Assembly: GCA_965248755.1 (NCBI GenBank)
Contig: OZ252149.1
Coordinates: 1,056,001 to 1,120,000 of the forward strand
Origin: Candidatus Latescibacterota bacterium
GTDB taxonomy: Bacteria > Latescibacterota > CBDEFO01
Length of the DNA stretch: 64,000 bases
Direction of reading: 5' to 3'
Both the position numbers and the translations under genes were made by a program. The notes under the pieces were generated by a model. That model did no database searches. It saw only the letters and a list, made by a program, of their open reading frames with translations, and had not been told where the DNA came from. Of the stretch, positions 1 through 64,000 are shown in pieces (position 1 is the stretch's first letter; each line of letters starts with the position of its first letter).

Positions 1-419
1 AGTAACCTGTTATGTTCCTCTTGTTATCAGGGTCGCGTAGGATTGTGGCGTCGTACTTTTCGTACTGTAAACGCAGATCATCTATACGAAAGAGTTCAAA
101 TTCCTCCTGTGAGGGCAGATCGTAGGGAGTAGTTATGTCCGATGCAGATAAGATCTCCTCCTTTTCCAATTTAATGATCCCTGTTTTTGAGCCTGCGGGC
201 TCTTCAAGACTCTCAGGAAAAGTAGCTCTCAACGCACTTTTCCGAAGTTCATCCACCCATCTGCTCGTATCATCAATAGCCGCAAATCCCTCCGGGGGGA
301 GTTCGGGTTTGCCCTTTTTAGGGAGCATCTCCATAACCGCGCTGGGAATTTTGGGTCTTTCCGCAGGATAAAGAGGCCTTACAGGAGCAGGTCTGTAAGG
401 TCTGAAGAACACTTTATAA

Positions 420-2045
420 CCCCCATTCGCCATATTAGACCCGAAAAATGGTTGTCAAAGTCGCCAGAACATGTTATATTACAATAAATAAGACTCATAA
501 ATGGCGGATAAATATTGATCATCCAGAGGGTGAAAGAATGAAAGTAGGTTTTGATGGAGGAATAAAGCTTGAATTTCATGGTGCAAAGGTGACATCAAAC
601 GGTGGACTTCTTGCGTATCGTGACCTTGATTACGCACTGGGATTATTTGATTCGGTATCAGCGGTTTTTACCGATAAACGCACAGGCCGTAATATCCAAC
701 ATGATATATCTACTCTCCTGCGTCAATCGATATACAGCCGTCTTGCAGGATATGAAGATGTAAATGACGCCGAGCGATTATCCGTTGATCCCGTCATGCG
801 AGCGATTACCGGAAAGAAGGACAAAGGCAGGCAAGCTGCCAGCTCCAACACGATAGGACGTTTTGAAACTGATATACTGACTCAGCATGACAATCTCAGA
901 AACTTGTCAGATATCAATGGCAAGTGGGTTCAAAAAGCGATGAGTAAAACACAGCATCAACGAATCATTCTGGACATGGACAGTTCGGAGAGTCCGGTAC
1001 ATGGCCAGCAGGAAGGATCAGCTTACAACGGTCATTTCGGATGTACCTGTTTTCATCCAGTGTTCTGCTTCAATCAGTTCGGGGATTGTGAAGGAGTCCT
1101 ACTTCGCTCTGGTAATGTTCACAGTGCTGATCGTTGGAAGGAAGTTCTGGAACCGATCGTCAAGAGATACGAGAGCAAGAAGAATAGGAAATACTTTCGA
1201 GGCGATGCTGCATTCGCAAAGCCTGAGATTTATGATTATCTGGAGGGAAACGGCTATTTGTATGCCATTCGGCTTCCCGCAAATGAGATACTCTATGAAA
1301 AGATACGATACCTGCTGACTCGGCCAGTTGGACGACCGCCGAGGAAACCGATTGTATCGTTATATGAATTTCAATATAAAGCGGCCAGTTGGGATCAATC
1401 GAGGCGAGTGGTCGCCAAGGTTGAATGGCACCAAGGGGAGTTATTCCCAAGAGTGGGATTTATCGTGACCAACATGAGCGCCAAGCCAGAAGGCGTGGTA
1501 CACTTCTACAATGGCCGTGGCAGAGCTGAGCAGTGGATTAAGGAGGGCAAGTATGCTCTGAACTGGACCCGACTCTCATGCAAGCGTTTCGTCTCCAATC
1601 AGGTGAGGCTCTGGCTGTTTGTTCTGGCTTACAACTTGGGCAACTTCCTGCGACGTTTTGTTCTTCCGAAGAAAATCAAACACTGGTCACTACGCAGCCT
1701 CCTCGTGAAATTTATCAAAATCGGAGCGAAGATTGTCAGACACAGCGGATATATTACGTTTCAAATGGCTGAGGTTGGGATAGACAAGAGGTTATTTGCC
1801 GAAATATTATCCCGGATTGAACGATTGCGATGTTATTCTGTTTAAACTGCCACATTTTTTTGTGAGTCGATGGAGAGGTGTCTCTAATTGGAGGATTTAA
1901 ACACAAAGAAAGTGATAATTCAGAGGAAAATACTATTTTAATTGAAAAAAGTACTTGTTGAAAAATGTAAAAGTGGTAATATTAATTCAGAAACAAGAAT
2001 GTATCGAAATATAATCCCTCATGAATGTGATATGGGGAATGTCGG
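420..2045 (+). mobile_element. IS1380-family insertion sequence, copy 1 (1626 bp)
   Basis: Imperfect terminal IRs (cccccattcgccatatta / rc ccgacattccccatatca); 6-bp TTATAA on both flanks; same length as copy at 28057..29682. Confidence 0.95.
448..1845 (+). CDS. IS1380-family DDE transposase (true start possibly near 514)
   Basis: TSNGGLL, GYEDVND, ILDMDSS, FRGDAAF, YNGRGRAEQWIKEGK motifs typical of IS1380 transposases. Confidence 0.95.
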   Translation: MVVKVARTCYITINKTHKWRINIDHPEGERMKVGFDGGIKLEFHGAKVTSNGGLLAYRDLDYALGLFDSVSAVFTDKRTGRNIQHDISTLLRQSIYSRLAGYEDVNDAERLSVDPVMRAITGKKDKGRQAASSNTIGRFETDILTQHDNLRNLSDINGKWVQKAMSKTQHQRIILDMDSSESPVHGQQEGSAYNGHFGCTCFHPVFCFNQFGDCEGVLLRSGNVHSADRWKEVLEPIVKRYESKKNRKYFRGDAAFAKPEIYDYLEGNGYLYAIRLPANEILYEKIRYLLTRPVGRPPRKPIVSLYEFQYKAASWDQSRRVVAKVEWHQGELFPRVGFIVTNMSAKPEGVVHFYNGRGRAEQWIKEGKYALNWTRLSCKRFVSNQVRLWLFVLAYNLGNFLRRFVLPKKIKHWSLRSLLVKFIKIGAKIVRHSGYITFQMAEVGIDKRLFAEILSRIERLRCYSV

Positions 2046-2182
2046 TTATAAACCTGATCCTCCCTTTCGCCTTTCAATATATAGGCGAGAAAAAACAGAA
2101 AAGAGTGTAAGATCACAGAGGTAGTAAGTGATAGTACAAGGTTCTTATGACTCTTACGGGACATATTCAAGCGTCCTGGCAA

Positions 2183-2328
2183 AAATTGCTTGCACCTTTA
2201 GGTTGCAATTGGTAATATTGTATAGCGAGAAATATGTCTATTTATTAGTGTAACACCCGATAGGGAGCACGGTTACTCTAATACGACATCTGTAATATAG
2301 AGCAAAACTATGCCAGAGTCAAAGCTTA
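2183..2328. repeat. Duplicated upstream region of the DUF4159 genes (second copy ~4166..4310)
   Basis: aaaattgcttgcacctt...ggtaatattgtatagcgagaaat...tatttattagtgtaac...agggagca shared; homology runs into the first codons of the amidase. Confidence 0.85.
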
Positions 2329-2482
2329 TTACCTCCTGAGGCCTTCAGCCATTCCAAGATGCAAAACCCCGAAGCAGTTTCATCCTGCAAGGTCGTTTCA
2401 ACGTTAATCTTGATAAAAGCAGAAAAATTTTAGGGTATCTGTGGAGGCTGTTTTGCAGTTTGGGGATGGTGAGAAGAAAAAA

Positions 2483-4165
2483 TCAGCGCTCGGCGCGTGC
2501 CGGATCTTCAGTTTCTGCGGGAGGAGCATCTGGCAGCGGTTGATAATCTTCGTAGATTCCGGCTATCTTCAGATCAGCGTGCTGTTGTACCCAATCGGGA
2601 TATTCCAAGTAGGGATCGTTGCAAACGAGCCACGGGTCTCTGAAGAATATCTCGTTGTTACCAAACTTAACTGTGACCACCTTCCCATCTATCAACAATA
2701 GATCTACTCTCTCGGACTTTGTGGCATGATGTACTTCCCGACCGCTTCGTATCCTAATGCTCCTATATTGAACCTTAAGTACATAATCTCCGGGCTTAAG
2801 GCCTTTGAACATAATACCGTTGCTGGTATCTGGAATCTCAGAGACATCTAACTTTACGCCATTCAGATAGACGGAAAGCCTATCTGGCTCAATGCTCTTG
2901 TAGGAAGGCACTCTCAAAAGGGCAAGGTATGCTTCTGGAGCAGGTAACTTGTTTTTCTCTTCTCCCCCAAGCTCAGCGACTCGCGGTGTACGCTTCACCC
3001 ACGCGGGCATAGGTCTCGTTTTAACCAGGGATGGTGGGGCGTGTGTGAGGGTGTAGACGATAAGGTTCACGCCGAACTGGAGAAATCTCTCTCCGGTGTC
3101 AGTCCAGCGAGCGGAGATACCGGCTGCGCTTAAGAGAACTGCCAGCCTGTCATCTATCCAGACTCCTTCCAGATAATCATTCGTATTGTCGGGGTTCGGG
3201 ATCGGTGGACCGTTGTCAAAGTCGTAGAAGGCATGATAGAGGGGATGAGCATTAGAAATTCTTCGGAATTCAGGCTCACTGCCCAGCGAGTCCCGCAAGG
3301 CCTCTTTCAGATACATCTTCATCTGTCTGATAAACGCACTCTGATAGAATCCTCCGCCTGAATCTACAAAGAGCGTGCCGCCGCCTCTGAGGTAGATACC
3401 CAAGTTCTCAATTTCGAACTGACTCAGCTTGACCGAGCCGCCACTCATATATATAAGCGGAGCCGAAAAGATAGAACGGGAACTCAGCCGAATGCCGACA
3501 CCCTTTATCTCCGTGCCGATATTTGTGTAGTCCCTCACATAGCGCAGTAGGTTCTCGACTCGTACGTTCGTAAAGGACAGTGTTCCTGCCTGGGTTATGA
3601 AGTGCACGACAGCCATCTTGAAGTAACCTGCAAGCTTCCTTTTGTCATCAGGGTCCCGTATGATTGTGGCGTCGTACTTTTCGTAACGCAGATCATCTAT
3701 ACTAAAGAGTTCAAATTCCTCCTGTGAGGGCAGATCGTAGGGACTAGTTATGTCACATGCCCATAACATCTCCTCTTCTTTAAATTTAATGATCCCTGTT
3801 TTTGAGCCTGAGGTCTCTTCCAGACTCTCAGGAACAGTAGCTCGCAACGCACTTTTCCGAAGTACATCCTTCCATCTGCTAGTATCATCAATGGCCGCAA
3901 TCCCCTCCGGGGGCAGTTCGGGTTTTCCCTCTTTAGGGAGCATCTCCATAACTTCTCTGGGAATTTTGGGTCTTTCCATAGGATAAAGCGGCGTTAGGGG
4001 TGCATGCCTGTAGGGTCTGAAGAACACTGTATATACCTGTTCCTCCCTTTCACCTTTCAATATATAGGCGAGAAAAAACACTAAGGAGTGTAAGATCACA
4101 GAGGCAGTAAGCGATAATACAAGGTTCTTATGGCTCTTGCGGGACATATTCAAGCGTCCTGGCAA
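2483..4165 (-). CDS. DUF4159 domain protein with N-terminal membrane anchor
   Basis: APLIYMSG, YLRGGGTLFVD, HPLYHAFYDF, QFGVNLIVY motifs; hydrophobic N-terminal helix. Confidence 0.8.
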   Translation of the reverse strand: MPGRLNMSRKSHKNLVLSLTASVILHSLVFFLAYILKGEREEQVYTVFFRPYRHAPLTPLYPMERPKIPREVMEMLPKEGKPELPPEGIAAIDDTSRWKDVLRKSALRATVPESLEETSGSKTGIIKFKEEEMLWACDITSPYDLPSQEEFELFSIDDLRYEKYDATIIRDPDDKRKLAGYFKMAVVHFITQAGTLSFTNVRVENLLRYVRDYTNIGTEIKGVGIRLSSRSIFSAPLIYMSGGSVKLSQFEIENLGIYLRGGGTLFVDSGGGFYQSAFIRQMKMYLKEALRDSLGSEPEFRRISNAHPLYHAFYDFDNGPPIPNPDNTNDYLEGVWIDDRLAVLLSAAGISARWTDTGERFLQFGVNLIVYTLTHAPPSLVKTRPMPAWVKRTPRVAELGGEEKNKLPAPEAYLALLRVPSYKSIEPDRLSVYLNGVKLDVSEIPDTSNGIMFKGLKPGDYVLKVQYRSIRIRSGREVHHATKSERVDLLLIDGKVVTVKFGNNEIFFRDPWLVCNDPYLEYPDWVQQHADLKIAGIYEDYQPLPDAPPAETEDPARAER

Positions 4166-4292
4166 AAATTGCTTGCACCTTCAGGTTGTGATTGGTAATA
4201 TTGTATAGCGAGAAATTTGTCTATTTATTAGTGTAACGCCCGGTAGGGAGCAAGGTTGCCCTGATCTGCTGGCTGCAATATAAAGAAAAACG

Positions 4293-6701
4293 GTGCCAAA
4301 GTCAAATCTTAGAATCCCCCTCTTTCTGTTGACGGTTCTGATCTCAGGGTGCTCTATAGTGCCCTTCTTGTCCCGGCGGGACGACGCCTACAGTTTTCTT
4401 GTAGAATCTCTGGATGATCTGGATGTGTCCGCGCTTCAGGGGAAGGTCATAGTCATAGACCCCGGACACGGAGGCAGGTTCTCAGGCGCTGTGGGCAAGA
4501 AGGACCTGAAGGAGGCAGACGTAAATTTAGGGGTGGCTTTGAAGTTAGCTCGCCTCCTCTTAGAAGGCGGGACTTACGTTGTTCTAACGAGGTACAGCAA
4601 AGGAGATCTCCTGCCGCTTGGGAGAAAAGATGTGGATACCCCCCTTTTGAAGGAAGACCTTCAGGCGCGGGTGGATATTTCCAATAACATAGAGCCCGAT
4701 CTTTTCATCTCCATACACCACAACTCCGATGCGAAGACGAATAGGGACGTCAACAATACAAAGGTCTTTTACAAGATGTCGGACGAAGGGCCATCTTTAG
4801 ACGCGGGCAGGGACATACACCGTCGTTTGGTGCAGAACTTAAGGATCACAAGCCCGGACAACAAGGTCCTCCCGGGAAATTACTTTGTTCTCAGAAATAA
4901 CAAGACCGCGGCTATTTTGGGCGAACCTTCGTATATATCGAACCCCAAGATTGAAAAGAAGCTGAAAACACAGGATGCACAGTTGCTTGAGGCGCAGAGC
5001 TATTTTCTGGGGATCCTGGACTATTTTGCACGGCAAGTCCCTCGGGTCCTTAACCTCTCTCCCCGGGATACCACCATTTCGGATGCAAGACCCACAATAG
5101 AGGGATTTGTCACAGACGGAGAAGGAGGAGCGGGGATTGACCCTCAGACAATAGTTATGACGCTGGACGGGGAAAGGATCGCACACATCTTCGATCCTCA
5201 AAGAGGGACAGTCAGCTACAGACATCCTGATAGACTCTCCAATTCTCTTCATACAATATCTTTGTCTGCAAGGAATCTGCGTGGAAATTCTTCAAATCTT
5301 GCCAGTGCAAGCTTCTACGTATCTCTTCCTCCCGCCCGGATCCACCTTTCTGTCCGACCGGAGATGGCTCCACCTGAGAGTGGAATCCCCCTTATGATAA
5401 GGGCTTTTGTAACCGATAAAGATAGGATGCCTGTCATGGATGGCACCGAGGTCGTTTTTGCTTCAACGTTGGGGAGATTTGAATTGGATACGCTCACGAC
5501 GGAGAACGGAATTGCCAGGGCGTATCTCTTTTCGTCCCGGCCGGGCGATATGCAGATAACTGCTTCGGATGGGAATATAGAAAATCACATTATTGCGAGT
5601 TTCGACTCGATCGGGGGACTTCTGGCCATAAGGGTCAAAGGGGGCTTAGATAATCGCCCGTTGAAGGGAGCAAGGATAACTGTAGACTCCGACATACCTT
5701 CAAGGAGTGAGCGACCCACCTTCTCAAATGCAGAGGGCTATCTGATCATAGAGGATTTTGAGTCGGGGATGCATCGGGTCTTCGTGGAAAAAGATGGATA
5801 CGTCCCTCAGAGTCTGAATATAAATATAGACGACGGCAAATCGTCTTTTTTGAAAGTTGAACTTTCTCCGGTATCAGGCGGAGTCCTTTGGGGTCGAAAG
5901 ATAGTGATAGACCCCGCTTTCGGAGGCGAAGAGACAGGTCCGATGGGTCTTTGGGGGACGCGGGCTTCGGACATAAATTTAGGCGTAGCGCGGTTCGTAG
6001 CGGAATATCTTAGAAAGGCAGGCGCGATAGATCATCTAACGAGGGATGGCGACAAAAGCGCGACACCTCTTCAGAGAGTTCAGGTCGCCTCGCGTGCATC
6101 TGCTGACCTTTTTATCTCAATCTCATACGAAGCTTATAGAAAGGACAATCCAGCCCGGAGTAGTCGCACCACCCGGACAGGACACTATCCCCAAAGTCCG
6201 GAGGGTAAAAGACTGGCAGAGGCTATTCAAGAGGAGGTAGTATCGGCCCTAAAAACTCAGGACGGTGGGACATATCAGGACGCAAGCTACGTGGTTCAGC
6301 AGACACCTTGCCCGGCGGTGTTGATCACGCCATCTTTCTTTTCCGACCCACAGGAAGAGCCTATCCTCATGGAGCCTTCCTGGCTTAAAAAGACGGCGTA
6401 CGCTATCTATAAAGGAGTACTGCGGCACTACGGTACACCCGATTCTTCTACTATCTCAGGTAAGATATTAGACAATCTATCCAGGCCGTTAGGGGACGCC
6501 TTAGTAGTTTTAGACGATTATCTTCCCGTTCAAACAGAAAAGGACGGGGCATTTTCATTTGGTTATATTGAGGGTGCAAGCCATAAGATCAGAGCAAGCA
6601 GAGGAGGATATAAAGGTGCTCAGGTGGAAGTAAATGTGGAGAGGGGAGAGCAAAGACACATAGAGATAAGTCTCCATCCAGAAGGAGCAGAACCCGGCTA
6701 A
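4293..6701 (+). CDS. Lipoprotein N-acetylmuramoyl-L-alanine amidase with two Amidase_3 domains and Ig/carboxypeptidase-regulatory-like domains
   Basis: Lipobox ISGC; domain 1 has IDPGHGG/KEADVN/SIHHN/GEPSY; domain 2 has IDPAFGG/ASDIN/SISY. Confidence 0.9.
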   Translation: MPKSNLRIPLFLLTVLISGCSIVPFLSRRDDAYSFLVESLDDLDVSALQGKVIVIDPGHGGRFSGAVGKKDLKEADVNLGVALKLARLLLEGGTYVVLTRYSKGDLLPLGRKDVDTPLLKEDLQARVDISNNIEPDLFISIHHNSDAKTNRDVNNTKVFYKMSDEGPSLDAGRDIHRRLVQNLRITSPDNKVLPGNYFVLRNNKTAAILGEPSYISNPKIEKKLKTQDAQLLEAQSYFLGILDYFARQVPRVLNLSPRDTTISDARPTIEGFVTDGEGGAGIDPQTIVMTLDGERIAHIFDPQRGTVSYRHPDRLSNSLHTISLSARNLRGNSSNLASASFYVSLPPARIHLSVRPEMAPPESGIPLMIRAFVTDKDRMPVMDGTEVVFASTLGRFELDTLTTENGIARAYLFSSRPGDMQITASDGNIENHIIASFDSIGGLLAIRVKGGLDNRPLKGARITVDSDIPSRSERPTFSNAEGYLIIEDFESGMHRVFVEKDGYVPQSLNINIDDGKSSFLKVELSPVSGGVLWGRKIVIDPAFGGEETGPMGLWGTRASDINLGVARFVAEYLRKAGAIDHLTRDGDKSATPLQRVQVASRASADLFISISYEAYRKDNPARSSRTTRTGHYPQSPEGKRLAEAIQEEVVSALKTQDGGTYQDASYVVQQTPCPAVLITPSFFSDPQEEPILMEPSWLKKTAYAIYKGVLRHYGTPDSSTISGKILDNLSRPLGDALVVLDDYLPVQTEKDGAFSFGYIEGASHKIRASRGGYKGAQVEVNVERGEQRHIEISLHPEGAEPG

Positions 6702-6828
6702 TAAGATATACAATAGAAAAAGCTTTGGTTTTTTTATATAACTTCGCTTATATTTATAATCGAGACCTCTGTGATTTTGACCTTAAGGAAGGAAAGAAAC
6801 TGTCGGTTGATCAGGGAATAGATGGACC

Positions 6829-7258
6829 CTCGACACCGCTGATTTCCAAAACGGAATAGGCATCAAGCGCGCAAAGGCTTTAGCGTCGGTCAGCATAGAG
6901 ACCGTAGAAGATCTTCTCTATTACATCCCCCGAAGATATATAGACAGGAGTTCGATCATATCAATATCCGATCTGCCCTTCGACGAGCAGGTCACGGCGA
7001 TAGGACAGGTGGAAAAGACAACAGATTTCGGCGGTAAGGGAAGACGATTCGTCATGACCTCAGGGGACGGAACGGGCTATTTAAGCTGTGTGTAGTTTGG
7101 GGGAATCGACTACGTAAAACGGGCGTTTTAGAGCCAGTAAAGAGGCGTTTGATCTGATCGAAAGTGAACCCAGGTTGGAGAACTCCGAAAACCGGCATGT
7201 AAAAGAGATCCTTAAAGAAAGGTATATAGGGAAAATTGGGCTTGCTGAAGTGGGTTGA
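6829..7258 (+). pseudogene. recG: recG remnant with large internal deletion
   Basis: Translates as NGIGIKRAKALASVSIETVEDLLYYIPRRYIDRS...GDGTGYLSCV*F (RecG N-terminus) joined at ~7130 to ASKEAFDLIESEPRLE...KERYIGKIGLAEVG* (RecG-like C-terminus). Confidence 0.8.
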
Positions 7259-7295
7259 TCAGACTTAATCGGCATATTCAAAAGGCACGGCTTTA

Positions 7296-7370
7296 AAGCT
7301 TATGCCTAAAAAGCTTATGCCTAAAAAGCTTATGCCTAACAAGTTTATGTCTAACAAGTTTATGTCTAAG
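7296..7370 (+). repeat. 5 x 15-bp tandem repeat spanning the pfkB start (AAGYTTATGYCTAAN)
   Basis: Directly visible; encodes MPKKL-MPKKL-MPNKF-MSNKF-MSKKI. Confidence 0.95.
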
Positions 7371-8303
7371 AAGATTGCAGTTGTCGGCACGGTCAACAGG
7401 GATACTATACGGGCGGCAGACGGAGTTGTAACTGAAAGCTATGGTGGTCTGTTGTACAGTGTTCTGCCTTTGGCTGCCATAGCTGAGTCCGATGCCGTCA
7501 TATTTCCCCTGTGCAATCTGGGAGAGGATGCCTCCGAAAAAGTATTAGGCTTCCTAAAAAGGTGCGACTCTATTGATATAAGCGGCGTTGAAGTGGTGGC
7601 AGAAAAGAACAACCACTGTATCATACAGTACTACCAGGATGGGCATAAGGACGAAACGCTGTTGGGAGGTGTGCCTGCCCTTACGTACGAACGATTGGAG
7701 CCATTTTTGGACTGCGACGCCATCTGTTTTAACTTTATATCGGGATTTGAGATCAGCATTAATGATTTAAAGAAAGTAAAGAGATTTACTGATGCACTCA
7801 TCTTTATGGATGTTCACAGCCTTACCCTTGGGATAGACAGCAATCGCAAGAGATTTCAAAGAAAGCCCGATTCGTGGGAGGAGTGGTTTTCAGAGACAGA
7901 TGTTGTTCAGATGAACGAGGCCGAAGCGGAGCTCCTATATGGGTCAAAGATAGAGACAAAAGAGGACTTTGTAAAGTTCGGTCGGAAACTATTAAATCTT
8001 GGCTCTGATGGAGTCATAATTACGCATGGAGGTGATGGCTCAATATGTATGTATAGGGGTGTGGGGGGCAAGATGGCGTTAGAAAAGACCGATGCGTTCA
8101 AATTTGAGCAGGTCCTTGACCAGACAGGTTGTGGAGATGTATTCCTTGCAGCCTTTGCCTGGGAGTATCTCAAGACCGGGGATTTCCCGTCTGCATCGGT
8201 CTTTGCAAACAAGGCAGCGGGATCCAACTGCTGTCTGAGAGGCATCGAGGAGACATACAAGATCAGAGATTATCTGACTTTAACAACAAACGCAGGAGAG
8301 TAA
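7302..8303 (+). CDS. PfkB-family carbohydrate kinase
   Basis: VVGTVNRD N-terminal motif, MNEAEA, DQTGCGDVF signature. Confidence 0.9.
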   Translation: MPKKLMPKKLMPNKFMSNKFMSKKIAVVGTVNRDTIRAADGVVTESYGGLLYSVLPLAAIAESDAVIFPLCNLGEDASEKVLGFLKRCDSIDISGVEVVAEKNNHCIIQYYQDGHKDETLLGGVPALTYERLEPFLDCDAICFNFISGFEISINDLKKVKRFTDALIFMDVHSLTLGIDSNRKRFQRKPDSWEEWFSETDVVQMNEAEAELLYGSKIETKEDFVKFGRKLLNLGSDGVIITHGGDGSICMYRGVGGKMALEKTDAFKFEQVLDQTGCGDVFLAAFAWEYLKTGDFPSASVFANKAAGSNCCLRGIEETYKIRDYLTLTTNAGE

Positions 8304-8344
8304 GAAAACGTAGAGCTCTCCGGCGCAGAAGGGAGTGTTTCTAT

Positions 8345-9322
8345 ATGCAGCAGTACGATTTTCCGAGGAATCCGTTCCCCTTCGAGGTGACAGCCAGTAA
8401 GATCTACATCGGATTGGCAATATTGGCGTTGATCTGGTTGGCCAGCGGGATATATATAGTCGACCCTGGTGAACAGGGGGTCGTAAGGAGGTACGGGGAG
8501 ATGGTGGATGTAGTGGATGAGGGACTGCACTGGCACTTTCCGTCCCCGATAGAGACAGTGGATACGCCGACTGTGGACCGCATCAGGAGGATCGAGGTAG
8601 GCTTCAGGACAATTGCCCAAGGGCCTCCTGCTCGGTACCGTAATGTTCCCAGTGAGGCGGAGATGCTGACAGGCGACGAGAATATCGTAGGTATTTGGAT
8701 CGCAGTTCAGTACAGGATAAAGGACGCAGCGAACTATCTGTTCAAGATCAAGAATCCTGAGATTACGATAAAGGTCGCGGCTGAGGCGGCGCTGAGGCAG
8801 GTGGTAGGGAATCACAGAATTGACGAGGCGCTCACAGAGGGGAAAGCCATGATTCAGACGGAGACCGAACAGGAGCTCCAGAAGATCCTGGACATATACG
8901 AGTCAGGCATAGCGGTAGTAACCGTGAAGCTCCAGGAGGTGTTCGTCCCCAAAGAGGTAGATCAGGCGTTTAAAGATGTTGCTTCGGCAAGGGAGGACAG
9001 GGAGCGGCTAAAAAGAGAAGCCGAGGGCTACCAGAACGATGTCATCCCTAAAGCGAGAGGAAATGCAGAAAAGCTGATCAAGGGATCCGAAGCCTACAAA
9101 GTGGAGAGGGTAAACAGAGCCCAGGGCGACGCCCACAGATTCCTTCAGGTTCTGGCAGAGTACAAGAAGGCCAAAAAGGTCACAAAGACCAGATTGTATT
9201 TAGAGACTATGGAGAAGGTGCTCCCCGGCCTCCAGAAGTACGTGATTAAGGCGGAGGGAAATAGCGGAATTTTGAACGTTCTGCCGTTGGAAAGAGCAAT
9301 AGGAAAAGGAGGAGGAAGATGA
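8345..9322 (+). CDS. hflK: FtsH modulator HflK
   Basis: SPFH domain, MLTGDENIV, RLYLETME; start moved to ATG 8345. Confidence 0.93.
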   Translation: MQQYDFPRNPFPFEVTASKIYIGLAILALIWLASGIYIVDPGEQGVVRRYGEMVDVVDEGLHWHFPSPIETVDTPTVDRIRRIEVGFRTIAQGPPARYRNVPSEAEMLTGDENIVGIWIAVQYRIKDAANYLFKIKNPEITIKVAAEAALRQVVGNHRIDEALTEGKAMIQTETEQELQKILDIYESGIAVVTVKLQEVFVPKEVDQAFKDVASAREDRERLKREAEGYQNDVIPKARGNAEKLIKGSEAYKVERVNRAQGDAHRFLQVLAEYKKAKKVTKTRLYLETMEKVLPGLQKYVIKAEGNSGILNVLPLERAIGKGGGR

Positions 9323-10185
9323 AAGGAGCTGTAGTTACACTGGCGATATTGATCATATTGATCATAGCCTCAAGCTTCGTCATCTACACTGTGGATGAGA
9401 AGGAGCAGGTCGTCATAACTCAGGTCGGGAAGATAGTAAGGGTGGTCAAAGAGCCCGGACTCTATTTTAAGCTCCCGTTCCCGATGCAGAAGGTGATCCT
9501 GTTCGACAAGCGGATCTTAGAGTACGATGCCGATCCTAAGGTTATCTACACGAAGGATAAGAAGAACCTGATAGTAGATAATTATGCGCGTTGGAGGATC
9601 GAAGATCCCCAGATGTTCCTGGAGAAGATAAGGACCGAAAGATCCGCCCAGCCCAGATTGGACGATATAGTCTATGCAGCTTTAAGGGAGGAATTGGGAA
9701 AGCACACGTTGATAGAAGTGATCTCCGAAGAGCGTAAGAACATCATGGAGACTGTAACGAATTTATCTAGAGAGAATGCCAAGGACTACGGGATAGAGGT
9801 GATAGATGTGAGAATAAAGAGAGCGGACCTTCCGCCGGAAAACGAAAGGTCGGTCTTCGACAGGATGAAGGCGGAGAGGAGCCGTCAGGCCAAGCAGTAC
9901 AGATCCGAGGGTGAAGAAGAGGCTCTCAAGATACGTGCCCAGACAAATCTGGACGCGGCGACGATCGGCGCGGAGGCATACAAAAAGGCTCAGGAGATGA
10001 AGGGACAGGGAGACGCTGAGGCGCTCAAGATATACGCCCAGGCGTATCAACAGGACCCTGGTTTCTATGAGTTTGTAAGGACTCTCGAGGCGTACGAAGT
10101 GTCGATAGACGCCAACACTGTACTTGTGCTTCCGCCCGAATCCGATTTCTTCCGGTACTTGGCAGACGGTGTAAGCTCGAGGTAG
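9319..10185 (+). CDS. hflC: FtsH modulator HflC
   Basis: TKDKKNLIVDNYARWRI, RMKAER, FYEFVRTLEAY; coupled to hflK. Confidence 0.93.
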   Translation: MKGAVVTLAILIILIIASSFVIYTVDEKEQVVITQVGKIVRVVKEPGLYFKLPFPMQKVILFDKRILEYDADPKVIYTKDKKNLIVDNYARWRIEDPQMFLEKIRTERSAQPRLDDIVYAALREELGKHTLIEVISEERKNIMETVTNLSRENAKDYGIEVIDVRIKRADLPPENERSVFDRMKAERSRQAKQYRSEGEEEALKIRAQTNLDAATIGAEAYKKAQEMKGQGDAEALKIYAQAYQQDPGFYEFVRTLEAYEVSIDANTVLVLPPESDFFRYLADGVSSR

Positions 10186-10187
10186 GC

Positions 10188-11156
10188 TTGAGGATCTCAA
10201 GGGCACTTTTAGGAATATTTCTTCTTGCCGTCCCGGTTTCCTCCACGGAGTCGGCGACCGACCAATCTTCAAAGTCGATCCCCGATTTAATCGGGGGCGA
10301 CTCCGTGTGGAAAGGGGAGGCGTCCGAACTGATAGGTGTATTCTATCACGGAGCGGACCCTACTCTTGCAAAAAGGGTGCTCGATGAAGCAAAGTTGAGT
10401 CTGATAGACGTATCTGAAAGGATAGGGACAGACTCATACGGATATACCAAGATATATCTGCCCTCGTCCGACGAGGAATTCGAGACGATAACAGGCGGAG
10501 CCATACCCGAGTGGGGAGCAGGTTGCGCATTCCCCCAGGATAGCCTTATCATCTTAAAGCCCAAGGCTATAGGTGCGGGGAATATGCGAGAAATTTTGAC
10601 TCACGAGCTAACGCACGTAGTGCTGGAACGTACCCTCAAAGAAAAATGGTCCGACCACTCAGTGAGAGTCCCACGATGGTTCAACGAGGGCCTGGCTATG
10701 TACCTTTCAGGGGAATGGAGGTTAGGTCAGAGTGTTAGTATGGCTTTCGCTGCTCTGACCGGGGGGATTATTCCACTGGACAAGATAGATTCGGTTCTGA
10801 CATTTTCATCCTCCAAAGCACAACAGGCTTATATGCAAAGCTTCCTTGCCGCCTTATATCTTGTAAAGCTTTCAGATGAAGATGTCTTCAGGCGACTTGT
10901 GGCAGAGATGACTGCTGGAGCTACGTTCGAGCAGGCGATAGTAAGTGTGTTAGGCATATCGCTTGATGAGTTTGAACGGGGATGGAGAAGATATTTGGAA
11001 GACAGATTCGGCTTCGTGTCCTTGGCTACAGATTCGTTCACGCTGTGGGTAGGCATGAGTCTGCTCTTTATACTGGTATATGCGCTGAAAAAAATGAGAG
11101 CAAAAAGGATCATGAAAGGGTGGGAGATGGAGGATAATAGAGAAGCGGGATACTAA
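10188..11156 (+). CDS. Peptidase MA-like zinc metalloprotease, membrane anchored
   Basis: HELTH and PRWFNEGLA motifs, signal peptide, C-terminal TM. Confidence 0.8.
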   Translation: MRISRALLGIFLLAVPVSSTESATDQSSKSIPDLIGGDSVWKGEASELIGVFYHGADPTLAKRVLDEAKLSLIDVSERIGTDSYGYTKIYLPSSDEEFETITGGAIPEWGAGCAFPQDSLIILKPKAIGAGNMREILTHELTHVVLERTLKEKWSDHSVRVPRWFNEGLAMYLSGEWRLGQSVSMAFAALTGGIIPLDKIDSVLTFSSSKAQQAYMQSFLAALYLVKLSDEDVFRRLVAEMTAGATFEQAIVSVLGISLDEFERGWRRYLEDRFGFVSLATDSFTLWVGMSLLFILVYALKKMRAKRIMKGWEMEDNREAGY

Positions 11157-11205
11157 AGATTAAGACGAAAGACGAGATCGGCTCTCTGCAGACCGCCGTG
11201 CAACC

Positions 11206-12138
11206 ATGTCTGTAAAATATTTAGCCGAATATATAGGTGTCGAAGTTCTAAAAGCCCTGGCAAACGTCCTCCCACTCAAAGCGGCCCTGTTCTTCGGAGC
11301 GATCTTGGGAGACCTCTCGTTCTATGTGATAGGAATCAGAAAGAAGATCGTATTTCAGAACCTAAAAAGGGCGTTCGAAACTGAGAAGAGCGACAGGGAA
11401 CTGAAAGATATAGCAAGGGGCACGTACAGGAACTTCGGCCGGACTCTGATCGAATTCCTGAGGCTCCCGTATATGGATAAGGATGAGATCAATAGGTCCG
11501 TCAGATTCATCAATTTTGAAAAAGCAAAGGAAGCTTCCAGCTTAAAAAGAGGGGTCATCTTAGTGCTAGGGCACTTCGGGAATTGGGAGATAACTGGAGC
11601 GGCGATCTGTAATTTAGGTTATCCTCTATCTGTACTGACAGCTCCCATGAAGAACGAATTGGTGGAGCGTATCGTTGTACACCATAGAGAGGCGGTCGGG
11701 TTAAAGGTGATTCCGAGGGGGAGTAGTTCAGTTAAGGAGGTCTTTAAGGCCTTAAGGCGTGGAGAGTTCGTGGGCTTTCTGTCCGATCAGGACGCCGGTC
11801 CCGATGGTGTGTTCGTGAACTTTTTTGATAAGTGCGTATCGGCCCCTCCCGGACCGGCGGCAATAGCTCTGAAGAGAAATATCCCTCTTGTGCTCTGTTT
11901 TCCGATAAGACAGAAAGGGGGGAGACACAGGGTAATAGTCGAAGGCCCGATATATCCGTCTGAGTTCGCAGGGTCAAAGCACGGCATAAGGGAATTAACG
12001 CAGAAATATACATCTGTTCTGGAGGAGTACATAAGGAAATATCCAGATCACTGGCTGTGGATGCACAGAAGGTGGAAGAGCAGTAGACAGGCCCCCGATA
12101 GATTCAATCGGGGGCAGGGCGCCTCCCCTCCCCCCTGA
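11206..12138 (+). CDS. Lipid A biosynthesis (HtrB/LpxL-family) acyltransferase
   Basis: GHFGNWE, LSDQD, PDHWLWMHRRWK. Confidence 0.9.
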   Translation: MSVKYLAEYIGVEVLKALANVLPLKAALFFGAILGDLSFYVIGIRKKIVFQNLKRAFETEKSDRELKDIARGTYRNFGRTLIEFLRLPYMDKDEINRSVRFINFEKAKEASSLKRGVILVLGHFGNWEITGAAICNLGYPLSVLTAPMKNELVERIVVHHREAVGLKVIPRGSSSVKEVFKALRRGEFVGFLSDQDAGPDGVFVNFFDKCVSAPPGPAAIALKRNIPLVLCFPIRQKGGRHRVIVEGPIYPSEFAGSKHGIRELTQKYTSVLEEYIRKYPDHWLWMHRRWKSSRQAPDRFNRGQGASPPP

Positions 12139-12167
12139 CTACTGCCTACCGTCTATCAGGAGGAAGG

Positions 12168-12767
12168 ATGATTATAGGCGTTACGGGAGGGATAGGTTCG
12201 GGGAAGACGACAGTATCTGGCCTCTTTGAGAAGATGTCTGCGTTTACGGTGGACGCTGATCGAGTCGGAAGGGAAGTGGCCGAGGATCAAAAGATTCTGT
12301 CGAAACTTGTCGAAGCCTTCGGCCCTGACATCCTGGATCAAGACGGAAAGCTTGTTAGGAGAAAGTTGGGTCGTCTGGCCTTTTCCAGCCCCAAGAGGCA
12401 TCAGAAGCTCAACGAGATAGTCCATCCGCCGCTCGTAAACAGGTTATGGAAGACGGTCGAAAAGGCGTTAGACGAAAACCCCCACAGGCCTGTGGTTATA
12501 GATGCTGCCCTCATAGTCGAATGGGGAGAGTTGGAAAGGTTCGATGTTCTGGTAGTAGTCGCGGCGGATGAGGATAAGGTTAAAGAACGATTCCTCGAAG
12601 ATACCAGGTTATCTGCCGAGGAGGTAGATGAAAGATTAAGGGCACAGCTACCCCTGAGAGAGAAACTTCAAGTGGCGGACTATGTGATATACAACAATGG
12701 ATCCACGGAGGATTTGGGAAAAGAGGTATCCAGGGTGTGGAATAAGATAATGTCTCAAGGGGGATAA
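12168..12767 (+). CDS. coaE: Dephospho-CoA kinase
   Basis: IGVTGGIGSGKTTV, DAD, LNEIVHP. Confidence 0.95.
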   Translation: MIIGVTGGIGSGKTTVSGLFEKMSAFTVDADRVGREVAEDQKILSKLVEAFGPDILDQDGKLVRRKLGRLAFSSPKRHQKLNEIVHPPLVNRLWKTVEKALDENPHRPVVIDAALIVEWGELERFDVLVVVAADEDKVKERFLEDTRLSAEEVDERLRAQLPLREKLQVADYVIYNNGSTEDLGKEVSRVWNKIMSQGG

Positions 12768-12773
12768 CGACTT

Positions 12774-13469
12774 ATGAGCAAAGTCATTGCATCCTGGAGC
12801 GGTGGGAAAGACAGCTGTTTAGCCTGCTATAAAGCCATGCTCACGGGCTGTAAGGTTTCCTATCTTGTAAATACGATCTCCCAAGAATTTCGGCGAGTGC
12901 GATTTCACGGCACACAGGACATACTTATCCAGAAACAGGCAGGAGCAATCGGCATTCCGCTCTTACAAAGGGAAACCACCGCTTGTGGCTATGAAGCAGA
13001 GTTTAAGGAGACCCTTGGAAGCGTCATCCCCGAAGGTATAGATGGCGTGGTCTTTGGGGACATCCACCTGCAGCACTGCCTACAGTGGGCCAAGAAGATC
13101 TGTGGAGAACTCGGCGTTGGCGCTATCGAACCCCTGTGGGGCCTGAGTCCTGAGGAAATTCTTTTAGACTTTATTGACTCAGGCTTTGAAGCGATTGTCG
13201 TCAGCGCTCAAGCGAATCTCCTCGGAAAAGAGTGGATCGGACGCATACTGGACAAAGCATTCCTTGAAGACATAAAAGGATACAAAGATATCGATGTCTG
13301 CGGAGAAAACGGCGAATATCATACGCTTGTGACCGACGGACCGCTGTTCAGAGAGAGAATAGACATTTGTGAATCCCAGGAAGTTCTAATAGACGGTTAC
13401 TGGTTTTTGGATATTTGCAAGTATCAGTTCCTCCACAAGGCTCCTTTACCCGCCCCTGAACGTTCCTAA
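12774..13469 (+). CDS. Diphthine-ammonia-ligase-like PP-loop ATPase (MJ0570 family)
   Basis: SWSGGKDS, VFGDI, CGENGEYHT. Confidence 0.88.
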   Translation: MSKVIASWSGGKDSCLACYKAMLTGCKVSYLVNTISQEFRRVRFHGTQDILIQKQAGAIGIPLLQRETTACGYEAEFKETLGSVIPEGIDGVVFGDIHLQHCLQWAKKICGELGVGAIEPLWGLSPEEILLDFIDSGFEAIVVSAQANLLGKEWIGRILDKAFLEDIKGYKDIDVCGENGEYHTLVTDGPLFRERIDICESQEVLIDGYWFLDICKYQFLHKAPLPAPERS

Positions 13470-13485
13470 ATCGAGGTGCGAAAGA

Positions 13486-13611
13486 TTGTACTGCAAAAGA
13501 TGCGGATATAAGATGACGGAGCAAAAGCGCAGCTTCCACAAGCGTAGAAAGTGGATATGTCGAAGATGCGGTGCTGTGAGGATGCAGACTCAGCGATCTA
13601 ATTCCAGATAA
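13486..13611 (+). CDS. 41-aa basic zinc-ribbon microprotein (not in ORF track)
   Basis: GAGGTG RBS then TTG; MYCKRCGYKMTEQKRSFHKRRKWICRRCGAVRMQTQRSNSR has two CxxCG motifs and fills the gap before tpiA. Confidence 0.7.
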   Translation: MYCKRCGYKMTEQKRSFHKRRKWICRRCGAVRMQTQRSNSR

Positions 13612-13635
13612 AGGGAAAATTTGAGGAGAAAAGGC

Positions 13636-14394
13636 ATGTCAAGGATCCCCGTAATAGGCGGGAACTGGAAGATGAATAAGCTTGTGGGAGAGGCAGTAGA
13701 GACATCAAAAAAGATCGTGGACTTAGTGAAGGATGTAAGTGACAATGCAGAGGTTTTCATTGCCCCCCCCCTTACGGCTTTGGATGCGGTAGGCAAGGTA
13801 ATAAAGGGATCAAACGTCGGTTTAGGAGCCCAGGACCTGTTCTGGGAGGAGGAAGGAGCCTTCACAGGAGAAGTGTCACCGTCTATGCTTGAAGATATTG
13901 GATGTACCTATGTGATAGCGGGTCACAGCGAGAGGAGACAATATTTCAAAGAAAGCAATGATGAGGTCAATAAGAAGGTTATGGCTATATTGAGACATAA
14001 CCTGACCCCTGTTATGTGCATCGGCGAAAAGTTGGAGGAGAGAGAAGAAGGAAAAACGTTCGATGTGGTGAGGGATCACATGTCGAACGGGTTGGCAGGG
14101 ATCTCCTCTGATGAGGTCAAAAAACTTGTGATAGCCTACGAGCCGGTCTGGGCTATCGGAACGGGCAAGACAGCGACGCCCCAACAGGCCGAGGAGATGC
14201 ACTTCCACATAAGAAACCTGCTTTCAGAGATATACGATAGTGATACAGCCGACGCAGTGAGAATAATCTACGGAGGGAGCGTCAAGCCTGATAATATATC
14301 GGACTTGATGGAGGAGGATAATATAGACGGCGGGCTGATAGGCGGAGCCTCACTCGACCCCGAATCTTTCTCAAAGATCGTTCATTTTCAGTAA
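13636..14394 (+). CDS. tpiA: Triosephosphate isomerase
   Basis: GNWKMN, GHSERR, AYEPVWAIGTG, YGGSV, GGAS. Confidence 0.97.
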   Translation: MSRIPVIGGNWKMNKLVGEAVETSKKIVDLVKDVSDNAEVFIAPPLTALDAVGKVIKGSNVGLGAQDLFWEEEGAFTGEVSPSMLEDIGCTYVIAGHSERRQYFKESNDEVNKKVMAILRHNLTPVMCIGEKLEEREEGKTFDVVRDHMSNGLAGISSDEVKKLVIAYEPVWAIGTGKTATPQQAEEMHFHIRNLLSEIYDSDTADAVRIIYGGSVKPDNISDLMEEDNIDGGLIGGASLDPESFSKIVHFQ

Positions 14395-14396
14395 TA

Positions 14397-14777
14397 ATGC
14401 GACCTGCGCGGATGACAGTTATAGAAAAGTTATTCTGGGGTGTCTTCACTTTTGTCTTTATTACTCCGTTGTGCGGGTTTATCTTCAGATGCGGATGCAC
14501 CTGGCTCTGGTCAGGGGCAGTGTCTTGCTGTAATATAAACCATCCTCAGACACCGAATTGTCCCTGGTGTACAGCCTCTGAACGGGTTTTTCTCTTTCTT
14601 CCGGGAGTGATAGTATTCTTGGGACAGATAAAAATTGTATCTAAGGTCACCAACAGATTCGGAAAGCCCACAGGATTCATATCGGGATTAGCGGCTTTTG
14701 TGATACTGGGAATATTGGTAGGCTTCATTTACAATCTAAATGTTGATTATCCATATTTTCTGTGGTGGAGCATATAG
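14397..14777 (+). CDS. Small Cys-rich membrane protein
   Basis: Three hydrophobic segments; CGC, CC and CPWC motifs; directly follows tpiA. Confidence 0.6.
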   Translation: MRPARMTVIEKLFWGVFTFVFITPLCGFIFRCGCTWLWSGAVSCCNINHPQTPNCPWCTASERVFLFLPGVIVFLGQIKIVSKVTNRFGKPTGFISGLAAFVILGILVGFIYNLNVDYPYFLWWSI

Positions 14778-14856
14778 GTAACACCAAATGTAAAAACTCC
14801 GACCTAAAGGCCGAAGCTTTCCACCTACTGAAAATTCTCTTTGAATCCCTGATGGA

Positions 14857-14958
14857 TTATAACAGGGCAACGATGTTGCTGTTGACATACACCATACACG
14901 ATGTACACACAATCAGACTTATACCTTTTATCAACATTAGTAATGTCACAGTTGTCAC
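14857..14958 (-). CDS. 33-aa hydrophobic peptide, copy 1 (MTTVTLLMLIKGISLIVCTSCMVYVNSNIVALL)
   Basis: GGAGGTGA RBS and GTG start; paralog of 15049..15144 with frame and stop position conserved. Confidence 0.65.
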   Translation of the reverse strand: MTTVTLLMLIKGISLIVCTSCMVYVNSNIVALL

Positions 14959-15048
14959 AGTCTTTCACCTCCCTCAAATGATTTAAAGTTGAATTGTCTG
15001 TGTTTCGTGCCGCTCAATAATATTACAGCAATCTACAAACCTGATGGG

Positions 15049-15144
15049 TTAGAACAGGGTAGCGACGCTGTTGTAGGCATACATCTCAAACGCTGCTACT
15101 GCCACAATCAGACTTATACCTTCTATTAGCATTAGTAATTTCAC
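15049..15144 (-). CDS. 31-aa hydrophobic peptide, copy 2 (MKLLMLIEGISLIVAVAAFEMYAYNSVATLF)
   Basis: GAGGTGA RBS and GTG start; same 5' UTR as copy 1. Confidence 0.65.
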   Translation of the reverse strand: MKLLMLIEGISLIVAVAAFEMYAYNSVATLF

Positions 15145-15228
15145 GGTCTTTCACCTCTCTTATATGATTTAAAGTTTGAATTGTCTGTGTTCTGTATTAC
15201 CAATTTTAAGTCTATCTGCACTTTCAGC

Positions 15229-15388
15229 TTGACGAAGAGACGACCTTTGCTTAATTTTCATATTAATTGTCGGCTAGAAATTCACCAACATATTGTTTTG
15301 CTTGCATTAATTTGACAGTTTCGGCACAAAGTAGGGAACTATCCTACATTGGGAGTTCCCCGACGGGTTATGTGCGAAACTGTTTTTT
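15229..15388 (+). promoter_or_regulatory. Sigma70-like promoter and long leader hairpin with U-tract upstream of the ABC gene
   Basis: TTGACG-17-TAATTT; acagtttcggcac...gtgcgaaactgt stem with inner gggaact/agttccc, followed by TTTTT. Confidence 0.5.
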
Positions 15389-15409
15389 AGTAGGGACAAG
15401 AATAAAAAA

Positions 15410-17641
15410 ATGAACAATGATCTTATAGTCCTCTCTTCTCAAGATGGAATCCCAAAGACCATCCGGGAGCGCCTCGACCAAGCCCAGATAGAAGAGGATG
15501 ACATCCTTATCGCCGCAGAGGGAGACCTCAGCCAGCACGGCCAGATGACCTGCGTCTGGCTTGTGGCTACCTCGGAACAGGTGGCCGCTATAGCGGAATC
15601 ACCAGAAGTTCCCATAGTCGGACCCTTCAAGTTCAAAGAGACAGAGAACTTTAAACTTCGAAGCACTGTGGGGAGCACCTGCCTTCAGACTTCAGTGGAC
15701 GGGCTTCACCTGGATCTGGTTCGCTTCTCCAACGGCTATCGGGAGCGATTCGGTAGGGTCCTTTCACAGCTTAAACGTCTCAAAGATAACAGGGATATTC
15801 AAAAGGAGGCCCTGCTTGCACCCGATCCAAACGTCTGTCCCGAATGTGGCTTAACGCTTCCTGATGCCAACGCTCCCTGTCCGAAATGCATAAAGCAGGG
15901 AGCGGTTCTGTTCAGGATCATAAAGATGATGCGGGGACACTTGATGTGGGCGCTTGTCCTTTTCCTGTTGGTGCTTGCGGGGATCGGTATGGATATGCTC
16001 CCTCCATATTTGACGAAGATACTGGTAGATGACGTCCTGACAGAGCGGACTCACACGGAGTGGCTACTGCTCATAGTGGCGGCGCTGGCAGGGGCGCATG
16101 TTTTCAGAAATTCAGTGAATATCCTCATAAGCCGCCTTTCCAGCAAGGTGGGCACGCAGATTGCATACGATGTCAGGAAAGAGCTCTTTGACAAGCTCCA
16201 GAGTATGTCCGTGGACTACTACGACAAGATGCAGGCGGGAGACTTAATGAGCCGCGTAAGTCAGGACGTAGAGGAACTACGGGGATTTATAGATGAAGCC
16301 ACCCAGGGATTCCTCGTCAATATAATCCTCATCTTTGCCATAGGAGGGATGCTCTTTCATCTCAACGAGAGCCTTGCTTTCTACATACTGATCCCCATCC
16401 CGTTTGTCATACTTGGGACAGTAGTCTTCTGGCGATACATCTATCCCAAACAATTCAAGATCCGGGACAGCCGGTCCAAGTTCTCCTCGATGCTGTACGG
16501 CGTCCTCTCCGGGATCCGTCTGGTCAAGGCGTTTGCCCAGGAAGATAGGGAAAAGAGTCGCTTTCTCAATAGAATCGGGTATCTGAGGGATAGCAGGCGC
16601 ACAGTGGAAATGAGCAGTGGGACGTTCTACCCTATTATGGCTTTTGTATTTAGTCTCGGTGGACTCATCGTATGGTACGTCGGCGGGAAAGACGTCCTGG
16701 AGGATAAGATAACACTGGGGACCCTGATGGCGTTTTTAGGTTACATAGGGATGTTCTACAGTCCACTATCCAGACTCACTCAGTTTTCCAACTGGCTGAC
16801 GGCCTTCATGACTTCAAGCCAGCGCATCTTTGAGATATTAGATACAGAACCAGGAATCAAAGATAATCCAGATGCCGAACCTATGCCGGAGGTTAAAGGC
16901 GACATAGAATTTGACAACGTCGTCTTCGGATACGATCCCTACAATCCCGTTACAAAAGGCATCTCCATCTCCATAAAGTCAGGAACGATGATAGGAATAG
17001 TGGGCAAGAGCGGAAGCGGCAAGACTACGCTCATAAACCTTTTGTGCAGGTTTTACGATGCTCAGGAGGGTTCTGTACGCATAGACGGCAAGGATGTAAG
17101 AGACATATCAAGTCATGACCTCAGAAGCCACATTGGGCTTGTGCTCCAGGAGCCTTTTCTGATCCGGGCAAGCGTGGCGGGAAACATCGCCTACAGCAAG
17201 CCGGGCGCAACTCCAGAGGAGATAATAAACGCCGCCAAAGCCGCCAACGCCCATGACTTCATAATGCGTCTCCCATCCGGATACGACACTATGTTGGGGG
17301 AAAGAGGATCGGGGCTTTCAGGAGGAGAGCGTCAGCGCGTATCAATCGCCCGTGCCCTTCTCTGCGATCCCGCCATCCTTATTCTGGACGAAGCCACCTC
17401 CAGCGTGGATACAGAATCGGAGCGACAGATACAGGAGGCTTTAAGTGTGCTTTCCAAAGGTCGTACGACCATAGCTATTGCTCACAGGCTCTCCACTTTA
17501 AGAGGTGCCGATCATATCTACGTCATAGACAACGGGATGTTAGCCGAACACGGCGATCACAATGAACTTATGGCAAAGGGGGGCATCTACAGTAGATTGG
17601 TTCGAATCCAGACCGATCTTGCGGCTATTGAATCTGATTAA
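15410..17641 (+). CDS. ABC exporter (TMD + NBD) with N-terminal extension carrying a CxxC...CxxC motif
   Basis: GKSGSGKT, LSGGERQR, ILDEATS, IAHRLST; CPECG...CPKC before the TM region. Confidence 0.92.
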   Translation: MNNDLIVLSSQDGIPKTIRERLDQAQIEEDDILIAAEGDLSQHGQMTCVWLVATSEQVAAIAESPEVPIVGPFKFKETENFKLRSTVGSTCLQTSVDGLHLDLVRFSNGYRERFGRVLSQLKRLKDNRDIQKEALLAPDPNVCPECGLTLPDANAPCPKCIKQGAVLFRIIKMMRGHLMWALVLFLLVLAGIGMDMLPPYLTKILVDDVLTERTHTEWLLLIVAALAGAHVFRNSVNILISRLSSKVGTQIAYDVRKELFDKLQSMSVDYYDKMQAGDLMSRVSQDVEELRGFIDEATQGFLVNIILIFAIGGMLFHLNESLAFYILIPIPFVILGTVVFWRYIYPKQFKIRDSRSKFSSMLYGVLSGIRLVKAFAQEDREKSRFLNRIGYLRDSRRTVEMSSGTFYPIMAFVFSLGGLIVWYVGGKDVLEDKITLGTLMAFLGYIGMFYSPLSRLTQFSNWLTAFMTSSQRIFEILDTEPGIKDNPDAEPMPEVKGDIEFDNVVFGYDPYNPVTKGISISIKSGTMIGIVGKSGSGKTTLINLLCRFYDAQEGSVRIDGKDVRDISSHDLRSHIGLVLQEPFLIRASVAGNIAYSKPGATPEEIINAAKAANAHDFIMRLPSGYDTMLGERGSGLSGGERQRVSIARALLCDPAILILDEATSSVDTESERQIQEALSVLSKGRTTIAIAHRLSTLRGADHIYVIDNGMLAEHGDHNELMAKGGIYSRLVRIQTDLAAIESD

Positions 17642-17667
17642 GACCAAAGAATCGGAGAAAAAGGGAG

Positions 17668-18255
17668 ATGATAGAAATCCACCGACCGAGGACGGGGCTA
17701 TACATACTAACCCCCGAAAACTGCGAAATTTTCAAGGGCATCTTCAGTCTGCTTCACACCCACGTCAAGGATGAAGATGGTCCGGGAGAACTCTACAGAG
17801 GGGTCTTTGCTGTCTTGGCCTTTCCCGTGTCCTCTCCCGATCGTTATATTTCTCTGCGTTATCACGACGAGAACAATAAAGAAAATGAGATAGGGGTTAT
17901 AATAGACCCTAAACCCTTTTCAAGGGAGGCTCAGGAACTCCTCCTTGAGTCCTTATCGCGTCACTACTTTGAGTATGAAATAACAAAGATTTACAACGTA
18001 GAATGGAAATATGGACTCCTCTTTTTCGATGTGGAGACACAGCAGGGGCGGCGCGGCCGCTTTGATGGGAAGCAAACAAGCCACGAAAGTGGCAGAAGAC
18101 AGTTTGAGATGCTCTGGCAGCACAATAAGACTCAAGATCACGGCGATAAAGGCAAGATCCTTCTGGATGTCCTCGATAATCGCTACGTAATTCCCGATTT
18201 TGAAAAACTGCCTCGAGAGGATTTACAAAAACTGACGCGGTATATTTACTGGTAG
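17668..18255 (+). CDS. DUF1854-family protein
   Basis: AFPVSSPDRYISL, EIGVI, FFDVET, DNRYVIPD; usual partner of this ABC subfamily. Confidence 0.75.
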   Translation: MIEIHRPRTGLYILTPENCEIFKGIFSLLHTHVKDEDGPGELYRGVFAVLAFPVSSPDRYISLRYHDENNKENEIGVIIDPKPFSREAQELLLESLSRHYFEYEITKIYNVEWKYGLLFFDVETQQGRRGRFDGKQTSHESGRRQFEMLWQHNKTQDHGDKGKILLDVLDNRYVIPDFEKLPREDLQKLTRYIYW

Positions 18256-18495
18256 GTGCTCTGCCCGGAATATCCTTCCTCTACTTCTATTCATATTAAG
18301 AGCTTCCTCTATATTGTCTCTCCGTACTCTGATCTATACACAAGATCCAGTGGATTAAGTGTCGGTTCAAAATAGTCAGGACGAGCTTAGGAGAGTACTC
18401 AGCTTACCATGGAAGAGGGCACTGTCTCCGAGATTACTTGGCGGACCCTGAGCAACCCTTCGCTTGGCTCTCGGCTAAAGGCTCTGGGTTTCCCC

Positions 18496-18610
18496 TGTAG
18501 ACTTAATCTGGCACAAGCTTCATAGTCACATAAGCGTTCAAGAAGGTCCTGGATAAAGCGGGTGCCATCTTGACAAAACGTCGTATCTTTACTTCTGAGT
18601 TCAAGCTTGA
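18496..18610 (+). mobile_element. IS3-family left-end remnant
   Basis: TG-starting end followed by the OrfA-like start TKRRIFTSEFKL, then truncated. Confidence 0.4.
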
Positions 18611-18653
18611 CGGAAATCGGCCAGCGCGGAATTACGCTTCATCGTCTTAGTTC

Positions 18654-19532
18654 TTAGCGAAGCGCTTCGCAGAGTTCTTCAAAGGTGTCCGCTACGAATA
18701 CTCCCGCCTCACGCAGGGCCTTCGCCTTGCCTCGAACGGAGCCGCGTCCTCCTTCGACAATCACTGCGGCATGTCCGAACCGCATGCCTTCCATATCATC
18801 CACGAAACGGCCGGACAAAAATGCGATGATGTGCAGTCGACTCGGCTTCTTCCTTAGCCGCTCTGCCAGCTCCTCCTCCGCGGAGCCGCCGGGTTCCCCA
18901 TAGATAACGACGGAGTCCGTGCGCGGATCGTCTTCGAGCAGTTCGATAAGATCTCTGAAATCGGAACCGACAATCGAGTCCCCACCAACACCGATCGCTA
19001 TGCTCTGGCCGATGCCGCGACTCGATAAGTAGCTGGCGATCTCCGTAGTCATGCCCCCGCTACGGGAGAGGATGGCTACACGACCCGGAGTGAACGAACG
19101 GCGTGTATTGTCGATGCGCCCTCCGATGGTGCCCAGTTTGACGATGTTCGGACGGATGAGCCCAAGCGTATTGGGGCCGATGACTCTGCAGCCCGCGTCC
19201 CCTGCCGCGACCAGTAATCTGCTCGTGTCCAGGCGCGGTACCCGTTCGGTCATGATCATACAGAGCCGAATACCGGCTGAGAGGGTTTCTAATGCTGCGT
19301 CCAGCACGGCGGGAGCCGGCACGGAGATGATGCTGACGGTCGGATGCCACCGATCGACGGCCTCCGCAACCGTATCGTACACAGGCACCCCATGAACGCT
19401 CTGTCCGCCCTTTCCGGGCGTTACACCGGCCACAATTCTGCTCCCGTAGGCCAGCGAGTCCTCCACCATCCCCCTCGCCTCTCTGCCTGTGATTCCCTGA
19501 ACGACAATTCCCGCCTGTGGGTCAAGCAACAT
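18654..19532 (-). CDS. Succinate/malate-CoA ligase alpha subunit-like
   Basis: VQGITG, GVTPGKGG, GPNTLG, SRSGG, FGHAA phospho-His. Confidence 0.88.
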   Translation of the reverse strand: MLLDPQAGIVVQGITGREARGMVEDSLAYGSRIVAGVTPGKGGQSVHGVPVYDTVAEAVDRWHPTVSIISVPAPAVLDAALETLSAGIRLCMIMTERVPRLDTSRLLVAAGDAGCRVIGPNTLGLIRPNIVKLGTIGGRIDNTRRSFTPGRVAILSRSGGMTTEIASYLSSRGIGQSIAIGVGGDSIVGSDFRDLIELLEDDPRTDSVVIYGEPGGSAEEELAERLRKKPSRLHIIAFLSGRFVDDMEGMRFGHAAVIVEGGRGSVRGKAKALREAGVFVADTFEELCEALR

Positions 19533-20721
19533 GATCCATATTTCCTTCCACGGCCAATCTGGCGGCCTCATTCAACGATACGTCGCGCCCCTGCGCCTTG
19601 ATCCCAGCCGTGGCCATGATCTCCTGCGCCTCCTGTTCCCACGAGCCGGGCACGCGAAAGACACTGATGGTATCGGAAGGGTTTCTCCCCGCCCTCTCAA
19701 TTCCCATGAGAACCCCGCGGGCCATGACATCTGAACGAGTGTTGTTGACCACATTCATAATAACGGCCATCCGCTTAACTTCTGGTTTGGATAACAAAAG
19801 CGCACTTAAAGCGGCCACCTTCTCCTCGGTCGGGTTTCCCCCCACCTCACAGTAGTTGGCGGGTCTCCCCCCATAGAGCTTGATCGCGTCGAAAACGGTC
19901 AGACTGGCGCCGCCCCCACCGATAAGCAGGGCCATGTCGCCGTCAAATTCCACAAGGCGGCCTGCGACACCTCGGTGATCCATTGCATCGATGCGCTGTG
20001 CCTCAAGCTCCAAAGGCGTTGGAGGGCGACCCGTTGCGCTCTGCGTTAGATCACCTAACGGTTCTAATCTTTTATTCTGCCGATATGCAGCGTCGTCCTC
20101 AATTTCCACGTGCGCATCGAGGCCCACCGAAGCGCCATTTTCGGCAATAACCAGAGGATTAATCTCCATAGTGACCCCATCGCATGCCAGGAAGGCTTCG
20201 GACAGCGTTGCGAGGACCTCTCCCAACCGGACGAGCGTTTTCCCCCTCAGGCCGAGTTGGGACGCCATCCCTCGTCCTTCATACGGCGCAAGCCCCCTCC
20301 ACGGATGAAACGAACGGCGTACAAGACGATCTGTCGGGGAGGATTCGACATCGACCCCGCCGCTGGGACTCAACAGGGCAAGGGGCAGCTTTTCTACCGT
20401 GTCCCAGGCGATGCCGACATAGAACTCCTGATTAAAATGCAGCTTGGGTTCAATCGAAACCCTCCCCACCCTGGTGCCGCGCAATTCCATTCCAAGCAGC
20501 TCCCCGGCGCCGGCTTCCACTTCGTCCAAGGTCTCCGCGAACTTCACCGCCCCGGCTTTACCGCGTCCGCCGAAAGGCACCTGCGCTTTGAGAACGGCGG
20601 GCAGCCCGACGCCCTCCACGGACGCCCGCACCTCCTGAAGGGATTCAATCACCTTCTGTTCGGTGAAGACCAGACCGAAGCTTGAGAGCAGTTTCCTGCT
20701 TTGATGTTCGAGCAGTCTCAT
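19522..20721 (-). CDS. Succinate/malate-CoA ligase beta subunit-like (ATP-grasp)
   Basis: MRLLEHQ, KAQVPFGGRGKAG, EINPL, GGGGAS, ANYCEVGGNP. Confidence 0.88.
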   Translation of the reverse strand: MRLLEHQSRKLLSSFGLVFTEQKVIESLQEVRASVEGVGLPAVLKAQVPFGGRGKAGAVKFAETLDEVEAGAGELLGMELRGTRVGRVSIEPKLHFNQEFYVGIAWDTVEKLPLALLSPSGGVDVESSPTDRLVRRSFHPWRGLAPYEGRGMASQLGLRGKTLVRLGEVLATLSEAFLACDGVTMEINPLVIAENGASVGLDAHVEIEDDAAYRQNKRLEPLGDLTQSATGRPPTPLELEAQRIDAMDHRGVAGRLVEFDGDMALLIGGGGASLTVFDAIKLYGGRPANYCEVGGNPTEEKVAALSALLLSKPEVKRMAVIMNVVNNTRSDVMARGVLMGIERAGRNPSDTISVFRVPGSWEQEAQEIMATAGIKAQGRDVSLNEAARLAVEGNMDHVA

Positions 20722-21587
20722 CTCATCATCTCGTGCAATCTGAGAACTCGTCGGGCCCGCTCCACGATCGGCAGATCGACCATCTGGCCTTCCACCACGA
20801 GCGCCCCTTGTCCTGCGGCCTCCGCCTTTCCGAAGGCCTCCACCACACGTTGGGCGTATTCCACCTCATCGGCAGTCGGAGAGAAGACATCGTGAACGGC
20901 CTCGATCTGGCTCGGGTGAATCAAAGCTTTGCCCGTAAAGCCGAGCTGGCGGGCCCGGCGTGCATCCGCAAGGAGCCCGTCCGGATTCTGGATATTCGCG
21001 TAGATTCTGTCTACAACCTGAAGTCGCTGGCTGACCGCTGCGACGACGAGGGCCGAGCGGGCGTAGACCATATCTGTGGCCTCACCATCCCGGAGGGCAA
21101 AAATCCCCAGATCCAGGGCGAAATCTTCCGCTCCAAACATCAGCCCGACCAGTCGCGGACAGGAGGCCGCGATAGCGGGCGCCTGAATGAGCCCGCGGGA
21201 GCTTTCAATTGTAGCCAGCAGTCGAACGCTTCCAGGTTGGAGTCCGGACCTGGATTCCTGTTCTCTCAGAGTCGCGTCGACTGCAATCACGTCTTCGGGA
21301 CATTCCACCTTGGACAATGTCAATCCATCCAACCCGGGTCTAACGGCGGTCTGCAGATCCGCATCCGTCTCAGCGCTCCCGGCGGCGTGGATGCGGACAT
21401 AGCGGGACGGCCCGCCTGGAGGACGCCCAAGGGCCGCAGCCACCAGATCCCGGGCGGCATCCTTCTCGGCGGGAGGCACACCATCCTCCAGATCAAAGAT
21501 CGCGACATCCAGCTTCAGGGCGAGAGCCTTATCGATCATCCTACTCCGATGCCCGGGCACGAACATCCAAGACCGCATAATCTGCAT
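20718..21587 (-). CDS. CitE/malyl-CoA-lyase-like CoA-ester lyase
   Basis: RSWMFVPG, FDLEDGV, FGAEDF, GKALIHPSQ, GQMVDLP. Confidence 0.88.
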   Translation of the reverse strand: MQIMRSWMFVPGHRSRMIDKALALKLDVAIFDLEDGVPPAEKDAARDLVAAALGRPPGGPSRYVRIHAAGSAETDADLQTAVRPGLDGLTLSKVECPEDVIAVDATLREQESRSGLQPGSVRLLATIESSRGLIQAPAIAASCPRLVGLMFGAEDFALDLGIFALRDGEATDMVYARSALVVAAVSQRLQVVDRIYANIQNPDGLLADARRARQLGFTGKALIHPSQIEAVHDVFSPTADEVEYAQRVVEAFGKAEAAGQGALVVEGQMVDLPIVERARRVLRLHEMMR

Positions 21588-21606
21588 ATATACCCACTTT
21601 CCTTTT

Positions 21607-22254
21607 TTATCTGCGCGCGGAACCCGCCTGTTGCAGCGATGCACCGTAGCGTACCAGCCGGACACCAATCCACAACCCCATCAGAGCGCCGGCCCCTATC
21701 AGGTATCCCAGCCATACCGGCACCAAACGGTCGATGGGAATCACCTTCGGCAGGAGCAACTGCGTAGCCATCTGGCGCCACGCTTCCATAGTAGGCCCTT
21801 CGCCCCCTGGGCCAAGGGTTGCCGTCAGCATCCGCTCCGTCGACCACATAGATCCGTAGTATACCAAGATACATATGCCCGGCAGGAAAGCTAACAACCA
21901 GAATGCAGCCCTCAAGCCGCTGTTCTTACGGAGAGAATAGAAGAATAGCACCGACGGAACGATCCCGAATAGGACTACGGCTCGTCCAAATCCCGAAAAG
22001 AAGGTGATGAGCAGCAACACACATAGACAGAGCCCGATGAATATCCACCCGTTCAGAACATATCTAGCTGATGTGATGTAGCAATGCCCTGTTTTCCGCT
22101 TTTTCTCGATAAATTCGACTATCCGCTCTTCGAGGGGTGTGCCCGGCTTTGGAGTTTCCCGCGAAATCTCGTAACCCAGGATTTCTCTTTCACGGGCCTT
22201 CTCGTGACGCTTTCTGGTGTTCTCCCTGTCCATATACACACCCAGACGTGGCAA
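21607..22254 (-). CDS. Hypothetical membrane protein
   Basis: 215-aa ORF with about four hydrophobic segments, co-oriented with the lyase/ligase trio. Confidence 0.5.
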   Translation of the reverse strand: MPRLGVYMDRENTRKRHEKAREREILGYEISRETPKPGTPLEERIVEFIEKKRKTGHCYITSARYVLNGWIFIGLCLCVLLLITFFSGFGRAVVLFGIVPSVLFFYSLRKNSGLRAAFWLLAFLPGICILVYYGSMWSTERMLTATLGPGGEGPTMEAWRQMATQLLLPKVIPIDRLVPVWLGYLIGAGALMGLWIGVRLVRYGASLQQAGSARR

Positions 22255-22509
22255 GCTACTAAGGATCTATAAGAACGATCATCCCTACCGGGCAACGTAT
22301 TCGAGATCCTCTCCTAAACTCCACGTCTCGAAACGCATCAGCTTTCTACCGTCATAAGATGGATTTTACCCCTCCCGATTGAAAGAATGAGGTCGCTAGC
22401 TAGAAAGCTAAATCGCTATATCTACCGTCGTCTAAAAAGAAAACCGCGGAGCATGGGCCGCCGCGGGGGCAGCAAGCAACTAGGACTTGAGGGGATGATA
22501 TTCACCCGT

Positions 22510-22538
22510 AATATACGATACTCACCCCAGAATGTCAA
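22510..22538 (-). promoter_or_regulatory. Sigma70 promoter for the minus-strand operon
   Basis: TTGACA-17-TATATT on the minus strand. Confidence 0.6.
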
Positions 22539-22934
22539 GCCAAACGAGTGTGCAAAACAGAAGAGGTCGTCAATGAGCCTTGCGGTAGGGGAGCCTGATC
22601 AGCGACAGCTCAGGGGAGGAAAACCCTCCGAGACGATATCGTCTTACCGCAATCAGGATATATCGCTTCATTACTATTTTGATTTTATTAAGTAATTTGA
22701 CAAAACTTTTCGGACATGCTAAGTCGGTGGAAAGTTGAGATCGTTCCCGCTTCGCGACTTCTTCTTGTGGGGAACAGCCAGGCACTCTCAATTGGATTCC
22801 TCTCCCTGTATGTTGGCTACCTTTTGGATCTCTACAATTTTGTGGGGACTGTTTTGACCTGATACATCGTAAGAGTCCAAAGATCACAGGAGCTCAGATG
22901 ATCACTATTTTGGAGTTAACATTGGAAAATGTTC

Positions 22935-22991
22935 TTGACATTGCTAAAACTTTTTCTTATATTCTATATACCCTCAGGGGGTGGGGGTATA
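22935..22991 (+). promoter_or_regulatory. Sigma70 promoter plus CsoR/RcnR-type operator
   Basis: TTGACA-17-TATATT, then TATACCCtcagggggtgGGGGTATA (C/G tracts flanked by an AT-rich inverted repeat). Confidence 0.8.
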
Positions 22992-23007
22992 AACGAAAGG
23001 AAACAAG

Positions 23008-23304
23008 ATGATCGAAGAAATCAAGCTAATCTCACAAGATCGCAAGGACCAGACAATAAGACGCCTTAAATCTATTGAAGGCCAGATGAGAGGATTACAG
23101 GGCATGATAGAAAAGGAGCGCCCTTGCGTGGAGGTACTGACCCAAATAGCAGCGGCAGAGGAGGGTCTAAAGCAGGTGGGAAAGATTATGATGAGAAACT
23201 ACCTGGAAAACTGTGTGACCAATTCCATCAGGTCGCAAGATGGCCAAGAGGCTGATAGAATATACGACGAGTTGATGGACATTATCTACAAGTTTGCGAG
23301 GTAA
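23008..23304 (+). CDS. CsoR/RcnR-family metal- or sulfur-sensing repressor
   Basis: RRLKSIEGQMRGLQGMIE, RPCVEVLTQ, NYLENCV. Confidence 0.9.
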   Translation: MIEEIKLISQDRKDQTIRRLKSIEGQMRGLQGMIEKERPCVEVLTQIAAAEEGLKQVGKIMMRNYLENCVTNSIRSQDGQEADRIYDELMDIIYKFAR

Positions 23305-23351
23305 TAAAATGTCAAAGGGTCTTAGGAGTAATCTTTAGGAAGGAGGTATAT

Positions 23352-24299
23352 ATGAAAAGATACATCATTTTATCATCCATTCTGTGCTCTGTTGTTCTTC
23401 ATATGGTTTATCCAAAGGGGACATTGGCTCAGGGGCCACCGATCAACACCGAGACAGCGTTCGTGGTCGGTCTTGAGGGCGCCGCGCTCAGGACACTCGT
23501 TAAAACGACGAGGAAATCGAAGCTTTTAAAGGGCACCACGAAAGTCTCTGATCCTTCAGATCGACAAGTACAAGTTGTGGCTGTTCCTATTATAATTCCC
23601 TACGAATTGATTCCAAACAGAATAGTGGTCGCCGCAGCGATTCCCTATCTTCACAAGGAACTGAGTCTGACTCAGGACGGGATAAGACGTGCTCTGTCTG
23701 ACAACGGCTTTGGGGATCTTTCTCTCTTATTCAAATATCAACTCCTTCAATGGGACGCTCATCGAAAGACGACCAGAATTACGTTTAAGGGAGGGCTGAA
23801 ACTTCCCACAGGCGACCACGATGAGACGGATGAGTTGGGCGAACTTCTCCGCAGGGGGCTACAATTGGGAACGGGCTCCCTAGATTACTCAGCCGGGCTT
23901 ATCTTAACTCACAGCGTAGGCAGACTCGGGATCAACACAGACGCCATCTACACATTCAAAAGGGAGGCGGACAAGTACAGATTTGGAGACTCTTTAAATT
24001 ACGATCTTGCGGTCGGATACAGGATCTATCCTTCGGTCTATGAGACTTATCCATCGCCTTATGCCACTCTTTATTTAGAGGTAAATGGTCAGTTCAAACG
24101 AAGGGATGAGGAAAATAGAGGGACAGTCGAGGACTCAGGCGGACACATTTTGTCTCTCTCACCTGGGATACAATACATCCCTTTGAGCACATTAATCATC
24201 GAGGCATCGATACAGATTCCTGTGCTCCAGGACCTGAACGGAACTCAACTCGGGACGGACTTTGCCTTTGTAAGCGGGATTCGATGGCTGATCTTTTAG
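23352..24299 (+). CDS. Outer-membrane beta-barrel (MetA/phenol-pathway 'transporter' family)
   Basis: Signal peptide, GFGDLSL, KLPTG, LGTGS, C-terminal Phe. Confidence 0.75.
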   Translation: MKRYIILSSILCSVVLHMVYPKGTLAQGPPINTETAFVVGLEGAALRTLVKTTRKSKLLKGTTKVSDPSDRQVQVVAVPIIIPYELIPNRIVVAAAIPYLHKELSLTQDGIRRALSDNGFGDLSLLFKYQLLQWDAHRKTTRITFKGGLKLPTGDHDETDELGELLRRGLQLGTGSLDYSAGLILTHSVGRLGINTDAIYTFKREADKYRFGDSLNYDLAVGYRIYPSVYETYPSPYATLYLEVNGQFKRRDEENRGTVEDSGGHILSLSPGIQYIPLSTLIIEASIQIPVLQDLNGTQLGTDFAFVSGIRWLIF

Positions 24300-24347
24300 T
24301 CCGAAACTCAATATTAACCTGCAATGTTGAAAGGAGGTCGTTTCAAG

Positions 24348-24893
24348 ATGACGGTAAAAAGAATTCTTTCTTTGCTGCTCTCAGTTACTATTGTGTCGGC
24401 TGTACCTGTGGAGAGTCCGGCTCAGATAGAAGAGGCTACAGTTAAGGTGGACGGTCTTTCGTGCCCTTTTTGCGCCTACGGCTTGGAGAAGAAGCTCAAG
24501 AAAGTAGAAGGAGTTGAGAAGTTAGAGATCAAAGTGGATCAGGGAGTAGCCAAACTGACTGTAAAGGAGAAAAAGAACCTCTCCATCGAAGATGTAAAGA
24601 AGGCTGTGGTGAACGGCGGCTTTACCCCAAGAGAAATCGCGATTACGGTTAAAGGCCGTATGTCCGAGCATAATGGCAGAACAGTTTTAAAGTTTGCAAA
24701 GAACGCGAATGTCTTTCTGATCGCTCAGAACGAGCAGTTGAAGAAGGTCAAGGATGCGCTCAAAGGGCAGGACAAGCTCCTTCGGATAACTGGCACGCTC
24801 TCCAAGGAAAAAGTCGAAGGCCATGGGGAGCACCCTTATGTCCTGTCTATTGAACAGTTCAAGATGCTGTCCTCTACTACCAAGGTGAATTAG
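24348..24893 (+). CDS. Exported HMA-domain (MerP/CopZ-like) protein
   Basis: Signal peptide, GLSCPFC. Confidence 0.85.
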   Translation: MTVKRILSLLLSVTIVSAVPVESPAQIEEATVKVDGLSCPFCAYGLEKKLKKVEGVEKLEIKVDQGVAKLTVKEKKNLSIEDVKKAVVNGGFTPREIAITVKGRMSEHNGRTVLKFAKNANVFLIAQNEQLKKVKDALKGQDKLLRITGTLSKEKVEGHGEHPYVLSIEQFKMLSSTTKVN

Positions 24894-24894
24894 A

Positions 24895-25713
24895 ATGATG
24901 AAGGCAAAGGAATCAAGCCTGACAGCTATCCTTGCGGCACTGCTGGTGGTCTGGACGGTTTCACCCGTTCTGGCGCACGAGCCCCTGTTTGGGGTCGGGC
25001 CACACACCATCTATCAGAACGGCCTGGGGCTGGAGATGGAGCTCGAAGTCGAAGATGAGGAGGTATCCGTTCACAACGAGGCCATCTATGGGGTCACGCC
25101 CGACCTGGCTGTGACCCTGGTGGCCCCCTGGGTTCGGAAGGAGGAGGGGAATAGGTCCATCTCTGGACTGGGGGACATCAGCCTGCGGGGGAAGTGGCGC
25201 TTCTTCCGGCGGGACGGAGCGGGTCGGCAGGACGCCCTCGCCCTGGTCTTCGGTGCAAAGTTTCCCACCGGAGACGAGCAGGCGGAGATGCCTCTGGGGA
25301 CCGGATCGACTGACTTTTTCGGTGGGATCGCCGCAGGCCGGGAGTCGCGCCGGTGGTACTACTTCGGCGACCTGCGCTACCGGGCCAACACAGAGGCGGA
25401 CGGTCTGAGGCAAGGGGACATCTTCTTCTATGACGTGGCCTGGGGAGTGAGACCGGTGCGGGCGGGTTATGAGCAACCTGACCTGGTGCTCCTGGTGGAG
25501 ACCAATGGAAAGATCGCGGGGAAGGCCGAACAGGATGGCGTCACAAACCCCAACACAGGGGGACATGTGCTCTCAGTCTCGCCCGGATTTCTCTTCAGCA
25601 TCCGGAACGTGATGCTCAAAGGGGGGATCAATGTCCCTGTCCTCTGGGATCTGAACGGAGTACAGGAGGACCCAGAAACCGAGATTCTGTTCGGTGTGGA
25701 GTTTCATGTCTAG
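24895..25713 (+). CDS. Second outer-membrane beta-barrel, same family
   Basis: Signal peptide ending LA-HEP, GLGDISL, KFPTG, LGTGS. Confidence 0.75.
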   Translation: MMKAKESSLTAILAALLVVWTVSPVLAHEPLFGVGPHTIYQNGLGLEMELEVEDEEVSVHNEAIYGVTPDLAVTLVAPWVRKEEGNRSISGLGDISLRGKWRFFRRDGAGRQDALALVFGAKFPTGDEQAEMPLGTGSTDFFGGIAAGRESRRWYYFGDLRYRANTEADGLRQGDIFFYDVAWGVRPVRAGYEQPDLVLLVETNGKIAGKAEQDGVTNPNTGGHVLSVSPGFLFSIRNVMLKGGINVPVLWDLNGVQEDPETEILFGVEFHV

Positions 25714-25729
25714 TAGAGGAGGCAGAACC

Positions 25730-26514
25730 ATGCGAAAGATCGTGTTTATCTTGATAGTAGTCGCCCTGATGGCCGGGCTGAGTGTGCCGGTGCAGGCAGG
25801 TGTGAAATCTCTGACACTGAAGGTGGATGGACTTGCCTGTCCCTTCTGCGCTTACGGCATGGAGAAGAAGCTGAAGAAGGTAGAAGGGGTTGAGAAGCTT
25901 GAGATCGATCTCGACGGAGGGACGGTGACTCTCAAAATGAAGGCGCGCGTCCGTCTGACAGCCGCCTCAGAGGGAAAAGAAAAGGCCCCCGCAGGTCTTG
26001 TGGCACAGGTGCAGAAAGCCGTAACAGAAGGTGGCTTCACGCTACGAGAGTTGACGGTAACGGTGGAAGGGCAGGTGGTAGCCCAGGAAGGAGTATTGCG
26101 TCTACGGCTGTCCGGGACAGAAGAGATCCTTGTCCTAAAGGAAAATGGGAAGGTAGCTGATCTGAAGAAGGCGGTCTCAAACGGGTCAGTGACTTTAATC
26201 GGCACTCTGCAGACGGAGGACCCGATGCTTACCTTATCCGTCGAACAAGTCAGTGAAATGTCCGTTATGGAAGGCGAAGTTCATCGCCTGAAGGTCTCAG
26301 GCATGGTCTGCACCGGGTGCGCGGATGCGATCAAGGCTGCCCTGGAGAGGATCAGCTGGGTGCAGCAGCAGAGGTCGATCTGGAGCAGGGGCTGGCCCAG
26401 GTTACGGCCGCGGCAGGCAGGGTCTCTGCAGAGCAGCTCGTCGAGGCCGTCAACGGGATTGCGATGAGTGGGATGCCTGAAGGGACGTTCCAGGCATCGG
26501 TGGTGGAGGAGTGA
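25730..26514 (+). CDS. Exported two-HMA-domain protein with apparent 1-nt frameshift near 26360
   Basis: GLACPFC and GMVCTGC; the HMA fold continues in another frame (AAAEVDLEQGLAQV...) to 26514. Confidence 0.75.
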
Positions 26515-26560
26515 AGAGTTAGAAAGCTGTGATAAGAGAGAAAAAGAAGATATTAGAACG

Positions 26561-26839
26561 ATGAAGATAAAGTCATCGAGCCTGATGGCCCTTCTTGCGG
26601 CACTGTCCTGGTGTTGAATAGTGCCTGCGATCTTTGCCCTGCTCGGCTTAGCAGGGGTAGCTACTGCAAGGTTCCTTGCGATAAAGTTTTATCCTTTCTT
26701 GCTTACTCTGTCTGTCCTGCTTTTGGCAAGAGCGCACTATCTGGTGTACGTAAAGCGGCACGGGCACAGACTGAGCGTGCTTGTAGTATGGGTCTCCACC
26801 GCCTTGGTGATCGCCGTGTGGCTGCCAAGGATACTTTGA
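26561..26839 (+). CDS. MerT/MerF-like membrane protein, probable selenoprotein (C-U motif)
   Basis: MKIKSSSLMALLAALSWC*IVPAIFALLG...; in-frame TGA 26615-17 falls at the second Cys of the MerT CC-x-x-P motif; downstream hairpin ccctgct-cggctt-agcaggg. Confidence 0.75.
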
Positions 26840-26852
26840 CAAGGGAGAGATT

Positions 26853-27794
26853 ATGAGACCAGCAAGTTTGTTCCTGATAATATTGATCCTTTCGACAGGC
26901 CATCTTTACTGTTCCAAAGAGGACAAACTGCAATTCGTCTTCGTCCAGAAATGGGGAACAGAAGGAGAAATGCCAGGGCAGTTCCAGGGCCCTATAGGGA
27001 TCGCTGTTGACGATGTCGGAAGTGTCTATGTCTCCGACAGTGGGAACAATCGCATTCAAAAGTTTGACAGAAAGGGCAATGTCTTAGCCGAGTGGGGAAA
27101 AGATGGTGATGCCCTAGGAGAGCTTGCGCGTCCCATGCATATTGAAATGAAGGATAGTAAGCTCTATGTGGCAGAATATTTCAACGACAGGATACAGGTT
27201 TTTGATCCTTCTGGGAGTTTCATTGGGGCTATCGGTTGGCACCAAAAGGAGGGCGGCTATTTTGACGCCCCGGCGGGCGTATCTGTGGACAGCCAGGGGA
27301 ATATCTATGTAGCTGATTTCTACAACCACAGGATAGAAAAGTTTGATAGAAATGGCGAATTCGTACGTCAATGGGGAGATCACGGAGAAGGCGACGGACA
27401 ATTTAATTATCCCACCGATGTAGCTGTCGGTTCTGACGGTACTGTCTACGTGGCCGACGCCTACAATCATAGGATTGTCAAGTTCACGCGTGAAGGGCAA
27501 CTTCTTACGAGCTGGGGAGGTTACGGAACAGATGAAGGCAGGTTCAACGTGTCCACCGGTATAGGCTTAGACGGAAAAGATAGGATCTACGTAGCGGATT
27601 TTTACAATCACCGCATCCAGGTCTTTGGCAGCGATGGACACTTCCTTCTCCAGTGGGGAAGGCAGGGGAACGGCGACGGCAGGTTCGAACGTCCGACTGA
27701 CGTGGCAACAGACAAGGACGAAAACGTCTACGTAACAGATTGGGGGAATAATCGTATTCAGAAGTTCCGAGTCGTCAAGCAGGTGACAGAGTGA
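26853..27794 (+). CDS. Exported NHL-repeat six-bladed beta-propeller
   Basis: Six F-x-x-P-x-G/D-x-A...YVAD-x-x-NHRIQ-like repeats; signal peptide. Confidence 0.9.
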   Translation: MRPASLFLIILILSTGHLYCSKEDKLQFVFVQKWGTEGEMPGQFQGPIGIAVDDVGSVYVSDSGNNRIQKFDRKGNVLAEWGKDGDALGELARPMHIEMKDSKLYVAEYFNDRIQVFDPSGSFIGAIGWHQKEGGYFDAPAGVSVDSQGNIYVADFYNHRIEKFDRNGEFVRQWGDHGEGDGQFNYPTDVAVGSDGTVYVADAYNHRIVKFTREGQLLTSWGGYGTDEGRFNVSTGIGLDGKDRIYVADFYNHRIQVFGSDGHFLLQWGRQGNGDGRFERPTDVATDKDENVYVTDWGNNRIQKFRVVKQVTE

Positions 27795-27935
27795 AACCAC
27801 GTCGCCTACCGCCTACGGCGCGGCTCGACATCGGAACTCCGCGGGCGGGGCTTCAAACCTCACCCTTGGAAGATGCCCTCTTCCTCCAGTGGTATTCATC
27901 CGCCACGCACGAGTGGCGGTGTTCTGCCATAATCT
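27791..27935. repeat. IS200/IS605- or REP-like palindromic remnant
   Basis: gtgaaaccacgtcgcctacc...ggcggggcttc and ttcatccgccacgcacgagtggcggtgttc hairpins. Confidence 0.4.
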
Positions 27936-27998
27936 TTATAAAGAAAGATTGAGAGTCAATTACGGCGGTTCAAAGGATACTGCTCCGACAAAAAAGAC

Positions 27999-28027
27999 TT
28001 GACAGTATTCTGGATTTCTTGTATATT
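27999..28027 (+). promoter_or_regulatory. Sigma70 promoter cut off from downstream DNA by IS1380 copy 2
   Basis: TTGACA-17-TATATT, 30 bp before the IS end. Confidence 0.6.
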
Positions 28028-28056
28028 GTCTGTAGTATTTGTAGAAGTATGTATAT

Positions 28057-29682
28057 CCGACATTCCCCATATCACATTCATGAGGGATTATATTTCGATA
28101 CATTCTTGTTTCTGAATTAATATTACCACTTTTACATTTTTCAACAAGTACTTTTTTCAATTAAAATAGTATTTTCCTCTGAATTATCACTTTCTTTGTG
28201 TTTAAATCCTCCAATTAGAGACACCTCTCCATCGACTCACAAAAAAATGTGGCAGTTTAAACAGAATAACATCGCAATCGTTCAATCCGGGATAATATTT
28301 CGGCAAATAACCTCTTGTCTATCCCAACCTCAGCCATTTGAAACGTAATATATCCGCTGTGTCTGACAATCTTCGCTCCGATTTTGATAAATTTCACGAG
28401 GAGGCTGCGTAGTGACCAGTGTTTGATTTTCTTCGGAAGAACAAAACGTCGCAGGAAGTTGCCCAAGTTGTAAGCCAGAACAAACAGCCAGAGCCTCACC
28501 TGATTGGAGACGAAACGCTTGCATGAGAGTCGGGTCCAGTTCAGAGCATACTTGCCCTCCTTAATCCACTGCTCAGCTCTGCCACGGCCATTGTAGAAGT
28601 GTACCACGCCTTCTGGCTTGGCGCTCATGTTGGTCACGATAAATCCCACTCTTGGGAATAACTCCCCTTGGTGCCATTCAACCTTGGCGACCACTCGCCT
28701 CGATTGATCCCAACTGGCCGCTTTATATTGAAATTCATATAACGATACAATCGGTTTCCTCGGCGGTCGTCCAACTGGCCGAGTCAGCAGGTATCGTATC
28801 TTTTCATAGAGTATCTCATTTGCGGGAAGCCGAATGGCATACAAATAGCCGTTTCCCTCCAGATAATCATAAATCTCAGGCTTTGCGAATGCAGCATCGC
28901 CTCGAAAGTATTTCCTATTCTTCTTGCTCTCGTATCTCTTGACGATCGGTTCCAGAACTTCCTTCCAACGATCAGCACTGTGAACATTACCAGAGCGAAG
29001 TAGGACTCCTTCACAATCCCCGAACTGATTGAAGCAGAACACTGGATGAAAACAGGTACATCCGAAATGACCGTTGTAAGCTGATCCTTCCTGCTGGCCA
29101 TGTACCGGACTCTCCGAACTGTCCATGTCCAGAATGATTCGTTGATGCTGTGTTTTACTCATCGCTTTTTGAACCCACTTGCCATTGATATCTGACAAGT
29201 TTCTGAGATTGTCATGCTGAGTCAGTATATCAGTTTCAAAACGTCCTATCGTGTTGGAGCTGGCAGCTTGCCTGCCTTTGTCCTTCTTTCCGGTAATCGC
29301 TCGCATGACGGGATCAACGGATAATCGCTCGGCGTCATTTACATCTTCATATCCTGCAAGACGGCTGTATATCGATTGACGCAGGAGAGTAGATATATCA
29401 TGTTGGATATTACGGCCTGTGCGTTTATCGGTAAAAACCGCTGATACCGAATCAAATAATCCCAGTGCGTAATCAAGGTCACGATACGCAAGAAGTCCAC
29501 CGTTTGATGTCACCTTTGCACCATGAAATTCAAGCTTTATTCCTCCATCAAAACCTACTTTGATTCTTTCACCCTCTGGATGATCAATATTTATCCGCCA
29601 TTTATGAGTCTTATTTATTGTAATATAACATGTTCTGGCGACTTTGACAACCATTTTTCGGGTCTAATATGGCGAATGGGGG
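28057..29682 (-). mobile_element. IS1380-family insertion sequence, copy 2 (1626 bp)
   Basis: Reverse complement of copy 1; TATAT on both flanks. Confidence 0.95.
28257..29654 (-). CDS. IS1380-family transposase
   Basis: Protein identical to 448..1845 except one M/I change. Confidence 0.95.
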   Translation of the reverse strand: MVVKVARTCYITINKTHKWRINIDHPEGERIKVGFDGGIKLEFHGAKVTSNGGLLAYRDLDYALGLFDSVSAVFTDKRTGRNIQHDISTLLRQSIYSRLAGYEDVNDAERLSVDPVMRAITGKKDKGRQAASSNTIGRFETDILTQHDNLRNLSDINGKWVQKAMSKTQHQRIILDMDSSESPVHGQQEGSAYNGHFGCTCFHPVFCFNQFGDCEGVLLRSGNVHSADRWKEVLEPIVKRYESKKNRKYFRGDAAFAKPEIYDYLEGNGYLYAIRLPANEILYEKIRYLLTRPVGRPPRKPIVSLYEFQYKAASWDQSRRVVAKVEWHQGELFPRVGFIVTNMSAKPEGVVHFYNGRGRAEQWIKEGKYALNWTRLSCKRFVSNQVRLWLFVLAYNLGNFLRRFVLPKKIKHWSLRSLLVKFIKIGAKIVRHSGYITFQMAEVGIDKRLFAEILSRIERLRCYSV

Positions 29683-29759
29683 TATATACGATATAATTGT
29701 CGTACTTGCCGAACCGAGTTGAACCGACACAAGTGGCTTGTGTACACAGAGTGAGCGTT

Positions 29760-29915
29760 CCAGATGGGATAATGCTATAGAACCGTCCGATCCTTCAGGA
29801 ACTGGCTAATATGTCAGCAACGACGAGGAAGATATTCTCCAGATTCCTGAAGAGATTAGAACGTCAGGGCTTTATCGCAACTTGAGGGAAGAATGTAGTA
29901 ATACCTGAAGAATAG
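29760..29915 (+). pseudogene. Crp/Fnr HTH-domain remnant
   Basis: PDGIML*NRPILQELANMSATTRKIFSRFLKRLERQGFIAT*GKNVVIPEE, with two stops. Confidence 0.65.
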
Positions 29916-30083
29916 GGATACCAAAGTAAGATTTAGCTCTTGAACTTGAAAAGTCTTTTGTATATCGCAGTTGAATAACATATTGAAAGTTTTAGTAGTG
30001 AAGCGTGACAGACACGTGAGGAGGTCAATATTTTCAAAAGTTGAGGAGATGGTTTAGTAGATTTTCCCATCCTAGATGAGAAA

Positions 30084-30548
30084 ATGGTACAAGTCTCTTC
30101 TCTCAAACTGGAGGTACATGTGAACGACATGGCGGAATTCTTGCGAGCTACAGATATAGGCCGAGGCCTGAACGATGAAGAAGCGGAGAAGCTAGCAGGA
30201 CTCGCAAGGGAAGTGGAATACACTGCGGGCGAAAAACTCTTCGCACAGGGAGATCTAAATGACGCCCTCTTTATTGTTAGATCAGGGGCTGTGGACATAG
30301 ATATAACTAGAGGCGAAAGCATGAAGCTTGTGATTTCAATGCACCACGGGGATATGTTCGGAGATATGGCGTTCGTAGACACCCGACCCCGCAGTGGCGA
30401 AGCAAAAGCCGCTGTGGACTCCCAGATCCTTGTATTCAGTAAGGAAGAATACGACAAATTCGCCGAAGAGGAGCCACAGACCGGACGTAAAGTGATGACA
30501 AACATAGCAAGAATCCTGTCCTCAAGAATCAGATCTATGGACAATTGA
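30084..30548 (+). CDS. Stand-alone cyclic-nucleotide-binding domain protein
   Basis: LFAQGD, LFIVRSGAV, FGDMAF...PRSGEAKA. Confidence 0.85.
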   Translation: MVQVSSLKLEVHVNDMAEFLRATDIGRGLNDEEAEKLAGLAREVEYTAGEKLFAQGDLNDALFIVRSGAVDIDITRGESMKLVISMHHGDMFGDMAFVDTRPRSGEAKAAVDSQILVFSKEEYDKFAEEEPQTGRKVMTNIARILSSRIRSMDN

Positions 30549-30887
30549 ATACGTGATAAACCAGACTGTGTCACGGAAGCAATAGGAGAGGTTGATGACG
30601 CTGAAAGCTACAGATGGAGCCCGAAAAAGTATTGTTCTTTGTGACTTGAATGAACGCTATGCTGAGTTGTTGAAGTCTAACCGCGAGTCATTTCTTACCC
30701 CAAGCAAGTAACATAGGTAGAACCTTCGAGCGGTGTTTGAGTTTCTCAGTACCAAGAAAGATGGTAGTTGAATCCAGCCTAAACCGTGGAGGCTCTATCG
30801 CAATTCCGTATCCCTAGCTCAGAGTTGACAGAGGACGTTGGAAGACGTCAAGTGTTTCTCTCACGCCAACTGGAAATGTAAGTTAGT

Positions 30888-30985
30888 GATTTCCCGTGGC
30901 CGGGCGCCTCAAGTGTTATGGCTTCACCGGCTACCCTCAGAAGGTTTTGAAGACCCCTCCCATTGGCTATCGTCACGGAACGGAT
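30888..30985 (+). ncRNA. Possible degenerate Moco/Wco-riboswitch-like RNA
   Basis: gccgg/ccggc stem enclosing CCTCAAG...TATGG, then AGG...GAAGA..CCTCCC...GGAACGGA; same motif order as the Moco RNA. Confidence 0.3.
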
Positions 30986-31057
30986 ACCGAGGGCAATTGT
31001 GAAGCTCCCAGCAAACGAGCTATGACGAAAGGTAAGAGCCGAGCCCCTCGGGTGAAC

Positions 31058-31113
31058 CTCCTCACAATGACACCTTCTGCCATCTGTCATTGCGAGAAAA
31101 GCGAAGCAATCTC
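31058..31113. repeat. Partial GTCATTGCGAG...CGAAGCAATC palindromic (REP/RPE-like) element
   Basis: ctcacaatgac...gtcattgcgagaaaagcgaagcaatctc. Confidence 0.55.
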
Positions 31114-31132
31114 GGTTTTGAGTATACATAAT

Positions 31133-31425
31133 GCAGGAGCTAGGTTCACTCGCCCAGTAGTCAGCAGCTAGGTAGGGCCACTACTCAAACGGGGCATATA
31201 GTAGCACAAGGCGAAGAGAAAGATGTCCTTCAATGAGATCACGGGGAAGGAGGCGTTTACGGGCGGGCTCTTTTTAGGTGTTAGTGGATCTCTGGCGGGA
31301 GGATGTACTATGGGCCACGCTTTGTAGGCCTGCCCCTCCTATCCCTGGGTAGCACAGTCAACACAGTCTTTGTCATCCTGGGAAGCTGGACCGTGGGATA
31401 TTTCGAGATGAAAAATAGTAGATAA
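31133..31425 (+). pseudogene. YeeE/YedE sulfur/selenium transporter C-terminal remnant
   Basis: GGLFLGVSGSLAGGCTMGHA, frameshift, then GLPLLSLGS...VILGSW. Confidence 0.65.
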
Positions 31426-31530
31426 AAAGATAAGTTCTGATAAATGCAAGGGCAAAGTACCCCGCCCGATCGGACAGCTTATATTATCTGTGTCCGAAAA
31501 GGGGTATAAAGTTCAGTCATCGTTGTCAAT

Positions 31531-31563
31531 TGGTGGAGCTGAGGAGGATTGAACCCGTGACCT
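31531..31563 (-). other. tRNA-Ala 3' fragment (att-site-like island boundary)
   Basis: Minus strand aggtcacgggttcaatcctcctcagctccacca = T-arm + acceptor strand + CCA; no 5' half. Confidence 0.75.
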
Positions 31564-32019
31564 ATTGTCCCTCAGGCTGCTCAGGGCTTTCCTTCCTGTT
31601 TAGTGTTATTCTGTCATGTTCCATCCTGTTACAGTAGAGATCTGGTAGAAACTAGTGGAAAAAGCAAGGTCAAAATTGCCTTGCATCTGCTCCGATTCCT
31701 TTGCAAAATTAGTGCGCGGTTAAACAAAACAATTGAGGGTGTAGGAGCTGGCTTGTCCGAACCACTTTTTGCAGGCTACGGACACTATTTGGACACCAGC
31801 GGTGGTAACTATGTTACAAGGCCTGTGCTTCATTGTCAAGAGTAGGATTTTGTTGCGAGCCATTCACCGCACAATTTGATTGACATCCGCCGTCTTATTT
31901 TGTATCTTCCCACCAAATTGATCGATATCTTCACTTGGGATCTTTCCTCTCGAACATAAGCTCACCCTGCGATAGATTCACTATATAGTCTGTCGCAGAA
32001 AGGGAATCTCTAAGATGAG

Positions 32020-32235
32020 ATGGAAAGTCTTCTATATTGTTATGATCCTGTGAGTTCCTTTGAATGTATCTGCCTTGCACAGGATCTTTTCAACACCAAG
32101 ATCGCCTTTGTGTCATTCCATGCTGGAAAAAGGGTAATTTACGTGATGAGCGCTGAAGGGGCACGCCAGGGACGGTTGCCGACAATATGGAGGATTACAT
32201 GTACTGGCACCTTTCTTGGTCCCGGACGGGATTAA
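32020..32235 (+). pseudogene. Possible TolB/PD40 fragment
   Basis: TKIAFVSFHAGKRVIYVMSAEG resembles a single PD40 repeat. Confidence 0.35.
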
Positions 32236-32326
32236 CATAGCCTTTGTGTCAAGACGCTATGGCAATGCTGGTATCAGATGACATAAAGAAGGGCCCGATG
32301 GAGTAGAGACCCTAAGGAGATCCCCC

Positions 32327-33358
32327 ATGAAAATTGCTATTCTTCACGGTCCGAGAGACCTTCGCCTTGAGGAGCAGTCCCTCAACACTGACAATCTGAA
32401 GCCAGACGAAATCTGGACCAAGACTCAGATTTCCGCTTTTAAAATCGGGACCGACCGCGGCAACTACGAAGGAGCCGAAAGGGTCCCGGGCGCACCCGAC
32501 TACCCCAGATGGGTCGGCGACAGCAATCTGGGCATTGTGAAGGGTGTGGGCAAAGAGGTCACCCGTTTTCAGGTGGGAGATCGAGTGGTGACCAGGCAGC
32601 CTCATCAATCCGAATACATAACCGACCAGGCAGACAGCATGGTCAAAGTCCAGGATGGCGTGGATTCAGAGGATGCTGTCTTTGCCCACCTCTACGCTCT
32701 CAGCTCCCTCTGTTATCGTAAAGCCCATTTCCAACCGGGGGAAAATGTAGCGGTCGTCGGTCTGGGCGTGCTCGGACTGGGTGCGGTTGCTCTCGGCCCG
32801 CTCTTCGGAGCCCGTGTGGTGAGTCTTGGCAATAGCCCCATCCGCTTGGAAATGGCAGATCGGATGGGTGCTCATGCCGCCTACATGTCCGACGATCCTG
32901 ACCTCGAAGCAAAGCTGGACACCTTTACTGACGGCGTGGGCCTCGACCTGGTTATCCTCACTGCGAATCCCTGGCCTGCTTACCGTACAGCCCTGCAGAT
33001 CGTTCGGCCAAACGGTCGCGTTTCCATCGTCAGCCTCCTCGGTCGCGGAGAGACCCCGCTGGATTTTAATCCGCTGTCTATGGATCTTTTCTATATCAAA
33101 GGTATTTCACTGATCGCTGTCTCGGGACCAGCGGGTTATTTATACCCGAACGACACCCAATACGCTACTATGGTGGAAGACCGCTTCGCAGCGGATCGGG
33201 ACTGTGCCTATATCCTCTCCCTGATGGAAGAGGGTCGCCTGGAGCCCAAACGCCTGATCACTCACCGCTTCCACTATACCGAGATGGTCGAGGTCTACGA
33301 GATGGCCTACCGCAGAGAGAAGTCCATGTTGGGCGTCATTTTCAACTGGCGGGATTAG
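32327..33358 (+). CDS. MDR-family (zinc-type alcohol dehydrogenase-like) oxidoreductase
   Basis: GroES-like N-domain, VVGLGVLG Rossmann motif, LITHRF. Confidence 0.85.
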   Translation: MKIAILHGPRDLRLEEQSLNTDNLKPDEIWTKTQISAFKIGTDRGNYEGAERVPGAPDYPRWVGDSNLGIVKGVGKEVTRFQVGDRVVTRQPHQSEYITDQADSMVKVQDGVDSEDAVFAHLYALSSLCYRKAHFQPGENVAVVGLGVLGLGAVALGPLFGARVVSLGNSPIRLEMADRMGAHAAYMSDDPDLEAKLDTFTDGVGLDLVILTANPWPAYRTALQIVRPNGRVSIVSLLGRGETPLDFNPLSMDLFYIKGISLIAVSGPAGYLYPNDTQYATMVEDRFAADRDCAYILSLMEEGRLEPKRLITHRFHYTEMVEVYEMAYRREKSMLGVIFNWRD

Positions 33359-33380
33359 GGCTTTGCGGGATTAGGGCTTT
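33349..33380 (+). repeat. 2 x 16-bp tandem duplication across the stop codon
   Basis: gcgggattagggcttt twice. Confidence 0.9.
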
Positions 33381-33519
33381 TAGGAGTCTCAAAAGGTGCG
33401 CTTGGATAGTCGGATAGCTTTGGGTTAGCCGGAAGTGCGGAAACCCCTATTGACAGTGACTCAAAAACGAGTGTAGAAGTGACCTAGTAGAGCGATGATT
33501 CAAGGAAGATAGACAGATG

Positions 33520-34710
33520 TCAAATGTCTCCTCTCATCATTGCTCTACCTGACCTAACTGCCCTTTCCCCAAATTGCTTACGTAGTGAGTCGACTGCTTT
33601 TTGTAATCGCTGCTTCTTTTCAAGTTCCTCATTCCACAACTTCAGTTGGCGGGCATCTCCACTCAAGTTTCTTACACCTACGCCTAACAACCTCACTGGC
33701 TGTCCCGGAATCCAATACCGTTCAAAGACACGAACCACTTCAGCATAGATCACCTCATCCAGATCGGTAGGATCTCTCATTGTGGCTTGCCTCTTCAGGG
33801 TCGTAAAATCGGGCCAGCGCAACTTCAATCTAACTGTACGGCAGGTTAAGCCTTTTCTCCTTAGTTCCCTACCAACTACCTCAGACCAAGCGTACAGAGC
33901 CCCTTTCAAGACATCCTCATCGGAAACATCCCGAGAAAACGTTTTCGCCTTGCTTATGGATTTCACCTGCAAGGTGCTTTCTATCGGACTTTCATCTATT
34001 CCCCTTGAGTGGAAGGCTAACCATCGTCCACGCACTCCGAAACGCCAGGCAAGGTATTCATCGGGCAAGCGGGCAAGATCACCGATGGTTTGGATGCCGA
34101 GTTCTTTAAAGGCTGCGGCTGTTTTTCGTCCTACACCCCAAAGGTCTGCAACCGGCAGCGGTGCAAGGAAAGCTGCTTCCTGACCAGGGGGCACCACCAT
34201 AATGGAACGAGGCGGACCGTCTTTCTGGACAGCATCTTTACCTATGTTATTAGCAACCTTAGCGACTACCTTATTACTTGCAACACCTATTGAACAAGGA
34301 AGACCCTGCTCATCCCATATGGAGACCTGTAACTGATGTGCCACCGCTTCTCCGGATACTGAGCAACGTGTCACATCCAGGAATGCTTCATCAATGGAGT
34401 ATTGCTCAACAACAGGAGTCCATCTATACATCAGTTCCATTACCTTTCCAGAGACAATTTCATATGACAGCTCCCGCCAAGGGACAATCGTTAACTTAGG
34501 ACAAAGTGTAACAGCCTTGGCCATAACCATTCCCGATCGGATTCCAAACTTTCGAGCCGGATACGAACAGGAGGCAACTACACCTCCTCGAGTCCTCGGT
34601 TGACCACCGACCGCGAAGGGCTTACCCCTGAGGGATGGATCTAATCGTTCTTCTACAGAACAGAAGAAGGCATCCATGTCAAGGTGTAATATTGTTCGAT
34701 TTGTAGGCAT
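33520..34710 (-). CDS. dinB: DNA polymerase IV
   Basis: HLDMDAFF, SYPARKFG, SIDEAFLD, LWGVG, little-finger domain. Confidence 0.95.
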   Translation of the reverse strand: MPTNRTILHLDMDAFFCSVEERLDPSLRGKPFAVGGQPRTRGGVVASCSYPARKFGIRSGMVMAKAVTLCPKLTIVPWRELSYEIVSGKVMELMYRWTPVVEQYSIDEAFLDVTRCSVSGEAVAHQLQVSIWDEQGLPCSIGVASNKVVAKVANNIGKDAVQKDGPPRSIMVVPPGQEAAFLAPLPVADLWGVGRKTAAAFKELGIQTIGDLARLPDEYLAWRFGVRGRWLAFHSRGIDESPIESTLQVKSISKAKTFSRDVSDEDVLKGALYAWSEVVGRELRRKGLTCRTVRLKLRWPDFTTLKRQATMRDPTDLDEVIYAEVVRVFERYWIPGQPVRLLGVGVRNLSGDARQLKLWNEELEKKQRLQKAVDSLRKQFGERAVRSGRAMMRGDI

Positions 34711-35711
34711 GACGTTAGGATTTTCAGAACAACCCCTAATTTAAAGACTATGTAAATAGAACATAAAGGGCTTTAGACTTTTCTGCAGTTATTTCAATAG
34801 TATTCCCGTCTGACACAAATAGTGGAACTATACATAAAGATACTATTCATACATATACTTGTCAAGGATTCTTTTAGTTCTCGACTGAGAATGTTCAATG
34901 AATTCTTTACATGATGAACATATAGAACCTAATACGGACTGTAGCTCCCTTCGATTTAGACAACAACTAAACAACCTGGGGTAGTATGTAAGTCTGTGCG
35001 TAAGCTTGAATGAATACTTGCTTGGGGAGACTTGGTGGACTTTGAGGAGGAAGAACAAATTTTAGCTTGACTTCTCAGAGGGAAATCTCTATCTTTTTCC
35101 CCATACGAAAAGCTAGATGAAATCCGGCAACATACCTTTTCCACTGCCCACACAGTTCCAAAATCGTTTAGAAAACCCTCGAAAAACGCATAAATTTATA
35201 CGAAATAGTAGAAACGACTCTTGTCCGCGATTGAACCTATCGGGGATTGCTGAGTTTACGTTGCCTAACATACTTAAAATAGATTTCTTACACATGGAAA
35301 TTCTCACGGCTCAACGGTTTGAAAGGGTTGTCTCAAAACTGTGCCCAAAATTAAGAGCTTTCGGTGGAGGTCCTGACGTCGGTGGCATAGAGGCCAAGGA
35401 TTCAATCCCGCACATCTAACTCCTTTCCTGAAGCCTATTGAGATGCTGCCCTCAAACATCTCTCCTGCCACAGGGTGGATCCCATTCAAGCACAGAAGTC
35501 CAACTATAGTCTGGCTAAGTAGCCAAGCCAGATGACGCCGCAACCCTGCCCGAGCGGTGGCTCCGCCGCGTAAGAAAGGCAGAGGACACATCAGCCATCA
35601 ACGAGATGTTGGCCGCGGATGCCCTATGATCCAGGAGGTCAGCTCATTCCGCTCCGTAAAGCGTGCTCTTATGTCGTCAAATTAAAACCCATTCCAGTGG
35701 AGGCACCCCTG

Positions 35712-36491
35712 ATGAGTTCCATAAATAATGTCGAGCGGTTCCGTAAGAGACTCGACGAAAACAAGATCTGCGTCGGCACGTCGGTGCAACTGTGTGATCC
35801 ATTAGTAAGCGAGCTGGCTGCGGAGGCCGGCAACGACTTTCTCTGGATCGAGATGGAACACTCCCACATGGGCCTTGCGGACGCGATGGGACACATCATG
35901 GCCTGTCGAGGTACGCAAACGGCGCCGCTTGTGCGGGTCTCCCATCCCGATCGTAATCTGATCAAGCCGTTCCTGGACCTGGCGCCGGCGGGAATCATCG
36001 TTTCCATGCTCGAGTCAGCCGACCAGACGTCGGAGATGGTTAAGGCATGCAAGTATCCACCGCAGGGCAACCGGGGATTTGGGCCGATCCGCAACATGTA
36101 CGGCAAGAACTCCATGGCAGAACACCTGGAGACGGCCGACGAACAGATCATGGTCTTCGCACACATCGAGACGATTCAAGCCGTGCGAGATCTGGATGCG
36201 ATCACGCGTATACCGGGGCTCGACGGGCTCAGCCTTGGCCGCAACGACCTCTCCGGGACGCTGAACAAGCTCGGCCAGCACACCGACCCTGAAGTTCTCG
36301 AAGCAATTGACACCGTCATCACGAAAGGAGTTGAGGCTGGACTGCATGTCGGCTGCTCGATCGGGACCGATCTAGATCAAGTCAGGGAGTGGCGCGCAAA
36401 GGGCATGAAGTGGTTCGCGCTGGGCGAAGAAGTCGGCCACATCTTTGACGGTGCCAAAACCATTGCAGACGAGGTACATGCAATGCAGTAG
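35712..36491 (+). CDS. HpcH/HpaI-family aldolase
   Basis: WIEMEHS, KYPPQGNRGFG, HIET, GRNDLS. Confidence 0.88.
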   Translation: MSSINNVERFRKRLDENKICVGTSVQLCDPLVSELAAEAGNDFLWIEMEHSHMGLADAMGHIMACRGTQTAPLVRVSHPDRNLIKPFLDLAPAGIIVSMLESADQTSEMVKACKYPPQGNRGFGPIRNMYGKNSMAEHLETADEQIMVFAHIETIQAVRDLDAITRIPGLDGLSLGRNDLSGTLNKLGQHTDPEVLEAIDTVITKGVEAGLHVGCSIGTDLDQVREWRAKGMKWFALGEEVGHIFDGAKTIADEVHAMQ

Positions 36492-36570
36492 GTGATCGTC
36501 TTCCCACATGGTCGACGCAAACCAGAGCGAACGCTTAACGATCGGCTGGGTGCCTTGACCAGACGGGAAT

Positions 36571-37205
36571 TTGGCAAGGACACAAAAGGCTGAAAAATGC
36601 ACTTGTCTTGACGTCACTGCTGCTCTGCGCCGCAATATATCAGGTCCGAGAGAGCCTCTTGGGTTACTAGCGGCTTCCCCGATAGGTTCAATCGGGAAGG
36701 ACTTCTCGAAGGGTGCTTTTGACGCGGCGGGTGCGAACTTCTATGTGTCTTGCGGTGAGCGCGCTCAGATGATACGCACGTGGGACGTCAATAACGACGA
36801 GAATATCGATCTGTATTTCGGTAACTCGCACGATCTGATAGAATACGAGCCATCACGGGTCTATCTTCAGCCAGATGGTAAGCCAAGTCCTGACGCAAGA
36901 TTAATGTTGCCCACGCGGCATTCATCTTCACAGTGCGTAAGCGACTTGGATGGTGAGGGTTATACAGACGTTATCATACTCAATTATATGTGGGTGCCCG
37001 ATCCTGTGGTTAGGGTTTCATCTACTGGGGTGGACCTGAAGGTCTGAGCCCTAAGTATCGGACTTCTATTCCGACGTTCTCTGCCCTGTAGGCGTCAGCG
37101 CTCGGGATGATGGTGGCTGCTTTCAACCACGACGGCTGGCCCGATCTTTCATTTTGCAATTTTTAAGCATGATCCTGGCGGTAACCATCGGACACTTTAC
37201 ATTGC
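36571..37205 (+). pseudogene. Collapsed paralog of the FG-GAP gene at 46176..49088
   Basis: Colinear with ~46280..46775 (with frameshifts), then jumps to sequence matching ~48550..48660. Confidence 0.85.
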
Positions 37206-37349
37206 CGCGAACAATCGTATGGTGCTGATCGCCACCGTTGACAAGCCCCACCAGTAGGTGACGGCTCACCTGGAGGGACGGCGATTGGCGCTACGACGAG
37301 GTGCTCGCCACCGGGGTATGCGCGGGATCCCAGAATACAGGAGACTGAC

Positions 37350-38981
37350 ATGGAATCACAGATGGAGGCGCCGGGTACAAGGACAATTGCTCCAACCGTC
37401 CGACCAGTTACGGCCCGGAATATTGTAAACATTGTGCTGGAAGGCTGGAACGTCTGGTCTTCACGTTTTGTTTCCGCGCCCACGTGGACGTGGGGCGCCA
37501 TTCCGGACGCTGCGGGCTATGTTGTGAAGCTGGCGATCGGGAAACAGAAGGCGAAGGATTACAAGGTTGATCAGCCGCAGTTTGATATGTCAGATATCTG
37601 GGATCAACTGCCGATCGGCCCGATCGACGCGATGATCCTGGGCGTCGGAGCTGACGGCGCGGAAGTGTGCAATTCTCAGACGAAGAGTTTCTATAAGGTG
37701 CAGGGCTACGATGGTCGCAGGGCCGAGCCGTTGGATTGGGTTGCGGCCGTGCGGTGTAACATGGAGTATTTGCTGGCACCGCCGCGGGATCGTGTAGAGG
37801 ATTTCGAAAAAGGTTTACCGCGAGGCATCTGGTCGTGTATGGAGGACAGTGTGACGGGGCAGCGCTGGTCAAGCGTGGCGTGTCCCTGCCTGAACGGCGC
37901 TGGACACATCAGGTCGTTTCTGACTTTCTGTGCATATTTCCCCGATGATGAGATGGCAAGCGAAGCCAGACGTCAGGCGAAAGTGTTTGGTGATTGGTTC
38001 TTGGACAGTCGACATCCGAAAGAGTCGTACTGCAGCCTCTTTCCATACTCGGTGATTAAAGGCGGAGTACTGAAAGAAGGGGGCTACGGCAATACGATCT
38101 TCCGCGCAGCGCGTCTTGGCATCGTGATGATCGCTCTGTTTGAGACATTCGGCGACGAGGCATACCTGGAATATGCCCGGCACCTGGCCAACTTGCTCGC
38201 GAAGATTCAGCGGGACGACGGGTCATGGCCATTCCGCGTCGATCCGACAGATGGTTCGATTGTTCATGAGTACACTTCGAATATGGCGACGCAGGCTCGC
38301 TTCTTTGGCCTGCTTGAAGCGATCGAGCCGCACAGTGCGTACGAAAAGGCGCGTCGTAAAGCGATTCAGTGGATCATGAACAATCCGGTAAAGACGCGGC
38401 GCTGGGAGGGCATGTTCGAGGACATGGCGGAAGCACCACCGTACTCCAACCTGGAAAACTGGGCTGTCAACGAGACGATCAATTACCTGGTACACTATCG
38501 CGAGAACGATCCGGCTTACCTGGAGACGGCCGAGGAGCTGAACCGATGGGTCGAGGACCAGTTTGTCATCTGGCAAGAGGGAGATTCGTACGCGGTCGGC
38601 GACGGCCATATTGGCAATTCGGCGCTGCGTCCCAACTTGATCACGCCGACGCCTATGGTGCTCGAGCAATATGTATGCCCGTTCCCGATGGAGGCGCATA
38701 ATGGCAACTGGCTGCTGGCGCTGCTTGCGTTGCATCGGGCGACGCAGAAGGAAGAGTATTTCAATAAGGCCGTCGCTGCGGCCAATGCGATCGTTCGGGG
38801 CCAGCAGGAAAGCGGGGCGTTTTCCACTTGGGGATTCGATCTTCGCTTCGATCGGCCCCTGTCCAAGCTGAACTGGCCGGGTTACAATGCCTGCGCGAAC
38901 ACCGCCTTGATGTATTGTGATCAGTACTGCAAGGCGCGTGCAAAGGGCGAGTCGTTTGACATCGGGCTGCGAGGTGTTTGA
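37350..38981 (+). CDS. Hypothetical protein, probable (alpha/alpha) toroid carbohydrate-active fold
   Basis: 543-aa ORF with QRDDGSW and QQESGAF helical-repeat turns; GGAG RBS. Confidence 0.6.
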   Translation: MESQMEAPGTRTIAPTVRPVTARNIVNIVLEGWNVWSSRFVSAPTWTWGAIPDAAGYVVKLAIGKQKAKDYKVDQPQFDMSDIWDQLPIGPIDAMILGVGADGAEVCNSQTKSFYKVQGYDGRRAEPLDWVAAVRCNMEYLLAPPRDRVEDFEKGLPRGIWSCMEDSVTGQRWSSVACPCLNGAGHIRSFLTFCAYFPDDEMASEARRQAKVFGDWFLDSRHPKESYCSLFPYSVIKGGVLKEGGYGNTIFRAARLGIVMIALFETFGDEAYLEYARHLANLLAKIQRDDGSWPFRVDPTDGSIVHEYTSNMATQARFFGLLEAIEPHSAYEKARRKAIQWIMNNPVKTRRWEGMFEDMAEAPPYSNLENWAVNETINYLVHYRENDPAYLETAEELNRWVEDQFVIWQEGDSYAVGDGHIGNSALRPNLITPTPMVLEQYVCPFPMEAHNGNWLLALLALHRATQKEEYFNKAVAAANAIVRGQQESGAFSTWGFDLRFDRPLSKLNWPGYNACANTALMYCDQYCKARAKGESFDIGLRGV

Positions 38982-39250
38982 CTTGCCCCAGTGCGGGTTA
39001 GAGTAGTGATTGGTCCCCGTTATCTCGGGACAGAGAAGTAGATGCCACACACAGATGCATATCTATGGCGGGTGGACGGGGGCTGAAAGCTGGGCATAAG
39101 CGACGGTGGAAATGATTGAGGCATTGGATTACGGTTAATAGGGAAGGTTTGGGTTTCCGCTTGTGATCAGCTACCAAACCTCTCTGCAAGGTGAGGTGAT
39201 CTCATGATAACGGAGCTAATGGTATTGAGTTACGTGGTGGGTTTTACAGC

Positions 39251-40315
39251 GTGGAGACTATAGGTGTGGCTAGTGCTGGTGAACCGATCCAGCCGGTGTT
39301 TGAACTCTACATGGAAGAAGTCGATGTCTGGAAGAGCCAGTGGAACTTTCACCGCAGTGTGGATGGAGAGCTAGTTCTGATAGGCTCCGGGTCCGCCATA
39401 ACCAGCAGCGATGAGGGTCGAACCTGGCACGATTGGCCGGATATCAGCATGTGGCCGCAGGGTGGTATTGAAGCGATTGCTCGGCGCGGCGACGAACTGT
39501 TCATTCAGGGCGGCGACACGCGCATCTGGCGCTCGCAGGACGAAGGCAAGACGTGGTCCGGTGGGCAACACCTGCTCATGTGGCCCAAGCACTTTCAACT
39601 CGAAAACGGTAAGAAGTTGCTATGGACGCCGACCGGTGATAGGATTCTGGTGACTAAAGAGAACCTGTTGCTGGTCGGCGTTGATTTCCTGTTGGGGGGT
39701 GAAGGGCCGGGACCGGAACTTGTCGGCGCGCTTGTCAGCGAAGACAGCGGACAGACGTGGCGGCTGTATGAGTTGTTTGGTCCGCCGCCGGGTTTTCGTG
39801 ATCAGCCTGAAGGTTTTGGTGAGCCGAAGCTGGTGGAGCTGGCCGATGGCCGTATCTGGATGGTCTTTCGCACCTGTCTGGGTCATTTGTGGCAGGCGTT
39901 TTCCGAGGATGGCGGGCGAACGTGGGGTAAGCCGTCTTCGACCGGCCTGGTCTCACCGTTGGCGCCGCTTAATGCCCAGCGTGTGCCCGGAAGCGACGCG
40001 GTCGTGGTCGTGTGGAGTCACGCCAAACCAACCGACTCGACGGTCTGGCGTTCCGAGTATAACTACTGGTTCCCGCGCGCCCCGATGGTCTTTGCCGTCA
40101 GCCACGACCACTGCAAGAGCTGGAGCCGGCCGGTCATCGTCACTGAGACTGAGGGCTTTATGCGGAACATTTACTTTTCCGACAAAGCAATGTTCATCAA
40201 CTACGAGGAAGGCACCAGTGCAGAGCACTGGGTGAAAGGATTTCGCTACCTACCGAAGCTTGTGATTTACGACTTGAAATATGTGTTGGCGCTGCAACCC
40301 CAAGAAAAAGGATAA
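39251..40315 (+). CDS. Asp-box (sialidase-fold) protein
   Basis: Five SxDxGxTW-type motifs; EPKLVELADG...FR. Confidence 0.8.
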   Translation: METIGVASAGEPIQPVFELYMEEVDVWKSQWNFHRSVDGELVLIGSGSAITSSDEGRTWHDWPDISMWPQGGIEAIARRGDELFIQGGDTRIWRSQDEGKTWSGGQHLLMWPKHFQLENGKKLLWTPTGDRILVTKENLLLVGVDFLLGGEGPGPELVGALVSEDSGQTWRLYELFGPPPGFRDQPEGFGEPKLVELADGRIWMVFRTCLGHLWQAFSEDGGRTWGKPSSTGLVSPLAPLNAQRVPGSDAVVVVWSHAKPTDSTVWRSEYNYWFPRAPMVFAVSHDHCKSWSRPVIVTETEGFMRNIYFSDKAMFINYEEGTSAEHWVKGFRYLPKLVIYDLKYVLALQPQEKG

Positions 40316-40318
40316 TCA

Positions 40319-41690
40319 TTGGTCTCTGGGAGAATTGAACAGATAAGAAGCATAATCTCTGGTGCAATTGTGCTACTGAGTTTTTCCGAATTCTGCCATG
40401 CCGACGATCCTATGGAATTGCCCAGAGCCTCTTCGGCTGACGTGGCGGGATGGCAGCCACATGTGGTCCGACAACTAAACGGCAGGGCCGGGCAAATCCG
40501 GCTCCCTGCACAGTTCCAGATCGTCACCCAGAGTTGGAACAGGGTAGTAGCTGTGCCCTACGTTATCTATATGCCGGAGAAGGATCGGCTGCTCATGCTG
40601 GTCAATTGCGATTATCCGCATATCCCCTATATCATGACCAGCGACGATCATGGAGCCACTTGGACTGATCCTCGTCCGGTGAGTGTCGACAAGGATGGGA
40701 AGCCCTTGCATATTGGTCTGGGAACGAGCCTAACTTATCTCGGCAGTGGGAATACACTCTTGTATGCGGGCACCCGCCGCTGGTTCAGCAGGGACTACGG
40801 TAAGACCTGGGGCGACACCGTTCCGATCACCCCGGCTTCTGACGGAAGGGGTTGGCACATCTGGGACCCACCGTTGGTCGAACGAGACCAGAAGACCGGC
40901 AAAGTCATCCGGCTTGCCGAGACGGGCTACTCCTGGTTGCTGACCTCCCGAGGTCGAGCACGCCTATCAACGGGGCTATATCCGCTTCAGTGCCGACGAA
41001 GGGAAAACCTGGAGCAAGAGTATCAGGGTGTCGCAATGGAAAGGCGTCAGTGAGGTCGCTCTCGTTCGCGCCGGCAACGGCGACCTCATCGGCGCTTGCA
41101 GGACCGATATTCCACGGCGGATAGAGTCGGGTCTGGACCACTTCGAAGACCTCGGGATCTCCGTCTCCAAAGACGATGGCAACACGTGGTCAACTGTTGA
41201 GAAGCTCTACGATTACGGTCGCCATCACCCGTCCCTGATTCTGATGCCCAATATGGACATCGTGATGACATATGTCGTCCGCTTGGGGTACGTCGAAAGC
41301 TTGGATGGCTTTCCCCAGTTCGGGGTGGTAGCGGTGGTCAGCCACGACCACGGACGGACGTGGGATCTGGACCACCGCTACATTCTCCATGCGTGGGTGG
41401 GCAACCGTAAGGGGCCAGATGAGGACGGCATCGGGCGCGCTTATTGGCCGAGCCCGCAGGCTACCTCTTCGGTGCTGCTTCCGGACGGGTCAATCCTGAC
41501 CGTCTTTGGGACAGGCTACCGCAGTAAGCCGGGTCTGAGTGAGGATGGCACCGGTACAAGCAAGTTCGCTCCAAGAGACGTCGGGGTTGTCCACTGGCGT
41601 ACCAGCTCTGAATCCCTAAACGCCGATCGGACAATTCGTGACGCGGCATTCGACTCTGATCACCGCAACATCTTTGATCCGTCGCCCTGA
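40319..41690 (+). pseudogene. Secreted Asp-box protein, frameshifted near 40943
   Basis: Paralog of 49136..50452; one extra base (tggttgctgacctcccgag vs tggttcaaacctcccgag) splits it into two ORFs. Confidence 0.85.
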
Positions 41691-41769
41691 GGTCAATACG
41701 ACCTGTCCATGGCAAAAGCGGACCGGTCATTGCTGTAATGGTCCTGGATAGCCCTACGAAAAAACAGAA

Positions 41770-43179
41770 ATGGGAGACGTGATGACTGACAAACTGGCAT
41801 TGGAAGGCGGAACACCGACGGTTCCGGTGGAACTGATGGCCCACGATTGGGAGCGATACCGCAAGGCCAATGACGAAGAGATCGAAGCTGTGGCGTCGGT
41901 TCTGCGAATCGGGCATTTAAGCATAGCCTTGCCCGTCGGCATGCCGCAGGCTGACGCGCTCGAGAAGGAGTTCGCCCAGTGGACGGGGGCCGAATACTGC
42001 GTGGCGGTCGATTCGGGCACCGCGGCTCTGCACTGCGCCGTGGCGGGCGTCGGCGTCGAGGCAGGCGATGAGGTCATTATACCGGCTCACACCTTTATCG
42101 CCTCGGCCATGGCCGTGCTGCATCAAAACGCCATCCCCGTCTTCGTGGATACCGATCCACAGACCTTTCTGATCGACGTCAATAAGATCGAGCAGAAGAT
42201 CACGTCCAGGACAAAGGCCATCATGGTGGTGCAACTGTTCGGGCTGCCGGCCAACATGGACCGCATCCGCCAGATCGCCCAACGACACAACCTGAAAGTC
42301 ATCGAAGACGGTTGCCAGGCCTACGGCAGCCTCTATCACGGAAAGAAGGTCGGCACGCTGGGTGACGCAGGTGGGTTCTCCATGTGCACCACCAAACAGT
42401 TGATGGTCGGTGAAGGTGGGTTGGTGACCACCAACAGTAAGGATGTCTATGAACGCGCCGCCACGCTTCGCCTTTTCGGCGAGCAGGGCAGCGATATGAA
42501 GGCCAAAGATCGAAAGTACATGTCCGAAACGATCGGCTGGAACTACAAGATGGCCGAGACTCTTTCGGCACTGGCGCGAGTCAGGTTGAGGCATCTGGAC
42601 GAATACATCAGCGGTTGCCAGCGCAATTCTGAATACCTGACGCAGCAGCTTCAGCCGATAGATGGTGTGGAGCCGCCTTTCGTGCCGGAGGGCAGGACTC
42701 ACACCTATTACATCTACTCGGTTCATGTCAATCCCGGACAACTCAATCTGGACATCGAAGCGGGCCATCTGCGCGATGCCGTGTTGAACACCCTGGCGGC
42801 GGAAAACGTGGATGTGGCACTCTGGCAGAACGCCCCTGTGCCCGCCCAGCCGCTGTTCCAGAGCCGTAATGCTCGCGGCAAGGGCAGCCCGTGGATCTGG
42901 CTGGGTTCCGAGGTTACGTATGACCTGCACGACTATCCCAACACGTTTGAGTCATTGGACGATTCGTTCATGGTTCGCCGAATGTGCCCGCCCAATGACA
43001 CCGAATTGATGGATCGCTACGCCGACGCCTTTAGAAAGGTCTTTAGACGGATCGATCGCGTCGTCGAGCAATACGATCAGACACATCGATACAAACCACT
43101 TGAACAGCGGATCGCCTCCCTCAGGGGGGCCGTGATCAGTCCCGATAAAGCCGCCGAGAATACCACCAGGACAGGATGA
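41770..43179 (+). CDS. DegT/DnrJ/EryC1/StrS sugar or cyclitol aminotransferase
   Basis: SGTAALH, IEDGCQA, FSMCTTK (PLP lysine), GEGG, GWNYKM. Confidence 0.9.
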   Translation: MGDVMTDKLALEGGTPTVPVELMAHDWERYRKANDEEIEAVASVLRIGHLSIALPVGMPQADALEKEFAQWTGAEYCVAVDSGTAALHCAVAGVGVEAGDEVIIPAHTFIASAMAVLHQNAIPVFVDTDPQTFLIDVNKIEQKITSRTKAIMVVQLFGLPANMDRIRQIAQRHNLKVIEDGCQAYGSLYHGKKVGTLGDAGGFSMCTTKQLMVGEGGLVTTNSKDVYERAATLRLFGEQGSDMKAKDRKYMSETIGWNYKMAETLSALARVRLRHLDEYISGCQRNSEYLTQQLQPIDGVEPPFVPEGRTHTYYIYSVHVNPGQLNLDIEAGHLRDAVLNTLAAENVDVALWQNAPVPAQPLFQSRNARGKGSPWIWLGSEVTYDLHDYPNTFESLDDSFMVRRMCPPNDTELMDRYADAFRKVFRRIDRVVEQYDQTHRYKPLEQRIASLRGAVISPDKAAENTTRTG

Positions 43180-44252
43180 ACCCGATAACCGAAACTGCCA
43201 ACGACCCGCAGCGCGTACAGTGGGGCGTCCTCGGATGCGCCACCGTGGCTCGCAAGGTCATGGTGCCGGGTATCCAGAGATCAAACAACGGCGAAGTCCT
43301 GGCCGTCGCCAGCCGAAGGGTGAAGAAGGCAGATGACTTTGCCCAGTCGTTTGACATTGAACGCGCCTACGGGAGCTATGAGCAGCTGCTGGATGACGAT
43401 GACGTGCAGGCTGTCTACATTCCCCTTGCCAATTCTCTGCATTGCGAATGGACGATTCACGCTGCCAGCCGGGGCAAGCATGTACTTTGCGAGAAACCGC
43501 TCGCGTGCAATGCCTCCGAGGCGCGCGACATGGTAGAGGCCTGCCACAAGCACGGCGTGCTGCTCATGGAGGCCTTTGCCCACCGGTTTCATCCACACAA
43601 CGTGCAAGTCAGGCAACTGATCGACGACGGCAGGATCGGCAAGGTGCTGAGGATGTCGTCGGTGCACTCATCAGCCCGACCGGCTGCCGATAACATCCGG
43701 CTCAGCAAGGAGCTCAGCGGCGGCGTGCTAATGGACAAAGGTTGTTACTGTGTCAACACAGCGCGTTTCATATTCGGCTCAGAGCCCGTTCGCGTTTACG
43801 CCAGCATGGAATTCGGGGAATTAGGTAGAGACAGCGGCGTGGATGAGCGGGTGGTCGGCACGCTGGAATTTCCCTGCGGCGGTGTTCTGCAGTTCGACTC
43901 AGGCTTTAAGTTAGCCGAGAACAACATCTACCAGCAGGGCTACGAGGTCTTCGGAGCGCGCGGCCACATCTACATGCCCACAGGCATTGGGCAGGTTGAG
44001 ACCTATCGCACAGGTAAGCTGGTGGAAACCTACTTCTTTGTTAGCGATGACGCGGTAACAGGCGCGACAAATGAGAAGATCCATTGTCCGCCTGCGCACC
44101 AGTTTCAGTTCCAAGCGGAATATTTCGCCGACCGCGTGCTGAAAGGTGAACCGATTGAACAGCCGGCTGAAAACGGTCTGGCCAACATGAAGGCCATCGA
44201 TGCGCTCTACGATATCGCCAGACAGGGCCGGCCTGTCGAAGTTGCATGTTAA
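43176..44252 (+). CDS. Gfo/Idh/MocA oxidoreductase
   Basis: WGVLGCA, GKHVLCEKP, GGVLMDKGCY. Confidence 0.9.
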   Translation: MNPITETANDPQRVQWGVLGCATVARKVMVPGIQRSNNGEVLAVASRRVKKADDFAQSFDIERAYGSYEQLLDDDDVQAVYIPLANSLHCEWTIHAASRGKHVLCEKPLACNASEARDMVEACHKHGVLLMEAFAHRFHPHNVQVRQLIDDGRIGKVLRMSSVHSSARPAADNIRLSKELSGGVLMDKGCYCVNTARFIFGSEPVRVYASMEFGELGRDSGVDERVVGTLEFPCGGVLQFDSGFKLAENNIYQQGYEVFGARGHIYMPTGIGQVETYRTGKLVETYFFVSDDAVTGATNEKIHCPPAHQFQFQAEYFADRVLKGEPIEQPAENGLANMKAIDALYDIARQGRPVEVAC

Positions 44253-44269
44253 TCCAATAAAATCAGAAG

Positions 44270-44653
44270 ATGGTACAGACCATGAAGAAGCTTCGCGTTG
44301 CATCAGTACAGATGGAGCACACGCCGGGCGACAAGGAGGCCAACTTCGCCAAGATTCGTGACTTTGTCCAGCACGCTTCGCAGCAGGGTGTGGAGTTTAT
44401 CTCCTTCCCGGAATGCTGCATCACAGGCTACTGGCACCTGCGCCATCTTTCGCGGCAGCGTCTGGTCGAGCTGGCCGAGCCAGTCTTTGACGGCCCGGCA
44501 TCTCAGCAACTGCGCTCACTGGCAATGGATCACAAGATGACCGTCGCCGCCCTGCCCAATGGCGAATGTCAACGTCATCGCAAGCTGCACTGTATTGTCA
44601 GCGAACATATGTCCTCGGGTTCGGAATTTACCGTCTTTGATTCGTCGCCCTGA
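44270..44653 (+). pseudogene. Truncated nitrilase/carbon-nitrogen hydrolase
   Basis: VASVQME...FPECCITGY N-terminus only; catalytic Cys region missing. Confidence 0.7.
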
Positions 44654-44915
44654 GATCAATACGACTTGTCCATGCCAAAAGTGGACTAGTAATTGGTGCA
44701 GCAGTCTTGGATATCCATTGACCTGTGCAAGAATCTGTGGAAAAAGCAACTTACAACTAATCAACCCCTTTATTAGCTGGGCTGCCGGATTAACTTAGGC
44801 TCCGTGAGCACATCATTAGGATCAAATTCCCTATCAGTTCTTGACAATGTCTTGTCGAAGTGCTACTGGTAATGCCTACTAGCCAACGGGTCGCCCGTTT
44901 CAGGATCGCAATCAC

Positions 44916-46163
44916 ATGCCCGCAAGCACGATAACACATACACGCGAATACGAATTGTTCTGCCAGGGGAGGCTAGCCAATCCCTATCCACTCTATCACG
45001 AGCTACTGAGCGATGCCCCCGTTCACTGGTGTGAACCCTGGGGTTGCTGGGTGGTCACCCGTTACGACGATGTCCGGCAGGCACACGCCAACCTGCACCT
45101 CTCTTCGGACAAGCCGCGGGCCAAGATGAGCGTCCTCCCACAGCTGCTGCGGAGCAAGGTAGACGCCCTGGGGCAGCATCTGTCCAAATGGGTATCGCAC
45201 AGTGATCCGCCGGACCACACGCGTCTGCTGGGGCTGGTCAACCAAGCGTTCACCCCACGCTCCATCCAGGCGATGCGGAGTCGTATCTCCATGATCGCCA
45301 ACGAGCTCATCGATACTGTGGAGCCGCGCGGCCGGATGGATCTGATCGCCGACTTCGCCTATCCCATGCCTGTGACGGTGGTCTGCGAGCTCTTGGGCAT
45401 CCCGGCAGAGGACCGCGCACAGTTCGGGGTGTGGATCGAGGACATCGTGGCCTTCCTCGACGGTCCGGCGTCGCAGCTTGCTGACGTGGCCGAGCAGTCA
45501 CTTTCAGGTCTGACCGACCTTACAGAATACTTCGATCAGATCATCAGCCGCAAGCGCGCTGAACCGGGCGACGATCTGATTAGCACGTTACTTGGCATTG
45601 AGGAGGCCGGCGACAGGCTCACGGATGAGGAACTGCTGGCCATGTGCGTTCAGATGCTCGTTGCAGGGAACGACACAACAACCGGTTTGATCGGCAACGG
45701 CATCTTCGCGCTGCTCCAGAATGGGGAGGAGATGGAGCGACTGAGCGCACATCCCGAGATGATCAAATCGGCCGTTGAAGAGTTTCTGCGCTACGAAAGT
45801 CCCGGCCCGCGAAATACCAGGATCGCGACGGAGGACATGGAGATCGGGGGGCTTCGGATCAGGGAGGGACAGACGGTCGCCCTGATGGTGGGGGCTGCGA
45901 ACCGCGATCCGAAGCAGTTCCCAGATCCGGACAGGCTGGACATAGGCCGAAGACCGAACAAGCATCTGGCGTTCGGCTGGGGCGTACATTTCTGCCTCGG
46001 TGCGCCCCTGGCCCGATTGGAAGGCCAGATTGCGGTTTCCTCGATCCTTCGCAGGTTGCCCAGGCTTCGTCTGGCAGATGAACAGATAGCCGACCATCCG
46101 CCCTGGCGGCACTCGTCCGGCCTGCGGCTGCTCGACTCGCTGCCGGTGGAATTTGGAGTTTGA
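44916..46163 (+). CDS. Cytochrome P450
   Basis: DPPDHTRL, AGNDTT, EEFLR, FGWGVHFCLG heme motif. Confidence 0.95.
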   Translation: MPASTITHTREYELFCQGRLANPYPLYHELLSDAPVHWCEPWGCWVVTRYDDVRQAHANLHLSSDKPRAKMSVLPQLLRSKVDALGQHLSKWVSHSDPPDHTRLLGLVNQAFTPRSIQAMRSRISMIANELIDTVEPRGRMDLIADFAYPMPVTVVCELLGIPAEDRAQFGVWIEDIVAFLDGPASQLADVAEQSLSGLTDLTEYFDQIISRKRAEPGDDLISTLLGIEEAGDRLTDEELLAMCVQMLVAGNDTTTGLIGNGIFALLQNGEEMERLSAHPEMIKSAVEEFLRYESPGPRNTRIATEDMEIGGLRIREGQTVALMVGAANRDPKQFPDPDRLDIGRRPNKHLAFGWGVHFCLGAPLARLEGQIAVSSILRRLPRLRLADEQIADHPPWRHSSGLRLLDSLPVEFGV

Positions 46164-46175
46164 CGGAGATCCGGC

Positions 46176-49088
46176 GTGGCATCTCACGCCAATGCTGCGA
46201 AGTTGTTATTGCTGTTGCGCGGACACAGGATGACTTCACACGTAATAGCTGTTCACCCCGACGGCACTATAGGTAACAAGGACACCAAAGCACTGAAAAA
46301 TGTACTTATCTTGACGTCACTGCTGCTCTGGACCGTAATATCTCAGGGGGACGAGAGAGCCTCGTGGGTCACTAGCGGGTTCGAGGACTTTTCAAAGGGC
46401 ACTTTTGACGCGGCGGGAGCGAACCTCTATGTGTCTCGCGGTGGGCGCGTTCAGATGATACGCACGTGGGACGTTAATCACGACGGGAATATCGATCTGT
46501 ATTTCGGTAACTCTCACGATTTGATAGAATACGAGCCGGCACGCGTCTATTTTCAGCGAGATGGCAAGCCGGATCCCGACGCAAGCTTAATGTTGCCCAC
46601 ACTCCATTCATCTTCACAGTGCGTAAGCGACTTGAATGATGATGGGTATACAGATGTGATCATACTCAATTATATGTGGGTCCCAGATCCTGTGGTTAGA
46701 AGTTTCATCTATTGGGGCGGGCCTGAAGGTCTGACCCCGAAGTATCGGACTTCCATTCCGACGTTCTCTGCCCGACAGGCCTTCGCTGCGGACTTGAACG
46801 GTGACGGATTAAAGGAAATTATCGTGTTTAACCAAGAACGGGAGCGGTTCGATCTCAAAGGGGGCTGCATTTCCATTTATTGGCAGACGGGGGCCGGTGT
46901 TTTCCCTCTCGACCGTCGTGATGACATCGTGGTGCCGTCACTTGGGGAGGCAGACATGGCCGATATAAATGGTGATGGTTTTGCCAATATAGTTTTTCAC
47001 GGCATACCTGCCGAGGATAGCCTTGGCCCTGTAGCCGTGCCTGTTCTTGAGGCCATCGGCAGCTCCAAGGAGGTGGAGAATGTCTTCCTTCTGGCCGGAA
47101 GGGAGGGTGGATTAGAGCCGATGCAAGTCCTTGCGATCAGCGGTGACCGATCTGGTAGACCTCGTTTGCTGAAGCTCAACGGAGCTTATCATCTGGGAAT
47201 GTTGACCGAAGAGACAATAGATCTGTATCCCTTTTCCGGACTGCAGGTGGCAGAACCCAGACAGATCGAACTGTCCGGCGAAAAGCGCCAAGTGGTTGTG
47301 GCTGATCTCAACGCCGACGGCCTCGATGACCTGATCTGTGTTCGATCCGGGAATATCCACTTCCTGTGGGGATCGGATACCGGCTACGACCCCAAGCGGG
47401 AATTCACCTTACCAATCCAGGCAACAAACATTACCATCGGAGATGTTACTAACGACGTATTACCGGATCTGGCTGTAGCGGTATATGAACACGGTAAAAG
47501 CTACACTGCCCAATCCCGGGTGTACATAAACAGCAAAAAAGGCCTGGACGAAGATCGCTTCATTGCTCTGGAAACTTCCGGTGCTACGGAAGTCCACGTT
47601 GCGGATTTGAATCACGATGGGAAGAAAGATATCATCTTCGCCTGCTCTCTAGGAGGACACTCCTCGCTCGATCCGCCTGTTCGGGTTTATCTAGGCAGTT
47701 ATGACGGCATCTATAAGCCAGGTCGCCATTACGATCTGCCCGCCGTCAGTGCCTACGGAGGGTTCATGGCTGACTATAACGACGACGGTTTTGTCGATTT
47801 GTTAGTCTCGAACCAACGTGAGGGCACCCGCGCCCTTGGCGAGCAAACCAGCTCAATCTACTGGGGCGGCCAGGATGGCCTGTCCGTAGATCGTGTCTCG
47901 AGGTTCCCGACCGAATATGCGCTTATCTCGATGACCGCTGACATTAATCGCGACGGCTATCTGGATATCGTCATGGGTGCAGTCCAGGGGGGCACGACAT
48001 ACGCATATTGGGGCGGCGAGACTGGGTTTTCGGCAGAGCGGCGACAGGCCGTCAAGCTGGGTGATGTGTGGGGAATACATCTGGCTGACGTGGACAGAGA
48101 CGGCTGGCTTGATTTGGTCTATACCGCCATCGAACACAACGCTACCTATATCCTTCTGGGTGATAAGAAGGGTTTTGATGTGGACCGTAAAATCACACTT
48201 CCCATGCCCTCCGGCGGAGCAGGAGTGGAGACGGCTGACCTGGATGGCAACGGCTGGCTTGACCTGGTTCTCACCGGCTGGTCCAATCCTCGAAAGGGCT
48301 TTGCCGGGACCAACGTACCGAGCTATATTTGGTGGGGTTCCGAGCGAGGTTTCTCCGCGGCCCGACGGACCGAATTTATGTTGCAGGGCGCTGATCACGG
48401 CGTCGCCATCGCCGATCTGAACAGAGACGGACATCTGGACATTGTTTGCAGTAACTACGATCAGGGTATCGAGCGCATCTTTGATGCTTACATATTCTGG
48501 GGAAATCCAGAATCCATATACTCTATGGACAAGAGGACACGACTACGCCAGGCCGCATCGCTTGGGATGATGGTTGCTGATTTCAACCACGACGGTTGGC
48601 CCGATATTTCATTCTGCAATCACAATCCAGGCGGTGACCATAATACCCTTTCGCGTGTTCACTGGAACCGGCAGGGTAAATTCACCGATGACGATGTGAC
48701 CTTGCTGCCCACCCTTGGTCCGCACGGATCGATCGCCTCGGACCTCGGCAACGCCTATACCCGAAAGCTCGAAGAAACGTATACCTCGACCGTGTTCCAG
48801 CGCCCGGCGAACGCTAGCTTTGATAAACTTTCATGGAAGGCCCAGAATAAATTCGGTACGTCCGTCGTTTTCGAGGTCCGAACCGCGGCTACACGTAAAG
48901 GCCTAAATAGCACAGCTTGGCTCGGGCCTGACGGAGAAAGTTCCTACTTCACCGAGCCCAGTACAAGCCTAAAAATGCTTCCAGCCAAGCATCCATGGAT
49001 ACAATACCGTGCTGTCCTGAGGACCCCGGACGGTGCGGCCACCCCCATTCTCACAGAGGTACAGATTGCCCTATGCCCTGTGGATTAG
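46176..49088 (+). CDS. Secreted FG-GAP/VCBS repeat protein (start probably ~46293)
   Basis: More than ten ADLNxDGxxD-type repeats; signal-like KNVLILTSLLLWTVISQG. Confidence 0.85.
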   Translation: MASHANAAKLLLLLRGHRMTSHVIAVHPDGTIGNKDTKALKNVLILTSLLLWTVISQGDERASWVTSGFEDFSKGTFDAAGANLYVSRGGRVQMIRTWDVNHDGNIDLYFGNSHDLIEYEPARVYFQRDGKPDPDASLMLPTLHSSSQCVSDLNDDGYTDVIILNYMWVPDPVVRSFIYWGGPEGLTPKYRTSIPTFSARQAFAADLNGDGLKEIIVFNQERERFDLKGGCISIYWQTGAGVFPLDRRDDIVVPSLGEADMADINGDGFANIVFHGIPAEDSLGPVAVPVLEAIGSSKEVENVFLLAGREGGLEPMQVLAISGDRSGRPRLLKLNGAYHLGMLTEETIDLYPFSGLQVAEPRQIELSGEKRQVVVADLNADGLDDLICVRSGNIHFLWGSDTGYDPKREFTLPIQATNITIGDVTNDVLPDLAVAVYEHGKSYTAQSRVYINSKKGLDEDRFIALETSGATEVHVADLNHDGKKDIIFACSLGGHSSLDPPVRVYLGSYDGIYKPGRHYDLPAVSAYGGFMADYNDDGFVDLLVSNQREGTRALGEQTSSIYWGGQDGLSVDRVSRFPTEYALISMTADINRDGYLDIVMGAVQGGTTYAYWGGETGFSAERRQAVKLGDVWGIHLADVDRDGWLDLVYTAIEHNATYILLGDKKGFDVDRKITLPMPSGGAGVETADLDGNGWLDLVLTGWSNPRKGFAGTNVPSYIWWGSERGFSAARRTEFMLQGADHGVAIADLNRDGHLDIVCSNYDQGIERIFDAYIFWGNPESIYSMDKRTRLRQAASLGMMVADFNHDGWPDISFCNHNPGGDHNTLSRVHWNRQGKFTDDDVTLLPTLGPHGSIASDLGNAYTRKLEETYTSTVFQRPANASFDKLSWKAQNKFGTSVVFEVRTAATRKGLNSTAWLGPDGESSYFTEPSTSLKMLPAKHPWIQYRAVLRTPDGAATPILTEVQIALCPVD

Positions 49089-49135
49089 GAGTTATACCAG
49101 TCCCAGAACCAGACGTAGAACAAGGAACCTTCCTG

Positions 49136-50452
49136 ATGACAATCATAATCTCTGCTGCAATTGCCCTATTAATTCTTTCCGCATTCTGCCTTACCGACGA
49201 TTCTGTGGCGTTGCCCAGAGCCACGTCAGCTATCGTTATGGGATGGCAGCCACATACGGTCCGACAACTCAACGGCTCGGCCCAGCAAATCCGGCTGTCT
49301 TCAAAGTTCCAGATCATCTCTGCAAAGAGTCGCCATCGGGTAGCGACCATCCCCTACCTTGTCTATATGCCGGAGAAGGATCGGCTGCTCATGCTGGCCA
49401 ATTATGATTATCCGCATCGCCCCTTTACTATGACCAGCGACGATCATGGAGACAGTTGGACTGCTCCGCGTCCGCTGACCCTCGACAAGGATGGCAAGCC
49501 TGCCGGTGGCCTGGGGCTGGGCCTAGCTTATCTTGGCAATGGGAATGCACTCTTGTACTCGGGCCGCGACCGCTGGTTCAGCAGGGACTACGGTAAGACC
49601 TGGGGCGATACGGCTCGGATAGCCCCGCCTTCTGACAGAAGCTATTGGGCCCCCTGGCTCCCACCGTTGGTCGAGCGAGACCACAAGACCAGCAAAGTCA
49701 GCCGGATTGCGGAGACGGGCTACGCCTGGTTCAAACCTCCCGAGGTCAAGCACGACTATCAGCAGGGCTACATCCGCTTCAGTACTGACGAAGGGAAAAC
49801 CTGGAGCAAGGACATAAAGGTGCCGCAATGGAAAGAAGTCAGTGAGGTCGCTCTGTTTCGCGCCGGCAACGGTAACCTGCTCGCTGCTTGCAGGACCGAC
49901 CTTCCACCCGGGGTCACAGGAAATGACCACTACGAAGGGCTCGGGATCTCCATCTCTAAAGACGATGGCCGCACTTGGTCAACTGTCGAGAAACTCTATA
50001 ATTGGGGTCGCCATCACCCGTCCCTGCTCCTGATGCCCAATGGGGACATCGTCATGATTTATGTCGTCCGCGAGGGATACGTCAAGGACAAGAACGGGTT
50101 CAAGCAGTTCGGAATCGAAGCTATCGTCAGCCACGACCACGGCCTGACGTGGGATCTCGACCACAAGTACATCCTCCACGCCTGGGTAGGTAACCGTACG
50201 GGGGAGAAGGACTACTGGCCGGCCCCCTATTGTGCCTCGTCGAGTCTGCTTCCGGATGGATCAATCATTACCGTCTTTGGTACCGGCTACCGGAGTGAGC
50301 CCGGTCCGCCGGAGGCTCCGAACCGGTTCGCCCCAAGAGACCTCGGGCTGGTGCAGTGGAGGCTGAACCCTGAACCTGTAAACTCCGATCGGGAAATTCG
50401 TGACGCCCCATTCGACTCTGATCTCCGAAACATCTTTGATCCCTCGTCTTGA
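49136..50452 (+). CDS. Secreted Asp-box (sialidase-fold) protein
   Basis: Signal peptide, five Asp-boxes, SEVAL...ACR. Confidence 0.85.
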   Translation: MTIIISAAIALLILSAFCLTDDSVALPRATSAIVMGWQPHTVRQLNGSAQQIRLSSKFQIISAKSRHRVATIPYLVYMPEKDRLLMLANYDYPHRPFTMTSDDHGDSWTAPRPLTLDKDGKPAGGLGLGLAYLGNGNALLYSGRDRWFSRDYGKTWGDTARIAPPSDRSYWAPWLPPLVERDHKTSKVSRIAETGYAWFKPPEVKHDYQQGYIRFSTDEGKTWSKDIKVPQWKEVSEVALFRAGNGNLLAACRTDLPPGVTGNDHYEGLGISISKDDGRTWSTVEKLYNWGRHHPSLLLMPNGDIVMIYVVREGYVKDKNGFKQFGIEAIVSHDHGLTWDLDHKYILHAWVGNRTGEKDYWPAPYCASSSLLPDGSIITVFGTGYRSEPGPPEAPNRFAPRDLGLVQWRLNPEPVNSDREIRDAPFDSDLRNIFDPSS

Positions 50453-50583
50453 GGTCAATACGCCCCGAGTGCTACCTATGCGACTACTTGGAGCCGGGAG
50501 CGTTCTCCTGCCTGTTTAATGAGAGTAATTATCGGTAGTCTGTTTGTTCTTTGACTGAACTTTGAAAACTGAAAGGACTCGAC

Positions 50584-52392
50584 ATTAAACTCAATTGTCT
50601 TCGTGTAATAGCTGTTATGTTTTGCATTGCGTCCATTGTAGATGATGCCGGTGCGGTGGACCCTGCGGCAGCGGAAGAAACCGATATCCTCAAGATCACC
50701 GTGGGTGAACCGACTCTGCTCGACCCCCGGAGCCAACAGAATACCGCCAGTCTCGCCGCCTCGCGAACAGGAGCACTGATCGTCTTTTATCCTTTTGGGC
50801 CCAGGGAGTATCGCAAGTGTCGCATTTCAAAAGACGCCGGCCTGACCTGGGGCAAGCCGACGGATCCTCCGCCTCATGAGGGTGGTGCTCAAGAAATCGG
50901 GCTGCGCGATGGCGGCGTGCTCAAGATTGGCAGTGACGCTACTCCTACCCCAGGAAAACCAGACTGGTTTGATGCGAAAACCTTTAAAATGGTCGACGAT
51001 TTCAGGATCAATAGTGACACGGGGAAAGTCGATCATGAAACATTTACAGCCAAGATACATATGCCGAATTCTATAGCCTCTCTTGACTCACCATATCCAG
51101 GTATGTCCAAAGGCCCAATCATCCAAGTACCCAACGGGGATCTGTTAATGCCGATGCATGGCGGCTTAACGGGTGATCGCGAAGATGTACACCGGGCATA
51201 CCTTGTCCGATCTACCGACCACGGCAGAACCTGGTCGTATCACGCGAGCATCGATCATACCCCCAAGGATCCCAACCCGGAACTTCCCGGTCAGTACACC
51301 GGCTCCTGCGAGCCGAGTGTCGGGCTTTTGCCCAACGGTCAGATGTTGGCCATGCTCCGCGAGCAGGGTGCCCATTACCCGGGCGAATACAAACCCATGT
51401 ACGTGTGCTGGTCTAATGATTTGGGCAAGACCTGGACCAAGCCGGCGCCCACCAAGCCGCACCTTATGAATATCTCGCCGACCCTGCAGGTGCTGGACAA
51501 TGGCATAGTGGCCTGTCAATATGGTCGGCCGGGCTTTCATGTAGCCTTCAGTTTAGACAACGGACATACCTGGCAAGACCGCGTTAGTCTCTCACCATTC
51601 CCTGTCCGGCCAAGCCTTATCAATCCAAAGACAACGTCCGGGCCGACCGGTACAGGCCAGTATGACATGGAAAAAGCTGGTCCCAACAAATTGGTGGTAG
51701 TAGGCAGTGACGCCGAGGGCACAAAGGTTTGGCCAATCACGGTGGAACGTGTGAAGGTATCGCCGGCTCGCGTAGACTTGACTGGCTGGGTGTTGGCCCA
51801 GCAGGGCGGCCCCGATCCCGATCCGATGGCGGGTGTGAAGGTGGAACTGAGCCCGAATCGCTACACCCTCGACTCCTGGCTGGAGGATCCCGAAGTACTG
51901 GACGCCTGGAAGGCTGCCCCCAGGACAATCGGCTTACCCCAATTGAGCTATCTGTCGATCCGTAAAGAAAACGGCTATCCGACGGTGAAGACGGACGCCA
52001 AGGGAGACTTCCGCTTCGAGTCCGTCAAACTTGGTGAATATGTCCTGACGGTTGAAGCTGACGGTTACACCCCCCAGCATCGACACATCAAGGTCGGACC
52101 CCAAGCTAAACCACAGGAGTTTCGCTTGAATGCTGGCCGAAAGATTTGCAACCAGGTTGTAGATGAGAAGGGTAAGCCGGCTGCTGGTGCATGTGTGGTG
52201 CTGAACAATTGGCACATGCACACAGATGCCCAAGGTTTCTTTCACTGGTCGTTGGAGAACCCGCTTCCGGAACAGGTATCGGTCAAGGTTTACAAGCGAT
52301 ATGGTGGTGGCCCAGTTCGTATACCTCTGAAGCAGCATTACACGGTTTCGCTCTCGCAGATCGAGAGTCAGCCGATGATCCTGAGCCGCTAG
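50584..52392 (+). CDS. Asp-box propeller + carboxypeptidase-regulatory-like domains, paralog A (ATT start inferred; first ATG 50617)
   Basis: Four Asp-boxes, CEPS, YGRPG, TDAKGDFRF. Confidence 0.85.
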   Translation: MKLNCLRVIAVMFCIASIVDDAGAVDPAAAEETDILKITVGEPTLLDPRSQQNTASLAASRTGALIVFYPFGPREYRKCRISKDAGLTWGKPTDPPPHEGGAQEIGLRDGGVLKIGSDATPTPGKPDWFDAKTFKMVDDFRINSDTGKVDHETFTAKIHMPNSIASLDSPYPGMSKGPIIQVPNGDLLMPMHGGLTGDREDVHRAYLVRSTDHGRTWSYHASIDHTPKDPNPELPGQYTGSCEPSVGLLPNGQMLAMLREQGAHYPGEYKPMYVCWSNDLGKTWTKPAPTKPHLMNISPTLQVLDNGIVACQYGRPGFHVAFSLDNGHTWQDRVSLSPFPVRPSLINPKTTSGPTGTGQYDMEKAGPNKLVVVGSDAEGTKVWPITVERVKVSPARVDLTGWVLAQQGGPDPDPMAGVKVELSPNRYTLDSWLEDPEVLDAWKAAPRTIGLPQLSYLSIRKENGYPTVKTDAKGDFRFESVKLGEYVLTVEADGYTPQHRHIKVGPQAKPQEFRLNAGRKICNQVVDEKGKPAAGACVVLNNWHMHTDAQGFFHWSLENPLPEQVSVKVYKRYGGGPVRIPLKQHYTVSLSQIESQPMILSR

Positions 52393-52508
52393 AGCTAGGG
52401 TAAGCGGTTTTCTTGCTTGGGCGTATCCCATTGCTCTATAGGCTATGCTTCAGAGATTTTATCGGATGCACTAGGCCCTCCGCTTGATTTTTGAAGAAAA
52501 AACAGTGC

Positions 52509-52680
52509 TTGCAAAACAGCACGGCACGTGTATATTACCAAACAGATTGAGGATTTGGCGTTTTGCCACCGAGTGCGCTGCCCGGTCAGGCGAAACGCTG
52601 CAGGTCCCAAAGGGCCTGAACGGTTAAGGATATACAAAGTGACTTGGGAAATCCCAGTTAGTACTTGAGTAGTCTGTTTG
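52509..52680 (+). ncRNA. Promoter plus ~140-nt multi-branched structured leader RNA of unknown class
   Basis: TTGCAA-16-TATATT; caaacagatt/agtctgtttg closing stem, cgagtgc/gtacttg inner stem and four hairpins. Confidence 0.55.
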
Positions 52681-52717
52681 TTCTTTGACTGAACTTTGAA
52701 AACTGAAAGGACTCGAC

Positions 52718-54511
52718 ATTAAACGCAATTGTCTTCGTGTAATAGCTGTTATGTTTTGCATCGCGTCCATTGTAGATGATGCCGGTGCGGTGGACCCTGC
52801 GGCAGCGAAAGAAACCGATATCCTCAAGATCACCGTGGGTACGCCGACCAAGCTCACTCCTCAGATCTTTCAGAATACCTCAGCCATAACCGGGTCACGA
52901 ACAGGAGTCGTGGCTGTCTTTTATCCAAAGCCGCCACGCGGGGTCAAGAAATATCGCGTTTCAACAGACGCCGGCCTGACCTGGGAGCCGGAGATAAACG
53001 CTCCGGCTAATTGGAGTGGTGCTCAAGCAATCGGACTGCGCCAAGGCGGCGTGATAAAGCTTACGACTTACGTCTTTCCTATCAAAGGGGAACCCGGCTG
53101 GTATGATGCGGAAACTTTTCTAGGCACCGACAATTTTACGAAATGGAAACAATTTATAGCCAAGATATATATGCCGGATCATATAACCTCTACTGACGTA
53201 AAATATCCGGGTCCGTCCAAAGGCCCGATCGTCCAAATACCCAACGGGGAGTTGCTAATGCCGATGCATGGCGGCTTAACGGGTGATGACCGCACCGTAG
53301 ACCGGACATACCTGGTCCATTCGAGAGACCAGGGCAGGACTTGGCGGTATTACGCGAGCATCCATTACGCCTCCAAGGATCCCAACCCGGAATTACCTGG
53401 TCGGTGGGCCGGCTCTTGCGAGCCGAGTGTCGGGCTTTTGCCCAATGGCCAGATGCTGGCCATGTTGCGCACGCAGGGCACCCAGTACCCGGGCGCATAC
53501 AAGCCCCTGTACGTCTGTTGGTCGAATGATCTGGGCAAGACCTGGACCAAGCCGACGCCGACTAAGCCGCATCTGATGTGTATCCAACCGACCCTGCAGG
53601 TGCTGGACAACGGCGTAGTGGCTTGTGTATATGGTCGGCCGGGCTGTCACGTAGCCTTCAGTTTAGACAACGGACGTACCTGGCAAGACCGCGTTACCTT
53701 CTCGGACCTACCAACCCCCCCCATTACGGGCCAGTTTGATATGGCAAAAGCTGGTCCCAACAAGCTGGTGGTAGTAGGCAACGACGCCGAGGGCACGAAG
53801 GTCTGGCCAATCACCGTGGAACGGGTGAAGGTATCGTCGGATCGCGTAGCCTTGACTGGCCAGCTGGTGGACCCACACAGTGGCAATCCGATTGCGGCTG
53901 CGAATGTGGAACTGGGCCCAAATCGCTACGCCCTCGATTCCTGGCTGGAGGACCCCACACGACTGGACCACTGGGATGCTGGGCCCAGGACAATCGGCTC
54001 ACCGGTACTGGGATATAGATCGATCCGTAAAGAAAACGGCCATCCGACAGCGCAGACGGATGAGCAGGGAAACTTCCGCTTCGAGTCCGTCAAACTTGGC
54101 GAATATGTCCTGACGGTTGAAGCTGACGGCTACGCCCCCCAGCATCGGCACATCAAGGTCGGACCGAAAGCCAAACCACAGGAGTTCCGCTTGAAGCCGG
54201 GCCTAAAGGTTTACAATCAGGTTGTGGATGAGAAGGCTAAGTCTGTTGCTGGTGCATGTGTGGTGCTGAATAATGAGCACATGCACACTGATACCCAAGG
54301 TTTCTTTCACTGGTCGGTGGAGGCAGGGAATTTTGATAAGCTGACGCGGTCTCGCCAGGTACGTCCGTTGTTTAATTCGCTACCGAAAGAGGTGTCGGTT
54401 AAGGTTTACAAGCGGTTTGGTGATGGTGGCCCATTTCGTGTGTCACTGAAGCAGCATTATAAGGTTCCATTCTCGCAGATCGAGAGTCAGCCGCTTATCC
54501 TACGCCAGTAG
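52718..54511 (+). CDS. Asp-box propeller paralog B (ATT start inferred; first ATG 52751)
   Basis: Same architecture as A, C and D. Confidence 0.85.
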   Translation: MKRNCLRVIAVMFCIASIVDDAGAVDPAAAKETDILKITVGTPTKLTPQIFQNTSAITGSRTGVVAVFYPKPPRGVKKYRVSTDAGLTWEPEINAPANWSGAQAIGLRQGGVIKLTTYVFPIKGEPGWYDAETFLGTDNFTKWKQFIAKIYMPDHITSTDVKYPGPSKGPIVQIPNGELLMPMHGGLTGDDRTVDRTYLVHSRDQGRTWRYYASIHYASKDPNPELPGRWAGSCEPSVGLLPNGQMLAMLRTQGTQYPGAYKPLYVCWSNDLGKTWTKPTPTKPHLMCIQPTLQVLDNGVVACVYGRPGCHVAFSLDNGRTWQDRVTFSDLPTPPITGQFDMAKAGPNKLVVVGNDAEGTKVWPITVERVKVSSDRVALTGQLVDPHSGNPIAAANVELGPNRYALDSWLEDPTRLDHWDAGPRTIGSPVLGYRSIRKENGHPTAQTDEQGNFRFESVKLGEYVLTVEADGYAPQHRHIKVGPKAKPQEFRLKPGLKVYNQVVDEKAKSVAGACVVLNNEHMHTDTQGFFHWSVEAGNFDKLTRSRQVRPLFNSLPKEVSVKVYKRFGDGGPFRVSLKQHYKVPFSQIESQPLILRQ

Positions 54512-54607
54512 ATGGCCGGTTGCCATGCCGCGAGACGTCGTTACAGGTTTCCATTCGGACCAACGGGCCACTGTTTGGCTGAGCTTTAGAAACTGAGAGG
54601 ACTCGGC

Positions 54608-56377
54608 ATGAAACGCAATTTTCCTTGTCTGATAGCTGTTATGTTTTGCATCGCAGCCATTGTTCCCGATGCCGGTGCGATGGACCTTGCAGTAGCCGAA
54701 GAAACCGAGATCCTCAAGATCACCGTGGGTACGCCGACCAAGCTCACCCCTCAGCGCTATCAGAATACCTCAGCGGTAACCGGGTCACGAACAGGAGTCG
54801 TGGCTGTCTTTTATCCAAAGCCGCCCCGCGGGATCAAGAAATATCGCGTTTCAACAGACGCCGGCCTGACCTGGGGGCCGGAGATAAACGCTCCGGCTAA
54901 TTTCCACGGTGCTATGAGCATCGGACTGCGCCAAGGCGGCGTGATAAAGCTTACCACTGAGACTCCTCCTGTCGAAGGGAAACCCGGCTGGTATGATGCG
55001 GAAACTTTTCTAGGCACCGACAATTTCACGAATTGGAAACAATTCATAGCCAAGATATATATGCCGGATCATATGAACTCTACTGACATAAAAGCGCCGT
55101 CAACGGCCAAAGGCCCGATCATCCAGCTTCCCAACGGGGATCTGCTGATGCCGACGCAGGGCGGCTTGACGGGTGATGACCCCAAACGAAACCGTGCATA
55201 CCTGCTCCATTCGAAAGACCAGGGCAGGAATTGGCGGTATTACTCTAGCATTGATTACACTCCCAAGGATCCCCACCCGGAACTGGCGGGTGCGTGGATC
55301 GGCTCCTGCGAGCCGACTGTCGCCCTTTTGCCCAATGGCCAGATGCTGGCCATGTTGCGCACGCAGGGCACGGAGTACCCGGGCGCATACAAGCCCCTGT
55401 ATGCCTCTTGGTCGAATGATTTGGGCAAGAACTGGACCAAGCCGACGCCCACTAAGCCGCATCTGATGTGTATCTCACCGACCCTGCAGGTGCTGGACAA
55501 CGGCGTAGTGGCCTGTCAATATGGTCGGCCGGGCTCTCACGTAGCCTTCAGCTTAGACAACGGACGTACCTGGCAAGACCGGGTTAGCTTTTCAGATCTG
55601 CCGGAACCGATCATTACCGGCCAATTTGATATGGCAAAAGCTGGTCCCAACAAGCTGGTGGTAGTAGGTGCCGATGCCGAGGGCACGAAGGTTTGGCCAA
55701 TCACCGTCGAACGCGTGAAGGTGTCGTCGGATAGCGTACCCTTGACTGGCCAGCTAGTGGACCCACACAGTGGCTATCCGATTGCTGATGCGAATGTGGA
55801 ACTGGGCCCAAATCGCTACGCCCTCGACTCTTGGCGGGAGGACCCCAGACGGCTGGATCACTGGAATGCTGCAGCCAGGGCAATCGGCTCACCGGTACTG
55901 GGATATAGATCGATCCGCAAAGAAAACGTCCATCCGAAGGTGCAGACAGATGCCCAGGGAAACTTTCGCTTCGAGTCCGTCAAACTTGGTGAATATGTTC
56001 TGACGGTTGAAGCCGACGGCTACGCCCCCCAGCATCGGCACATCAAGGTCGGGCCGGAAGCCAAACCACAGGAGTTTCGCTTGAATGCTGGCCGAAAGAT
56101 TTGCAACCAGGTTGTGGATGAGAAGGGTAGGCCGGTTGGGGGTACATGTGTGGTGCTGAATAATGAGCACATGCACGCTGATGCCCAAGGTTTCTTTCAC
56201 TGGTCTCTGGAGGCTCCGCTACCGAAACAGGTGTCGGTCAAGGTTTACAAGCGGTTTGGTCGCGGTAACGAAACCCATGAAGGTGGCCTAACTCGCGTAG
56301 TTCGTGTGTCTCTGGATCAGCATTATGCGGTTCCATTCTCGCAGATCGAGAGTCAGCCGCTCATCCTACGCCAGTAG
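54608..56377 (+). CDS. Asp-box propeller paralog C
   Basis: Signal peptide MKRNFPCLIAVMFC; same architecture. Confidence 0.88.
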   Translation: MKRNFPCLIAVMFCIAAIVPDAGAMDLAVAEETEILKITVGTPTKLTPQRYQNTSAVTGSRTGVVAVFYPKPPRGIKKYRVSTDAGLTWGPEINAPANFHGAMSIGLRQGGVIKLTTETPPVEGKPGWYDAETFLGTDNFTNWKQFIAKIYMPDHMNSTDIKAPSTAKGPIIQLPNGDLLMPTQGGLTGDDPKRNRAYLLHSKDQGRNWRYYSSIDYTPKDPHPELAGAWIGSCEPTVALLPNGQMLAMLRTQGTEYPGAYKPLYASWSNDLGKNWTKPTPTKPHLMCISPTLQVLDNGVVACQYGRPGSHVAFSLDNGRTWQDRVSFSDLPEPIITGQFDMAKAGPNKLVVVGADAEGTKVWPITVERVKVSSDSVPLTGQLVDPHSGYPIADANVELGPNRYALDSWREDPRRLDHWNAAARAIGSPVLGYRSIRKENVHPKVQTDAQGNFRFESVKLGEYVLTVEADGYAPQHRHIKVGPEAKPQEFRLNAGRKICNQVVDEKGRPVGGTCVVLNNEHMHADAQGFFHWSLEAPLPKQVSVKVYKRFGRGNETHEGGLTRVVRVSLDQHYAVPFSQIESQPLILRQ

Positions 56378-56473
56378 ATGGCCCTGTTGCCATGCTGCGA
56401 GACGTCATTCAGGTTTCCATTCGGACGAACGGGACACTGTTTGGCTGAGCTTTGAAAACTGAAAGGACTCGGC

Positions 56474-58222
56474 ATGAAACGCATTTTTCCTTGTTTGATA
56501 GCTGTTATGTTTTGCATTGCAGCCATTGTTCCTGATGCCGGTGCGATGGACCCTGCAGCAGCGGAAGAAACCGAGATCCTCAAGATTACCGTCGGTACGC
56601 CGACCAAGCTCACTTCTCAGAGCTATCAGAATACCTCTTCAGTGCTCGTGTCGCGAACGGGAGTGGTGGCCGCCTTTTATCCAACGCCGCCCAGGGGCCG
56701 GCCGATGTATCGTTTTTCAAAAGACGGCGGCAAGACTTGGGGCAAAGAGTTGGATGCCGCCGGATCACATTGGGGAGGGGCAGTGCACGTCGGGCTGCGC
56801 GATGGTGGTGTGCTCAAGCTTCGGAGTGACACGCCGCAAACCAAAGGAAAAACCGGGTGGTATGATGTGAAAACGTTTAAGTTCACCGACGATTTTACGA
56901 GTTGGGAAACCATTATGGGCAAGATGTATATGCCGAATCATATGCCATCTCTTGACGTAAAAACTCCGAGTGCCGCCAAGGGCCCCATCATCCAGCTTCC
57001 CAGCGGCGACCTGCTGATGCCGATGTACGGCGGTTTTAAGGGCGATGAGAAAGATGTACACCAGGCGTACCTTGTTGATTCGACCGACGAGGGTAAGACG
57101 TGGCGGTATTACGCAACCATCGACTATAGCCCAAAGGATCCCAACCCGGAGCTGCCGGGTCAATACGTCGGCGCCTGCGAACCAAGTGTCGTTCTATTGC
57201 CGAATGGACAGATGCTGGCCATCATGCGGAAGCAGCTTGCCCATTTCCCCGGTGAATACAAGCCCCTGTACGTGTGCTGGTCGGATAACCTGGGCAAGAC
57301 CTGGACCAAACCGACGCCGACCAAGCCGCATCTGATGAATATCTCGCCGACACTGCAGGTCCTCGACAACGGCGTGGTGGCAGTTGAATATGGTCGTCCG
57401 GGATTTCACGTCGCGTTCAGCCTCGACAACGGCCATACCTGGCAAGACCGGGTTAGCTTTTCAGACCTGCCGGAACCGATTATTACCGGCCAATTTGATA
57501 TGGCAAAAGCTGGTCCCAACAAGCTGGTGGTAGTAGGTGCCGATGCCGAGGGCACGAAGGTCTGGCCGATCACCGTCGAACGTGTGAAGGTTTCACCGGC
57601 ACGTGTGGCGCTCGAGGGCCGCATCCTGGATCCGGAGGGTAATCCGATTGCAGGCGCGACTGTTCAGCGCGGCCCCAACCGCTACGCGCTTGACTCGTGG
57701 CTGGAGGACCCCAAAGTACTGGATTCCTGGAAACGTCGTCCCAGAACAGTTGGCACACCGGTAATGGGATACCGACCGATCAAAAAGGAAAATGAATATC
57801 CGGCCGTAAAGACAGACAAGGAGGGACGTTACCGCTTTAAGTCCGTCAAGCTGGGTGAATATGTCCTGACGGTTGAAGCCAACGGTTACGCCCCCCGGCA
57901 TCGGCATATCAAGGTCAGACCAAAGGCCAAGGCACAGGACTTCAGCATGAAAGCCGGCCGGAAGATTTCCAATCGCGTTGTGGATACCAAAGGAAAACCG
58001 ATTGCCGGGGCCTGTGTCGTGCTTAACAACTGGCACAGCCACACTGACCCCACTGGTTTCTTCCACTGGTCACTGGAGGATCCGCTGCCGAAAACGGTGA
58101 CGTACAGGGTAGACAAGCGGTACAGTGCCGAAATCCGCGGTTCGACAGCCATGAAGTACGGGACGTTGAAAGGTACGGTGCCGCTGTCGACGGTCGAGCT
58201 ACAGCCGATGATCCTGCGCTAA
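56474..58222 (+). CDS. Asp-box propeller paralog D
   Basis: Signal peptide MKRIFPCLIAVMFC; same architecture. Confidence 0.88.
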   Translation: MKRIFPCLIAVMFCIAAIVPDAGAMDPAAAEETEILKITVGTPTKLTSQSYQNTSSVLVSRTGVVAAFYPTPPRGRPMYRFSKDGGKTWGKELDAAGSHWGGAVHVGLRDGGVLKLRSDTPQTKGKTGWYDVKTFKFTDDFTSWETIMGKMYMPNHMPSLDVKTPSAAKGPIIQLPSGDLLMPMYGGFKGDEKDVHQAYLVDSTDEGKTWRYYATIDYSPKDPNPELPGQYVGACEPSVVLLPNGQMLAIMRKQLAHFPGEYKPLYVCWSDNLGKTWTKPTPTKPHLMNISPTLQVLDNGVVAVEYGRPGFHVAFSLDNGHTWQDRVSFSDLPEPIITGQFDMAKAGPNKLVVVGADAEGTKVWPITVERVKVSPARVALEGRILDPEGNPIAGATVQRGPNRYALDSWLEDPKVLDSWKRRPRTVGTPVMGYRPIKKENEYPAVKTDKEGRYRFKSVKLGEYVLTVEANGYAPRHRHIKVRPKAKAQDFSMKAGRKISNRVVDTKGKPIAGACVVLNNWHSHTDPTGFFHWSLEDPLPKTVTYRVDKRYSAEIRGSTAMKYGTLKGTVPLSTVELQPMILR

Positions 58223-58310
58223 GACGTAGGATGACATGAGGCCAGACGTCATTCAGGTTTCCATTTTACCTGCAGTTGCATTGTGCATAGGCAATACTAG
58301 TGTTACATAG

Positions 58311-58449
58311 TTCGACTGTTTCACTTCGCATGAGGCCCAAAACTGTAACCTCTTATTTGAGAGTGACTTGCGAATCAGTGCGTAATTGCCCGCCGAGTAC
58401 CATAAGTGACTTGGTTTAAATGCGTTAGAAACAAAATGCAACAGTCGAA
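58311..58449. mobile_element. MITE-like element (~140 bp)
   Basis: Terminal IR ttcgactgtt(t)ca / tg(c)aacagtcgaa; abuts a truncated gene. Confidence 0.55.
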
Positions 58450-58708
58450 GTAGGTAACCGTAAGGAGTCACATCACTGGAAGGCAAGCAGCCAGGGCACC
58501 TCTTCGACGCTGCTTCCGGACGGGTCAATCATCACCGTCATCGGATACCGTAGTCATGCCGGTCCGAAAGTGGAGAACCACTTCACCCCGAGAGACATCG
58601 GGCTGGTGCTCTGGCGGCTGAACCCTGAACCCGTAAACAACGATCGGACAATTCGCGATGCGCTATTCGACTCTGATCTTCGCAACATTTTTGATCCGTC
58701 GCAGTAAG
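58450..58708 (+). pseudogene. C-terminal fragment of a third 40319/49136-type Asp-box gene
   Basis: VGNRK...LLPDGSIITV...PRDIGLVLWRLNPEP...DSDLRNIFDPSQ*. Confidence 0.85.
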
Positions 58709-58773
58709 GTCAATGGGACCTGTCTATGGCGAACAACACGCAGAGTGCTAGCTATGCGATTTTTCAATAACCA

Positions 58774-60312
58774 ATGAATCAACTCTCTGTTTGGGACTAC
58801 TTCGTTATTGTGGGGTATTTGATCGGTGTACTTGTGCTTGCCATCGTGTGTTCCGGTCGGCAAAAGTCACTGAAGGAGTACTTCCTCGCCAGCGGCTCTC
58901 TACCCTGGTGGGCGGTTGCACTGTCGTTATACGCTACCACAACGAGCCCGATTAGTTTTCTGGGAATATGCGGCTGGATATACCAGAAGGACAGCCGATG
59001 GTTTTTCGGCTCTACCTTGCTGGTCATGGTCAGCCTGCCCCTTGCAGCATATTTCTGGGTTCCTATCTGGGAACGACTGCGGATGTTGTCTATCTATGAG
59101 TATCTGGAGCGACGTTTCCACCCGGGGCTGCGCACCTTTGGCGCCACGATATTCCCGATTCAGATGATCTTCTGGGTTGGCAATGGTCTGGTGGCTGCCT
59201 CGATGGCATTCAATGCAGTGACTGGCGTGCCGGTCGTGTATTGCCTCTTTGGAATCGTTGTATTGGGTACAGCTTACACCATGCTTGGTGGCTCACGCGC
59301 GGTCATCTGGACTGATGTTGCTCAGGCGACTATTTTCGTCTTTGCCTACATCGTGATAGGGTTGTTGTTACTTAAATACTTTAACTGGCAACCAACGGAA
59401 ATCTACAACATCGCTTCCTCTGTGATATCCGAAGAATCAGGCTATCCAAAGACAAAACTCTTTTCCGCTGAATTCAGCCTGCACGTGGAAGCGACGATAT
59501 GGGCCATCTTGCTGTCAAAGATAGTGGAAGTGTTCATGTTCGGTTCCAATCAAGTCCGCATTCAGCGACTAATGGCGACAGGCACAAAGCGAAATATGTT
59601 CAAGGCGCTCGTAGGACTCGCAGGTGTCGAGGTGATCTTTATGCTCCTGGCTGTGTCCGTTGCCTGGGGATTTATCGCGTATTACCAGGTGAATCCGGAG
59701 GCCAAGGCGGTGATCACACAGGCCGACGAGGTGATGGCCCGCTATGTCGTCGGTCATCTGCCGATTCTGGTGCGGGGTGTGATTATGGCGGGCTTGTTGG
59801 CGGCGATGATGTCCACATTTGACTCGGCGGTGAACTCGATGAGCAGCATAACGATCAGCGACTTTTACAAGCGGTATTTAGTGCGCAGTGCCTCTGAAAA
59901 GCATTATGTATCCTGTTCTCGCTACGTCACGCTCGGTTGGGGCCTCCTGGTGCTGCTCTTTGCTCTGTGGCAAAGTGGTCACAGCGATACAACAGTACTT
60001 GAACGAATGGGCAAGCTCAACCTCCTAGTTCTACCCGCGATGGGTGTTTTCTTTATCCTCGGCGTCTTCACAAAGCGCTGCAACACAGCTGGGGTGCTGA
60101 TCGGCGCATTTGCAGCAGTCTTGCTGGCATTGAGTTTCAGCGGATTTCCAGGACTTATGAAACCGTGGATAGACCCCGATGCGCTTTCTATCAACTGGGT
60201 CTGGCTCGATGGACTCTGCACGGTCACAGGTTGCCTGACAGGCTATCTAGCGAGCCTGCTCTTTCGCGCACCTCCTGAAGACAAATTGAAGGAACTCACG
60301 GTTTACGCGTAA
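58774..60312 (+). CDS. Sodium:solute symporter (SSS; SiaT-like clade possible)
   Basis: EYFLAS, SIYEYLERRF, GGSRAVIWTD, AAMMSTFDS. Confidence 0.92.
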   Translation: MNQLSVWDYFVIVGYLIGVLVLAIVCSGRQKSLKEYFLASGSLPWWAVALSLYATTTSPISFLGICGWIYQKDSRWFFGSTLLVMVSLPLAAYFWVPIWERLRMLSIYEYLERRFHPGLRTFGATIFPIQMIFWVGNGLVAASMAFNAVTGVPVVYCLFGIVVLGTAYTMLGGSRAVIWTDVAQATIFVFAYIVIGLLLLKYFNWQPTEIYNIASSVISEESGYPKTKLFSAEFSLHVEATIWAILLSKIVEVFMFGSNQVRIQRLMATGTKRNMFKALVGLAGVEVIFMLLAVSVAWGFIAYYQVNPEAKAVITQADEVMARYVVGHLPILVRGVIMAGLLAAMMSTFDSAVNSMSSITISDFYKRYLVRSASEKHYVSCSRYVTLGWGLLVLLFALWQSGHSDTTVLERMGKLNLLVLPAMGVFFILGVFTKRCNTAGVLIGAFAAVLLALSFSGFPGLMKPWIDPDALSINWVWLDGLCTVTGCLTGYLASLLFRAPPEDKLKELTVYA

Positions 60313-60341
60313 TCGTTTGATGACCAACTCCTCTAAATCCT

Positions 60342-60403
60342 ATGCAAGCTAAGTCTGACGAAAGGACTACCAATGCAAGCTAAGTCTGATGAAAGGACCA
60401 CCG
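60342..60403 (+). repeat. 2 x 31-bp duplication of the gene start
   Basis: atgcaagctaagtctgaYgaaaggacYacc twice. Confidence 0.9.
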
Positions 60404-62301
60404 AAACTGGTAGGCGCCCGCTTGTCTATCTGAACGACAGCGCACCCGAGTTTGACCTGCCCAAGTACCAGGGAGAGCGATACGAAGCTACCGTTCCGGA
60501 CACCTACGATATTCACGAGCGGGCCCTTGCGGTGCAAAACGTGATGACGCGGGCCGTGGATCGGGACTGGGACTATCAGATGTATTTCCGGGTCGAATTT
60601 GCCTGTAATCCGGCGGTCATGTGGCACGGGCTTGACGACATGTGCCAGCAGAAATATTTGCAGGCCTTGCCGCTGATCCGGCTCATCACCGGCGACGATA
60701 GCAATATGGAGATCGACAGGTCCTGGCTGGAGGCGGCCTTCAAGCAGATTGGCGCCGACGGTCTCAACTACTTTCCTCGGTACCCGTTCGATATTTGGAG
60801 ATTCTCTGCGTTGCTGGAGGATCCGAAAACTGAGCATTTCACCACAGGCTCCGTCAGCTTCCTTCCTCCGTTCGTCCTGCAGCATCTGCTGCGGCCGAAC
60901 GATCTGTGGCTGGAGTATATGCGCCGACAAATTGACGGGCTAAAACTGCTGGCTGTTGATGAAGGAGACTATGCCTACATCCCGTACCGTTTATTCCCTT
61001 ACGGCGGTAACTGGGACGAGCAAAGCCCTGTCCCACCCGGAGGATCCGCAGCATCAGAAGGTATAGGATTCTGCCTGCAAGGTGTTGGGCAGTGCTACCG
61101 TGTGAGCGGATATGAACCCGCTGGTGAACTGGCGCGAAAGATTTGCTATTACCTGAAAGATCACGCGTACCTTTTCGATGCAGAGGGCAAGTTTCTGCCC
61201 AACGATCCGCCCAAGATGAATGAAGGGCAATCTTTTGCGGATATGGGCGGCGGCGGCGAAAGCCATTTTCACGCTCATACGCTCTGTCTGTTGAATATGC
61301 TGGAATACGCCCTGCCTGCCAATGACCAGACACTCCTGGAATTCATTAAGAAGAGTTTTGATTGGGCAAGGGGACAGGGTGAACGAACCCTGATAAAACC
61401 TTCAACACAGCTCTCATCAGCCCAATATGTGTCGGAATGGCATCTGGGATATTTCCCGGAAAACCTTTTCGCAACCTGCCACGAACAAGCCGAGAGCTGT
61501 GAAGTCGCCGACATGATTGGTATCGGGCTGAAGCTGTCAGCATCCGCCTTGGGCGATTACTGGGACGACGTGGACCGGTGGATCCGCAACCAATTTGCCG
61601 AGAATCAACTGATGGACACCCGGTGGGTGCACGAGCTATCGGAGTCTTGTTCGTCCAGTGATCGGCCCATCGACGAGATAACCAGCAATGAGGACGTGAT
61701 TGAGCGCAACCGAGGTTCCTTTTCCGGGTGGGCGATGCCGAACGCCTGGATGGGAGAGGGGCCCTCCAGTCGCACGGGGATTATGCACTGTTGCACAGCA
61801 AACGGCGCCCGCGCCATCTGCTACATCTGGGAGCACATCCTACACTATGAGAGCGGCAACTTGCGGGTGAATCTGCTGATGAACCGAGCCTCCCGCTGGG
61901 CTGATGTTGACAGTCATATTCCGTACCAGGGCCAAGTGGATATTCGAGTCAAAGAGACCCTGGATCTACAAATCCGGATTCCCAGGTGGACAGATCTGAA
62001 ACAGGTGCGCTGTATGGTCAATGGCACCGAGCGCGCTGTAAGCTCCTTGGGACGCTACCTCCAGACAGGTCAGGTCCGCCCGGGTGATATGGTAACGGTT
62101 AGCTTCCCCATAGCTGAGACAAGCAAACACCTGGAGATCGAAAAGCAACTCTACCACGGCGTGATCCGCGGGGCGGATGTCGTCAACATGGATCCCCCGG
62201 GGGTAAGGGGGCCTTTCTATCAGCGGGACCACTACAGCACTGGCCAGACCCGCTGGCGCAAGGTTCAGCGATTCGCTGCATCCGAGGAAGTGAATTGGTA
62301 G
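60373..62301 (+). CDS. GH127/GH146-like (beta-L-arabinofuranosidase-fold) protein
   Basis: ESCE and HCCTANG motifs; C-terminal PYQG and IRIPRW sandwich motifs. Confidence 0.7.
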   Translation: MQAKSDERTTETGRRPLVYLNDSAPEFDLPKYQGERYEATVPDTYDIHERALAVQNVMTRAVDRDWDYQMYFRVEFACNPAVMWHGLDDMCQQKYLQALPLIRLITGDDSNMEIDRSWLEAAFKQIGADGLNYFPRYPFDIWRFSALLEDPKTEHFTTGSVSFLPPFVLQHLLRPNDLWLEYMRRQIDGLKLLAVDEGDYAYIPYRLFPYGGNWDEQSPVPPGGSAASEGIGFCLQGVGQCYRVSGYEPAGELARKICYYLKDHAYLFDAEGKFLPNDPPKMNEGQSFADMGGGGESHFHAHTLCLLNMLEYALPANDQTLLEFIKKSFDWARGQGERTLIKPSTQLSSAQYVSEWHLGYFPENLFATCHEQAESCEVADMIGIGLKLSASALGDYWDDVDRWIRNQFAENQLMDTRWVHELSESCSSSDRPIDEITSNEDVIERNRGSFSGWAMPNAWMGEGPSSRTGIMHCCTANGARAICYIWEHILHYESGNLRVNLLMNRASRWADVDSHIPYQGQVDIRVKETLDLQIRIPRWTDLKQVRCMVNGTERAVSSLGRYLQTGQVRPGDMVTVSFPIAETSKHLEIEKQLYHGVIRGADVVNMDPPGVRGPFYQRDHYSTGQTRWRKVQRFAASEEVNW

Positions 62302-62442
62302 CCGGAAGATTTACTACCTCCCAGATGCAATGCAACATCTTGCAGTACAAAGTGCTATGAAAAGCTAAATGGCCGTCCGAAATTGGATGGATGGGTTTAA
62401 GTCCGATTGCCCCATCACCCGATTGCTGAGGGCGGAGTAGCT

Positions 62443-62600
62443 AAGCTTATTGGCGGATGGATCGATTGTGACGGCCTTCGGAACCGGCTACCGCAACCAG
62501 GGTTCGAGCAGCCGTGGATGGGACATTGCGCTGGTCTGCTGGCGCACCTGTTCGAAGAGGTTTAATTCTGACCGACATATCGCCGCCGGTAGTACGATTC
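62443..62600 (+). pseudogene. Degenerate C-terminal fragment of a fourth 40319-type gene
   Basis: LLADGSIVTAFGTGYR...DIALVCWRT...NSDRHI. Confidence 0.65.
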
Positions 62601-62867
62601 GAACCCGCACAACGTCATAGTTCAGGATGTCGGCGACTGCACCATCGGAGATACCGCCGATCGTAAGAACCTGCGTGCATGTCACCCTCAGGTTAAGAGA
62701 ACCAAACGGATAATGAATTTTTCGCTGCAGAAGCCCGCTAGATTATGGCGTTTCTTTCACCGAGAGCTTCTTAAGGAATGCTCCGCTGTATTTTAACCTG
62801 GTCATTTGCATTAGAGCACCTCAACGGAGGTTTCTTTAGAACTAGCATATTTCTGAAAGGACTCAAA

Positions 62868-64000
62868 ATGAAGATACCCAGTAACCGCTCACAACAGACA
62901 GCCAAGGACTCAAAGCTCTTTCCGCACCTGGCCGCTTGGCTCAACGCTGATAAGCAAGACTACGTCGGGCCGAATTTCCTGTCCGTCTTCCCCGAATGCA
63001 TTCACCCGGTTAGGGAAAAGCTGGCGGGTGATCCGCACCGACCCGGGTACCACTTCCTGCCACCGACTGGCTACGGGTGGGACGTGGAGGGACCGATTCA
63101 GTTCGACGGACGATACCACTTGTTCTATCTTATCACACCCCACGGTGCGAAGCCCTCGGGTCTGAGCCAATGCTGGGGGCACGCCGTCAGCGAGGACCTG
63201 GTTCACTGGCGCGACCTTCCCATAGCACTGGCGCCGCAGGATGAGAACGGCCCTCATGGCTATGACAACGCCGGGATCTATACCGGCTCGACGGTGATCA
63301 ATAACGGCGTGCCCACCATCATATACACTTCGCCCAGAATCGGCGGCAAGAGTATAGCCACAAGTGACGACGCCATGGTCACCTGGAAGCGCCACCCTGA
63401 TAACCCCGTGATCCCGGCAAGGGGCGCCGATGGAGAGCGTCTTAACCTGGATGTGTTCGCCTGGTGGGACGAGGACGATCAGACCTGGTACGCGCTGATC
63501 GGTGGGCTGGCCGGCGATGCGCAGAACGACGCCGGGCAGAACGTCGGCACTACCTATCTCTTCCAATCCGACGATCTGGTGAACTGGAGATACCTCAACC
63601 CTCTGCTGAAAGGCAAATCACCCGCCGTCTCCGGCGAACAGTGGGACATGTCGCACATGTTTAAGTTAGGCGATAAACACGTGTTGCTGATCACCGCCTA
63701 CCAGCCGGAGAAGGCAAGAATAAACCCGGCTTTCGATATGACGAGGGAGTTGGGATGGGTCGGCCGCTTTTCGGATCATCGTTTCATCCCCGAATCCGAA
63801 GCGTTTGTTCTGGACCCCGGGGGCTACTATGGCTGTGCGATGAGCTTCGAGGATGACAAGAATAGGCACATCATCTTCGGGTTGGTCTGGGAGGGTAACA
63901 GCCCGTGGTGCCGCGCCAGAGACGAAGCGGCAGACCTGGGACAGGAGAATGAGCAGCCCTCCAAGGAGGATCCGGAGAACAAAACGCCCATCGAGTGGTG
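62868..64000 (+). CDS. GH32-like five-bladed propeller, runs off the window (not in ORF track)
   Basis: AAAGGA RBS; DPHRPGYHF, YHLFY, WGHAVSEDLVHW, YTGS, SDDLVNW. Confidence 0.85.
   Translation, partial: MKIPSNRSQQTAKDSKLFPHLAAWLNADKQDYVGPNFLSVFPECIHPVREKLAGDPHRPGYHFLPPTGYGWDVEGPIQFDGRYHLFYLITPHGAKPSGLSQCWGHAVSEDLVHWRDLPIALAPQDENGPHGYDNAGIYTGSTVINNGVPTIIYTSPRIGGKSIATSDDAMVTWKRHPDNPVIPARGADGERLNLDVFAWWDEDDQTWYALIGGLAGDAQNDAGQNVGTTYLFQSDDLVNWRYLNPLLKGKSPAVSGEQWDMSHMFKLGDKHVLLITAYQPEKARINPAFDMTRELGWVGRFSDHRFIPESEAFVLDPGGYYGCAMSFEDDKNRHIIFGLVWEGNSPWCRARDEAADLGQENEQPSKEDPENKTPIEW

Follow-up and report, generated by a model that had tools for sequence, protein, structure and literature searches.

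Gene organization of the locus

The window analyzed here, i.e., the whole 64,000-nt stretch of DNA, harbors an operon at positions 23008 to 27794 whose genes are all co-oriented on the + strand, as evidenced by open reading frames and a family check. Pfam assigned these genes to PF02583 (csoR), PF13557 (two barrels), PF00403 (HMAs), and NHL, which bears out the one-strand gene list of the initial annotation. The promoter and operator that it had also claimed were both located, the latter downstream of the former. An IS element adjoins the operon. The features are as follows:

22935..22963, + strand: sigma-70-like promoter TTGACA-17-TATATT (11/12 match, consensus match only)
22967..22991, unstranded: predicted CsoR operator, a C-tract/G-tract inverted repeat just 3′ of the −10 box (10-nt arms, 90% complementary)
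23008..23304, + strand: CsoR/RcnR-family repressor gene (PF02583, E 1e-23)
23352..24299, + strand: core gene for a type I PF13557/COG4313 outer membrane (OM) barrel, barrel 1 (Pfam, AF2, Foldseek)
24348..24893, + strand: core gene for an exported MerP-like HMA protein (CPFC) with a C-terminal OB-like domain, HMA1 (invariant ligands; model match)
24885..26546, unstranded: strain-variable 1662-bp segment with barrel 2 and HMA2 (missing in X4, X5, and G001; GC 58.5%)
24895..25713, + strand: accessory gene for a type II PF13557 barrel, barrel 2 (Pfam)
25730..26514, + strand: accessory, frameshifted gene for an exported HMA-OB-HMA protein (CPFC, CTGC), HMA2 (ORF reading; intact relatives)
26561..26839, + strand: gene for a 92-aa MerT-like membrane protein, a predicted selenoprotein whose positions 18-19 are Cys-Sec (TGT-TGA) (NF033560; TGA in relatives)
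26637..26656, + strand: predicted bacterial SECIS hairpin downstream of the UGA (covariation)
26853..27794, + strand: six-bladed NHL beta-propeller, predicted lipoprotein (Cys20), core in most loci (PF01436)

A barrel, an HMA carrier, and an NHL lipoprotein form the conserved unit

Gene neighborhoods at 80 related loci indicate that the conserved unit is a trio consisting of a PF13557 barrel, an exported CxFC HMA protein with an OB-like tail, and an NHL lipoprotein. A barrel gene lies within 1.5 kb of the HMA gene in 73 of these loci and an NHL gene within 2.5 kb in 50, with both found in 47; when restricted to the 44 loci flanked by ≥2.5 kb on both sides, the counts are 41, 29, and 27, respectively. 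Synteny is therefore kept across genomes, which supports the proposal of a regulated, envelope-spanning soft-metal module. Cassette loci are spread over more than a dozen phyla, as judged from record titles, and none of 72,556 plasmid records matched barrel 1. Gene order differs between related loci and the pairwise distance sets of the three proteins show weak correlation with one another (Spearman 0.10-0.30 across 29 loci), which together argue against a tight obligate complex and leave strict coevolution of the trio unsupported. Consistently with the initial annotation, which did not recognize a described system, no description of the cassette was found in the literature searched, including the combinations of mer operon, outer membrane, and NHL repeat and of PF13557 and metal.

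HMA1 appears to carry a signal peptide, as read by eye, and C39, C42, H159, and H162 are invariant in 51/51 members. Its model matched MerP (1OSD) best and OB folds more weakly. The invariant CxxC and the MerP fold are those of the exported MerP-type proteins of mer operons, but the score against TIGR02052 falls below the cut-off and the OB-like domain is extra. Across the 51 members, the C-terminal tail matched no consistent Pfam family, and the leads from a search of the Atlas with the HMA tail were all <0.9. The NHL propeller (PF01436) has a Cys at the lipobox position in 30 of 40 aligned sequences, with no other Cys conserved in ≥30% of them, and its search returned generic NHL clusters. 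A PAM-lyase-type metalloenzyme is disfavored by the lack of an invariant His or Cys.

Barrel 1, the one of the two barrels that was modeled, has a mature start at QGPPINT. DSSP assigned 12 strands to the AF2 model (pLDDT 94.4), with the first 17 residues outside strands. Together with a PF13557 score above the cut-off, the 12 strands and the N-terminal lumen segment place it among COG4313 barrels; in the model, this segment is a short, helix-free coil plug like that of Pput2725. The best Foldseek matches, 4RL8 among them, were FapF and Pput2725 (TM about 0.72-0.75), and FapF, a polypeptide exporter, was the best match by both sequence and fold. COG4313 barrels are uptake channels for hydrophobic molecules (PMC4493636), and the cargo of the COG4313/PF13557 channels Pput2725, TcpY, and SphA and of FapF consists of hydrophobic organics or amyloid subunits, whereas the two cassette barrel subfamilies are located in metal-resistance operons. 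Type I barrels conserve neither Cys nor His residues, so an ion passed by the barrel would probably travel as a neutral complex. Type II barrels start at HEPxFGxGPHT and conserve H1 (17/17), H10 (13/17), and a near-terminal His (15/17), in agreement with the His initially predicted at the mature N terminus of barrel 2. Each barrel type is accompanied by its own HMA. PcoB sets a precedent for metal efflux that involves a small OM barrel, according to the available text of PMC12509749. We read the cassette barrels as functionally akin to PcoB/CopB, as small stand-alone OM barrels in metal-resistance operons with a periplasmic partner. However, they belong to another family: the Foldseek matches listed for barrel 1 do not include PcoB, no PcoB/CopB Pfam or NCBIfam match was found in the operon, which has no multicopper oxidase, and the type I barrel is devoid of a His/Met-rich N-terminal tail.

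The second barrel-HMA pair is strain variable and partly broken

An architecture of two barrel-HMA modules, as initially proposed, did not hold up, since only 6 of the 80 loci contain both types of barrel. Nor is the second module a constant part here: the segment at 24885-26546, with a GC content of 58.5% versus 48.0% in the remainder of the operon, is absent from G001, a genome of the same genus, and is skipped in contigs from two other studies (runs X4 and X5). The exported double HMA of the initial annotation is frameshifted near 26369, within its second HMA domain, and its product is probably truncated; intact three-domain HMA-OB-HMA relatives exist at loci L054, L081, and L089. Contigs of runs X1 and X3, from one sample that is possibly the source sample, carry identical letters at the frameshift with no gap, which disfavors an assembly error. 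The second pair is thus best read as a dispensable, partly broken add-on.

The MerT-like protein is a predicted selenoprotein

The 92-aa protein matched NF033560 with an E value of 2.8e-13 and 50 bits against a cut-off of 130 and would therefore represent a distant MerT subfamily. It has the first-helix Cys pair of MerT-type carriers in the form of a CU pair, the ORF running through an in-frame TGA after Cys, in line with the Sec-MerT-like label of the initial annotation. The UGA aligns with a Cys of homologues; TGA is found in 10 related loci and TGC instead in 3 loci from genomes and 5 from metagenomes. The SECIS hairpin has a 7-bp stem and a loop starting with CGG, and in an alignment of 10 sequences 90% of the cells are paired and 3 of the 7 pairs changed on both sides. 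This genome (G000) encodes tRNA-Sec, selA, and selB, and selA was found in 8/10 TGA genomes versus 0/3 TGC genomes (incomplete bins). These sequence features support well the assignment of the Cys-Sec MerT-like gene as a selenoprotein gene. Related variants include a UU form at L040 and a UxxU HMA at L180. MerT-family selenoproteins with the same CU motif are already known (available text of bioRxiv 10.1101/2022.07.06.499078 and PMC9312934). Membership in the same group is not implied, as the 92-aa protein gave no hit to NF045683 (MerT/CopZ selenoprotein), and the link to a barrel, an HMA, and an NHL protein is absent from the available text of that literature.

The repressor belongs to a His-less CsoR clade

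The CsoR fingerprint is x-C-Y-C (C40, Y65, and C69), with no Cu-binding His; among 21 aligned sequences, C40 and C69 are invariant and Y65 is present in ≥90%. Cu(I)-sensing CsoR and persulfide-sensing CstR share with this protein the PF02583 fold, Cys at X and Z, and a C/G-tract operator, but their Y position holds His and Asn, respectively, instead of Tyr. Cu sensors of the CsoR type need that His (x-C-H-C), and CstRs likewise lack it, as stated in the available text of bioRxiv 2021.07.25.453692. Two Cys without a His at Y are thus shared with CstR, except that Tyr replaces the Asn wedge. The copA/copZ context of Cu(I) sensors is also lacking: no ATPase gene was found in the operon, and the two P1B ATPases of the genome lie >600 kb away.

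Operator-like TACCCC..GGGGTA sites were found upstream of 22 of 76 same-clade CsoR genes versus 34 of 1600 random windows. Neighbor clusters were considered recurrent if present in ≥3 trio loci or ≥4 CsoR-clade loci. Among 80 loci of the clade, recurrent neighbors are P1B ATPases (32/80), MerF, CcdA-like, and MerR genes, with MerF-like genes, some of them divergent, in 11 loci. Unlike those of characterized CsoR and CstR, operons headed by this clade hold YPC-motif P1B ATPases, MerF, MerT-like genes, and the trio; at L123 and L126, a P1B exporter gene lies in one operon with a MerT-family gene. As an obligatory partner, the YPC ATPase was discarded, with close matches in only 5 of 50 cassette genomes and none in G000. 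YPC ATPases are undescribed in the literature searched and may be discussed in print elsewhere.

Mercury resistance genes accompany the cassette in other genomes

The operon indeed lacks merA, merR, and a P-type ATPase gene, as initially noted, but this is local to this copy and not a trait of the system, whose relatives have MerR, MerA, MerB, MerC, and P1B ATPases. MerR-family genes occur in 28 of the 80 related loci. Three-Cys members of this family include Cd, Pb, and Zn sensors, and the two MerRs tested scored below the MerR cut-off, close to ZntR. Of 30 MerR-family proteins, 20 have three Hg-type cysteines (16 with the exact Tn501 spacing, taken from the available text of PMC5027573) and 10 lack a Cys. 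Three-Cys MerRs are present in 18/80 loci; here, a CsoR heads the operon instead, and the four neighbor MerRs gave one weak match only (33%) in G000, which has five MerR_1 matches elsewhere.

Among MerA-like neighbors, 7 of 10 tested scored above the TIGR02053 cut-off (7 loci); those of L034 (glutathione-reductase-like) and L056 (AhpF/TrxR-like) were dropped, and that of L090 is cut by a contig end. One of three MerB neighbors tested was over the cut-off. MerA was found in 16 of 50 cassette genomes versus 2 of 151 genomes of this phylum, and both of the latter fall among its 8 barrel carriers; the frequency given for bacteria in the available text of PMC8261052 is 7.75%. The other 34 cassette genomes, mostly incomplete bins that include nonindependent kin, yielded no MerA over the cut-off, and neither did the chromosome-level L020, L028, and L054 among them. 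The search for merA, merB, and hgcA elsewhere in G000 (98% complete, one contig) gave no MerA over the cut-off, the best matches being dihydrolipoamide dehydrogenase- or transhydrogenase-like, and nothing for MerB or HgcA; the MerB control produced no hit in any genome, and tblastn with four neighbor MerBs gave no match. G001 likewise has no MerA over the cut-off.

In the available text of PMC3466566 and PMC8261052, gene lists of mer operons hold no outer membrane component and the model ends in MerA. The cassette resembles Tn501/Tn21 mer in its MerP-like exported CxxC HMA, its MerT-like protein with a first-helix Cys pair, and relatives under three-Cys MerR and beside merA/merB. It differs in the genome without MerA/MerB, in the CsoR-family repressor in place of MerR, and in the barrel, the OB-like His-pair domain, and the NHL lipoprotein, which are not among the mer genes of those sources.

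A putative reductase-independent route for mercury-like ions

We read the operon as a widespread barrel-HMA-propeller cassette that would be induced by a mercury-like, thiophilic ion and clear it outward without mercuric reductase, a reading to which we give somewhat under an even chance. In reductase-less cells, the cassette likely moves such ions out through the envelope. The outward direction is suggested by the repressor and activator families found here, which respond to excess, by G000 and the 34 cassette genomes in which no MerA was detected, by the operons that combine MerT-family proteins with P1B exporters, and by the PcoB precedent. Through the adjacent operator, the two-Cys CsoR without His would keep the promoter repressed until the ion bridges the cysteines and the repressor is released. 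The Cys-Sec MerT-like protein may serve as the inner membrane binding site, from which the ion would be exchanged with the periplasm, where, by analogy with MerP/CopZ, the exported CxFC carrier and its His-pair OB-like domain would hold it. The barrel, predicted to be plugged and 12-stranded, would pass the ion across the outer membrane. The weakest step is the NHL lipoprotein, a putative scaffold or binding partner. Sec is expected to bind Hg more tightly than the carrier cysteines, so outward release may be uphill. More specifically, and only tentatively, the barrel could be an OM exit dedicated to Hg(II) complexes, which it would receive from the MerP-like carrier together with either a Cys/Sec MerT-like protein or a YPC P1B ATPase, with the His-less x-C-Y-C CsoR clade as a new class of mercury sensor. 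If true, Hg resistance in bacteria would come in a second architecture, one that spans numerous uncultured phyla and is missed by surveys based on merA.

It has been argued that cells without MerA must cope with Hg(II) in other ways (available text of PMC8261052). The cassette, four small genes that occur with or without MerA, is a concrete, testable candidate. It also suggests a candidate inducer for an uncharacterized CsoR clade and a possible substrate of the P1B ATPases with a YPC motif, would give COG4313 barrels a first metal role, and provides a membrane carrier in which Cys and Sec replace each other naturally. Were it a copper or orphan uptake unit, its worth would be reduced to the annotation of a recurrent accessory module.

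Alternatively, barrel, HMA, and MerT could import Hg(II) or organomercury to MerA/MerB, the reductase having been lost here and the operon orphaned. This inward route, also favored by the initial annotation, follows the import direction of characterized MerT/MerP (available text of PMC8261052), the enrichment of the cassette with MerA, and the uptake role of COG4313 barrels; the IS element beside the operon and the broken HMA2 suggest decay. We consider it rather unlikely, as it fits poorly to G000, G001, and the other cassette genomes devoid of detectable MerA, core genes and SECIS are intact in G000 and the X4/X5 contigs, and opening the outer membrane to a toxin would give no obvious protection. 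Unlikely as well is an inducible high-affinity sink made of HMA and Sec-MerT in the periplasm and inner membrane, with the barrel merely equilibrating. Such sequestration would work without MerA and agrees with the very high Sec-Hg affinity (available text of bioRxiv 2022.07.06.499078) and with the UU and UxxU forms, but it leaves the barrel, the most constant partner, unexplained, and Cys forms replace Sec where selA was unfound.

It is quite improbable that, instead of Hg, the cassette handles Cu(I), Ag(I), Cd, or a different soft metal as a CopA-CusF-like or Pco-like periplasmic clearance unit. P1B ATPases occur in 11 of the 80 related loci (the YPC motif is lacking in 6 of the 10 that are full length), some loci adjoin CPC copper ATPases, and the type II barrel and HMA have conserved His residues (a pair in HMA). 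Against this stand a CsoR without the His required by Cu sensors, MerR neighbors with a three-Cys pattern and not the two of CueR, and MerT, MerC, MerF, MerB, and MerA among the neighbors. A persulfide- or selenium-species response via a CstR-like sensor, close to the initially suggested Se/sulfane substrate, is very improbable: apart from the His-less Y position, it draws on weak TusA Pfam matches on the HMA that are sub-cut-off and overlap the HMA fold, the recurrent clade neighbors are P1B ATPase, MerF, CcdA-like, and MerR genes, and the rhodanese/persulfide-enzyme label was found neither in the operon nor among the recurrent clusters, only some of which the Pfam scan covered. Equally remote is a FapF-like secretion pore exporting the paired HMA or the propeller as a surface metal trap, which would suit the best match of the barrel and the pairing of each barrel type with its own HMA, but not the helix-free, Pput2725-like plug of the model, and folded cargo would be large for 12 strands.

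Operon structure

The operon comprises seven genes on the + strand, preceded by a sigma-70 match (11/12) and an inverted repeat, and encodes a repressor of family PF02583, PF13557 barrels and exported HMA proteins (two of each), one small MerT-like protein, and an NHL propeller.

18654-21668 (-): presumed succinyl-CoA-synthetase-like alpha and beta genes and citrate-lyase-beta-like gene
23008-27794 (+): seven-gene operon
23352-24299 (+): barrel 1, type I
24348-24893 (+): HMA1, exported CxFC HMA protein with OB-like tail
24895-25713 (+): barrel 2, type II
25730-26514 (+): HMA2, double HMA
28257-29654 (-): 465-aa transposase-like ORF, presumably IS1380-like

The initial annotation envisaged two barrel+HMA modules. 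This does not hold for the operon at large: 24885-26546 (barrel 2 and HMA2) is skipped in the same-genus genome G001 and in contigs from sequencing runs X4 and X5 (two other studies), and is GC-richer (58.5% versus 48.0%), so that the common operon is csoR-barrel-HMA-merT(Sec)-NHL. In the double-HMA gene, the reading frame changes near 26369, within the second HMA; three-domain relatives in loci L054, L081, and L089 lack the break. A contig from run X1 spans 22700-28081 with zero differences from the window and another from X3 spans the frame break, both deriving from one sample that is possibly the source sample. The genes at 18654-21668 point away from the operon and are common to G001; the transposase-like ORF lies directly after the operon and is missing at that site in G001.

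Conservation of the barrel-HMA-NHL cassette

For HMA1 there are 913 relatives of comparable length, and its residues C39, C42, H159, and H162 are invariant among 51 aligned. A genome scan confirmed at least 542 stretches, the best 80 of which were used for counts; this set retains two pairs that each represent one contig placed in two bins (L032/L033, L048/L049), as well as several close kin. Of these best 80 loci, 73 have a barrel no farther than 1.5 kb from the HMA gene, 50 have an NHL gene within 2.5 kb, and 47 have both (41, 29, and 27, respectively, among the 44 longer loci). Gene order varies among loci. Two barrel types can be told apart, type I starting with QGPPINT and type II starting with HEP and carrying conserved His; they share a locus in 6 of the best 80. 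Across 29 loci, pairwise distances of barrel, HMA, and NHL (crude p-distances) show weak correlations of 0.10-0.30, which argues for shuffling of the parts rather than rigid coinheritance. At L041, L042, L057, L086, and L087, a pair labeled from sequence as ECF sigma and anti-sigma factors replaces MerR/CsoR upstream of barrel/HMA genes.

Association with mercury resistance

MerR-family genes occur in 28 of the best 80 loci. Among 30 such proteins, 20 carry three Cys (18 loci) and 16 match the Cys82/117/126 spacing of Tn501 MerR (PMC5027573). Two profile-scanned MerR-family neighbors scored highest with TIGR02051, under its cutoff. Seven of 10 oxidoreductase neighbors tested exceeded the MerA cutoff, and one of three MerB-like neighbors passed. 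MerC-like genes were found in 5/80 and P1B ATPases in 11/80 of the same loci, and one HMA relative is a MerC fusion. MerA exceeded its cutoff in 16 of 50 cassette genomes searched (24 further selected loci fell outside this search) versus 2 of 151 genomes of the window's phylum, where fewer candidates were scored per genome; the share reported among bacteria is 7.75% (PMC8261052). This mer-gene enrichment ties the cassette to mercury resistance, mostly without a visible MerA. The barrel model matches 8/151 phylum genomes, both MerA genomes included (hypergeometric 0.0025, an overstatement given that related genomes are not independent and that one of the two went into building the model). In the chromosome-level record L020, the order is merR-merT-merP-barrel-HMA-merT(Sec), in a genome without MerA.

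The genome carrying the window (G000; one contig, 98% complete) yielded no MerA over the cutoff, no MerB, and no HgcA match. The closest titled locus is L018, also from Ca. Latescibacterota (HMA 93% identical). A system lacking merA and merR describes the window operon but not its relatives, some of which have MerR or MerA neighbors. The cassette resembles an envelope extension of mer, although MerA and MerR are missing from the window operon; uncharacterized genes do occur within mer operons (PMC3466566).

Glutathione-reductase-like flavoproteins (CALRGC/CAVRGC, without the C-terminal Cys pair; L034:3043-4398, L130, L158, L163, L180, L181) recur beside YHS-domain genes near metal operons and scored under the MerA cutoff where tested. 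An exported single-Cys protein with no Pfam match, which we take to be DsrE-like, recurs in the vicinity of CsoR-clade genes and of the barrel-HMA-NHL trio (L126:921-1514, L128, L161, L168, L062, L078).

A His-less CsoR clade with YPC ATPases

The window CsoR has the fingerprint x-C-Y-C. The His that copper sensors require at Y is absent in CstRs, and the CsoR network includes several uncharacterized clusters (bioRxiv 10.1101/2021.07.25.453692). In the best 80 of 164 metagenome loci of this clade, Tyr was counted in 74, a partly circular figure since one search pattern contained Tyr, and P1B ATPases neighbor CsoR in 32. GYPC replaces CPC in 20 of 21 near-full-length ATPases from these loci. 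Such ATPases, also with FN for YN in the next helix, are carried by L107, L121-L123, L126, L132, L134, L139, L144, L147, L149, L158, L163, L168, L173, L180-L182, L184, and L186, and they occur also in L035, L041, L042, and L092; our literature search returned no description of them. Other neighbors in the same 80 loci are CcdA-like (17), MerF-like (11), barrels (9), FAD oxidoreductases (9), and MerR (8), and the parts of the window operon recur in different orders in L140 and L155. Operator-like sites precede 22/76 clade genes versus 34/1600 random windows.

A predicted selenocysteine MerT-like protein

The MerT-like gene has an in-frame TGA directly after a Cys codon. In the alignment, 10 related loci share TGA at this position (one of them UU) and 3 have TGC, with selA in 8/10 TGA versus 0/3 TGC genomes, all possibly incomplete; G000 has tRNA-Sec, selA, and selB. 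Downstream of the UGA lies a 7-bp hairpin with a loop starting CGG. The structure was the one folded from the window sequence itself. When it is laid over 10 related coding sequences (the window and nine loci, without L087), pairing holds in 90% of cells, and 3/7 pairs vary on both sides; shuffles reached the covariation score in 0/500 and the pair count in 26/500 cases. CU-motif MerT selenoproteins are already known (bioRxiv 10.1101/2022.07.06.499078; PMC9312934). The UU gene is L040:9578-9850 (TGA-TGA at the Cys pair), and an exported HMA homologue beside a barrel (L180:8931-9185) has two in-frame stops at CxxC positions, UxxU if TGA.

Predicted structures and possible function

The barrel 1 model (pLDDT 94.4) has 12 strands as read from DSSP and a 17-residue non-strand N terminus; its top matches are FapF and Pput2725. 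The N terminus of Pput2725 plugs a channel thought to pass hydrophobic molecules (PMC4493636). Barrels average less than one Cys and type I lacks a conserved His, which makes a ligand-lined ion pore unlikely for type I. MerP is the best match of the HMA1 model, OB-fold matches being weaker. NHL proteins carry Cys at the lipobox position in 30/40 aligned and have invariant tyrosines; no invariant metal ligand was found in this set.

The data show the gene content, the synteny, the conserved ligands, the enrichment with mer genes, and the lack of MerA in this genome; inducer, metal, and direction we infer. Cassettes are under excess-sensing regulators and occur with MerA, with exporters, or alone; outward clearance or trapping is the sole kind of role compatible with each of these settings. 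We tentatively favor, at somewhat below even confidence, that the cassette would clear an Hg(II)-like ion outward; PcoB is a precedent for efflux via a lone small barrel (PMC12509749). Three points weigh against outward clearance: MerP/MerT are known to work inward, COG4313 barrels serve uptake, and Sec binds Hg tightly. The first two speak for an orphan importer, which we nevertheless consider unlikely, as Hg import without a reductase should damage the cell. A metal sink, the trapping form of the role, is rather less probable. Cu/Ag/Cd as substrate is slightly more doubtful again, and the window operon falls outside Cu-CsoR/cop operons. A sulfane/Se system and a secretion pore formed by the barrel are both very improbable.

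The literature searched, outside which most subscription papers fall, gave no description of the cassette; the locus adds a Sec-MerT link, a His-less CsoR clade with YPC ATPases, and two barrel subtypes.

Other metal-related loci in the host genome

G000 has two P1B ATPases, CPC-type and distant from the operon. selB lies ~1.2 kb from a CopA-like ATPase gene on the same strand (G000:C1:1705951-1711543). A third, distant barrel-like gene (G000:C1:1803311-1804585, -), Met-rich near the N terminus and 23% identical to barrel 1, is possibly copper related. A second metal locus (G000:C1:3119937-3121434; L187:3937-5434) combines a csoR with canonical x-C-H-C with a gene resembling a merT-merP fusion and a Cys-rich gene similar to the CopZ N terminus, followed by an IS; in G001, the fusion-like gene is replaced at this site by one for a WYL regulator and another of HMA-OB type.

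Follow-up and report, generated by a model that had tools for sequence, protein, structure and literature searches.

A MerT-like membrane protein gene with a predicted selenocysteine codon in a Latescibacterota genome

A TGA codon interrupts a small membrane protein gene of a Candidatus Latescibacterota bacterium, and the question is whether this codon ends the gene or is decoded as selenocysteine (Sec). The gene lies in a window of 64,000 nucleotides (contig OZ252149.1, positions 1,056,001 to 1,120,000 of the forward strand), which is the whole stretch analyzed here; unlabelled positions below are those of the window. The original prediction held that the gene encodes a MerT-like permease and that its UGA encodes Sec. 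We consider it likely that the product is a MerT-like protein with Sec read at UGA, whose Cys-Sec pair in the first predicted helix would bind or pass a soft metal.

The interrupted reading frame and the Sec machinery

Three features define the gene.

26561..26839, + strand: MerT-like membrane protein gene, 92 residues, W-C-U-I-V-P (C18, U19); from ORF reading, NF033560 and a profile match to MerT
26615..26617, + strand: in-frame TGA, predicted Sec codon at the MerT-type second Cys; from alignment to the Cys of homologs
26637..26656, + strand: putative SECIS upper hairpin, 7-bp stem, 6-nt loop, G at loop position 2; from bSECIS geometry and folds

The frame starts at ATG 26561, ends at the stop TGA 26837-26839 and encodes 92 residues with U19. 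It was predicted to be open throughout apart from one TGA, and the sequence confirmed this. The codons TGG TGT TGA occupy 26609-26617, and the frame around them reads LLAALSWC-TGA-IVPAIFALLG. The ORF track was also said to cut the gene, and indeed the ORF list holds solely a 72-aa piece starting at GTG 26621. Hydropathy of the 92-residue protein has three peaks, near residues 16-28, 46-55 and 76-85, and three membrane helices are predicted. One Logan contig, which may come from the source sample, covers 25600-27800 with 0 differences. Contigs from two other studies also cover the TGA codon, with no change there among the rows listed. Reads or contigs with TGC or TGT would have spoken against Sec, and the contigs retain TGA. 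The TGA is not an isolated assembly slip, and a sequencing error at this codon was rejected because the contigs retain it.

The machinery for Sec, whose presence in the genome was the next point to check, is complete. The source genome is one contig of 4.54 Mb and is 98% complete. A genome search gave scores above cut-off for selA (546 bits), selB (365.6 bits), selD (365.1 bits, with one in-frame TGA of its own) and selC, the tRNA-Sec gene (72 bits). This tRNA-Sec is the sole tRNA with a TCA anticodon among the 47 tRNAs of the genome. A crude hairpin scan of the same genome pointed to two further likely selenoprotein genes, the names of which are motif matches to a review table. At G000:C1:1695149 (-), a CGU motif is followed by 418 open codons, with a hairpin, and resembles the UshA-like entry. 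At G000:C1:3726182 (+), a WUPLC motif is followed by 236 open codons, also with a hairpin, and resembles the DUF3179 entry. The genome-wide scan gave 57 of 1459 candidates and is too noisy for defining a selenoproteome.

TGA and Cys forms of the family

A protein search for homologs with the single sequence returned none from 312 candidates. A nine-member profile found 201 matching proteins among 8000 scored, 120 of which were listed. The motif WCC..P is present in 117 of these 120 listed homologs, and the window TGA aligns with the second Cys of WCCxxP in those 117. Of the other three, one shows a variant motif and two are without the pair; one of the latter is a truncated fragment that starts only past the site. 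The homologs therefore have Cys at the site, not Trp. The named members of the family are annotated as 'hypothetical protein'. A metagenome scan with WCC peptide patterns, which are unable to match TGA, gave one partial match (L018) with no motif site, and a viral pattern scan gave 2 chance matches, both in non-coding frames.

We also searched genomes in six frames, in overlapping samples of 61, 301, 301, 56, 123, 168, 165 and 52 genomes and in one collection scan. The family is present in 12 genomes, and 10 of them have TGA at the site. Thus, homologs with Cys and homologs with a conserved TGA, which the original prediction proposed to look for, were both found. The 10 TGA genomes belong to Latescibacterota and to the class of a Binataceae MAG, and every one of the 10 TGA frames runs open to the full-length end. 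Five of them have Cys-TGA: the source genome, its congener L009 (a Latescibacterota MAG), L040 from another Latescibacterota family, the Binataceae MAG L010, and L020. The window gene differs from that of the congener in 10 codons, 5 of them synonymously and 5 non-synonymously, which is uninformative. L029 (reverse strand, oriented 1531-1539) has Arg-TGA, reading WR-TGA, so that the first Cys is lost while the TGA and the stem are retained. Four genomes have two adjacent TGA codons (TGG TGA TGA) and are predicted to encode Sec-Sec, namely L030 (1540-1548, +), L032 (1528-1536, +), L037 and L038, and all four carry selA. The remaining two, L027 and L028, have Cys-Cys. selA is above cut-off in 9 of the 10 TGA genomes, and the tenth was checked for selB alone, which is present. 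As for genomes with a Cys form, both genes are present in G619, and neither was found in G461.

A tree was built from 71 rows with the two motif residues masked; the rows comprised the 10 TGA forms, 5 MerT proteins and 56 Cys proteins taken from the 120 listed. TGA forms are scattered among Cys forms, and the well-supported branches require at least 4 label changes. In this tree of few columns and unsettled bootstraps, the window protein falls in a group (93/90) that also contains L009, L040 and two Cys proteins, and long branches may be the reason why L032, L037 and L038 join MerT. Because separated TGA lineages have a common stem downstream of the site, this distribution suggests an ancestral Sec with reversions to Cys.

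The hairpin downstream of UGA and the decoding of UGA

The bSECIS model (PMC13188914) describes a loop of 3-9 nt, a stem of 4-16 bp, a G in the first two loop positions, a spacing of 16-37 nt and an MFE of -7.5 or lower. The hairpin in the window has this geometry. Positions 26637-26643 pair with 26650-26656 at 7 of 7, and the loop at 26644-26649 (CGGCUU) stands 26 nt past the UGA; with 6 nt in the loop, 7 bp and -10.9 kcal/mol it falls inside all these ranges, in a test that is unspecific. A perfect 7-bp stem with its loop 26 nt after the UGA had been predicted, and this upper stem is as stated. The lower stem proposed with it is unfixed, since it varies between four folds.

The generic hairpin test is unspecific, and the hairpin by itself is weak evidence. 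The region is no more stable than its shuffles (z -0.18 to -0.42). In a simple bSECIS-like scan, an equally stable hairpin is found after 1.3% of the 553 long ORFs that end in TGA and after 0.7% of a sample of 1500 from the 7648 Cys codons, and selD's own element reaches -4.8. Ordinary MerT CC genes pass the -7.5 threshold in 3 of 8 cases. In the Cys form L027 the hairpin is another one and more stable (-22.8 kcal/mol), and 0 of 1500 synonymous recodings were as good. This hairpin of the Cys-Cys gene (reverse strand) comes after oriented position 1557, and selA and selB were not found in the genome of L027.

Conservation in place is what makes the hairpin favor the Sec reading. The 7-bp stem pairs at 7 of 7 in six of the 10 TGA forms (the window gene, L009, L010, L020, L029 and L030), and the TGA-TGA gene of L030 has the identical 7-bp stem to the window gene. 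The corresponding stem in two Cys forms pairs at 4 of 7 and 3 of 7. Among the other TGA forms, L040 retains most of the stem and scores -7.2 in another register, and L032, L037 and L038 have a hairpin in another register. Random synonymous recoding of the seven stem codons yields 7 of 7 pairs in 1.4-2.8% per gene, the genes being non-independent. Pair counting in an alignment that included L032, with its other-register hairpin, and both Cys forms revealed no two-sided compensatory change in the stem and only one-sided ones, e.g., U-A to U-G, and in four of five measures 500 of 500 shuffles matched the observed values. It is very likely that SelB with Sec-tRNA would bind the hairpin 26 nt downstream and insert Sec at codon 19.

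Two other readings of the codon have to be weighed. The TGA might be a true stop, that is, a nonsense mutation in a decaying operon, and local decay is possible because the HMA gene just upstream is frameshifted near 26363-26368, with the same letters in the Logan contig. Against this, TGA stands at one codon in 10 genomes that are spread among Cys forms, with at least 4 forced changes; it is never TAA or TAG, and the frame is otherwise unbroken. Recurrent nonsense mutation at one codon, each time to TGA, is implausible, so that the nonsense reading was rejected and is highly improbable. UGA might instead be read as Cys or Trp through a variant code or a special tRNA, and the Cys of the homologs at this site would suit such a reading. 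TGA ends 553 of the 1757 long ORFs in the source genome, however, and therefore the genome uses the standard code; a code with UGA as Trp was rejected on this count, and the single tRNA with a TCA anticodon is classed as tRNA-Sec. Readthrough as Cys or Trp is hardly credible. Sec at this UGA, as originally proposed, is thus supported by the machinery, by the Cys homologs and by TGA in 10 genomes that include distant relatives.

Relation to MerT, the gene cluster and the metal

The description of the protein as a MerT-like permease held in part. It is related to MerT: comparison of the family profile with a profile of five MerT sequences gives probability 98.3 and E 2e-14, with CC in register, and C18-U19 aligns with the Cys pair of the first MerT helix. 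It is nevertheless below the cut-off of every MerT, MerF and MerC model, scoring 10.1 against a cut-off of 32.9 with PF02411 (MerT) and 50 bits (E 3e-13) against 130 with NF033560 (RC607-type MerT), a model that 56 of the 92 rows of the family hit with E<=0.01. Membership in MerT proper was rejected because the scores are under the model cut-offs. A PDB sequence search gave one weak unrelated match (E 0.26).

In MerT, Cys24 and Cys25 in helix 1 are described as carrying Hg(II) taken from MerP (PMC5715351). MerT of the Tn501/Tn21 type has a second, cytoplasmic pair, Cys76/Cys82, whereas the loop of the window protein is without Cys. It is more like MerT of Gram-positive bacteria (Bacillus RC607 type), which is also about 100 aa long, carries in its first helix a CC pair with xxP after it, and has a short loop without a second Cys pair; an annotated RC607-type plasmid MerT is 33% identical over 91 aa. 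The differences from it are Sec for Cys and the motifs LPWCC and RAHY, and the locus has a CsoR-type regulator, barrel and NHL genes, not merR and merA. By this analogy, the protein may work like RC607-type MerT, although it is not filed as MerT.

Selenoproteins related to MerT have been predicted before. Haft and Gwadz (bioRxiv 10.1101/2022.07.06.499078) predicted that some proteins of the MerT family, such as WP_250634603.1, are selenoproteins with a CU motif. By its description, WP_250634603.1 is likewise a MerT-related membrane protein with Cys-Sec. No tandem-Sec form was seen in the accessible part of that paper. The inventory in PMC13188914 (Table 1) lists a 'putative mercuric transport protein' selenoprotein, ABB16073.1 (PF02411); it is also a MerT-related heavy-metal transport selenoprotein, but its motif is C/SxxU, not CU as here. 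A putative mercuric transport selenoprotein also appears in PMC9312934, PMC2398784 and PMC1976440. In the part of PMC13188914 available to us, none of the 119 prokaryotic selenoprotein families has UU, and the MerT type is absent from the experimentally verified rows; the accessible text of the BSepDB paper has no mention of MerT. NCBIfam NF045683, a MerT/CopZ fusion selenoprotein, is MerT-related as well, but it is a 235-position fusion model. Membership in it was rejected, because the window protein scores 10 bits against 375 and is a stand-alone protein of 92 aa. A literature search for tandem Sec in bacteria found nothing relevant among the papers listed. Consecutive Sec residues are described in algal PDI_e with GUGUU (PMC7539508), which shares two consecutive Sec with the TGA-TGA relatives but is eukaryotic, with a thioredoxin fold and a SECIS in the 3'-UTR.

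The MerT-like gene is the sixth of seven same-strand genes in a cluster with a CsoR-type regulator.

22935..22963, + strand: sigma-70-like promoter heading the cluster, 11 of 12 matches, by consensus match only
22967..22991, no strand assigned: inverted repeat with C and G tracts directly past the -10 box; a single match to the strict pattern in the whole genome
23008..23304, + strand: CsoR/RcnR-family metal-sensitive repressor with C40, C69 and Tyr65 (PF02583, E 1e-23)
23352..24299, + strand: Phenol_MetA_deg-family protein (PF13557, E 1.6e-13)
24324..24893, + strand: HMA-domain (CxxC) protein, likely with a signal peptide, MerP/CopZ-like (PF00403; below cut-off in MerP and CopZ models)
24895..25713, + strand: second Phenol_MetA_deg-family gene, missing from the congener locus by locus comparison
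25694..26514, + strand: second HMA gene, which has two CxxC domains and a frameshift near 26363-26368; the congener locus is without it
26853..27794, + strand: NHL-repeat beta-propeller gene directly 3' of the MerT-like gene (PF01436, E 6.7e-50)

We take the inverted repeat to resemble a CsoR operator and the Phenol_MetA_deg-family protein to be an outer-membrane barrel. Tyr65 of the repressor presumably stands where copper-sensing CsoR has His. A CsoR paralog in L013 has His there and precedes a Cys-Cys MerT-HMA fusion. By eye, the neighborhoods of relatives contain barrel-like and HMA genes, MerR-like regulators and occasionally a second CC transporter gene. Two further sites, at 22510-22538 (-) and 27999-28027 (+), resemble promoters and share their hexamers and spacing with the one at 22935, and a 465-aa ORF at 28257-29654 (-), which by eye looks like an IS1380-type transposase, lies just past the cluster.

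Mercury as the substrate is not supported, as merA was not found in the genome. No protein in the source genome is above the MerA cut-off, and the two best matches are without the C-terminal Cys pair. Among the 10 TGA genomes, merA is above cut-off in 3, on other contigs. A classical mer operon was rejected because no merA was found and the local regulator is of CsoR type. The metal is uncertain because no merA was found in the genome, which suggests a metal pathway different from classical mercury reduction. By analogy with MerT, it is fairly likely that the HMA protein would hand a thiophilic ion from the periplasm, such as Hg(II), Cu(I) or Ag(I), to the thiol-selenol pair, which would pass it inward, with expression controlled by the CsoR-type repressor. 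Because there is no cytoplasmic Cys pair and merA was not found, the ion would then go to another acceptor or stay held, without classical mer reduction.

Two alternatives accept Sec and assign another role to the pair. The protein might be a metal trap or sensor, in which the selenol would capture Hg or Ag within the membrane and hardly ever release it, protecting the cell with no reductase involved. In favor of this, merA is absent in 7 of the 10 TGA genomes, the protein has no cytoplasmic Cys pair, and a second CC MerT/MerF-like gene that could do the transport lies nearby in L010, L032, L038 and L040, as judged by eye. Moreover, in the accessible part of their paper, Haft and Gwadz (bioRxiv 10.1101/2022.07.06.499078) report no selenoprotein in characterized mercury resistance. 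The annotated RC607-type MerT is without a cytoplasmic pair too, yet it belongs to a merR-merT-merP-merA operon, and most family members have plain Cys-Cys, so that a trap is unlikely. The pair might also be a redox center, forming a selenenyl-sulfide and relaying electrons through the membrane to partners that the cell exports. Mammalian thioredoxin reductase has adjacent Cys and Sec as its redox motif, and in L040 a small CxxC thioredoxin-like ORF, assigned by eye, comes after the gene. The neighbors, however, are HMA proteins and metal-type regulators, and the homology is to MerT, which leaves a redox role quite improbable.

Cys-Sec MerT selenoproteins are thus already in print, and the window gene is very likely an unannotated Latescibacterota member of this kind; the greater surprise lies in the Sec-Sec relatives. 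We lean towards a MerT-like subfamily outside existing models, in which the site alternates between Cys-Cys, Cys-Sec and Sec-Sec, one hairpin would decode two adjacent UGAs in the Sec-Sec forms, and the operons would be merA-independent. The subfamily has no Pfam or NCBIfam model, and its Sec forms are shortened by gene calling that stops at UGA. Selenocysteine is a rarity among transporters, and with close Cys-Cys, Cys-Sec and Sec-Sec relatives, sulfur and selenium can be compared directly as ligands in a protein of 92 residues. If the reading is true, these relatives would form a series for asking what selenium brings to a metal site within the membrane and how SelB handles two UGAs in a row.
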